DNA from: a virus
Taxonomy: Duplodnaviria > Caudoviricetes
Reading direction: 5' to 3' (one strand)
Length of the DNA stretch: 29,583 nt
Virus record (IMG/VR): IMGVR_UViG_3300017716_002909
Coordinates: 1 to 29,583 of that record
Shown here: piece by piece, positions 1 to 29,583 of the stretch
Layout: every line of letters begins with the position of its first letter
Position numbering within the stretch: the stretch's first letter is position 1
The notes under the pieces: model-generated
The model's database searches: none
What the model was told of the DNA's origin: nothing
The model's input: the letters and a program-made list of their open reading frames with translations, nothing else
Made by a program: the position numbers and the translations under genes

Positions 1-225
1 AAAGAGCTTTTTTGCCATTATAGATTAAAGCTAAATGACGGTGCATTGTTTCCTTTAGGAAGCGTTAAAAATTGTGCTTATTCAACAATTGAAAACTTAA
101 ATTCTAAGACTTATGTGGCAGTTGCTGGAACTCCTTTAAGGGTTGGAGTTATTGAGTTATTTAACAGCGAAGATTCAATTTATTCACAGATTATAGGAAA
201 CTATATTTTATCAAAATTAACATGA
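1..225 (+). CDS. 3' end of a probable tail/structural protein (partial)
   Basis: Frame 1 is open from base 1 (KELFCHYRLKLNDG...) to TGA at 223-225, which overlaps the ATG of the next gene (ATGA coupling). Confidence 0.65.
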   Translation, partial: KELFCHYRLKLNDGALFPLGSVKNCAYSTIENLNSKTYVAVAGTPLRVGVIELFNSEDSIYSQIIGNYILSKLT

Positions 226-1136
226 AAACTTTTTGTTATACAGAATCAGCAGTTGTCGAAAATTGGACACCTGAATATCCTTCAGGCGCTTCAGGCTTTT
301 CACTTTTAAATAATTTTGCATGGCTTTCAATTAATTCAGGAACAGGAGAAGTTGAAATTGATTTAGATAATTTGGCTATTGGGGTTTATGTGATTTTAGT
401 TCGCTATTCAATAAGCGAAGGCGGAACAGCTCAAAGTGAATACAAGTTTGCTGTTATAGATTGCAGCCAGCAGTTTCAACAGAATACATTTACATTTTGT
501 CAAGATTCAGGAAGCTATTCTTTCCAATTGTTGCAGCCCAACGGTGAAGTTTATTCAGACTATTCTTTGGCAGTTGCAAAAACAGGAGTTAGCGTTTCTG
601 CTTTGGGAGTTTTGACTATTAATAGCGGTTCTATTTCAAAGCTAACAAGTAGCGTTTTTATTAATTTTAATAGTGGCTCTAGCTTTGAAGTTTTTTTTAA
701 TTCAATCCCATGTGCAAGTATTTCAACTGCTTCATTTACTGACTGTGTAAAAGATTCAACTTGCATAGTTTGGGTTAATCAGGAAGGTGGAAGGCAAAGC
801 TATTACTTCAACCAAGTTAAAGAATTTAGAATCACGCAAACAGGAAGCAAGCAGTGGGTTAATTCTTCAAAGGAAAAAAGAAACTATACGAAAGGAATAG
901 TTGAAGATGCAGTAATAGTAAATCAAGAATTTCTTCCTGAAGAACATTTAACAGCAATGGCAAGTTTAAAAAATTCAATCCAAGCGTGGGTTACTAATGA
1001 CATTTCAAATAAAGAAAAATACAGGTCAATATATTTGGAAGAAGATAGCTGGACTGTTAAAAAATCGAACAGCAGGTTCTTTTCTGTTAGCTTTATTTTC
1101 AAATATTCAATCGCTCGATTAATTCAAAAGCAATGA
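222..1136 (+). CDS. Putative tail protein (distal tail-like C-terminus, beta-rich N-terminus)
   Basis: 304 aa ORF, Ser/Thr/Val-rich, with C-terminal motif 'IVWVNQEGGRQSYYF' resembling Bacteroidota phage tail proteins; coupled to both neighbours. Confidence 0.55.
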   Translation: MKTFCYTESAVVENWTPEYPSGASGFSLLNNFAWLSINSGTGEVEIDLDNLAIGVYVILVRYSISEGGTAQSEYKFAVIDCSQQFQQNTFTFCQDSGSYSFQLLQPNGEVYSDYSLAVAKTGVSVSALGVLTINSGSISKLTSSVFINFNSGSSFEVFFNSIPCASISTASFTDCVKDSTCIVWVNQEGGRQSYYFNQVKEFRITQTGSKQWVNSSKEKRNYTKGIVEDAVIVNQEFLPEEHLTAMASLKNSIQAWVTNDISNKEKYRSIYLEEDSWTVKKSNSRFFSVSFIFKYSIARLIQKQ

Positions 1137-3070
1137 TAAAACTTTATATCAATGACGTTTTAATTGAAGGCTTAGAGGAAGCTATAAGGCTAACAAAGGC
1201 GGTTAATAATTTAGGGGACTTGCCTTCAAGACAGGGAGAGTATTCAAACACTATAAGAGTGCCCAAAACAAAAAACAACTGCATGGCTTTGGGCTTTAGC
1301 GAGCAGCAAACTGTGAAGCCTAACTTTCAGTTCAAAAGCCTGACGTTTGAGCTTTATGAAACAGAAGTTCTTATCAGCTTAGGTTCTGCAAGGCTATTGA
1401 ATGTAATAAGCGAGTTTGAGATTGTGCTTCTTTCAGACAACAGCGATTGGACAGGAAGGATAAGCGATAAAAGCTTGCAAGATTTAGACCTTTCAGCTTT
1501 GGACTTTTCTTTGCTTCCTGCTGAAGTGGCAAGCAGGCGTTTGAATACTTCAGGCGTTTGTTTTCCTAACGTATGGTATGGTGAGTATATTGATGCAGCT
1601 AGACCTTTTGATGTTCCTGATTTTATGCCAGCTGTTTTTATTGACTATCTAGTGAATAAAATGTTTTCGGAAATTGGATATACAATTCAGAATAATCTAC
1701 CAGCAGCACAAAGGGCGCTGTGGGATTCAATGCTGACTATCTATTCAAAAAAAATTTGGTTCGCAGACATGGAAGGCTTTTCTTTTCATGGCAAACTTTA
1801 TGATCAGGTGGGAGTAACCCCAAACAGCCCATTGAATGCAGTTGGTGGCGATTATATAATTAAGCAGGACACAAACATTTCTTCAGTTTCAGGCTTTCCA
1901 ATAACAGGCAAGTCTTGGTTTTCTTCAGGCGTTGGAGTTTCGCACCCTGCTGACCTTTATAAAAATTGGAGAATCAAATTTAGCATTGAATATACGACCC
2001 TTGCTATCGCTGGTGATATTGACGTGGTTGTTGTTATGGCACATGGTTCTTTCATTATAGGCACAGTAAATATTGCAGCAGCTGGAACAGTTTATGACTT
2101 TGATTTCACAACTGCTTTAGTGCCAACAGGCACAACAACTTCTTCAGCTTTTGCAATTGATTTGACAAATGTTTCAGGCACAGGAATAAATATCACCAAC
2201 GGTGAAATATGGCTTTCAAATGAGAAGGCAGGCAAAGCGCCACAGCTTTATTCTACAAGCTTGGAATATTTTACAAACCTATCGGGAGCGCTTCCTGATA
2301 TCAACCAAAGCGAATTAATAAGAACGCTATTCAATCAGTTCTCAATTATTTGCTCAACCGACACGCTTAAAAAAATAGTTACTTTCACGCAGCTTGACAG
2401 CCTTATTGAAAACATAAGCAGCGCACCTGATTGGAGCAGCAAAGTTGACTTAACCGAACCTTGTGAATTGCTGTTTGACTTTTGGGATAATTACTTTCAG
2501 CTGAATCAATTTATTTACAAAGACGACCAAAGTGATGATAGAATAGCATTCACAAATACAGGCGCTGGAAGCATAGCTTATCCAAACTTAAACCTATCAA
2601 ATACAGGGGTTATTTTTGAAAGTGAATTTTCAGCAATTGCTAGGAGCTTTAATTGGAACGGAGCGCTTCAAACAAAAGAGCTGGCTCAATGCGAGTGCAG
2701 GACTTTAGGGGACTTAAATTGGAAGTTGGCGGTTTCAAATATCACAGCTTTAAATTTAGTAACTCAATTTGGGCAGTCAGCGCCTGCACAGTCAAATGAA
2801 ATCTCTTTTAATGGCTTAGACTTCGCTTCATTAATTTTAAGCAACTACAAAGCACTAAAAGCAGTATTCAAAAACTCAAAAGCGCTAAAGGTTTTAATAA
2901 GGTTGTCAAGGGCAGAATATAACACCATTGACTTTTCAGTTCCTGTTTTCCTAGACTTCAAGACTGAAGACAGCGGTCACGTTCGTGGGCACTTTTATAT
3001 CAATTTAATTGACCAATACGAAGTTGGGGAGAATGCCAGCTGTTTCGTAACTTTAATTCAAATCGACTAA
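1133..3070 (+). CDS. Putative tail tip/baseplate hub protein
   Basis: 645 aa; N-terminus 'LYIND...RQGEYSNTIRVPKTKNN' and 'DWSSKVD' recall Bacteroidota phage tail proteins; beta-rich central part; adjacent to the tape measure gene. Confidence 0.6.
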   Translation: MIKLYINDVLIEGLEEAIRLTKAVNNLGDLPSRQGEYSNTIRVPKTKNNCMALGFSEQQTVKPNFQFKSLTFELYETEVLISLGSARLLNVISEFEIVLLSDNSDWTGRISDKSLQDLDLSALDFSLLPAEVASRRLNTSGVCFPNVWYGEYIDAARPFDVPDFMPAVFIDYLVNKMFSEIGYTIQNNLPAAQRALWDSMLTIYSKKIWFADMEGFSFHGKLYDQVGVTPNSPLNAVGGDYIIKQDTNISSVSGFPITGKSWFSSGVGVSHPADLYKNWRIKFSIEYTTLAIAGDIDVVVVMAHGSFIIGTVNIAAAGTVYDFDFTTALVPTGTTTSSAFAIDLTNVSGTGINITNGEIWLSNEKAGKAPQLYSTSLEYFTNLSGALPDINQSELIRTLFNQFSIICSTDTLKKIVTFTQLDSLIENISSAPDWSSKVDLTEPCELLFDFWDNYFQLNQFIYKDDQSDDRIAFTNTGAGSIAYPNLNLSNTGVIFESEFSAIARSFNWNGALQTKELAQCECRTLGDLNWKLAVSNITALNLVTQFGQSAPAQSNEISFNGLDFASLILSNYKALKAVFKNSKALKVLIRLSRAEYNTIDFSVPVFLDFKTEDSGHVRGHFYINLIDQYEVGENASCFVTLIQID

Positions 3071-3080
3071 TTATTTATAA

Positions 3081-5315
3081 ATGGAAACAAGAGTTGACAC
3101 CGTAATCTTTGCGGTAAAAATTGATAATACAGAAGCAGTTAAGCAATCGGCAGACCTTGCGAAAGAAATTGACGAGCTTATAAGCAAACAGCAGGAAATG
3201 GTAGCGCAGGGTGAAAAGAATTCTGCACAGTTCGTTGAGAATGCTTCAGCACTTCGCATATTGAAGAAGGAACAAACTGACTTGAATAGAAGCATCGACA
3301 ACAGTGCTAAGTCATTTATGCAAGCTTCAGGTTCTATAAACCAAATGAGAGCAAACCTTTCCAATATGACACAAGCTTATAACAAGCTGTCGAAAGAGGA
3401 AAGGGAGAACGCTGCTGTTGGTGGAAAGCTTCAGGCTCAAATGAAATCATTAAGCGATGAATTAAAAAAGAACGAAGGTGCTGTTGGAGATAATAGAAGA
3501 AGCGTTGGTGATTATGAAGGTTCAATCAAAAGAGCAGCAGGTGAAATAAAATTGTTCGGGGTTGATATTGGCGCTATTGGAAACAAGTTCAAGACTGCAA
3601 AAGATGCGTTTGGTGAAGCAGGTGACGGAGTTAAAAAAATGGGTGCAGGAATGCAAGTTGTGGCAACAGGTGCAATGCTTGGGTTAAGTATTTTAATTGG
3701 TGGGATAATTGCATTGCTGACAAAGTTTGAGCCTGTGGTGGAGAAGATTGAGTTTGCGATGAAAGGGCTGGCAGCAGCAGCTGACGTGCTTGTTGGAACT
3801 TTCATTGACATCGGCAAAGCGATAGTGGCTATGGACTTTAAAAACATTAGGTTAGACTTAGGAGAAATGACAGCTGAAATGGCAGCAGCTGCAAAGGAAG
3901 GGTATGCAATTGCTAAAGCATTTGATGCTATTGATGAAGCAACGACTGACGGAATAATTACATCGGCACAATATGAGAAAGCAGTGGCAGGACTTAACGT
4001 GCAGCTTAAAGATAGGACAAGGTCAGACCAAGAACGGTTGGAGATAGCTGCTAAAATTTCCAAGCTAGAAGAAGCAGAAGTTGAGCGAAAGTTTCAAATT
4101 GCAGATGCAACAGTGAAGGCGATAGCAAGAGAAAACGTGGCAGCAATGAAGGCAGGAACTATCAATGAAGAAATGAGAAAAAAGTTCGCTGAAGCCTATG
4201 CTGCTCGAGATATTATTCAAGCAGAATTTGAAGCCAACAGCGAGCGCAGACAAAACAGGGTTAATATGATCGTGGAACAAGCAGCCGAGAAAGAAACTAA
4301 AGCAGCCGAGAAAAGAGTTAAGGCACTTGAAGAACTTGACAAAGCAGCTGCTAAACTTCAAACAACTTATGAGAAACTTTTAGATGAATTTGATAAGCAA
4401 GCTGACGAACAGACTAAAATTTATTTTGATGCTTTAAATAAGCGAAGGGAGAAGGCAAAAGAAGCTACAGATAATTTCTATGCTGCCGAACAAACAGCGC
4501 TTGTTAATTCCTATGCACAGAATTTAATAACAACGGAACAATACAATGCAGCGCTGGAACAGTTGGAGCTTGACAAGTTAGAAAAAGAAAGGGCTAACTT
4601 GATCACAAATTTTGAAGATACAACACAGATTGACTTAGCAATTGCACAGAAAAGACTTGAAATAAAAAAGGCGAACACTGATTCGATAGTTAACTTGGAT
4701 AAAGTTGAAAAGGAATCAAAGCAACAGCTAGTAAATACTGCAATGGGTTTAGTTAATGATTTAGCTTCAAGCCTGCAAGCAGGAAAGGAAGCACAGAAAG
4801 CAATCGCTTTGGCAAACGCTGGTATCAATTTAGGGACTGCAATTGGAAACTTAGTGGCTGCAACTTCAGCTCCAAGTGCCGACAATTTATTGACAGGCGG
4901 TTTAGCAGGTGCTGCAAAGTTTGGAGTGCTAGTTGCACAGGCAATTTCATCAGTTGGTTCAGCAGTTGCCACAATTAGCGCAGCAGCAGGCGGTGGCACT
5001 TTCTATACTTCAAAGCCGACTTTATTAATGGTTGGCGATAACCCTTCAGGAAGGGAAAGAGTAACTGTTGAACCTTTAGGCTCGAGAGGAACGACAGTCT
5101 TTAATAAGAACAGCGGACTTGTTAAAATGGCTGGTGGTGGCACTATGATTTCTGACGGTGGAGCAACATTCGATAAAGTTTCCAGCGCAGGCAATGCGAT
5201 GTTTGACATGCAGCAAATGATTAAGTCAATGCCTGCACCAATTGTCAAAGTTGTGGATATTAATAGAGTTGAAAGAAACAGAGCAAGAATTGTAAAAGTT
5301 TCAGAACTTAACTAA
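3081..5315 (+). CDS. Tail tape measure protein
   Basis: 744 aa, Ala/Lys/Glu-rich coiled coil, 'GSINQMRANLS...DNRRSVGDYE' motif, internal hydrophobic segments, C-terminal 'AGGG...LLMVGDNPSGRERV'. Confidence 0.85.
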   Translation: METRVDTVIFAVKIDNTEAVKQSADLAKEIDELISKQQEMVAQGEKNSAQFVENASALRILKKEQTDLNRSIDNSAKSFMQASGSINQMRANLSNMTQAYNKLSKEERENAAVGGKLQAQMKSLSDELKKNEGAVGDNRRSVGDYEGSIKRAAGEIKLFGVDIGAIGNKFKTAKDAFGEAGDGVKKMGAGMQVVATGAMLGLSILIGGIIALLTKFEPVVEKIEFAMKGLAAAADVLVGTFIDIGKAIVAMDFKNIRLDLGEMTAEMAAAAKEGYAIAKAFDAIDEATTDGIITSAQYEKAVAGLNVQLKDRTRSDQERLEIAAKISKLEEAEVERKFQIADATVKAIARENVAAMKAGTINEEMRKKFAEAYAARDIIQAEFEANSERRQNRVNMIVEQAAEKETKAAEKRVKALEELDKAAAKLQTTYEKLLDEFDKQADEQTKIYFDALNKRREKAKEATDNFYAAEQTALVNSYAQNLITTEQYNAALEQLELDKLEKERANLITNFEDTTQIDLAIAQKRLEIKKANTDSIVNLDKVEKESKQQLVNTAMGLVNDLASSLQAGKEAQKAIALANAGINLGTAIGNLVAATSAPSADNLLTGGLAGAAKFGVLVAQAISSVGSAVATISAAAGGGTFYTSKPTLLMVGDNPSGRERVTVEPLGSRGTTVFNKNSGLVKMAGGGTMISDGGATFDKVSSAGNAMFDMQQMIKSMPAPIVKVVDINRVERNRARIVKVSELN

Positions 5316-5526
5316 CATATTTCTGCATATCTTCATAAAGCTTAACGACTTTTTTGTTTCTTTCTTCTAAAGTTTCAGCGTAGAAAATAAGAGGGTCAAA
5401 GCCTTTTTTTTCTGCCAGCAGTTCACAAAGCAATCTCATAAGAATTTCACCGTTGGCTTGGTTTATGATTGAAGCCGACATGACTTCATCATAAAAATTG
5501 ACTGAAAGAATTGGCTTCTCGCTCAT
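5308..5526 (-). CDS. Hypothetical protein
   Basis: 72 aa ORF; ATGA overlap with the upstream minus-strand gene. Confidence 0.6.
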   Translation of the reverse strand: MSEKPILSVNFYDEVMSASIINQANGEILMRLLCELLAEKKGFDPLIFYAETLEERNKKVVKLYEDMQKYVS

Positions 5527-5789
5527 TGCTTCCTTATTGGCTTTGGTTTATCTAAGTCAATAATTAAAGCAGTAAGTTGAAACACAAAGGCAATTGTTAT
5601 GATAAATAAACCATTTGTGAACTCACCATGAATCAAGGCGTTAGTTCCTGCTGCAAAGGCAACAATTGATGCAACAGCAAAAACTTTACTTTCAGCACCA
5701 TTGCTTGTTAATTCCTTTGATGAAGAATCAGATTGAGCCTTCAAGTTAAGGCTTGCAAATAGCAGTAAAATAATAATTGTCGGTTTCAT
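5523..5789 (-). CDS. Small exported/membrane protein (signal peptide plus two hydrophobic helices)
   Basis: Better start is ATG at 5789 (MKPTIIILLLFASLNLKA-Q), coupled to the upstream stop; two further hydrophobic stretches. Confidence 0.65.
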   Translation of the reverse strand: MKPTIIILLLFASLNLKAQSDSSSKELTSNGAESKVFAVASIVAFAAGTNALIHGEFTNGLFIITIAFVFQLTALIIDLDKPKPIRKQ

Positions 5790-5941
5790 TTTTGGTTGCA
5801 ATAATCAGAAACTAGTTTAATAATAACCTTGTTCATTTGCGTGTCCTTCATTCTGCACTTTTCTTTAAATTTAGTGTGCAGCGTTGTTGGAGCTTCGCAT
5901 TTTATAGTTGAAAACTCTTTGTATTTTTTTTCCTTTGCCAT
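5786..5941 (-). CDS. Ribbon-helix-helix (Arc/CopG-like) DNA-binding protein, 51 aa, absent from the ORF track
   Basis: Manual translation MAKEKKYKEFSTIKCEAPTTLHTKFKEKCRMKDTQMNKVIIKLVSDYCNQK shows the strand-helix-helix pattern; -7 box upstream and ATGA coupling downstream. Confidence 0.7.
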   Translation of the reverse strand: MAKEKKYKEFSTIKCEAPTTLHTKFKEKCRMKDTQMNKVIIKLVSDYCNQK

Positions 5942-5943
5942 AC

Positions 5944-5989
5944 TTAAAGTACTTTTAACAAATGTATTAAAAAAACCTTTATAGATTTG
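5944..5989 (+). promoter_or_regulatory. Putative late promoter: TTAAAGTACTTTT motif plus -7 box TAGATTTG
   Basis: Motif at 5944-5956, -7 box at 5982-5989; same arrangement at 12612-12657. Confidence 0.6.
5959..5966 (-). promoter_or_regulatory. Bacteroidota-type -7 box for the reverse operon
   Basis: CAAATGTA reads TACATTTG on the minus strand (TAnnTTTG), just upstream of ATG 5941. Confidence 0.6.
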
Positions 5990-6006
5990 TTACTGAATTA
6001 TCAACA

Positions 6007-7185
6007 ATGAAAGCACAACTTTTAATTAAAGGACATATTGGTAAACCTGAAATGGATTTTTTTAGTCTGTTTGAGGATGAACCACTTGAAGCTTTTACGG
6101 AGGTTGACATGGCTGTTTTTTTGGCTGCAAATAAGAACGCTACAGAGCTAGAGATAACAATTGAAAGCGGTGGCGGTTTTGTTGAGGAAGGCTTTAATAT
6201 TTATAACATGTTGCTTGATTCAGGCAAGCAGGTTACCACTATCGCAAAGCAAGCCGACAGCATTGCTTCAGTTATTTTTTTAGCTGGAAGCATAAGAAAA
6301 GTATACGCTTCAGCAGAGCCTGTTATTCACTTTCCTTTCATTGAGAATTTATTTGTTGAAAGGGCTACAAGCGAAGAACTAGACCAAATCAATAAGGCAA
6401 TTAAGCAGCTGGAATCACAGATAGTAAATGTCTATGTAAATCGCACAGGTGCAGAGGCTTCTTATTTGGAGGCTATCATGCAAAAAAACGCACCAATAAC
6501 AGCGCAGCAATTTAAAGCGTTAGGCTTTGCCACTGAAATAATTGAAACAAGTGAAAAGGTGATGCACCTTCCAGCGCTTGCTTATATCAAAGCACTTAAT
6601 TTAAACAATAATAAAAATACCATGAAAACTGAAGACGTTAAAAGTTGGTTTGCAAAAATAGAAAACATGATTGCAGCCATTGGAAAGAAAGTTAAAAACT
6701 TAAACGTTCCATTGAAAGACGGAACAATTGCTTTTATATCCACAGAGCAGGAAGAAGCAGCTGTGGGCGATGCTGTATTTAGCGATGAAGCTATGACAGT
6801 GCCAGCAGCAGACGGAAGTTATGAAACTGAATCAGGACAAATAATTGAAGTTGCAGGCGGTGTTATTTTGTCAATATTGCCAGCTGTTATGACTGAAGAT
6901 TTGGAAGCTTTGAAAACTGAAAACGCTAATTTGAAAGCTGAACTAGATGCTTTGAAAAGCTCAACAGCTGAAGCAGAAAATAAGGTTGTAGAACTCACCG
7001 CAACAGTTGAAAACTTTAACAAAGCAAAAGCCAGCAGCGATAAAAAATTCACTGACATCAAAAAAGAACTTGAAGACTTTAAGGCTTTAGTTTTGGATTC
7101 AAGCGATAATCGTCAAGTTGTTGTTTCAAAAGCTGCAGAAGGCTTGGCAGAAAGAAGAAAGTTGAGAAGTTTATTACCTTCATAA
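6007..7185 (+). CDS. ClpP-like prohead protease fused to scaffold
   Basis: 'ITIESGGGFVEEG', 'ADSIASVIFLAG', 'IHFP', 'ALGFATEI' Clp-fold motifs; C-terminal coiled coil; upstream of the capsid gene. Confidence 0.85.
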   Translation: MKAQLLIKGHIGKPEMDFFSLFEDEPLEAFTEVDMAVFLAANKNATELEITIESGGGFVEEGFNIYNMLLDSGKQVTTIAKQADSIASVIFLAGSIRKVYASAEPVIHFPFIENLFVERATSEELDQINKAIKQLESQIVNVYVNRTGAEASYLEAIMQKNAPITAQQFKALGFATEIIETSEKVMHLPALAYIKALNLNNNKNTMKTEDVKSWFAKIENMIAAIGKKVKNLNVPLKDGTIAFISTEQEEAAVGDAVFSDEAMTVPAADGSYETESGQIIEVAGGVILSILPAVMTEDLEALKTENANLKAELDALKSSTAEAENKVVELTATVENFNKAKASSDKKFTDIKKELEDFKALVLDSSDNRQVVVSKAAEGLAERRKLRSLLPS

Positions 7186-7195
7186 ATAACAAAGC

Positions 7196-7387
7196 ATGGC
7201 AAAGTTAAAAGAAGGGGTTGAGCTTCAACCCTATGGTGAAAGAAGTCAAGTGTTTGCTGGAGAAATAGCCAACAGCACAGCGCAGTTTTTTTTAGAATCA
7301 GGCAAAGCTCAACCTGAAGACTTTGAAGTGCTTCCTTCAGAAGAAGCAGCTCCAAAAGTAAAAGCAGCTCCAAAAAGTAAAAAATAA
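7196..7387 (+). CDS. Small head-module protein
   Basis: 63 aa between protease and capsid; C-terminal AAPKVK/AAPKSK 18-nt tandem repeat. Confidence 0.6.
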   Translation: MAKLKEGVELQPYGERSQVFAGEIANSTAQFFLESGKAQPEDFEVLPSEEAAPKVKAAPKSKK

Positions 7388-7401
7388 ATAAATTTATAAT
7401 C

Positions 7402-8574
7402 ATGAAAAAATCAATTTCCTCAATCCTTGTCACATTGCTAAGTGCGGTGATGCTTGGTAATTTGTTCGCTTCTTTCACAGGAGTTGACCCTAATGTTGCC
7501 ACAGGCTTTGCTTTTGCTGGCTCGGTAGTTTTATCGCTTGCCTTTCCTTTATTTGCAGGTGCAGCTTTTAACGTGGTTTATTCTCCTATTCTTTTCACAG
7601 GTGAATTCTATGAAGAAATCTTTAATGAGATTTTATTCATGAACAAAACAATTGAGAAGGGCTTAGTTCGAATCATTGACAACGTAAATACTCAAATGGT
7701 TTTAACTGAATCAAACATCAGCAGAAGCACACAAGCTTATAAGCCAAGCCCAGCGAGTGGCGATGCTTTAGGTCAATTAACTTTTGCAGATAAAATTTTA
7801 TTGCCTTATCAGTTTATGATTTATGATGAATTTACGCCTAACAGTGTTATTTATTCACGCATGGGTAAAAGCAGATCAGCTGATACTTTTTTTCCTAAAG
7901 TTACTGATGAATATCAAAAACAAATTTTAGCAAGATATGGAGCAGCTGAAGCGGAGTTAATGGAGAGTAGGTTTTGGAATGCAGCAACAGCAGCCACTAA
8001 AGTAACAGTTGCAGCTTTAACCGCTGGAACAGGACAGAACGCAGTTGGAGCAGCAGAGCAAACTTATGTTGCAGCAGCACCGACTGACTTTATTGATGGA
8101 ATTTTCACTAAGTTAATTTTATCTTATTCAGTAACTAAGCGTAGAATTAAAGTTGCAGGAACAGCGATTACCGCTTCCAATATTGCAACAGAATACGCTA
8201 AAGTTTACGCTGCTATTTTACCAAAATTATTGCAACCTAACTATGCTGCATCAGTTGGAATGTTTGTTCCACATTCGCACCTTCAGTTAATTAATACTTA
8301 TAACACTAACGCAACTTATAGGGATTTATTCCAAGTTTCAAACGGTGAATATTATTACAATAACGTGAAGATTAACTTTGTTCCTTTAGCTGAAAACTGC
8401 ATCATAGCAGGTAACGGAATGGATTTAGTTTGGGGATGCGATGTGACCACGCCTGATGCAATGGTTAAGATAGACTTCTTATCTGCCAACAGCGAAGATA
8501 TGTTTATCAAAGCGCCATATACTCAACAAGCTGCTTTTGTTCAGGCACAGCAATTTGTTGTTTATTGCGGTTAA
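7402..8574 (+). CDS. Major capsid protein with hydrophobic N-terminal leader
   Basis: 390 aa, follows the protease/scaffold gene and is followed by a strong hairpin; C-terminal beta pattern ('IIAG...LVWGCD...VKID...MFIKA...FVVY') as in Bacteroidota phage capsids. Confidence 0.75.
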   Translation: MKKSISSILVTLLSAVMLGNLFASFTGVDPNVATGFAFAGSVVLSLAFPLFAGAAFNVVYSPILFTGEFYEEIFNEILFMNKTIEKGLVRIIDNVNTQMVLTESNISRSTQAYKPSPASGDALGQLTFADKILLPYQFMIYDEFTPNSVIYSRMGKSRSADTFFPKVTDEYQKQILARYGAAEAELMESRFWNAATAATKVTVAALTAGTGQNAVGAAEQTYVAAAPTDFIDGIFTKLILSYSVTKRRIKVAGTAITASNIATEYAKVYAAILPKLLQPNYAASVGMFVPHSHLQLINTYNTNATYRDLFQVSNGEYYYNNVKINFVPLAENCIIAGNGMDLVWGCDVTTPDAMVKIDFLSANSEDMFIKAPYTQQAAFVQAQQFVVYCG

Positions 8575-8588
8575 GATTTATAAAATAA

Positions 8589-8612
8589 GTGGGGTGCAGG
8601 AATGCATCCCAC
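8589..8612 (+). terminator. Stem-loop after the capsid gene (mRNA stabiliser or partial terminator)
   Basis: GTGGGGTGCA-GGAA-TGCATCCCAC, GNRA loop, no U tract. Confidence 0.55.
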
Positions 8613-8637
8613 ATTAAAAAAATAAGGAGAAAAATTT

Positions 8638-9228
8638 ATGACATATCCAAGTTGCGTAACCCTTGCAAACTTAGCAGCTTCATGCGATGCTATTAAAAAA
8701 GTAGGTGGTGTAAAATCACGTTTCTATATTGGACAAAAGCCTGACATCGCTTCTTTAACTTTTGGAACTAATGGTGAAGTAACAGCAATGACTTTATCAG
8801 CAGGAAAGAAGCTAGGAAAGTATGACGGAATGCAGTTCAAGAACACTGCAAGCTTTGAAACTTTGCCAAATGAAAACAGGAACATGTTTAACCAAACTTT
8901 CGCTGGAGTTTTATTTTACAAAACACAGGCAGAACTTGAAGCAATTGAAAAGCTTTTAATTTCTGACAGATTGTTTGCTATCATTGAAACTGAAGCTGGA
9001 CAAATGAAAGTTTACGGTATTGATAAAAACCCTTTCTATGCTGCCGACTTAGGTGATAGCAGAGGGTTAAATATTTCAGCAGGCGCAGGTGGCGAAGGCA
9101 CTGTGCTTGCAGATTCAACAGGCATTACAGTTACCATGATTGGAGAAATGTATAACCCTGTGAAGCTTTACAAGCCAGCCACAGCGCTTGCTACTGTTAT
9201 AGCTGAATTAGATGCATTAAGCGCTTAA
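8638..9228 (+). CDS. Putative major tail tube protein
   Basis: 196 aa; 'SCDAIKKVGGVKSRFYIG', 'FAIIET..GQMKVYG', 'GEGT...GITVTM' pattern of Bacteroidota tail tubes; position after capsid. Confidence 0.65.
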   Translation: MTYPSCVTLANLAASCDAIKKVGGVKSRFYIGQKPDIASLTFGTNGEVTAMTLSAGKKLGKYDGMQFKNTASFETLPNENRNMFNQTFAGVLFYKTQAELEAIEKLLISDRLFAIIETEAGQMKVYGIDKNPFYAADLGDSRGLNISAGAGGEGTVLADSTGITVTMIGEMYNPVKLYKPATALATVIAELDALSA

Positions 9229-9232
9229 AATT

Positions 9233-9907
9233 ATGACATATCCTAGTTGCATTGAATTGTCAAGCATCGAAGCAAGTTGTGCCTCTCACAAAAAAGTGGG
9301 TGGTGCAACTTCCTTTTTTTATATTGGCAGCAAAAAATTATTTTACGACAACAGCGTTGGTTCATTGTTTCCAAACTTAGAGTATTCAACTGAAGGCTGG
9401 AAGTTAAACTATGACATGACGATTGAAACAGGTTTAAGCCTTGCAAAGTTCGAAGGGGTTATTTTAAAAAATACAGGTGGCTTTGAAACTGTAGCTGGCG
9501 AAAATGTAAATTCATTCACGCATTCAATCACTTGCATTCTGTATTATAAAAGCGCACTTGAATTGAAGCGAATTAACGACTTGCTGGATGCTGAAGACCT
9601 TATCGTTTTTCTTCCAACAAACGCAGCTGATGTGAAAATTTATGGAATTGAAAAAGGTCAGATTTATTCACCTAATGGAGTTAATAAAATAACTTCTAAG
9701 TTAGGTCTTAAAGCATCAACAGGAGCAGGTGCAGACATTGTAGAGTTGCAAGGAGAAATTGGAGTTGCAGTAACTTTGACTGCTGTCAATATCCTAACGC
9801 TTCCTGCATTGCTTTACTATGTCTATGAAGTTGACGGTGGAACAGAACTTGACGGTTATCCAAACTTGGTAGACGTGCTAGATATTCTTTCAGCTAACAA
9901 CGTTTAA
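9233..9907 (+). CDS. Paralogue of the tail tube protein
   Basis: Collinear similarity with 8638-9228 (MTYPSC, KKVGG, FYIG.K, KNT..FET, LYYK/LFYK, K[IV]YGI). Confidence 0.65.
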   Translation: MTYPSCIELSSIEASCASHKKVGGATSFFYIGSKKLFYDNSVGSLFPNLEYSTEGWKLNYDMTIETGLSLAKFEGVILKNTGGFETVAGENVNSFTHSITCILYYKSALELKRINDLLDAEDLIVFLPTNAADVKIYGIEKGQIYSPNGVNKITSKLGLKASTGAGADIVELQGEIGVAVTLTAVNILTLPALLYYVYEVDGGTELDGYPNLVDVLDILSANNV

Positions 9908-9910
9908 TTA

Positions 9911-10243
9911 ATGCTTGGCAAGTTTGCAGAAACAAGCGTTGAGTGGATCATAAATGAAAACAAAAAAATCTTCAATATTGACGTTTGCAGGACTTGCAAA
10001 AGTCAGCATTTTGAAGGTTATGCTCGGTTAAAAAATTATTATAAAAATATTGAAAACATGGCAAAGCAAACCAAGACTGAAGAAGTAAAAAAAGATGCTG
10101 GCTTAAAATTAAAAAGCGAGTTCATAGGAAGCGTTCACTGCAATGGCAAAGATTCAATTTTGCTAAGTGAAGTGAACCCTGAAGAAGCTAACAAAATATT
10201 CACTGCTGAAGAAATAAACCAATACTTTGAGCAAGCTATTTGA
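9911..10243 (+). CDS. Hypothetical morphogenesis protein (CxxC)
   Basis: 110 aa ORF filling the gap between tail paralogue and portal; CRTC motif. Confidence 0.55.
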   Translation: MLGKFAETSVEWIINENKKIFNIDVCRTCKSQHFEGYARLKNYYKNIENMAKQTKTEEVKKDAGLKLKSEFIGSVHCNGKDSILLSEVNPEEANKIFTAEEINQYFEQAI

Positions 10244-11579
10244 AATTATAAACAGGATAGCTCGCATAAGGGAGAATAAGTCAAACAAGGCTTACGATAA
10301 CTCTTTTATGGGAGAGCTTTTAAAGGCTGTTATGAATTCAGGAACAGCTAGAATCTGTATTGACAGAAAAGCATCTTACATTTATGGTGAAGGCTTCATG
10401 TTGCAAGCAACAGCGGATAAGGAAGCTAACGGAAAGCAAGACTTCAACAAACTGCTTGCTGTTGCTGCTCCAAACTTAGCACTATTCAAAGGAGTTTGTT
10501 TTAAGATAATGGTTGACAATAAAGGACTTCCATATAGAATCTATTCGCTGCCTGTTGATAAAGTAAAAAAGACTTCAGACGGTGATTTTATTTATAACCA
10601 TACTTTAAATACTGACAACTACCTTCAAATTTATGATAAAAAATTTGAAGCATATAACCCAAAGGCAACGCCACAGGAAAGAATAGTTAAACTTCAAAAT
10701 GAATTGAAGGCAAACAAAGGTACTCAAATTGGAACGCTTTATTACGCATACAATGAAGGCATCGGTCAAGATTATTACCCAATACCACCAGCTTATTCAG
10801 GCTTAGAAGATATTTTGTCAGATTCAGAGCTTTCGGGCTATGAATTGGAGAACCTTGAAAACGGTTTTTTACCTTCAGCAATTTTGACAATAATAGGAAA
10901 GCTTGACAATACAATAAAAGATGCGGTAACAGGCAAGACAGAAGCCGATGTCATGAAGGATAAACTTCGTGGCTTCACTGCAAAAAAAGGTGGTAGAGCG
11001 AAGCTTATGGTTATGGCTGCTGAAACGAAAGAGCAAGTTCCAACGCTTCAGCAATTAGACGTTGCACAAATCTTGACAGGCTTGGAAAAAATAACTGACA
11101 GAATAGGAAGAAAAGTTTGCAGGCTGTTTGAAATTCCACCTGTGCTTGCAGGCTTTGAAGATGCGAGCATATTGGGTTCAAACCAAACATTCAAGAACGC
11201 ACTTGTTTCGCTTCAGCATTCAGTTATAAAAGACCAACAAATTGTGATAAATGCTTTGAGTGCAATTTATCCCGATATTAATTTTTCAATAAAGCAGTTG
11301 AAGCTTATTGATTATATTCCTGACCAAGTTTTATCAAAATTAACTGATGATGAACTTAGGGCTTTAGGTGGATATGAACCGCTTCCAAAAGCTGACGTTG
11401 GAACAGGAATATCTCTCGCTCAAATTATTGGTGTGGGTGGCACACAAAGCCTTCAGGCTATAGTCACTGACGTTAATATGTCGCAGGAACAGAAAGTTCA
11501 GGTTTTGATGATTCTATTCAACATAACTTATGAAAATTCTTATTCAATGATTTACGGAGTTAAACCACCAACAGCATAA
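10227..11579 (+). CDS. Portal protein
   Basis: 450 aa (TTG start); 'YYPIPPAYSG', 'NLENGFLPSAILTI', 'IPPVLAG', typical of Bacteroidota phage portals. Confidence 0.8.
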   Translation: MSKLFEIINRIARIRENKSNKAYDNSFMGELLKAVMNSGTARICIDRKASYIYGEGFMLQATADKEANGKQDFNKLLAVAAPNLALFKGVCFKIMVDNKGLPYRIYSLPVDKVKKTSDGDFIYNHTLNTDNYLQIYDKKFEAYNPKATPQERIVKLQNELKANKGTQIGTLYYAYNEGIGQDYYPIPPAYSGLEDILSDSELSGYELENLENGFLPSAILTIIGKLDNTIKDAVTGKTEADVMKDKLRGFTAKKGGRAKLMVMAAETKEQVPTLQQLDVAQILTGLEKITDRIGRKVCRLFEIPPVLAGFEDASILGSNQTFKNALVSLQHSVIKDQQIVINALSAIYPDINFSIKQLKLIDYIPDQVLSKLTDDELRALGGYEPLPKADVGTGISLAQIIGVGGTQSLQAIVTDVNMSQEQKVQVLMILFNITYENSYSMIYGVKPPTA

Positions 11580-12208
11580 TGAATTTAGTATTTAAAAAAA
11601 GTGACCTTTCAATTGTTCCACGCTGGACTGATAATATAAAAGATGAGTGGATAAACCCATTTATAGAGCAAAGCTGTGAGTTATATTTTTATGACACCGT
11701 TTCTCAAACTTTATATGATGCTATCGCTTCAGCAGTGAAGACTATTTTAGCAGGAACGCAGGGTGCTGAATGGAATGTGGCTACAAATTATTCAAACAAT
11801 GCAATTGTGGTTTACAATTCTGTTTATTATAAGGCAAACGGTGCAATTGCTTCAGGTCAGGCAGCTCCAGCAGTCAACGCTTCATGGGTTGCAAATGAAT
11901 TGCTAACTTTTTGGGGACAGTTTATGAAACCTTATCTTGTTTATGCCTGCTATAAATCTTTTTTATTGTGGCATGGTAAGCACATAGCGCAGGGTGGAGT
12001 TAGAAAGCACGTTGATAATACTTCGTTTGAAGTTTCGACTGATGAACTTTCTTTTTTAATGTCGGATTTGAGGTTGACAATTAACACAAAGCAGACAAAA
12101 ATGATGAATAAGCTGGCTTCAGTAAATTATACTTTTGACAATATAGTTTATCAATCGAATGAGAATGTTGGCAGCGTGAATCAAGGGATAATAATTTTTG
12201 ACGTATGA
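11579..12208 (+). CDS. Head-tail adaptor-like protein with inserted CBM5/12-like module
   Basis: Follows the portal; helical 'PFIEQS...LYDAI...MKPYLVY' body interrupted by 'WNVATNYSNNAIVVYNSVYYKA...W'. Confidence 0.55.
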   Translation: MNLVFKKSDLSIVPRWTDNIKDEWINPFIEQSCELYFYDTVSQTLYDAIASAVKTILAGTQGAEWNVATNYSNNAIVVYNSVYYKANGAIASGQAAPAVNASWVANELLTFWGQFMKPYLVYACYKSFLLWHGKHIAQGGVRKHVDNTSFEVSTDELSFLMSDLRLTINTKQTKMMNKLASVNYTFDNIVYQSNENVGSVNQGIIIFDV

Positions 12209-12615
12209 CATTTGACCAAATAGTTGAGCTTATTAAAAATATTTCTGAAGACGTTAATTCTTCAGGCTCTTTCTTTCATGGAAGAACTTATGATACCACT
12301 TTGGAGTTTGGAAATGTTTACCCACAAGTTCATTTATATCCATTCACGCAAGCTTTGGAAGCAAACCAAAACATTGTTAGAAGTGATCTATTGATTGGAT
12401 TTTGGAAAGAAGACGGACACGAAAAAACAATGATAGAAAGGCAAGAAATAATCTCGGATATGTTCACGCTTTCAATTCAATTTGAAGCAGCATTAAGGGC
12501 AACAGTTGGCATTCAAATTATATCATTAAGGCGAGAGCCACAATATCTTTCACAAATGGGAGTTGTTAGTGGGTGCGCTATGCAGGTAGTTATAAACAGC
12601 TCGGTTGGCTGTTAA
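12205..12615 (+). CDS. Putative tail completion/terminator protein
   Basis: 136 aa, 'YPQVHLYP' alpha/beta pattern, coupled to the adaptor. Confidence 0.5.
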   Translation: MTFDQIVELIKNISEDVNSSGSFFHGRTYDTTLEFGNVYPQVHLYPFTQALEANQNIVRSDLLIGFWKEDGHEKTMIERQEIISDMFTLSIQFEAALRATVGIQIISLRREPQYLSQMGVVSGCAMQVVINSSVGC

Positions 12616-12657
12616 AGTACTTTTGATTTTCAATAGTTGAGAAACGTATTAAATTTG
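12612..12657 (+). promoter_or_regulatory. Putative late promoter 2: TTAAAGTACTTTT plus TAAATTTG
   Basis: Motif at 12612-12624, -7 box at 12650-12657; spacing identical to 5944/5982. Confidence 0.6.
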
Positions 12658-12689
12658 ACTACTATTTTATAAAATAATAATTTTAAGTC

Positions 12690-12974
12690 ATGGAAAACAA
12701 TCAGTTAGATATATTGCAAGGCGGTCATGTTGTTGGCAAGTTCTTTAAATCAGGCAAGGCAATAACAGCAGGCGATTATAAGATAGCAGTGCTTCAAGAG
12801 GATGCTGTGGTTACATCTTTCACTGATGAAGATGATATTGACCAAATAGCGCTGTGGAATATTTCAGGGGAAACTTTGAAAGCTGGGACAATATTATTTG
12901 CACATAATTCTAAAGGAATAAAAAGCTTGACAGTTAGTTCAGGTTCAGGTTTCGCTTTAGGAAATATGGACTAA
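12690..12974 (+). CDS. Small beta-rich structural protein (putative)
   Basis: 94 aa, ends 'IKSLTVSSGSGFA'; first gene after promoter 2. Confidence 0.55.
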   Translation: MENNQLDILQGGHVVGKFFKSGKAITAGDYKIAVLQEDAVVTSFTDEDDIDQIALWNISGETLKAGTILFAHNSKGIKSLTVSSGSGFALGNMD

Positions 12975-12978
12975 TTGT

Positions 12979-13773
12979 ATGAAGGCTTACGGATATGGAT
13001 ATGGGCTACCATTTATAAAAAGATTTGGTGGAGGTGGTGGTGGTTTTGACCCCGATGCAGAAGCCTTTTTTAATGCAGCAGGAAGTTTATCCCCATTAGA
13101 AAAAACAGCTTACAATACGTTTGTTATAAATGCAAAAGCAAAAGGATATTACAGTAAATTAAAAGCCTTATATCCTATGCTTGGGGCTTCTGCAAACACT
13201 TGTAAATTCAACTCAATAGACCCAAGAAATAGCAATGGAGCGCACAGATTAGAGTTCTTAGGTGGTTGGAATTTTAGTGCAAATGGCATACAAGGAAATG
13301 GAGTAAACGGAACTGCTAATACTCATTTTAATCCTAACGCACACTTAGACCCTGCTAGCTTACACTTCATGTTTTATTCAAGGACTTTGGATAGCAATGT
13401 GTATTTTGATATTTGCGCTGCTTCTCTGTTTTTTATTGGAAATTTTGGGGGCACTTTTTATATTGACTTTGAACAAGGTGGTGGTTATGGTGCTTTAGCA
13501 TTAACAAATAGTCAAGGCTTTCATTTAGGAAGTAGAATCAATGCAACCAATGTTAATGGATATAAAAACGCCGCAAAAGTTATAAACAATTTTCCGCAAG
13601 GTTCAATAACTCCAAGCTCAAATGTTTATTTAGGTTCAAGAGGTGGCAGTAGTTTTTTTAGTGATAGAGAATATTCTGGCTTCTCAATAGGTGAAGGATT
13701 CACCGATACCGATGCAGCTAATTATTATACCGATTTTCAAGCGATGCAAACAACTTTAGGAAGAAACGTATAA
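12979..13773 (+). CDS. Putative virion fibre/decoration protein
   Basis: 264 aa; N-terminal GYGYG, poly-Gly linker, Asn/Gly/Phe-rich beta-sandwich-like domain. Confidence 0.5.
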   Translation: MKAYGYGYGLPFIKRFGGGGGGFDPDAEAFFNAAGSLSPLEKTAYNTFVINAKAKGYYSKLKALYPMLGASANTCKFNSIDPRNSNGAHRLEFLGGWNFSANGIQGNGVNGTANTHFNPNAHLDPASLHFMFYSRTLDSNVYFDICAASLFFIGNFGGTFYIDFEQGGGYGALALTNSQGFHLGSRINATNVNGYKNAAKVINNFPQGSITPSSNVYLGSRGGSSFFSDREYSGFSIGEGFTDTDAANYYTDFQAMQTTLGRNV

Positions 13774-13774
13774 A

Positions 13775-13972
13775 ATGAAAGTAGCAAAATTAACTGAAAA
13801 GGAAAAAGATTTTTTGATAGGTCAGGAAGTTGAAAGCGGAGTTAAGTTTAACCCTATACAAGATTCAAATAATATTTGGATAATTTCTTTAGAAGAAGTT
13901 GAGCAAACAAATAGTGAGTGGGTAAAAGAATTACCTTTAATAGATTATAAACCAAAAAAATTAGTGATATAG
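13775..13972 (+). CDS. Small acidic protein, possible chaperone of the preceding gene
   Basis: 65 aa, 'FNPIQDSNNIWIISLEE...WVKELPLIDY'; immediately downstream. Confidence 0.55.
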   Translation: MKVAKLTEKEKDFLIGQEVESGVKFNPIQDSNNIWIISLEEVEQTNSEWVKELPLIDYKPKKLVI

Positions 13973-14346
13973 TGAAAGAAAAGTATTTTATAATATTTGT
14001 CAGTGGGTTAATTTCTTACTTATCCCCAATACTTACTAGCTTATTATTTGTCGGAGCTTTAGTTATGTTCGATTGGATCACAGGAATGATAAAAGCGCAC
14101 AAACTAGGAACTTTGAATAGCAGGCAAATGATAAAAAAATTTTACACAGGCTCTAGCTATTTGATAGCCATTGCAACTGTTAGGTTATGTGAGGTTTATT
14201 TTGGGGATTCAGTGCCATTAGTAAAGCCCTTGATTGCAATAATTGCTCTAAGCGAGCTGCAATCTATGCGAGAAAATATTCAGGCTATTACAGGAGTTGA
14301 TTTGCTTAAAAATCTGTTTGCAGTATTGCAAAGGAAAGCAGAATAA
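13972..14346 (+). CDS. Holin (phage holin 4-like)
   Basis: GTG start; three hydrophobic segments, 'DWITGMIKA', 'ELQSMRENI'; precedes the endolysin. Confidence 0.8.
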   Translation: MKEKYFIIFVSGLISYLSPILTSLLFVGALVMFDWITGMIKAHKLGTLNSRQMIKKFYTGSSYLIAIATVRLCEVYFGDSVPLVKPLIAIIALSELQSMRENIQAITGVDLLKNLFAVLQRKAE

Positions 14347-14355
14347 AATTTTAAT

Positions 14356-14766
14356 ATGAGAATGATAAGTAAGCACATATCGGCTGACGAAGCCACCAAG
14401 TCAATTACTGCAATCAGGTTAAAAATTGACAACTCTCCAAGTGAAGAAATATTGAAGAACATGGAAGCTGTTGCCAACAATTGCTTTGAGCCACTTCGTG
14501 AATGGTATGGCAAGCCAATAAAAGTAAATTCATTCTATCGCTGTAAGGAATTGAACAAAGCAGTTGGTGGAAGCGCAACGAGCGACCACATGATTGGTGC
14601 TTCAATTGACATGGATGCTGGAAGCAGAGAAGAAAATAAAAAGTTGTTTGATTGGTGCAAAGCAAACTTAAAATTCAAGCAGCTTATCAATGAGTATGAC
14701 TATTCATGGGTTCACATTTCTTTCCTAGAAGGCAGGAACAATAACCAAGTCTTAATAATCAAATGA
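14356..14766 (+). CDS. Endolysin, peptidase M15 family
   Basis: 'SFYRCKELNKAVGGSATSDHMIGASID' and 'WVHIS' zinc peptidase motifs. Confidence 0.9.
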   Translation: MRMISKHISADEATKSITAIRLKIDNSPSEEILKNMEAVANNCFEPLREWYGKPIKVNSFYRCKELNKAVGGSATSDHMIGASIDMDAGSREENKKLFDWCKANLKFKQLINEYDYSWVHISFLEGRNNNQVLIIK

Positions 14767-14900
14767 AAGCAGGCGAGCTAAAGCCTTTAACGAATGAACA
14801 GAAGGCAGGAATCAAACAGCATGATTTGGAGCGCTTAAAACTTGTTAAAATAATTGAAGAAAAGTATTCAAAATATCCTTATCCCAAACGCAAAAAATGA
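14763..14900 (+). CDS. Hypothetical 45 aa protein
   Basis: MKAGELKPLTNEQKAG...; ATGA overlaps at both ends. Confidence 0.55.
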   Translation: MKAGELKPLTNEQKAGIKQHDLERLKLVKIIEEKYSKYPYPKRKK

Positions 14901-15217
14901 TTTATATTTTAGTAGCTTTTATAGGGGTTTCAAATGCAATAAGCGAGTTGTCAAATCATGGCAAACTTAACCATTGGGGAAAGTGGTGGACAGTGGAAGC
15001 TTGGAACAATAAAAATACATGGAAGCCAAAAGGTTGGTGGAGAATTTATCCACTTATTATTTTTACTGATGCTTTCCACTTCTTTAAAACTTTGTGGGTT
15101 CTTTCAATGTGCTTATCGGTTTATATTGGTGGCATGGATTGGTGGCTTGCTTTTATTATTTATTCCTGCTGGTTTCAAGTTGCTTATTCTCTCATTCCTT
15201 ATTTACGTTTCAAATGA
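14897..15217 (+). CDS. Trp-rich membrane protein
   Basis: 106 aa, several hydrophobic segments, 'AWNNKN', 'FTDAFHFFK'. Confidence 0.7.
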   Translation: MIYILVAFIGVSNAISELSNHGKLNHWGKWWTVEAWNNKNTWKPKGWWRIYPLIIFTDAFHFFKTLWVLSMCLSVYIGGMDWWLAFIIYSCWFQVAYSLIPYLRFK

Positions 15218-15552
15218 AATATTTACTTGAAATTATTGTGGTTATTATATTTGTTTTAATCTGCTACTTTTGTTTTAAAGTTTCAAAGGACTATAAGCAT
15301 ACAAACCACAAAATGGATAGTTTGGAGAATGAATTTATAATGCAGCAAAAAAAATTTGATTCGCTTGGAAGTTCTGAAACTTTGATAATTGAAAAGCAAA
15401 AAACAATTAACAACTATTATTCAAATGAAGCTATTAAAATTATTCACCTTCCTGATTCTGACAACTTCTTATTGCTTCAGTCAAACCTTGACCGATTCAG
15501 CTATTTACATAACGCACAAGCAAGCAAAGACAGTCAACCTTATAGCAAATGA
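15214..15552 (+). CDS. Putative inner-membrane spanin-like protein
   Basis: Better start is ATG 15214 (MKYLLEIIVVIIFVLICYFCF); N-terminal transmembrane segment then coiled coil; in the lysis module. Confidence 0.5.
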   Translation: MKYLLEIIVVIIFVLICYFCFKVSKDYKHTNHKMDSLENEFIMQQKKFDSLGSSETLIIEKQKTINNYYSNEAIKIIHLPDSDNFLLLQSNLDRFSYLHNAQASKDSQPYSK

Positions 15553-15784
15553 ACTTGATAAGTATATAGCGCTTGACAGCGCTTGTAAAGACTTAATAAA
15601 AGTGAAGGAACAGAAGATTCAAACGCTGTTAATTATTCAAGGAATAAAGGGAGAGCAGCTTGGTGAATTAAGGTTGCAAAACCAAGCCTATAAACTCCAA
15701 GCTTCAAGGCTTAAAAAGCGGTTAGTTATAGTTCAAATATTGGCAGTTTCTGCTTCAGCTGTTGCCTTGCTGGCAATCTTCTAA
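15425..15784 (+). CDS. Putative spanin partner (signal peptide, coiled coil, C-terminal TM)
   Basis: ATG 15425 MKLLKLFTFLILTTSYCFSQ; overlaps the previous gene in another frame. Confidence 0.5.
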   Translation: MKLLKLFTFLILTTSYCFSQTLTDSAIYITHKQAKTVNLIANELDKYIALDSACKDLIKVKEQKIQTLLIIQGIKGEQLGELRLQNQAYKLQASRLKKRLVIVQILAVSASAVALLAIF

Positions 15785-15886
15785 AAAAATATTTTATTCT
15801 TCTTAAATTTGGCTTTCTAATAAAGTCAAGGCTTCCAAGCGTCTTATATTTACTTTCAGCTAGTAGTAAAATTTTATTGATAATCA

Positions 15887-15917
15887 TTTGCTTATTAACT
15901 TTTCATGTATATATTTG
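15887..15917 (+). promoter_or_regulatory. Consensus Bacteroidota sigmaA promoter (early)
   Basis: TTTG (15887-15890), 19 nt spacer, TATATTTG (15910-15917). Confidence 0.75.
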
Positions 15918-15940
15918 CTCAATAATTAATAAAAAACAAC

Positions 15941-16069
15941 ATGATGCAGCGCCTTGTTTCTTTAATTGATAGCTTGCCTTTTGGCATGGCTTTAACTCTA
16001 TTGATAGCGGTTTTCGCTTTCTCATTTATTGGAATCATGGCGCTGTTTATTATGATAGCAGACGAATAA
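15941..16069 (+). CDS. 42 aa single-helix membrane peptide
   Basis: MMQRLVSLIDSLPFGMALTLLIAVFAFSFIGIMALFIMIADE; first ORF after the promoter, with an A-rich leader. Confidence 0.55.
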   Translation: MMQRLVSLIDSLPFGMALTLLIAVFAFSFIGIMALFIMIADE

Positions 16070-16096
16070 AAAAAGCCTCCATTCCTGAAGGCTTTT
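16068..16096. terminator. Hairpin, probably a bidirectional terminator
   Basis: AAAAGCCT...AGGCTTTT; 7-U tail on the minus strand, 4-U tail on the plus strand. Confidence 0.55.
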
Positions 16097-16109
16097 AACC
16101 AATAAACAA

Positions 16110-16805
16110 ATGACAAATATAAAAAACAAAACAAATGTAATGGAAGGCTCGGAGCTTTCAATTACAACCGACAGCTTCATTCAGAAACTGTCAGAAAATC
16201 AACAGCTAACTTTTCAGCTTATGAAACGAATTGTTGAAAAGGAAAGGCAGCAGGTAAAATTTCTTTTAGATATTTCTGAAGGGATAAATACTCAAAAGTT
16301 AGAGCTGACATTTGGAAGCGCAAAGCTTCTCAATGATTATGGCTTTTATTCTGAAGCGCTTGAATTAATTAAGCTAGTTGAACAAACCATTTTAGAAGTA
16401 ACTCCTTACTTTGCAGTATGGTTTTATAAAGCTCTTTCTGAAATAGAATTTTTATCAAAAGGCTATGAAGCCAGCGCACAAAAAAAACAAAATAGAATTT
16501 ATTTGGAAACGCACAATACTTCCAAAGATGAAAAGTTGATTTTTGCAACTTGGTGCATTGCAGGAAATGAGAATGACATTAACCCTTTATGGCATGAATC
16601 AGTTTTTAGATATTCCAGCTTGGAAGCTTTTGTGCTTTCAAAATATGGCAGCCTATTTATTCATGACGAATGTGACCAAAATGGCGATCACATTCAAAAG
16701 GAAATTGAACTAACAGAAACTGAACTTGCAAGCTTCCTGCAAGAAAATCAAGAAAGGTATATCAAAGAATATATTGAAGAAGGAAACGAGTTAATAAACT
16801 TATAA
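16110..16805 (+). CDS. Hypothetical early protein
   Basis: 231 aa ORF upstream of recT. Confidence 0.7.
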   Translation: MTNIKNKTNVMEGSELSITTDSFIQKLSENQQLTFQLMKRIVEKERQQVKFLLDISEGINTQKLELTFGSAKLLNDYGFYSEALELIKLVEQTILEVTPYFAVWFYKALSEIEFLSKGYEASAQKKQNRIYLETHNTSKDEKLIFATWCIAGNENDINPLWHESVFRYSSLEAFVLSKYGSLFIHDECDQNGDHIQKEIELTETELASFLQENQERYIKEYIEEGNELINL

Positions 16806-16818
16806 ATCAAAAAACAAA

Positions 16819-17712
16819 ATGACAAAAACAACAACAGCGGTTCAGACCGCACAGCCACAAAGCGCAAAGCTTTTTTTTCAAGCACCTGCTGTCAAAGCAA
16901 AGTTTGAGGAACTATTAGGAAAGCGTTCATCCGCTTTTATTACTTCGGTCTTGCAAATAGTAAGTCAGAATACCATGCTGGCAAACGCAGACCCTGCATC
17001 AATTTTCAACGCTGCTGCAACTGCTGCAACGCTTGACTTGCCACTTAATAACAACTTAGGCTTTGCTTACATTGTTCCTTATAATGCAAGACAGCAGGAC
17101 GGAAGCTTCAAGCAGCTTGCACAGTTTCAGCTAGGTTATAAGGGCTTTATTCAACTAGCTCAAAGGTCAGGTCAATTCACTAAGCTTTCAGCAGCACCAA
17201 TTTTTGAAGGGCAAATACTGACTGCAAACCCATTGACAGGTTTTGAGTTTGACTTTACTATTCCAGCAAGCGGTCAACCAATAGGCTACGCTGCCTATTT
17301 TAAGCTGACTAATGGCTTTGATTCAACTTTGTATATGTCTGCTTCAGAAATAAAAAGTCATGGCTTAAAATACAGCAAAACATTTGCAAAAGGAGTTTGG
17401 CAAACTGACTTTGACGGAATGGCAAAAAAGACCGTTCTGAAATTATTGCTTTCAAGATATGCACCGCTTTCAATTGAGATGCAAACAGCAATTGTTACAG
17501 ACCAAGCAGTTATAAACGATGCAGAGGCAAGCTCGGTAACTTATATTGATAATGAACCTGAAGCAGAAGTTGACAAGCTTGCAGAGCGCTTACTTTTAAT
17601 GATAGAAGATGCAAGCTCGGTGGATGAGCTTATGAATTTGGAAGCTGAAGTCAAGGCTTTAAACAATGAAGAAGTAAGCGCTGCTTATTCACAGAAAGGA
17701 GCACAATTTTAA
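16819..17712 (+). CDS. recT: RecT/Bet-family single-strand annealing protein
   Basis: 'LGFAYIVPY', 'AQFQLGYKGFIQLAQRSG', 'W..DFDGMAKKTVLK.LL..YAPLSIE'. Confidence 0.92.
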   Translation: MTKTTTAVQTAQPQSAKLFFQAPAVKAKFEELLGKRSSAFITSVLQIVSQNTMLANADPASIFNAAATAATLDLPLNNNLGFAYIVPYNARQQDGSFKQLAQFQLGYKGFIQLAQRSGQFTKLSAAPIFEGQILTANPLTGFEFDFTIPASGQPIGYAAYFKLTNGFDSTLYMSASEIKSHGLKYSKTFAKGVWQTDFDGMAKKTVLKLLLSRYAPLSIEMQTAIVTDQAVINDAEASSVTYIDNEPEAEVDKLAERLLLMIEDASSVDELMNLEAEVKALNNEEVSAAYSQKGAQF

Positions 17713-18500
17713 TGGAAGCTAAAGATATTTTATTCAGATGCTCGGGGCTTGGACTAATAATGTCCGAGCCTCAAAGCAAAGCGGACAAAGATGCTGGCAA
17801 TTTAGGTGAAACAGTTAAAACGCATTTAGTTGACATTTATGTTTCCAATATGTATAACCGCTTCACTGAAATTAATTCCAGCATATTAAGCAAAGGAAAT
17901 GAAGTTGAAGAAGATGCTATAACCACAGTCAGCAGGAAGCTTAAAAAAGTTTTCAAAAAGAACGAAAAGCACTTGTCGAATTCCTATATAAAAGGAACGC
18001 CCGATTTATTTGAAGGAGAATCAATTGAGAAAGCTGACGTGATCAGGGACACTAAAAGTTCATGGAACGCTTTCACTTTCTTCAGGGCAAAAAATAAAGC
18101 TTTGATAAAAAACTATTATTGGCAAGGTCAAGGATATATGGAATTGACAGGTGCTAAGACTTGCTTCTTTGATTATTGCCTTATTAATACTCCTTATCAT
18201 ATTGTTGAAGGTGAGTTAAGGCGAGAAAGCTACAACCATGCTGAAGGCAACACCCCTTCATGGGTAGAGCTTCAAATAATAGCTAACCACGTTTATGATT
18301 TAAAGACCTTTGATGAATACAGCCAGCGCAGAGGGATATTCGACATTGACGATAATTGCAGATATATAAGGGCAGGCTTCGTTGAAATTCCTTTAGCTGA
18401 TAGGCACTTTTCAATTGAGATAAAATATGATGCTGAAGCAATTGAGAAGCTTTATAAAAGAATTGAAAAGTGCAAAGAATATTTAGAAACTAATTTTTAA
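17712..18500 (+). CDS. YqaJ/lambda-exonuclease-like nuclease
   Basis: 'FRCS', 'KGNEVEEDA', 'GTPD', 'DTKSSW', 'YYWQGQGYMELTG' PD-(D/E)XK pattern; coupled to recT. Confidence 0.85.
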   Translation: MEAKDILFRCSGLGLIMSEPQSKADKDAGNLGETVKTHLVDIYVSNMYNRFTEINSSILSKGNEVEEDAITTVSRKLKKVFKKNEKHLSNSYIKGTPDLFEGESIEKADVIRDTKSSWNAFTFFRAKNKALIKNYYWQGQGYMELTGAKTCFFDYCLINTPYHIVEGELRRESYNHAEGNTPSWVELQIIANHVYDLKTFDEYSQRRGIFDIDDNCRYIRAGFVEIPLADRHFSIEIKYDAEAIEKLYKRIEKCKEYLETNF

Positions 18501-18511
18501 AATCAACCACC

Positions 18512-18808
18512 ATGACAAAAACAAATTTAATCAAAGAACTAGCACTTGAACATTCCATGACTAAAGACCAAGTTGAATTAATAGTGGAAAGCCTGCTAAG
18601 AAAAATAACCAAAGCAGCAGTGAAGAAACAGGACACGCACATTCGTGGCTTTGGCTCATTCCTTTCAATAAAAAAGAAAGCTAAAATCGGGCAGGACATA
18701 AGAAGAAAAGAGCCGATTCAAATTCCAGCTCACTATTCCATTAAGTTCAAAGTTTCAAAGTCATTAATTCACAGAATAAATAAACCATGCGATGAAACTA
18801 ATTATTAA
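18512..18808 (+). CDS. HU/IHF-family DNA-binding protein
   Basis: 'MTKTNLI...IRGFGSF...IQIPA...KFKVSKSL'. Confidence 0.88.
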   Translation: MTKTNLIKELALEHSMTKDQVELIVESLLRKITKAAVKKQDTHIRGFGSFLSIKKKAKIGQDIRRKEPIQIPAHYSIKFKVSKSLIHRINKPCDETNY

Positions 18809-19085
18809 ACCAATAGTTGAAAAGTGGCTTATTAAAGAGCCAGCTTTAAGGGATAGCGATGAAAAGCTTTGTGCTGCTATTTGGAGAAATGAAATCGAAA
18901 GGCAAGCAGCTCCCACTTTGTTTCCTGACTTCCTTGCTTACTATGCTGCTGGAAAGCTTACAAGTGCTGAAAGCATCAGAAGGACAAGGCAGAAGCTCCA
19001 AGAGGAACAGCCAGCGCTTCGTGGCGCTAAATATGAAGCAAGGCAAGCAGCGCAGTATAAAGCCAAACAGGAGTTAGGATATTGA
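18792..19085 (+). CDS. Hypothetical phage protein
   Basis: 97 aa, 'LRDSDEKL', 'ESIRRTRQKLQE'. Confidence 0.7.
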   Translation: MKLIIKPIVEKWLIKEPALRDSDEKLCAAIWRNEIERQAAPTLFPDFLAYYAAGKLTSAESIRRTRQKLQEEQPALRGAKYEARQAAQYKAKQELGY

Positions 19086-19087
19086 AT

Positions 19088-19114
19088 AAAGGGGAGCTTA
19101 ATTGCTCCCTTTTT
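19088..19114 (+). terminator. Intrinsic terminator
   Basis: AAAGGGGAGC-TTAATT-GCTCCCTTTTT directly after the stop codon. Confidence 0.8.
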
Positions 19115-19188
19115 GGTTTTTATGGGCTTGACTTTCAAACGCTTGTGTCTTTCTTTTGATTTATGTATATATAATTCAAAACTAATCA

Positions 19189-19196
19189 TATCTTTG
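19189..19196 (+). promoter_or_regulatory. -7 box TATCTTTG; near-leaderless transcript
   Basis: TAnnTTTG ending 5 nt before ATG 19202, following a terminator. Confidence 0.55.
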
Positions 19197-19201
19197 TCCC
19201 C

Positions 19202-19453
19202 ATGAACGAAGAAAAAAAAACTTTGGAGCTTTCTTTCACTTGCTTAGAAGCAGGAAGAGCAGCAGAAACTTTAAGAGATATTGAAAATACATTTTACCAT
19301 TATGATTGCGAAATGGAACGCAAATTTCCAAACGTATGGAGCTTTATTTTCTTTGGCAATAATCAGGAAGAAATGCAGGAAGAACTTACAGCTTGCTTGA
19401 CTGAACTATTCGCTCAACAAGGGCTTTCAGAATTTGAAATAATTAATAACTAA
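19202..19453 (+). CDS. Hypothetical acidic protein
   Basis: 83 aa, Glu-rich. Confidence 0.65.
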   Translation: MNEEKKTLELSFTCLEAGRAAETLRDIENTFYHYDCEMERKFPNVWSFIFFGNNQEEMQEELTACLTELFAQQGLSEFEIINN

Positions 19454-19489
19454 AAACCAATAAACAGCCACAGACGGCACTCAAAAAAC

Positions 19490-20377
19490 ATGGAAAACTT
19501 TAATTTAGCAACATTCGAACTATTAGAAGCCACAGGTCTTAATTGGACAGTGAAAAAAGAGCCTTTATTTGCAGCAGACAACAAAGCCACAGAGAGCTTT
19601 GGAATGTTCCGCAACGACACAGGTAAATGGTTAGGCACAGTAGGAAACCGCTACGCTCCAATGCAGAACTACGAGCTGGCTGAAACCATTGTTCAGGCAA
19701 CCGATCAATTGGAACTTAAAACTCAAAGAGGCGGTCAGCTTGCAGGTGGAAGCAAGGTTTATCTTCAGGCTGAACTTCCTGATTCATTCATTGGAAACAG
19801 CAACGTGAAACGCTGGATAACAGGTTTGAATTCTCATGACGGCAGTTCTTCGATAGGCTTTGGAAGCAGCAGCACAGTAATAATATGTCAAAACACTTTT
19901 TACAAGGCTTATAAAGACCTTTCTAAATTCAGACATACCCAAAGTGCACAGGAAAGAATAAAGGCAGCAGTAGCCGATTTACGCAAGGCATTACAGCTGG
20001 ACAACGACTTAATGGATAACTTTAAGCGCATGGCTGATATTCAATTGAAAGATGAAATGATTGAGGCAGTTATTAGAAAGATATTCAAAGTTGACCCCAA
20101 TGCCAGCAGCGAAAAAGTTTCGACACGCAAATTCAATATTGTCAACCAATTTGCAGGAAGCTTGCAGACTGAAATTGGCTTAGAAGGAAACACTTTATGG
20201 GGTTTATTCAATGGAATTACAAGATTCACAAACCACGTTGCAGCGCCACAGGAAGCTGAAAAGAAAGCCGACTTTTTAATGACAGGATCGGGCTTTGCAA
20301 TGGCGAGCGCAGGCTATGACGAAATCATGAAGTGGGTTGAAGCAAATGAAGTTCAATATCAATTTATAGGCAAATAA
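19490..20377 (+). CDS. DUF932-family phage/plasmid protein
   Basis: 'GLNWTV.K.PL', 'LGTVG.RY.P.QN', 'NSHDGSSS', 'VIICQNT', 'TLWGLFNGIT.F..H'. Confidence 0.85.
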   Translation: MENFNLATFELLEATGLNWTVKKEPLFAADNKATESFGMFRNDTGKWLGTVGNRYAPMQNYELAETIVQATDQLELKTQRGGQLAGGSKVYLQAELPDSFIGNSNVKRWITGLNSHDGSSSIGFGSSSTVIICQNTFYKAYKDLSKFRHTQSAQERIKAAVADLRKALQLDNDLMDNFKRMADIQLKDEMIEAVIRKIFKVDPNASSEKVSTRKFNIVNQFAGSLQTEIGLEGNTLWGLFNGITRFTNHVAAPQEAEKKADFLMTGSGFAMASAGYDEIMKWVEANEVQYQFIGK

Positions 20378-20388
20378 TTTTTAACAGC

Positions 20389-20416
20389 GCAGGAGAGGTT
20401 TAAAAGCCTTTCCTGC
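20389..20416 (+). terminator. Stem-loop downstream of the DUF932 gene
   Basis: GCAGGAGAGGTTT...AAGCCTTTCCTGC with G-U pairs that favour the plus-strand RNA; weak U tract. Confidence 0.5.
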
Positions 20417-20432
20417 ATTAATTAACTAAGAA

Positions 20433-20669
20433 ATGAAGAAGCAAATAAAATTATTTAACCAGCTTTCAAAGCGCTATGATTTGAGCGACTTTTATGTCAT
20501 AAGGTTAAGCGAATCACAGGTGGCTTTGCAAGGCTATTGCACAGCAAAGAACTTAAAGCTGCTTTCAGATAACATGACCACTATGAGCTTTGATGCTAAC
20601 AATTTTTTACAAGGCGCTTGCTGCTTTGGAAGCTTACATATTATTATTACTTTAACACCCAAAAATTAA
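20433..20669 (+). CDS. Hypothetical protein
   Basis: 78 aa ORF in the operon. Confidence 0.65.
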   Translation: MKKQIKLFNQLSKRYDLSDFYVIRLSESQVALQGYCTAKNLKLLSDNMTTMSFDANNFLQGACCFGSLHIIITLTPKN

Positions 20670-20672
20670 GCC

Positions 20673-21005
20673 ATGACCATATCAAAATACAAGGAGCATA
20701 CTGACAAGGAAATTGACTACATTTTAGCGCAGGCTCAAAACCCAAATTTTCAGTCTTTGAATAGGGAACTTTTAGAAGGCATTTTTGAAACTCACAGGAT
20801 CATGGCTGTTTTAGATTCCAGCATTCGAGCCAATGAAAAACTAGCTGAAGAATATAAAGCCAAAACGCAAACTGAAGTTGATGAAAGCGCTGGCATATTT
20901 TCACCAATGCTTCGCAAAGAACCTGAAGCGCCACAAATGTTTTACGGCAGCGAAGCATCAAGGATATTCCATGCAGGAGAAGAAAGGAGCAGCGATGCAG
21001 AATAG
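20673..21005 (+). CDS. Hypothetical protein
   Basis: 110 aa ORF in the operon. Confidence 0.65.
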   Translation: MTISKYKEHTDKEIDYILAQAQNPNFQSLNRELLEGIFETHRIMAVLDSSIRANEKLAEEYKAKTQTEVDESAGIFSPMLRKEPEAPQMFYGSEASRIFHAGEERSSDAE

Positions 21006-21171
21006 CAGAAGTTTTGAACCGCTTCATGGTTACAAGCGCTGTAACTTCGACTTTGAGCTTTATGGCAGAATCATAAAGGCAAGGAATGAAAAGCCAGCGC
21101 AGCAGCATGAAAAGCAGCCACAGGAGCATTTATCAATATCAAATACAGTTACCAATGAAACCAAAAGATAA
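20995..21171 (+). CDS. Hypothetical protein
   Basis: Likely start MQNSRSFEP at 20995; bridges the neighbouring genes with short overlaps. Confidence 0.45.
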   Translation: MQNSRSFEPLHGYKRCNFDFELYGRIIKARNEKPAQQHEKQPQEHLSISNTVTNETKR

Positions 21172-21340
21172 AAGGGGTGGAAAGCGAGCAGGCGCTGGAA
21201 GAAAGAAAGGCGAGCCGACAACAGTCTTTCAAGTTAGAATAAAAGAAAAACACCTTGATAATTTGCAGGTTATTGTTAAGCGCTTCCTGAATGAACAAAA
21301 AATCAGGGATAAGTATTTGACACCTGAAAAAAAGGCTTAA
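21155..21340 (+). CDS. Small basic DNA-binding protein (RGG.R.GAGRK motif, RHH-like)
   Basis: MKPKDKRGGKRAGAGRKKGEPTTVFQVRI...; start at 21155 fits better than 21086. Confidence 0.65.
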   Translation: MKPKDKRGGKRAGAGRKKGEPTTVFQVRIKEKHLDNLQVIVKRFLNEQKIRDKYLTPEKKA

Positions 21341-21345
21341 TTTTG
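21316..21345 (+). promoter_or_regulatory. Putative promoter of the replication operon
   Basis: TTTG at 21316-21319, 18 nt spacer, TAATTTTG at 21338-21345. Confidence 0.5.
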
Positions 21346-21393
21346 AATTCAAATAAACATAAATGCAGTATGTTATTTATTAATAAAATATTC

Positions 21394-21441
21394 AAAGCTT
21401 TGCCTGATGGACTGCATTTCCTGAGGGCAAAGCTTTTTTTT
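21394..21441 (+). terminator. Terminator/attenuator in the leader of the replication initiator
   Basis: AAAGCTTTGCC (21394-21404) pairs with GGCAAAGCTTT (21426-21436); U tract follows, ending 4 nt before the ATG. Confidence 0.7.
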
Positions 21442-21445
21442 ATTC

Positions 21446-22129
21446 ATGGCAGAAGATAAAAAAGTGGTATTAATTTATACCGATTGGATTGAGAATTTTG
21501 AAAGCTTAGAAGATGCAGAAGCTGGAAGATTAGTCAAGCATTTATTTAGATATGTAAATGACTTGAATCCTGAAGCACCCGACAGAATTACAGAACTTTC
21601 TTTCATTCCATTAAGGCAGCAGCTCAAAAGAGATTTAGAAAAGTGGGAGCAAACTTTAATTGGAAGAAGCAACGCAGGCAAGGCTTCAGCAGAAGCTCGA
21701 AAGAAAAAAGGAACAAAAGCAACAGATGTTCATTTTGTTGAAAATATTTCAACAGAAGCCAACAAAGCTGAACAAGGCTTAACAAATTCAACTGTTACAG
21801 TAAAAGATACAGTAAAGGTTAATGATATATTATTATTTAACAATAATAATAATGAGAAGCACCCACTTCAAATTTTAATTGAAAGCAAGTTTTCAAATGT
21901 TGCAAGCTTAAAAAATCAACTCACAGCTGAAGAAGCTTTTAAAATTGAAAATAAATTTTCAAAAGAAATAATTAAGCAAGTGCTGGAAGGCATGGAGAAT
22001 AAAAAAGACTTGACTAAAAAATACGTTTCAGTTTATTTAACTTTGAATAAGTGGTGCGAAAATCAAAAGCCAGCGCTTCCAGCAGCGAATGAAAATCAAA
22101 GCAGAATTGAAAGACTAAAAAACCTTTAA
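21446..22129 (+). CDS. Replication initiator (DUF6291-like N-terminus)
   Basis: 'KKVVLIYTDW...L.D.EAGRL.K.LF.Y', 'RSNAGKASAEAR', low-complexity linker containing repeats. Confidence 0.75.
   Translation: MAEDKKVVLIYTDWIENFESLEDAEAGRLVKHLFRYVNDLNPEAPDRITELSFIPLRQQLKRDLEKWEQTLIGRSNAGKASAEARKKKGTKATDVHFVENISTEANKAEQGLTNSTVTVKDTVKVNDILLFNNNNNEKHPLQILIESKFSNVASLKNQLTAEEAFKIENKFSKEIIKQVLEGMENKKDLTKKYVSVYLTLNKWCENQKPALPAANENQSRIERLKNL
21712..21853. repeat. Putative replication origin inside the initiator gene
   Basis: AACA at 21712, 21721, 21751, 21761, 21771, 21781; inverted repeat TGTTGAAA-ATA-TTTCAACA at 21736-21754; TACAGTAAA twice; AT-rich tract after. Confidence 0.55.
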
Positions 22130-22133
22130 AAAA

Positions 22134-22943
22134 ATGAGCAAAGAATTACAAAAAACAGAAAACAGCCATTTAGGCGATTTAAGCCATTCAAAAGCTATAA
22201 ATATATATGTGGCAGCATTGAGTGGAATCAGCGCAACAGAAGCGACAGAAACAGCCCTGTTTGACTATTTAAGGAACAAAGTTAAGCTTTCATTCTTTGA
22301 AGCAGGTCAGGACAAGAATTTAGATTCTGAAACTTTGAATCAGCTGACAAGCATTTTAACCGCTGATATTAAGCGAGATTTTAAAGTTGCAAAGCTAAAT
22401 GAAATCGGTGAAGCTTTCAGGCTTGGAGTTAGGAAAACTTACGGTGATTATTTTGGGCTGTCAGTGATCACTTTCAATGAATGGATAAGGGGCTATTTAA
22501 AATCAGAAGAAAGGAAGTTTGCCCTTCAGGCTTTAAATAAACCAAAGCCAGCAGTTGAAAGCCATGAAGAAAAAGCCAAACAGATTTTTGACAACATGCT
22601 TCCTGAAATGCTGGCAGAATATAAAAGGACAGGAAAGTGCTTGAACTTTGGAAATGTGCGGTATAATTATTTGGTTGAAAAGGGACTTATTACTGCTGAC
22701 CATTGGCTTAATTATAGAGGCAATGCTGAAGCCATGCTCCACAACCAATTAGAAGAAGAAAAGGAACAGAAGTGGGCAAACATTAACGAAGTCAAGCGAA
22801 TTAAGATAGAGCTTGAAAATATGGAGCAAGGCGAAGACCACCCAAGATTGAAACAGGAATCTTGCAACTATGCAGTTCTATTTTGGTGCGCTGCTGAAGC
22901 AAAAAAGTTTAATAATAATAACGGAGAAATTAAAAACCAATAA
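22134..22943 (+). CDS. Putative replication accessory protein (helicase-loader-like position)
   Basis: 269 aa directly after the initiator; 'EI.EAF.LGV...YG.YFGLSV.TF..W'. Confidence 0.55.
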   Translation: MSKELQKTENSHLGDLSHSKAINIYVAALSGISATEATETALFDYLRNKVKLSFFEAGQDKNLDSETLNQLTSILTADIKRDFKVAKLNEIGEAFRLGVRKTYGDYFGLSVITFNEWIRGYLKSEERKFALQALNKPKPAVESHEEKAKQIFDNMLPEMLAEYKRTGKCLNFGNVRYNYLVEKGLITADHWLNYRGNAEAMLHNQLEEEKEQKWANINEVKRIKIELENMEQGEDHPRLKQESCNYAVLFWCAAEAKKFNNNNGEIKNQ

Positions 22944-22951
22944 CCAAAAAC

Positions 22952-23866
22952 ATGAGCAAAATTAAATTTAGAGAAATCAGGCTTTCCAAATCCAACAAAG
23001 AAAGACTTGAAACCATTAATGAGATTATTAATGAATATCAGGAAGACGGCTACAAATTAACTTTAAGGCAGCTGTATTATCAATTGGTTAGTAGGGATAT
23101 TATACCTAACAAGCTGGCTGAATATTCAAAGCTTTCAACTTTATTAAAAGAGGGCAGAATGGGTGGCATAGTTGATTGGGATGCAATTGAAGACAGGTTA
23201 AGAAAACCGAGCAAGCCTTCAAGTTGGGACAGCCCTTCAGATGCGATTGATTCATTGATAAGCCAATATAAGCTCCCGAGAATGAAAGGGCAGCACACTT
23301 ACATTGAAGTGTGGGTTGAAAAGGATGCTTTGTCAGGAGTTTTAAAAAGAGTGACAGAAAAGTTCCACATTCCAATTGTGGTGAATAGAGGCTACAGTTC
23401 TGCTTCAGCAATGTTTGAAGCTTATAATAGATTTAAATATGGCATCAGCGATATTTTAAAAGAAGAAGACCAAGACGGAGCAGCAGTTGTTATTTTTTAT
23501 TTAGGGGACTTCGACCCTTCAGGAATGGACATGATAAGGGACGTGAAGGATAGAATTTTGGAATTTGCGCAGAAAGATTACGACTTCTTTCCTTTGGAAG
23601 TTATACCAATTGCTTTGACTAAAGAACAAATTGAGCAATATAACCCACCACCCAATCCAGCAAAAACAACCGACCCAAGAGCGAAAGGCTTTATTGAAGA
23701 ACATGGCGCTACGAGTTGGGAAGTGGATGCACTTCCACCAAAGGTTCTTAACAATTTATTGGACAGGGCTATTATGCAATATATAGACTATAAAAAATAT
23801 TTTGAAATAGTGCAGCAGGAAATAAAAGACAAAGAAAAATTAACTCTTTTAAAACAGTCAATGTAA
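22952..23866 (+). CDS. Topo VI-A/JetD-like winged-helix plus TOPRIM protein
   Basis: 'LTLRQLYYQLV', 'EVWVEKDAL', 'NRGYSS', 'LGDFDPSG', 'WEVDAL'. Confidence 0.75.
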   Translation: MSKIKFREIRLSKSNKERLETINEIINEYQEDGYKLTLRQLYYQLVSRDIIPNKLAEYSKLSTLLKEGRMGGIVDWDAIEDRLRKPSKPSSWDSPSDAIDSLISQYKLPRMKGQHTYIEVWVEKDALSGVLKRVTEKFHIPIVVNRGYSSASAMFEAYNRFKYGISDILKEEDQDGAAVVIFYLGDFDPSGMDMIRDVKDRILEFAQKDYDFFPLEVIPIALTKEQIEQYNPPPNPAKTTDPRAKGFIEEHGATSWEVDALPPKVLNNLLDRAIMQYIDYKKYFEIVQQEIKDKEKLTLLKQSM

Positions 23867-24348
23867 TGGCAAAAGTTAGAACATTGAGCAGAACCTTTAT
23901 GAAGGGGCATCCAAAGCAAGGTCAGCCGACCCACTTTGTAGAAAAGTTTTTAAAGTCAATAAATAAAATATTCGCTGATGAAAACCGAGAATTAAACCCA
24001 CGCCTTTCATTGGATAATTTTCAACCAAAGCACCACACTGTTCGCATGGGCAGGCATTTTAAACCGCAGGATGAACTAACAGTGGCGGTTTGGAGTGGCA
24101 AGCCATATCGAAGTAAGCAGATAAAGCTTTGGACAGGAAGCATAAGAACTATCAATGTTTTAATTTATAGTTCAAGTCAAGGGTGCAGGTTTATGAAGCA
24201 AGACACTGATTCAGTTCTTTATCAAATAGGAAGTTTGCAGCTGGCAAAAAATGACGGTTTGAACCACGAAGACTTCCAAGCTTGGTTTAAACTTCCACAT
24301 GGAATTCATGAAGCTCAGATACTTATTTGGGGTGGGGTTGAATATTAA
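23866..24348 (+). CDS. ASCH/PUA-like protein
   Basis: 'PKHHTVR', 'WSGKPYRSKQ', 'LAKNDGL...F..WF'. Confidence 0.6.
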   Translation: MAKVRTLSRTFMKGHPKQGQPTHFVEKFLKSINKIFADENRELNPRLSLDNFQPKHHTVRMGRHFKPQDELTVAVWSGKPYRSKQIKLWTGSIRTINVLIYSSSQGCRFMKQDTDSVLYQIGSLQLAKNDGLNHEDFQAWFKLPHGIHEAQILIWGGVEY

Positions 24349-24359
24349 ATAAAAATTTT

Positions 24360-24755
24360 ATGCCAATAGATTACACAAAATATCCTGCTAATTGGTTGAA
24401 GGAAATAAGACCGAGAATAATGGCAAGGGCAAACAACATGTGCGAAAGCGAAGGGTGCGACTATGTGCATTTAGAGGAAGTTTGGGCTGTCAAATATAAA
24501 GGCAAAACATCAGGTTGGTTTAGGAGCTTTGAAGAAGCTGAAGCAATGCCAAAGTCTATCGAAGCAAAGAAGATAAACGGAAAACTTCAGCAAGTTCCAA
24601 ACCCTAAAAAAGTGAAGGTTATTTTAACAATAGCCCACCTTGACCATGACGAAACAAACCATGAAGTTCAAGACGAAAGGCTAAAAGCTTTGTGCCAGCT
24701 TTGCCACCTTAGATATGATGCGAAAGAAAAATATCGTAGGTCTTTAATAAAATAA
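24360..24755 (+). CDS. HNH-like zinc-binding protein
   Basis: 'YPANW..EIR..I..RA...CE..GC', 'LTIAHLDHD', 'LCQLCHLRYD'. Confidence 0.75.
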   Translation: MPIDYTKYPANWLKEIRPRIMARANNMCESEGCDYVHLEEVWAVKYKGKTSGWFRSFEEAEAMPKSIEAKKINGKLQQVPNPKKVKVILTIAHLDHDETNHEVQDERLKALCQLCHLRYDAKEKYRRSLIK

Positions 24756-24759
24756 ATAA

Positions 24760-24894
24760 ATGAAAATATTAAGCAGAAGAAATACTTTGAAGGAGCTGGC
24801 ATTTATGAGGAAGCGCTTTCTTAATCTCAAAAACATTCCTTATAAAAGTTACCTGTGGCAATATACTGTTCTCCCTAAAAAAGTGAGGTTTTAA
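24760..24894 (+). CDS. Hypothetical 44 aa basic protein
   Basis: Manual ORF MKILSRRNTLKELAF... that fills the gap. Confidence 0.45.
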   Translation: MKILSRRNTLKELAFMRKRFLNLKNIPYKSYLWQYTVLPKKVRF

Positions 24895-24896
24895 TT

Positions 24897-25115
24897 ATGA
24901 GAACTTTTTATTGGAATTCAACCCCAAAGATTGAAATGTTTATTGGGAAAAACGTAACAGGCTGTCATTTAATTGAAATGTTAAACTATTGTCCTGAAAG
25001 ATATTTTAAAGATATAAAAGGAATTAGTATAAAAAAGCACAACATGATTTCACCAAATACTATTCTTTCGGAAACAATGGACAAAAACATAACTATTCAT
25101 GCTGATATAAAATGA
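24897..25115 (+). CDS. Hypothetical protein
   Basis: 72 aa; overlaps the ninG start. Confidence 0.55.
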   Translation: MRTFYWNSTPKIEMFIGKNVTGCHLIEMLNYCPERYFKDIKGISIKKHNMISPNTILSETMDKNITIHADIK

Positions 25116-25708
25116 AGCCAAAGAAAAAAAAGTGCAGACATTGCGGTTCTCCTTTCATGCCTTTCAATAGCTTGCAGGTGGCTTGCTGCATTGATTGCAG
25201 TTTAGCCCTTGCAAAGCTTCAGCAGGAAGCCAAAGCAAAGAAAGAAGCATCCAGCAGCAGGAAAGTTGAACAAGCACTGAAGCAGTTGAAAAGGGCAGAA
25301 TTTGACCAAAAGTTTAAGAAGCTCTCGGAATATGAAGCAGAAGCTAAAAAACAGTTTCAACTTTATTGCAGGCTTCGTGATCATAAATCGGGGTGCATCA
25401 GTTGCGGAACAACCAGCAGCCAAATTTGGGACGGTGGGCATTATATGAAAGCCGAGCTTTATTCGGGCACTATCTTCCACGAATTGAATGTCAATAAGCA
25501 GTGCAGGAAGTGCAACTTTTATATTGGTGGAAATGAATTCAACTATAGAATTGGACTTGTTGCAAAAATAGGACATGAAGCTGTTGAAGCTTTGGAAAAA
25601 GAAGCGCAGGAGAAAAGGTTCTATAAATGGTCAAGGGATGAACTGATAGAAATAAAAGCGCTCTATCTGCAAAAGTGCAGGGAGCTAAAAAAAAGCATTG
25701 AAAAGTAA
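25112..25708 (+). CDS. ninG: NinG/Rap-family endonuclease
   Basis: 'CRHC', 'RLRD...CISCG', 'DGGHY', 'NVNKQCRKCN...GN...YR.GL..KIG'. Confidence 0.88.
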   Translation: MKPKKKKCRHCGSPFMPFNSLQVACCIDCSLALAKLQQEAKAKKEASSSRKVEQALKQLKRAEFDQKFKKLSEYEAEAKKQFQLYCRLRDHKSGCISCGTTSSQIWDGGHYMKAELYSGTIFHELNVNKQCRKCNFYIGGNEFNYRIGLVAKIGHEAVEALEKEAQEKRFYKWSRDELIEIKALYLQKCRELKKSIEK

Positions 25709-25731
25709 AATAATAGTTTAATATTTGTTGC

Positions 25732-26016
25732 ATGAATGAAATAAAGTTTGAGATTTTTAAAGCTTTCGCACTTAGGTTGTGGATGCTTTCAGGCAGAAGT
25801 TTTACTGCTGCTGCTTTCTTATTTGCCCACAGCCTTCACCCTCATTGGGTTTTTATTGTTTCCTTTTGTATAAGCTTTCCTTTAGTGCTAATCGCATTTT
25901 ATAGGCTTATCGAAACAGTGCGTTTGTATTTCAAAATACTTCCTGATATCGACAAGCTGAAGCAGGAAGAAGTGAAAGCTGAGAATAAAAAATACCTTAA
26001 AAAATTAACAAAATGA
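25732..26016 (+). CDS. Small membrane protein
   Basis: 94 aa, two hydrophobic segments. Confidence 0.6.
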   Translation: MNEIKFEIFKAFALRLWMLSGRSFTAAAFLFAHSLHPHWVFIVSFCISFPLVLIAFYRLIETVRLYFKILPDIDKLKQEEVKAENKKYLKKLTK

Positions 26017-26609
26017 TTGAGCAGGTAGCAATTAATTTGTTGAAGCTGAATGATAATAACCCACGCTTCATAAAGGACGAGAAGTTTCAAAAGCTTGTCA
26101 AGTCTATTAAAGAATTTCCAGCAATGCTTCAACTGCGACCAATTGTCGTGAATGAAGATATGGTTGTGCTTGGTGGCAACATGCGGTTAAGGGCATGCAA
26201 AGAAGCAGGTTTGAAAGAAGTGCCAATCATTAAAGCCAGCAACTTAACTGAAGCGCAGCAGAACGAGTTTATCATAAAAGACAACGTGGGCTTTGGAGAA
26301 TGGGCTTGGGATGAACTAGCGAATGGTTGGGACACAGAACTGCTAACAGTTTGGGGCTTGGATATAGTGGGCTTTGACGTGAATGCAGACAAGTTTGGAG
26401 AAGGCTTCAGTTTAGCAGACGGTCAGAAACCACCCTTTCAACAAATGACATTCACGCTTGCAGACGAGCAAGCCACAATAATTAAAAATGCAATGGAAGA
26501 CATCAAGCAGACTGACGAATATAAGTTTGGTGAATTCTTTGAAAACGAAAACAGCAACGGTAACGCACTTGCATTAATTGTGCAGCAATGGGCAGAGCTA
26601 AAGAAATAG
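26013..26609 (+). CDS. ParB/Srx-like domain protein
   Basis: 'NNPRFI...KLVKSIKEFP.ML.LRPIVV....VLGGNMRLRAC', 'FIIKDN..FGEW'. Confidence 0.85.
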   Translation: MIEQVAINLLKLNDNNPRFIKDEKFQKLVKSIKEFPAMLQLRPIVVNEDMVVLGGNMRLRACKEAGLKEVPIIKASNLTEAQQNEFIIKDNVGFGEWAWDELANGWDTELLTVWGLDIVGFDVNADKFGEGFSLADGQKPPFQQMTFTLADEQATIIKNAMEDIKQTDEYKFGEFFENENSNGNALALIVQQWAELKK

Positions 26610-27277
26610 TTGTCAAAGTAATTAACTCTAAGCTGGCAAATGATTTTGTCAGACAAAACCACTATTCAAAGAAGGTTGTTCCAAACTCAACGCTTCACTT
26701 TGGTTGCTTTTTAGACAACCGCCTTCATGGTGTTATGAGCTTTGGTTCTCCAATGATAAAAGAGAAAGCGCTTCCTTTAGTTGAAGGCACAGGCTGGAAC
26801 GAGATGTTAGAACTCAATCGCATGGCTTTTGATTCCTACCTGCCAAAGAACAGCGAATCAAGGTGTATATCAATTGCCTTCAGGCTAATAAAGAAAAACG
26901 CACCGCAGGTGAAGTGGGTGCTTTCTTATTCTGACGGCACTCAATCAGGGGACGGCACTATCTATAGAGCATCGGGCTTTTATTTGACAGCCATAAAGCA
27001 GAACAAAGGAATTATCATGTTGCCCAATGGTGAAATAAGAGCGCACATGACATTCACGAAGGGCAAAGCCATACTTTCAAACAACGGCAAGGCTTCGCAC
27101 CCTGAAGGCTCAAAGTATCTTGAAGGATTCCAGCTGAGATATATTTATTTAATTGATAAGTCTTGCAAGCTGACAGTTCCTGTTCTTTCCTTTGATGAAA
27201 TAGACAAAGCAGGTGCTGGAATGCTTAGAGGCAAACGACAAACTTTAGAAAGCAGAAAGGTCAAAAAAAATGAGTAG
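26588..27277 (+). CDS. mom: Mom-like (GNAT-fold) DNA adenine modification enzyme, copy 1
   Basis: 'NHYS', 'ELNRMAF', 'SESRCI', 'LSYSDGTQSGDGTIYRASGF' match the Mom-family pattern as I recall it. Confidence 0.75.
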   Translation: MGRAKEIVVKVINSKLANDFVRQNHYSKKVVPNSTLHFGCFLDNRLHGVMSFGSPMIKEKALPLVEGTGWNEMLELNRMAFDSYLPKNSESRCISIAFRLIKKNAPQVKWVLSYSDGTQSGDGTIYRASGFYLTAIKQNKGIIMLPNGEIRAHMTFTKGKAILSNNGKASHPEGSKYLEGFQLRYIYLIDKSCKLTVPVLSFDEIDKAGAGMLRGKRQTLESRKVKKNE

Positions 27278-27932
27278 AGTTAAGGAAATTATCGTTAAGG
27301 TCATTGATGCAAAGACTGCAAATGAATTTTGCAAGATATATCACTATTCAGGAAGCTTCGTGATGAATTCTGTTTTGCATTTTGGATGCTTCCTAGACGG
27401 TAAGCTGCATGGAATTTTACAATATGGCAACAGCATTGATAAAAGAAATTGCATCGTCTTTGTGGACACAGGCATGACTATCAATGAAGGTTGGAACAGC
27501 TTTTTAGAATTGAACAGAATGGCTTTTGATGACTATCTTCCTAAATATAGCGAGAGCCGTTGCATAGCAATTACTATCAAGCTTATCAGGAAACATGCAC
27601 CGCAAATAAAATGGATATTAAGCTATGCAGACGGAACGCAGTGCGGTGACGGAACAATTTACCGAGCTTCAGGCTTCCAGCTTTGTGGGATCAACAAAAA
27701 CTCAACTATCTACGAACTGCCAAATGGAAAGTCTAAAGCGAAGCATGGAACAAGCAAGGTGGACTTCACAGGAGCGAAGCGCAAAGAAGGAAACCAATTC
27801 AGGTATATTTATCTGGTTGACAAGGCTTGTAAAATAACTTTGGACATAATTCCCTTCAGCAAGATAGATGAGCTAAATGCAGGCATGTATAAAGGGCAAA
27901 GAATAAAAGTATCGGAAAGAAGCAAGCAGTGA
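27270..27932 (+). CDS. mom: Mom-like DNA adenine modification enzyme, copy 2
   Basis: Full-length paralogue of copy 1: 'YHYS', 'ELNRMAFDDYLPKYSESRCI', 'SYADGTQCGDGTIYRASGF'. Confidence 0.75.
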   Translation: MSRVKEIIVKVIDAKTANEFCKIYHYSGSFVMNSVLHFGCFLDGKLHGILQYGNSIDKRNCIVFVDTGMTINEGWNSFLELNRMAFDDYLPKYSESRCIAITIKLIRKHAPQIKWILSYADGTQCGDGTIYRASGFQLCGINKNSTIYELPNGKSKAKHGTSKVDFTGAKRKEGNQFRYIYLVDKACKITLDIIPFSKIDELNAGMYKGQRIKVSERSKQ

Positions 27933-27937
27933 AAAAA

Positions 27938-28011
27938 TGGAGCAGTGGGATAGTTTCGAACTTCGTCTCTTGGCTGGAATGCCAAGCGCTTTCAGGTTAA
28001 GCTACCACCGC
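27938..28011 (-). tRNA. Atypical tRNA-Gly-like RNA (UCC within an 8-nt anticodon loop), encoded CCA
   Basis: GCGGTGG TA GCTT AACCTGA AAGC G CTTGG CATTCCAG CCAAG AGAC GAAG TTCGAAA CTATC CCACTGC T CCA: cloverleaf with 7-bp acceptor stem, TTCGA loop and U73. Confidence 0.8.
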
Positions 28012-28066
28012 ATAAAAAAAAGAACTGCGCTTTTGTGTCAACAAAGCAACAATAAAAAAATGAACT

Positions 28067-28471
28067 ATGCAAGCCAAAAGTAAAAAAGCTATTCAACTGA
28101 CTGATAAAAAAGCTGTTAGCCCTGATAAGATTCAGACAAATACAGACATCAGAAAAGAACAAATGATTGCAGCATTGGAACAATCGCTTGGAATAGTAAC
28201 CACAGCTTGCAAAGCAGTTGGAGTGGCAAGGGCAACGCACTATGAATGGTTAGACAGCGACCCCGAATATAAAAAGCGAGCTGAAGCTTTGGGTGATATA
28301 GCGCTGGACTTTGCAGAGAGTAAGCTGTTGAGCCAAATAACAAAAGGGGACACGACAGCGATTATTTTCTACTTGAAAACCAAAGGAAAGAAGCGTGGCT
28401 ATATAGAAAGAAGCGACATCAATATTCAAATTGAGCAGCCAATATTTACAGGCATAGATTTGAAAGATTAA
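28067..28471 (+). CDS. terS: Terminase small subunit
   Basis: 'ALEQSLGIVTTACK.VGV.R.T.Y.W', 'LDFAESKL', 'AIIFYLKTKGKKRGY.E'. Confidence 0.8.
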   Translation: MQAKSKKAIQLTDKKAVSPDKIQTNTDIRKEQMIAALEQSLGIVTTACKAVGVARATHYEWLDSDPEYKKRAEALGDIALDFAESKLLSQITKGDTTAIIFYLKTKGKKRGYIERSDINIQIEQPIFTGIDLKD

Positions 28472-28580
28472 AAAAGTGGTTGTTTGTTCGGTGATCAATT
28501 CGCATTTTGCTCAATAAAAATAAGGTATTATGTAAAGCTAGGTAGCTCAATAAAATGTTTAATGAATATCAGTTAATTAT

Positions 28581-28775
28581 ATGGAAAGCAATAATAAAAA
28601 GGGTTGGAGTATTGATATAACTTCTAAGAATGTCACGCACTATTATGAGAATGGGTTATCTTTATGCAAAAGGAAAGAAGCTCAACCCTTCATGAATAGG
28701 TTTCATGATGAAAAAGATTATACGCAGGTTTTAGGAAGTGTCTGCACGATATGCTATAAAAAGTTAAACAAATGA
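28581..28775 (+). CDS. Hypothetical small zinc-finger-like protein
   Basis: 64 aa with H...LC and CTIC. Confidence 0.55.
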   Translation: MESNNKKGWSIDITSKNVTHYYENGLSLCKRKEAQPFMNRFHDEKDYTQVLGSVCTICYKKLNK

Positions 28776-28966
28776 AAGAAATAATTGACTTAATTGAATT
28801 AAAGCGAAAGGCTGCCAAAATTGGCACAGCTGAACTTGCTGCTATCGCTGGAATAAGCCGAGCGACTTATTGGCGCTTTCTGAATGATAAAGGGGACATT
28901 AATTTGTCAAGCTTAAAAAAGATATTCGACAAGCTGGAAATAAAAATACTTTGCTATTCATTGTAA
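28772..28966 (+). CDS. XRE-family HTH protein
   Basis: 'ELAAIAGISRATYWRFLNDKGDINLSSLKKI'. Confidence 0.8.
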   Translation: MKEIIDLIELKRKAAKIGTAELAAIAGISRATYWRFLNDKGDINLSSLKKIFDKLEIKILCYSL

Positions 28967-29583
28967 ATGCTTCAGAAGACCACAGCTCAAAAAAAGATAG
29001 CAGCGCTAAAGGGCAGGTATAGAATTGTGCAAGGTGGGACAAGTAGTTCCAAAACCTTTTCAATAATTCCTTTGCTTATCAACCATGCTATCCAGCATCC
29101 AATGACTGAAATCAGTGTTGTTGCTGAAAGCTTGCCACATTTAAAAAGGGGTGCAATGCGTGACTTTTTGAAAATAATGGAGTGGTGCGGAATATTCAAC
29201 GACAATAATTTCAACAGGTCAGGCTTAAAATATACTTTCAACAACGGTTCATTTATAGAATTCTTCTCAGCCGATGCTCCTGAAAAAATGAAGGGTGCAC
29301 GAAGGCATGTGCTGTTCGTTAATGAAGCCAATAATATCAAACATGAAACATTCATCCAGCTTGCTATTAGAACAAGCGATTTCATATTTGCTGACTATAA
29401 CCCTTCAGAAGATTTCTACTTAACGACTGAATATATTAACGACCCCGATGCAAGCCATGTGGTGCTTACTTATTTGGACAACGAAGCCCTTGACGAAAGC
29501 ATTGTAAAGGAATTAGAGAAGGCAAGGGATAAAGCAGCAACGTCAGAATATTGGGCAAATTGGTGGCGTGTTTATGGGCTTGG
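28967..29583 (+). CDS. terL: Terminase large subunit, PBSX-like (5' part; not in the ORF track)
   Basis: MLQKTTAQKKIAALKGRYRIVQGGTSSSKT (Walker A), 'KGARRHVLFVNEAN' (Walker B), 'DYNP', 'TYLDNEAL'; open to the window end. Confidence 0.92.
   Translation, partial: MLQKTTAQKKIAALKGRYRIVQGGTSSSKTFSIIPLLINHAIQHPMTEISVVAESLPHLKRGAMRDFLKIMEWCGIFNDNNFNRSGLKYTFNNGSFIEFFSADAPEKMKGARRHVLFVNEANNIKHETFIQLAIRTSDFIFADYNPSEDFYLTTEYINDPDASHVVLTYLDNEALDESIVKELEKARDKAATSEYWANWWRVYGL

Follow-up and report, generated by a model that had tools for sequence, protein, structure and literature searches.

A phage DNA-modification locus was found to carry two mom genes and, on the opposite strand, a gene for a deformed tRNA-Gly(UCC)-like RNA. 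In related viruses, this RNA is found almost only next to Mom genes. We propose, with a probability of about 0.65, that it is a dedicated glycyl donor for Mom, which would be transcribed, charged with glycine, kept away from EF-Tu, and used by both Moms to give the predicted modified base. The proposal is based on the genes, the conserved cloverleaf, the T-stem lesion, and the Mom linkage determined in this analysis, together with the published chemistry and donor of Mu Mom and the published role of T-stem pairs in EF-Tu binding.

DNA-Modification Locus of the Phage

The window analyzed here is the whole stretch of 29,583 nt (positions 1 to 29,583) of IMG/VR record IMGVR_UViG_3300017716_002909, which comes from a Caudoviricetes virus. 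The locus consists of the following features:

26013..26609, plus strand: ParB-like gene, ParB-N domain with a C-terminal extension (PF02195, E 8e-9)
26588..27277, plus strand: mom1, 229 aa, GNAT-fold Mom family (PF25680, E 2e-49; 8bv8, E 2e-19)
27270..27932, plus strand: mom2, 220 aa, second Mom (PF25680, E 1e-43; 8bv8, E 5e-22)
27932..27937, minus strand: U6 run immediately 3′ of the CCA of the RNA, a possible transcript end judged from the sequence
27938..28011, minus strand: tRNA-Gly(UCC)-like RNA gene, 74 nt (Rfam RF00005; model R1, 77.7 bits; covariation)
28067..28471, plus strand: terminase small subunit (PHROGs; gene order in relatives)
28075..28082, minus strand: TAnnTTTG match, 64 nt 5′ of the RNA gene; a possible -7 element of the Bacteroidota type, though such matches occur at chance level

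The profile matches agree with the first-pass annotation of this DNA, which had described a ParB-like gene and two Mom-like genes. The ParB-like gene overlaps mom1 by 22 nt. In relatives, it is located 5′ of, or fused to, genes for N6/N4 and C5 methyltransferases, TAGT/TET, ADDT, ABC-GNAT, and other enzymes. The ParB-like protein is not specific to Mom and accompanies whichever type of DNA-modification enzyme occupies the slot, and the terminase small subunit gene forms the right boundary of this swappable slot.

Mom1 and Mom2 scored 168.7 and 149.4 bits against PF25680, for which the family cut-off is 27.1. The two proteins share 51% identity and are placed in different subclades of the tree. 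Both keep six of the seven proposed active-site residues of Mu Mom, namely the equivalents of H58, Y59, R111, S124, D149, and Y159 (Mu Mom numbering is the 8bv8 chain index plus 9). R151, which is essential in Mu Mom, is not kept in either protein; it aligns to T in D-G-T-Q, and the remaining close homologues in the alignment lack it too. W48, a dimer contact, aligns to K in both. Mom1 is predicted to be a tRNA-dependent DNA adenine aminoacyl transferase. Mu Mom itself moves glycine from Gly-tRNA(Gly) onto N6 of dA, accepts every E. coli tRNA-Gly isoacceptor, and rejects Ala-tRNA(Ala) (PMC13219725); the glycyl donor that the first-pass annotation had named for this enzyme is in print. Trinucleotide bias at the SAS target of Mu showed no consistent trend.

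The tRNA-Gly-like RNA Gene

The RNA gene scored 37.1 bits against Rfam RF00005 (gathering score 29), and the window gave no other Rfam hit with E ≤ 1. It is the single tRNA-like element, 5 nt past the last (Mom2) stop codon, that the first-pass annotation had pointed out. ARAGORN run on the whole window reported zero tRNA genes, and tRNA scanners made a call in 15 of 60 loci, which bears out the expectation that standard scans may miss such an RNA. Two points were corrected. Firstly, the gene reads from 28011 to 27938 on the minus strand, convergent with the mom genes, and therefore it lies outside the mom transcript. Secondly, pair 3-70 in this copy is G3·U70, so the glycine determinant G3-C70 is absent. 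The bacterial glycine determinants are U73, G1-C72, C2-G71, G3-C70, C35, and C36, and alanine identity depends chiefly on G3·U70 (PMC9976931). The remaining glycine features noted before, which are G1-C72, C2-G71, U73, the CC of the loop (C35/C36), and an encoded CCA, could each be read directly in the sequence.

The RNA departs from an elongator tRNA at several places. Its anticodon loop has 8 nt (C-A-U-UCC-A-G) in place of seven and contains a C32-G38 pair, and its D loop (AACCUGA) is devoid of G18-G19. The T-stem is built of four pairs with a bulged A63, position 51 is missing, and the canonical five-pair stem is not formed. Folding of the RNA alone was modest (z -1.9), with the full cloverleaf at -20.3 kcal/mol versus -22.5 kcal/mol for the MFE structure, which does not include the T arm. 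The argument against a chance origin of the RNA is therefore taken from covariation across relatives. No terminator was called near the RNA gene by the terminator scan. We found no convincing promoter for this copy; the TAnnTTTG motif, named as a Bacteroidetes promoter (PMC10309648), is absent within 25 nt of it, and the window contains 54 matches to this motif versus 44 expected.

Conservation of the RNA in Related Viruses

A covariance model was among the checks on the RNA proposed in the first-pass annotation. In the cloverleaf alignment, 99.3% of cells were paired, compensatory changes were present at 18 of 21 pairs, and none of 500 shuffles reached as high a value. The RNA structure is, on this comparative evidence, under selection. 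Among close strains, pair 30-40 is G-C in this phage, U-A in runs X4 and X5, and A-U in X8, and the comparison with X8 gave 2 listed differences in the RNA versus 57 in 550 nt of flanks.

U73, G1-C72, C2-G71, and CC at positions 35-36 are conserved in every one of the 64 unique copies, while G3-C70 is present in 62 and G·U in only one. The same 64 copies all have the bulged A63 and the four-pair T-stem without a 51-63 pair, and a five-pair stem was observed in none of them. In the case of ordinary viral tRNA-Gly genes, 78 of 80 have a five-pair T-stem and none has A63. Pairs 49-65, 50-64, and 51-63 set the affinity for EF-Tu (PMC3239215); no EF-Tu measurement for a tRNA with a deleted position 51 was found in the available portions of the EF-Tu literature.

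Other parts of the molecule are more variable. Of 64 relatives, 40 have GG in their D loop, and a recognizable D arm is missing in some. The commonest form of the anticodon loop carries an extra base (42/86 copies). Loss of U33 was considered as a universal lesion and rejected as only partly true (53 of 86 copies still have U33). The encoded CCA noted earlier is present in this copy; it did not hold as a family trait in this clade, where it occurs in 1 of 64 copies and the 3′ end is CAA or CUA in 60. CCA is mostly encoded in Firmicutes- and Psychrobacter-associated copies. The cultured Psychrobacter phage vB_PmaS_Y8A (OQ059336) has two RNA copies and, in its annotation, a second Mom (ORF69). 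Bacteroidota host tRNA genes have C74 and are also rarely supplied with CCA (5/42 and 3/29, and 0/35 Gly-UCC genes), and the idea that a 3′ end other than CCA keeps the RNA off the ribosome was rejected in favour of host convention. A76 is commoner in the phage copies (79/86) than in host Gly-UCC genes (8/35). A canonical tRNA-Gly(UCC) is present in 59 of 61 Bacteroidota host genomes.

Linkage and Placement of the RNA Relative to mom

The first-pass annotation had also proposed a test of co-occurrence with mom. In viral loci selected by Mom2, the RNA was present in 80 of 80, of which 39 were used to build the RNA model. In 80 loci selected by ParB, it was present in 25 of 25 with Mom and in 0 of 55 without Mom, 51 of which have at least 1.4 kb downstream. 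When the search was started from the RNA, Mom adjoined 79 of 80 copies in one search and 73 of 80 in another. Near ordinary viral tRNA-Gly(UCC) genes, a Mom gene was found within 1.3 kb in 0 of 80. The loci are related and some contigs are common to several sets, and these linkage counts are to be read as non-independent events. The same RNA is present at distant Mom subfamilies, and two search patterns suggested about 310 and 790 IMG/VR stretches with it. The RNA is tightly and specifically linked to Mom and not to the slot.

Exceptions were observed on both sides. Among close homologues in bacterial genomes, 13 of 31 had no RNA within the fetched flanks, although 5 of these 13 loci were short or had a partial mom. 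Such an RNA within 1.5 kb of mom was absent in D108 and 12 other named phages. A close relative (two studies) has lost mom2 and retains no more than a remnant of mom1, but its RNA gene is intact.

Among copies located behind mom, 54 were antisense and 26 were sense, and 5′-embedded copies made up 28 of 73. Many antisense copies have a hairpin and a U run within the last codons of mom. Starred branches of the tree force at least 8-9 switches of orientation relative to mom. This was a quick tree of 124 rows (103 distinct), from which rows with E worse than 1e-60 or fewer than 180 profile positions were left out; locus L300 is labelled 'none' in it, though it has an RNA copy upstream of ParB. Because the orientation switches repeatedly, the data favour an RNA that would act in trans. 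An exact TAnnTTTG was found upstream of 17 of 42 antisense versus 5 of 28 sense copies (p 0.066), which is suggestive only of an own promoter for antisense copies.

Proposed Role of the RNA and Alternative Explanations

In the proposed mechanism, the deformed tRNA-Gly gene opposite mom would give rise to an RNA that the host synthetase likely loads with glycine. The charged RNA is predicted to bind EF-Tu poorly, would stay out of protein synthesis, and would act as a glycyl donor set aside for Mom. Mom then likely turns adenines of the phage DNA into 6-NcmdA, by which restriction enzymes would be blocked. The RNA probably boosts or protects the supply of donor late in infection and is not indispensable. 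Its necessity is doubtful because Mu uses host tRNAs, 13 of 31 homologues are without it, and one relative kept the RNA minus mom. The first-pass annotation had presented the RNA as a private carrier; the tight Mom linkage speaks for this part, while the RNA-less homologues and the acceptance of all E. coli isoacceptors by Mu Mom speak against a "required" RNA. Its overall interpretation is partly supported. Further points against the donor reading are G3·U70, the missing R151 in both Moms, the frequent retention of U33 (53 of 86 copies), and the promoter of this copy, which was not found.

It is unlikely that the RNA is instead a decoy or brake, that is, a tRNA-Gly mimic that binds Mom (or, if antisense, anneals to mom mRNA) and restrains modification at the wrong time. 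The Mom-specific linkage and the conserved acceptor stem would fit such a role equally well because the acceptor end is believed to be the part recognized by Mom; moreover, antisense copies often overlap the last codons of mom, and D-armless variants may charge poorly. A mere mimic, however, is at odds with C35/C36, which are read by GlyRS and kept in 64 of 64 copies, and with a 3′ end that follows the apparent host convention (CCA in Firmicutes/Psychrobacter, C74 without CCA in this clade), as expected if the RNA is matured and charged. The occurrence of sense, antisense, and embedded placements rules out one shared cis or antisense mechanism.

The chance is smaller still that the RNA works as a translational tRNA-Gly, which would either replenish the pool that Mom depletes or withstand a host defence that cleaves tRNAs. 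The missing 51-63 pair (64/64 copies), the extra loop base of the commonest form, and the absence of the D arm in some relatives oppose decoding, even though the UCC anticodon and the glycine determinants are kept and U33 is retained in more than half of the copies. The Mom linkage would follow from the use of Gly-tRNA by Mom, but none of the 80 ordinary viral tRNA-Gly genes has Mom beside it.

We consider it quite improbable that the RNA of this phage has drifted via G3·U70 to alanine or mixed Gly/Ala identity and that one Mom transfers alanine. This major alanine determinant is unchanged among the changes listed for runs X2, X4, X5, and X8, the two Moms come from different subclades, and R151 is replaced. 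Against these observations, U73 and C2-G71 are not alanine determinants, G·U occurs in 1 of 64 copies, the other two-Mom loci (L029, L049, and L051) have ordinary G3-C70 copies, and Ala-tRNA(Ala) is rejected by Mu Mom. Finally, a relic without a role, either an integration-site remnant or a hitchhiking pseudo-tRNA, would fit the persistence of the RNA in the relative that lost mom and its modest folding alone, but it is very improbable and largely refuted already by covariation and Mom linkage, as the RNA is full length, covarying, better conserved than its flanks, and associated with Mom rather than with the slot, and a scan of 43 window proteins revealed no integrase.

Returning to the glycyl donor, we lean slightly towards a wider view in which Mom-associated tRNA-Gly-like RNAs would be a widespread class of aminoacyl donors that phages encode for DNA hypermodification and that are excluded from translation. 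The deleted position 51 and the bulged A63 would be their hallmark, and they would occur as sense, antisense, embedded, doubled, or D-armless copies. ParB, Mom, and the RNA would then form a protein-plus-RNA anti-restriction cassette, with Moms that prefer or need their own RNA; in the present phage, an alanine-derived base could even be added as well, through G3·U70 and the two divergent Moms. If the donor reading is true, a virus-encoded tRNA would be a co-substrate of DNA modification and not a decoding molecule. It would indicate how Mom phages might escape competition with ribosomes for Gly-tRNA and would point to a natural EF-Tu anti-determinant.

Comparison with Known Systems

Ordinary phage tRNA-Gly(UCC) genes share the cloverleaf, the anticodon, and the Rfam tRNA match with the RNA, but they differ from it in the five-pair T-stem (78/80), the lack of A63, and the lack of Mom within 1.3 kb (0/80). 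The Moms of this phage belong to the same family as Mu Mom (PF25680, PDB 8BV8; PMC13219725), keep six of its seven proposed active-site residues, and are expected to act on adenine by a GNAT-type reaction with Gly-tRNA(Gly) as the donor. Mu, in contrast, draws on host tRNA-Gly, and D108 mom has no nearby tRNA-like gene, whereas here two Moms without R151 and W48 stand behind a ParB-like gene and have an RNA gene of their own.

A tRNA-Gly-like element has been published in association with mom before. In Dehalococcoides ssrA islands, a 76-bp tRNA-Gly-like 'pseudo-tRNA' embedded in a mom homologue, within its first 150 bp, was described in 16 copies, and no function is proposed in the available text (PMC3146451). 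The order of ParB and then Mom with a tRNA-Gly-like element is alike, as far as that text describes it; the phage RNA differs in being free-standing, 3′ of mom, and on the opposite strand, and not within the first 150 bp. The pseudo-tRNA and the phage RNA probably form one RNA superfamily, since 5′-embedded copies share the T-arm pattern; the Dehalococcoides copies were compared by their description only. If the donor reading is true, it would give a function to this 'pseudo-tRNA' noted in 2011.

Another related system is the tRNA-Gly(UCC) NP1/NP2/NEW of Staphylococcus with the Fem transferases (PMC12256121, PMC3239215). They have in common with the phage RNA the UCC anticodon, the glycine determinants, an alteration of the T-stem where EF-Tu makes contact, and a partner enzyme of the GNAT fold with Gly-tRNA as its substrate. 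The staphylococcal non-proteinogenic tRNAs differ at pairs 49-65 and 51-63 (PMC12256121); they are chromosomal, their base-pair substitutions weaken EF-Tu binding, and they feed cell-wall synthesis. The RNA described here is phage-borne, has no position 51 at all, and would supply DNA modification; if so, it would be to phages what the cell-wall tRNA-Gly is to staphylococci.

The element and its neighbours

The 29.6-kb virus record carries tail, head, lysis, recombination and terminase genes. Its host is inferred to be a member of Bacteroidota, because the closest genomic Mom2 homologues come mostly from Flavobacteriales and Saprospiraceae assemblies. The ParB-like gene and two Mom-like genes described in the first-pass annotation were located, and both Mom proteins passed the PF25680 threshold in a profile search of the window proteins.

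26013-26609, ParB-like gene
26588-27277, Mom1 (PF25680)
27270-27932, Mom2 (PF25680)
28011-27938, minus strand, tRNA-Gly-like element including CCA, ending 5 nt from the Mom2 stop and facing Mom2

The spacing from the last stop was as that annotation had given it; the strand was amended to minus. Rfam returned a single match in the window, a tRNA (28011-27941, minus strand, 37.1 bits), so the element is indeed the only one of its kind found there, and ARAGORN called no tRNA in the window, as anticipated for standard scans. All claimed glycine features (G1-C72, C2-G71, U73, CC in the loop, encoded CCA) are in the sequence, together with a UCC anticodon. Under conventional tRNA numbering and canonical loop sizes, the element deviates at several points: its third pair is G3·U70, GG is missing from the D loop, the anticodon loop is 8 nt long, and the T-stem has four pairs with A63 bulged. 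Its folding on its own is modest (z -1.9).

Elsewhere, the window encodes a RecT plus exonuclease pair (16819-18500), an HU-like DNA-binding protein (18512-18808), a DUF932 protein (19490-20377) and a 304-aa ORF (22952-23866), which has no Pfam match but hits phrog_6247 at E 8e-88, a family with the label DNA topoisomerase.

The two Mom proteins

Mom1 and Mom2 are 51% identical and fall into separate subclades of the tree; therefore, no recent duplication produced them. Both give matches to 8bv8, the structure of Mu Mom. The available text of PMC13219725 proposes seven active-site residues for Mu Mom, and by alignment six are retained in the window proteins (H58, Y59, R111, S124, D149 and Y159, Mu numbering). 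The position of R151, reported there as essential, is occupied by T, and W48, which belongs to the dimer contact, has also been replaced. Two Mom genes with one RNA were also seen at loci L029, L049, L051, L190, L204, L220, L222, L291 and L419, the pair sometimes being of distant subfamilies.

A conserved RNA family

Forty copies, the window and 39 loci, were aligned. The cloverleaf was paired in 99.3% of cells (36-55% in slid controls), with compensatory change at 18/21 pairs; none of 500 shuffles scored as high, a test that relatedness of copies can inflate. Among 64 unique copies (out of 106 matches), U73, G1-C72, C2-G71, CC at 35-36, a Watson-Crick 32-38 pair and A63 were present in all, and G3-C70 in 62. 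Each copy formed 4/4 T-stem pairs in the bulge model, and a five-pair T-stem was found in 0/64. U33 is often retained. Sequencing runs with close strains showed pair 30-40, G-C in the window, as U-A (X4, X5) or A-U (X8); X8 differs from the window at 57 positions in 550 nt, and among the differences listed 2 fall within the RNA. In two Firmicutes-associated copies (L301:1369-1442, L310:1725-1797) the anticodon loop is shrunken or degenerate, the acceptor stem intact, and the A63 bulge and CCA present.

Linkage to Mom

The RNA was found at 80/80 viral loci selected by Mom2; 39 of these had served to construct the model, and many of the rest are close copies. A further 80 loci were selected by ParB, blind to Mom and RNA. 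Mom occurred in 25, all with the RNA; the other 55, four of them with less than 1.4 kb downstream, had neither. As the model also detects ordinary tRNA-Gly (37-56 bits), these 55 loci lack ordinary tRNA-Gly too.

A scan covered 38 proteins, drawn from 35 Mom-less loci (range L103-L161). The slot held an N6/N4 methyltransferase at 19/35, a C5 methyltransferase at 3/35, an ABC-type ATPase at 5/35 (three with a GNAT match), TAGT at 2/35, and PAPS reductase and ADDT at 1/35 each; 4/35 had no match.

Slot contents at selected ParB-selected loci without Mom
L133: TAGT plus TET/JBP
L148: GATase plus ADDT
L135: PAPS reductase
L121, L125, L153: ABC-ATPase-GNAT
L115, L146, L152, L159: ORFs without Pfam match

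Given these assorted modification enzymes, the ParB-terS (terminase small subunit) interval is a swappable DNA-modification slot. The RNA arrives in it only with Mom, distant Mom subfamilies included.

Searches starting from the RNA gave the same association, although contigs are partly shared between sets and lineages related, so that none of the linkage counts are independent events. With pattern 1, Mom adjoined 79/80 flanked loci and 38/40 short loci; the single flanked locus without it is truncated close to the match. Pattern 2 (CCA type) gave 73/80 (45 on the 3' side, 28 on the 5' side or within the frame; 6 of 7 misses truncated) and 38/40 short loci. Control viral tRNA-Gly(UCC) genes had Mom within 1.3 kb in 0/80, five T-stem pairs in 78/80 and A63 in 0/80. 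At L411:732-2629 no Mom occurs within 1.3 kb, and the RNA is flanked by a putative glycosyltransferase ORF of 400 aa and a gene resembling terS.

Among close homologues in bacterial genomes, the RNA was present at 18/31, including L300, where a copy without A63 is placed ahead of ParB; it was absent at 13/31 even with filters off, five being short or partial loci. With a model spanning one subtype, the RNA was found within 1.5 kb in one of 14 named phages, the cultured Psychrobacter phage vB_PmaS_Y8A (OQ059336), and not in D108. Y8A has the window's order, parB-mom-terS-terL. Two tandem unannotated copies (L313:2162-2229 and 2234-2302) lie between ORF17, a mom gene annotated as hypothetical, and terS; both have a CCC-containing loop, the A63 bulge and CCA, with no recognisable D arm. 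The available part of the Y8A paper reports no tRNA genes and names ORF69 as a second Mom.

Placement and 3' ends

Copies located behind Mom2 homologues are antisense in 54 cases and sense in 26. A quick tree gave 19 state changes over three labels, at least 8-9 being forced per orientation on starred branches; inversion and gene swapping are indistinguishable in these counts. This free placement argues for a trans-acting RNA product. Downstream of many antisense copies, the last codons of mom encode a hairpin with a U run, and terminator-like examples lie just 3' of the RNA at L003, L004, L024, L061 and others. Exact TAnnTTTG occurred upstream of 17/42 antisense versus 5/28 sense copies (p 0.066). 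The window copy has a U6 run, and no convincing promoter was found for it.

The non-CCA 3' ends in the window's clade are a host convention: in Bacteroidota genomes G001 and G003 (L327-L366), C74 is found in 71/71 parsed tRNA genes and CCA is encoded in only 8/71. C75 is almost never encoded in the phage copies (L162-L281). A76 occurs in 79/86 unique phage copies versus 8/35 host tRNA-Gly(UCC) genes, an excess that may owe something to A-rich flanks and overlapping stop codons.

Proposed function

The available text of PMC13219725 agrees with the claim in the first-pass annotation that glycyl-tRNA-Gly is the Mu Mom donor: glycine is moved from Gly-tRNA(Gly) onto adenine N6, and all three E. 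coli isoacceptors are usable. Judged from sequence, we put at roughly 65% a reading in which the phage gene is expressed, host GlyRS loads the RNA with glycine, EF-Tu passes it over, and Mom draws on it to form 6-NcmdA, which would protect phage DNA against restriction. Glycine determinants follow the list in the consulted part of PMC9976931, and EF-Tu contact pairs those in that of PMC3239215; avoidance is proposed because the 51-63 pair is absent.

Several results count against this reading: the 13 bacterial homologues and the named phages, D108 among them, without the RNA, the frequent retention of U33, and 3' ends that follow host convention. In addition, a close relative (X4 and X5, two studies) has lost most of mom1 and the whole of mom2 through a 1133-bp deletion (26802-27934) but retains the RNA gene, in which one anticodon-stem change is compensatory.

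That the RNA is instead a decoy for, or brake on, Mom seems unlikely. A translational supplement would suit a UCC anticodon and is an improbable role. Hosts own tRNA-Gly(UCC) in 59/61 genomes, so the RNA fills no decoding gap. The window copy, with its G3·U70 pair, has little chance of being an alanine or mixed donor; Mu Mom refuses tRNA-Ala in the available text of PMC13219725. A mere relic is scarcely credible.

Comparison with known systems

The donor reading has a precedent in the set-aside staphylococcal tRNA-Gly(UCC) (PMC12256121, in part). A 2011 account of Dehalococcoides islands reports a 76-bp tRNA-Gly-like element within a mom homologue that follows parB; the accessible part of PMC3146451 assigns it no function. 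The Mom donor published in 2026 is a host tRNA, and the available part of PMC13219725 contains no phage-encoded donor. Our literature search, which left out most subscription journals, found no paper proposing a Mom-dedicated RNA. To these systems the window adds a free-standing antisense form of the RNA, and the present analysis adds a blind co-occurrence test with Mom, a T-stem lesion universal among family copies and a cultured phage for tests.

Follow-up and report, generated by a model that had tools for sequence, protein, structure and literature searches.

What is the function of a tRNA-Gly-like RNA gene that follows a tandem pair of Mom genes in a phage, and that departs from canonical tRNA-Gly in its T-stem, its anticodon loop and its D-loop? 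The window analyzed here, the whole 29.6-kb virus record (29,583 nucleotides), contains this gene on the minus strand, lying 5 nt past the stop codon of the second Mom gene (Table 1). The two runs that matched the window best were freshwater metagenomes, and one of them may be where it comes from. The original prediction, made from the letters alone, described an 8-nt anticodon loop, a 4-bp bulged T-stem, a D-loop without GG, a G3-U70 pair and otherwise intact stems, and every one of these features was present. The strand was left unstated there, and while the description of the RNA held, the key context, the adjacent Mom genes that explain it, was not named.

Table 1. Coordinates of the RNA, its parts and its neighbors (positions in the window unless a locus is given).
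Feature	Coordinates	Strand	Evidence or remark
tRNA-Gly-like RNA gene, bulged-T-arm family, CCA encoded	27938..28011	-	RF00005; ARAGORN relaxed; family model R1
U70 (27944, wobble with G3 at 28009), G71, C72, discriminator U73 (27941)	27941..27944	-	
T-arm, 4-bp stem GAAG/CU(A)UC, bulged A at 27951	27949..27964	-	covariation; register test
Anticodon loop, 8 nt, CAUUCCAG; UCC at 27978-27976	27974..27981	-	C35 and C36 are GlyRS identity bases
D-loop AACCUGA, 7 nt, without GG	27992..27998	-	
Candidate Bacteroidota-type -7 boxes for the RNA	28042..28082	-	TAnnTTTG without mismatch at 28082-28075; two boxes with one mismatch closer to the RNA; weak in the window copy
ParB N-terminal domain protein, overlaps Mom no. 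1	26013..26609	+	PF02195
Mom-family GNAT no. 1, 229 aa	26588..27277	+	PF25680, E 1.7e-49
Mom-family GNAT no. 2, 220 aa	27270..27932	+	PF25680, E 1.4e-43; PDB 8BV8 (Mu Mom structure), E 5e-22
Terminase small subunit (context)	28067..28471	+	PHROGs matches
Terminase large subunit, truncated at contig end (context)	28967..29583	+	PF04466
D-armless copies in phage vB_PmaS_Y8A	L270:3162-3226 and 3234-3299 (record 7786-7850 and 7858-7923)		

The acceptor stem of the window RNA was found to have 7 bp, including G1-C72, C2-G71 and G3.U70, and the D- and anticodon stems had 4 and 5 bp, respectively. The RNA scored 37.1 bits against the Rfam tRNA model RF00005, above the gathering score of 29, and 73.5 bits against R1, a model of the family whose building set included the window RNA. 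ARAGORN, a check proposed in the original prediction, missed the RNA at default settings and found it with a relaxed threshold. Canonical elongator tRNA-Gly(UCC) has a regular 5-bp T-stem (7/5 branch), a 7-nt anticodon loop with U33 and a D-loop GG. The window RNA shares with it the cloverleaf, the glycine identity bases and an RF00005 score above gathering, but has an acceptor branch of 11 bp (7 + 4) with a bulge, an 8-nt anticodon loop, no D-loop GG, and G3.U70. From the bacterial glycine identity set of U73, G1-C72, C2-G71, G3-C70, C35 and C36 (PMC9976931, Table 1), only G3-C70 was absent. The bulged A of the T-stem lies two pairs from the acceptor junction, within the region of pairs 49-65, 50-64 and 51-63. 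Taken as a single sequence, the RNA had a borderline fold energy (z -1.92, with 9 of 200 shuffles folding equally well), and its minimum-energy fold does not show the bulged T-stem; the structure is settled because the family covaries.

Both window Mom proteins passed the PF25680 cut-off and retained equivalents of Mu Mom R111 and S124 in a motif check, and they are only 51% identical to each other. A single-sequence AlphaFold model of Mom no. 2 reached a pLDDT of 32.5, too low to use. A homologue of the ParB-domain protein was found in 61 of 66 representative loci, which makes it the usual neighbor of this Mom clade. Farther upstream, a 304-aa gene (22952-23866) matched a PHROG annotated as DNA topoisomerase (E 8e-88) and had no Pfam match. 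Mu Mom transfers glycine from Gly-tRNAGly to the N6 of DNA adenine, yielding the anti-restriction base 6-NcmdA, and it works with each of the three tRNA-Gly isoacceptors of E. coli (PMC13219725). The window enzymes thus belong to a family whose Mu member has a glycine tRNA as co-substrate. In contrast to the window, Mu uses host isoacceptors and the Mu flank fetched contained no such RNA, whereas the window Mom, 33% identical to that of Mu, is duplicated, is preceded by a ParB-like gene and is followed by its own tRNA-like gene.

The association was followed forward from Mom genes in 149 viral loci, 31 genome loci, one cultured phage locus and the window. Two loci were dropped before counting, one on the same contig as another (L089 and L040) and one with less than 150 nt downstream (L400), leaving 180 loci. 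A cloverleaf was found within -60 to +260 nt of the end of the Mom match in 138 of the 180 loci, compared to 2 of 170 upstream control windows. Among 96 distinct copies, 95 had a bulged A in the 3' strand of the T-stem two pairs from the acceptor junction, 71 of them with a 4-bp and 24 with a 5-bp T-stem; the remaining sequence was a spurious second parse in L142. The same bulge was found in none of 470 ordinary phage tRNAs (459 regular, 8 otherwise irregular and 3 unparsed), and of 131 ordinary phage tRNA-Gly, 130 had a regular T-arm. The window RNA belongs to this family by its bulged A in the 3' strand of the T-stem, its glycine identity bases and its adjacent Mom.

Across 45 representatives with the 4-bp T-stem, bases paired in 99.4% of 900 cells and none of 500 shuffles gave an equal covariation score, although the structure was drawn from the same sequences and relatedness inflates such scores. 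Two-sided changes occurred in 16 of the 20 pairs, among them each of the four pairs that the T-stem forms in the bulged register. All four stems covary. An alternative T-stem register without a bulge was rejected; it paired in only 60.9% of cells and left 51:63 unpaired in 45 of 45 representatives. Random decay among homologues, named in the original prediction as an outcome that would speak against it, was looked for and was absent, the bulge being near-invariant and covarying.

The bulged RNA is optional for Mom loci, as it was absent downstream in 42 of the 180. When the loci lacking it downstream were searched with model R1, variant copies were found in L087 and L136, and unbulged tRNA-Gly genes were found 2-3 kb upstream in five further loci; the model gave no convincing copy in the remaining ones. 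The L087 variant (1010-1080), with a bulged G and the loop UAUUCAU, lies approximately 2.2 kb upstream of the Mom end. Four Mom loci without the bulged RNA have a tRNA-Gly approximately 2 kb upstream of the Mom end, often with odd anticodon loops (L109:1201-1272, L121:106-177, L410:1195-1266 and L128:1195-1265). Three of these have a U51xC63 mismatch and one an A51-U63 pair, possibly a second route to weaker EF-Tu binding.

The association was also followed in reverse, from patterns of the RNA alone to Mom. Because the forward set was the source of these patterns, and some contigs occur more than once, the 4-bp reverse test lacks full independence; stricter counts were restricted to loci with at least 700 nt of flank on both sides. 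With the 4-bp pattern, 120 viral loci were taken from approximately 330 estimated stretches, and Mom was found in the fetched flank of 106 of them, and in 69 of the 71 well-flanked ones. The 5-bp pattern gave Mom at 101 of 120 loci (71 of 74 well-flanked), and the 4-bp pattern in metagenome contigs gave Mom at 101 of 119 loci (38 of 42 well-flanked). A canonical tRNA-Gly pattern gave Mom at 0 of 120 loci and 0 of 68 well-flanked loci. The well-flanked matches without Mom nearby were thus 2 of 71, 3 of 74 and 4 of 42, respectively. One clear orphan family member (L154:1202-1272) lies directly before a terminase gene with no Mom within 1.2 kb.

Among the first 80 loci of the 5-bp search, 44 neighbors scored below 100 bits against the clade profile and were approximately 22-40% identical to Mom no. 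2; 43 of the 44 passed the Pfam Mom cut-off, and the RNA lay just upstream or downstream of them. Since Moms beyond the forward set are also paired with the RNA, the RNA follows the enzyme family and not one gene neighborhood. A quick tree placed the forward-set carriers in one starred clade apart from Mu, with sense and antisense copies alternating among close Moms while the link to Mom persists; its label 'none' is wrong for three loci, as L089 duplicates L040, and L136 and L400 carry a copy. In 15 distant Mom loci of cultured phages, Mu included, no bulged RNA was found in the fetched flanks.

The bases read by GlyRS were found to be kept throughout the family. G1-C72 was present in 96, C2-G71 in 95, G3-C70 in 89, U73 in 94 and C35 together with C36 in 92 of the 96 copies. 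The features used in decoding varied freely. The anticodon loop had 7 nt in 55 of 96 copies and 8 nt in 37, and a 7-nt loop with U33 occurred in only 23. The 8-nt loops were CAUUCCAG (16 copies), CAAUCCAG (9), UAUUCCAA (6) and others, with no constant four-base anticodon. U was found at position 34 in 81 of 96 copies, and UCC was the commonest anticodon. D-loop GG was present in 50 of 96 copies compared to 129 of 131 ordinary phage tRNA-Gly, and the T-loop had UUC, as in the window copy, in 64 of 96 and UGC in 17. Twelve of 95 copies had UUC and D-loop GG as well as a 7-nt loop with U33, and in these only the bulge speaks against decoding. CCA was encoded in only 13 of 95 copies, the usual ending being C-A-A or C-U-A. 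That this ending is an altered 3' end was considered and rejected, since tRNA genes in Bacteroidota genome bins end alike. The comparison lends support to the earlier suggestion that the RNA is shaped to avoid EF-Tu and the ribosome, the bulge being near-invariant and covarying while U33, loop size, D-loop GG and UUC are free.

From these sequence comparisons we consider it probable (approximately 0.7) that the window RNA is a dedicated non-ribosomal glycine carrier for Mom and a member of a conserved phage family. This reading is based on the structure and its covariation, the kept GlyRS bases, the loss of features needed in decoding, and a link to Mom that was found in both directions. The RNA would be transcribed, from its own promoter for antisense copies and by read-through for many sense copies, and then processed like a tRNA. 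Host GlyRS would charge it with glycine, and the bulged T-stem is predicted to weaken EF-Tu binding and so to keep the RNA off the ribosome. Mom would then move the glycine from the RNA to an adenine in phage DNA, where a rearrangement would give 6-NcmdA, and this base would shield the phage DNA from restriction, a product role taken from Mu Mom. The benefit would be a supply of activated glycine left unsequestered by EF-Tu, as with the staphylococcal non-proteogenic tRNA-Gly. What we infer here is that the RNA is transcribed and processed, is charged, is bound weakly by EF-Tu and serves these Moms. The pairs 49-65, 50-64 and 51-63 set EF-Tu affinity (PMC11231383); the literature searched held no paper testing the EF-Tu effect of such a T-stem bulge. 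Against the glycine-carrier reading, the SelC* tRNA-Cys, with a T-stem bulge at a different site, is compatible with suppression (PMC5389517). Moreover, Mu does without such an RNA, the RNA persists in a sister strain that has lost both Moms at this locus, and in the window copy G3.U70 replaces a glycine identity pair.

We tentatively extend this reading to an idea that we hold with less confidence: many phage Moms could be two-part modules of an enzyme and its private RNA carrier, in which the bulged A would block EF-Tu and would also be read as a positive mark by Mom, or by Mom in complex with ParB. Such a module would have a natural aminoacyl carrier that is orthogonal to translation and can be reduced to D-armless forms. 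The bulged base may be such a mark because all of the 95 unbiased copies have A there, and mere disruption would not be that strict.

The RNA might instead work uncharged on the mom gene, as RNase P punctuation in sense copies or, in the remaining ones, as an antisense transcript. Of 46 sense representatives, 25 (L074, L397 and L398, for example) have the stop codon of Mom within the RNA or past it, so that excision of the RNA would yield a message without a stop codon, and antisense copies converge on mom, often with their own promoter box. The Bacteroidota -7 consensus is TAnnTTTG (PMC9723704). Of 20 antisense representatives, 11 had this motif no more than 30 nt upstream of the RNA, whereas five control windows gave 0-1 and 200 shuffles never exceeded 4; it was also present at 10 of 46 sense copies. 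In the window copy the exact box lies 63 nt upstream of the RNA, farther than the 4-12 nt of those 11 antisense representatives. A Bacteroidota host for the window phage is likely. A scan for sigma-70 promoters and terminators found nothing exceeding chance, and the contig from the RNA run X6 is no evidence of transcription, because contigs reveal neither strand nor ends nor level and the same contig is found in the DNA run X4. However, punctuation needs neither C35 and C36 nor the glycine acceptor set, all of which are kept, the copies lie upstream or downstream of Mom and on either strand, and the known co-substrate of Mom is exactly Gly-tRNAGly. An uncharged element is thus unlikely.

It is rather unlikely, too, that the RNA is an auxiliary phage tRNA-Gly that decodes GGA and that Mom uses like any other tRNA-Gly. 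The prevalence of UCC and of U34 agrees with such a role, as do the 12 copies that look competent for decoding except for the bulge, and some copies persist without Mom. On the other hand, a 7-nt loop with U33 is the exception in the family, D-armless members exist, ordinary phage tRNA-Gly had Mom nearby at 0 of 120 loci, and ordinary tRNAs do not carry the bulge (0 of 470).

G3.U70 was the basis for another proposal of the original prediction, an RNA that donates both alanine and glycine. AlaRS would also charge the G3.U70 RNA, and the adenines installed by the two Mom paralogues would derive from glycine and from alanine. G3.U70 alone can confer alanine acceptance on other tRNA bodies. Close relatives with differences at other positions share this pair without exception, and the low identity of the two Moms to each other would fit two substrates. 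U70 at 27944 was found without difference in contig pieces of X2, X4, X5 and X6, 4 nt from the contig end in X2; as several runs agree, G3.U70 is not an assembly error. It occurred in 1 of the 96 distinct copies of the forward set, the only set from which its frequency can be taken because the reverse patterns force C70, and it is consequently not a family trait. Two Moms needing two amino acids found no support, since six other two-Mom loci lack G3.U70 (G3-C70 in five and A3-U70 in one). The alanine set has G3.U70 as its main determinant together with G4-C69, A73 and G2-C71 (PMC9976931, Table 1); the window RNA has the first two but has U73 and C2-G71 in place of the others. In addition, Mu Mom used neither Ala- nor Gly-tRNAAla (PMC13219725). 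The dual donor is therefore a weak proposal and quite improbable. G3.U70 may be a lineage-specific change that weakens glycine charging of the window copy or allows some alanine charging. That the carrier of this lineage was re-tuned towards alanine, making a new DNA base, is very improbable.

A decaying family allele or an attachment-site remnant would account for a G3.U70 that departs from the pair kept in 89 of 96 copies, for a promoter box that is weak in the window copy, and for a sister strain that lost its Moms at the locus. In this strain (X4 DNA and X6), Mom no. 1 near 26801 is joined directly to 27935, so that 26802-27934, 1133 nt comprising most of Mom no. 1 and all of Mom no. 2, are missing at this locus. 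The RNA is retained, and the three changes in its anticodon stem, including one two-sided change and a wobble, preserve pairing; these changes may be older than the Mom deletion. Their preservation of pairing argues against decay, as do the 20 of 20 pairs of the family structure that the window copy forms, its encoded CCA and its two intact Moms. As for a remnant, Mom and terminase flank the RNA, and the cellular tRNA-Gly genes examined in the same genome bins are ordinary, which indicates that the window RNA is not a copy of a host gene. Decay or a remnant is very unlikely.

A decoy or nuclease-resistant spare directed against anticodon nucleases or tRNA-Gly-acetylating toxins, also raised in the original prediction, is still harder to sustain. 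The anticodon loops of the family are varied and odd, phage tRNAs that neutralize defense are known (PMC11464382), and TacT acetylates Gly-tRNAGly via U73 and G71 (PMC9976931). Nevertheless, a decoy leaves the near-exclusive link to Mom, across 22-80% identity, unexplained, and it does poorly as the main function; it could be a side benefit. The proposed GGAA quadruplet decoder or +1 frameshift promoter draws on the 8-nt loop of the window copy and 36 others, 37 of 96 in all, and can be dismissed as a conserved job, since 55 of 96 copies have 7-nt loops, the 8-nt loop sequences differ without a constant four-base anticodon, and the bulge lies within the EF-Tu contact region.

The closest parallel to a glycine carrier for Mom is found in S. 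aureus, where the tRNA-Gly NP1-NP3 are donors for FmhB, FemA and FemB; EF-Tu sequesters proteogenic Gly-tRNA, and FmhB prefers the non-proteogenic isoacceptors through features of the D- and T-arms (PMC7826273). In both cases glycine identity is kept, the D- and T-arms are altered and the partner is an aminoacyl transferase with the GNAT fold. Unlike NP1-NP3, the window RNA is phage-encoded and adjoins its enzyme gene, its proposed target is DNA adenine and not lipid II, and it has an invariant bulged A where the NP tRNAs have base substitutions; EF-Tu avoidance and enzyme preference are predicted for it. NP1-NP3 have UGC or UGU in place of the T-loop UUC, which the window copy retains, and they belong to a staphylococcal chromosomal lineage that serves Fem, whereas the window is a phage record with Mom as the neighbor. 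The NP lineage has been described as confined to staphylococci (PMC7826273). By analogy, the window RNA likely functions as the staphylococcal non-proteogenic tRNA-Gly do, yet stands outside that family.

Irregular tRNAs comprise allo-tRNAs, 8/4 tRNA-Sec and SelC* with bulge A51a, and some of them are charged but unused in translation (PMC5389517). These tRNAs of Mukai et al. include classes with a 4-bp T-stem and a bulged A. They have an 8- or 9-bp acceptor stem and a 12-bp branch, carry the bulge on the 5' strand at 51a, and are of the Ser, His, Cys or Sec type; in contrast, the window RNA has a 7-bp acceptor stem, outside the allo and 8/4 types, a bulge on the 3' strand, glycine identity and a Mom neighbor. 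The literature searched contained two Mom papers and no description of a Mom-linked phage tRNA. No such tRNA is mentioned in the sections and supplements examined of PMC13219725 or in the available text of the preprint 10.1101/2023.03.24.534169, and PMC7824862, in its available text, mentions Mom without such an RNA.

The 2026 paper on the mechanism of Mom (PMC13219725), in the parts available, leaves open what Mom recognizes in the tRNA and how it copes with drawing on translation; the family suggests as an answer that many phages bring their own glycine carrier. If this is true, the RNA would be the first phage-encoded tRNA dedicated to DNA chemistry, so far as the literature was searched, and the bulge would be a new structural way of removing a tRNA from translation. 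The 4-bp, 5-bp and D-armless variants offer ready material for mapping recognition by Mom and EF-Tu, and the RNA can serve as a marker for remote Mom genes.

A cultured carrier is available in the Psychrobacter phage vB_PmaS_Y8A, which has two tandem, unannotated D-armless copies with encoded CCA between Mom and the small terminase gene (Table 1); the available text of the paper on this phage reports no tRNA genes (PMC10434257). A second, distant Mom at the other end of its genome lacks the RNA. Unusual anticodon loops were found in gut-type genome-bin copies (L420:1725-1794, L409:3254-3324, L419:3253-3325 and L411:1369-1439), namely ACUUUGU, CACGCCUG, CAUGCCUG and AAACCU, respectively, with acceptor and bulged T-arm unchanged. 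A73 replaced U73 in L114:1771-1844 and L115:2829-2903, which belong to one long-branched Mom pair. As A73 is the archaeal and eukaryal glycine discriminator (PMC9976931), these two may be archaeal viruses whose RNA tracks the synthetase of the host.
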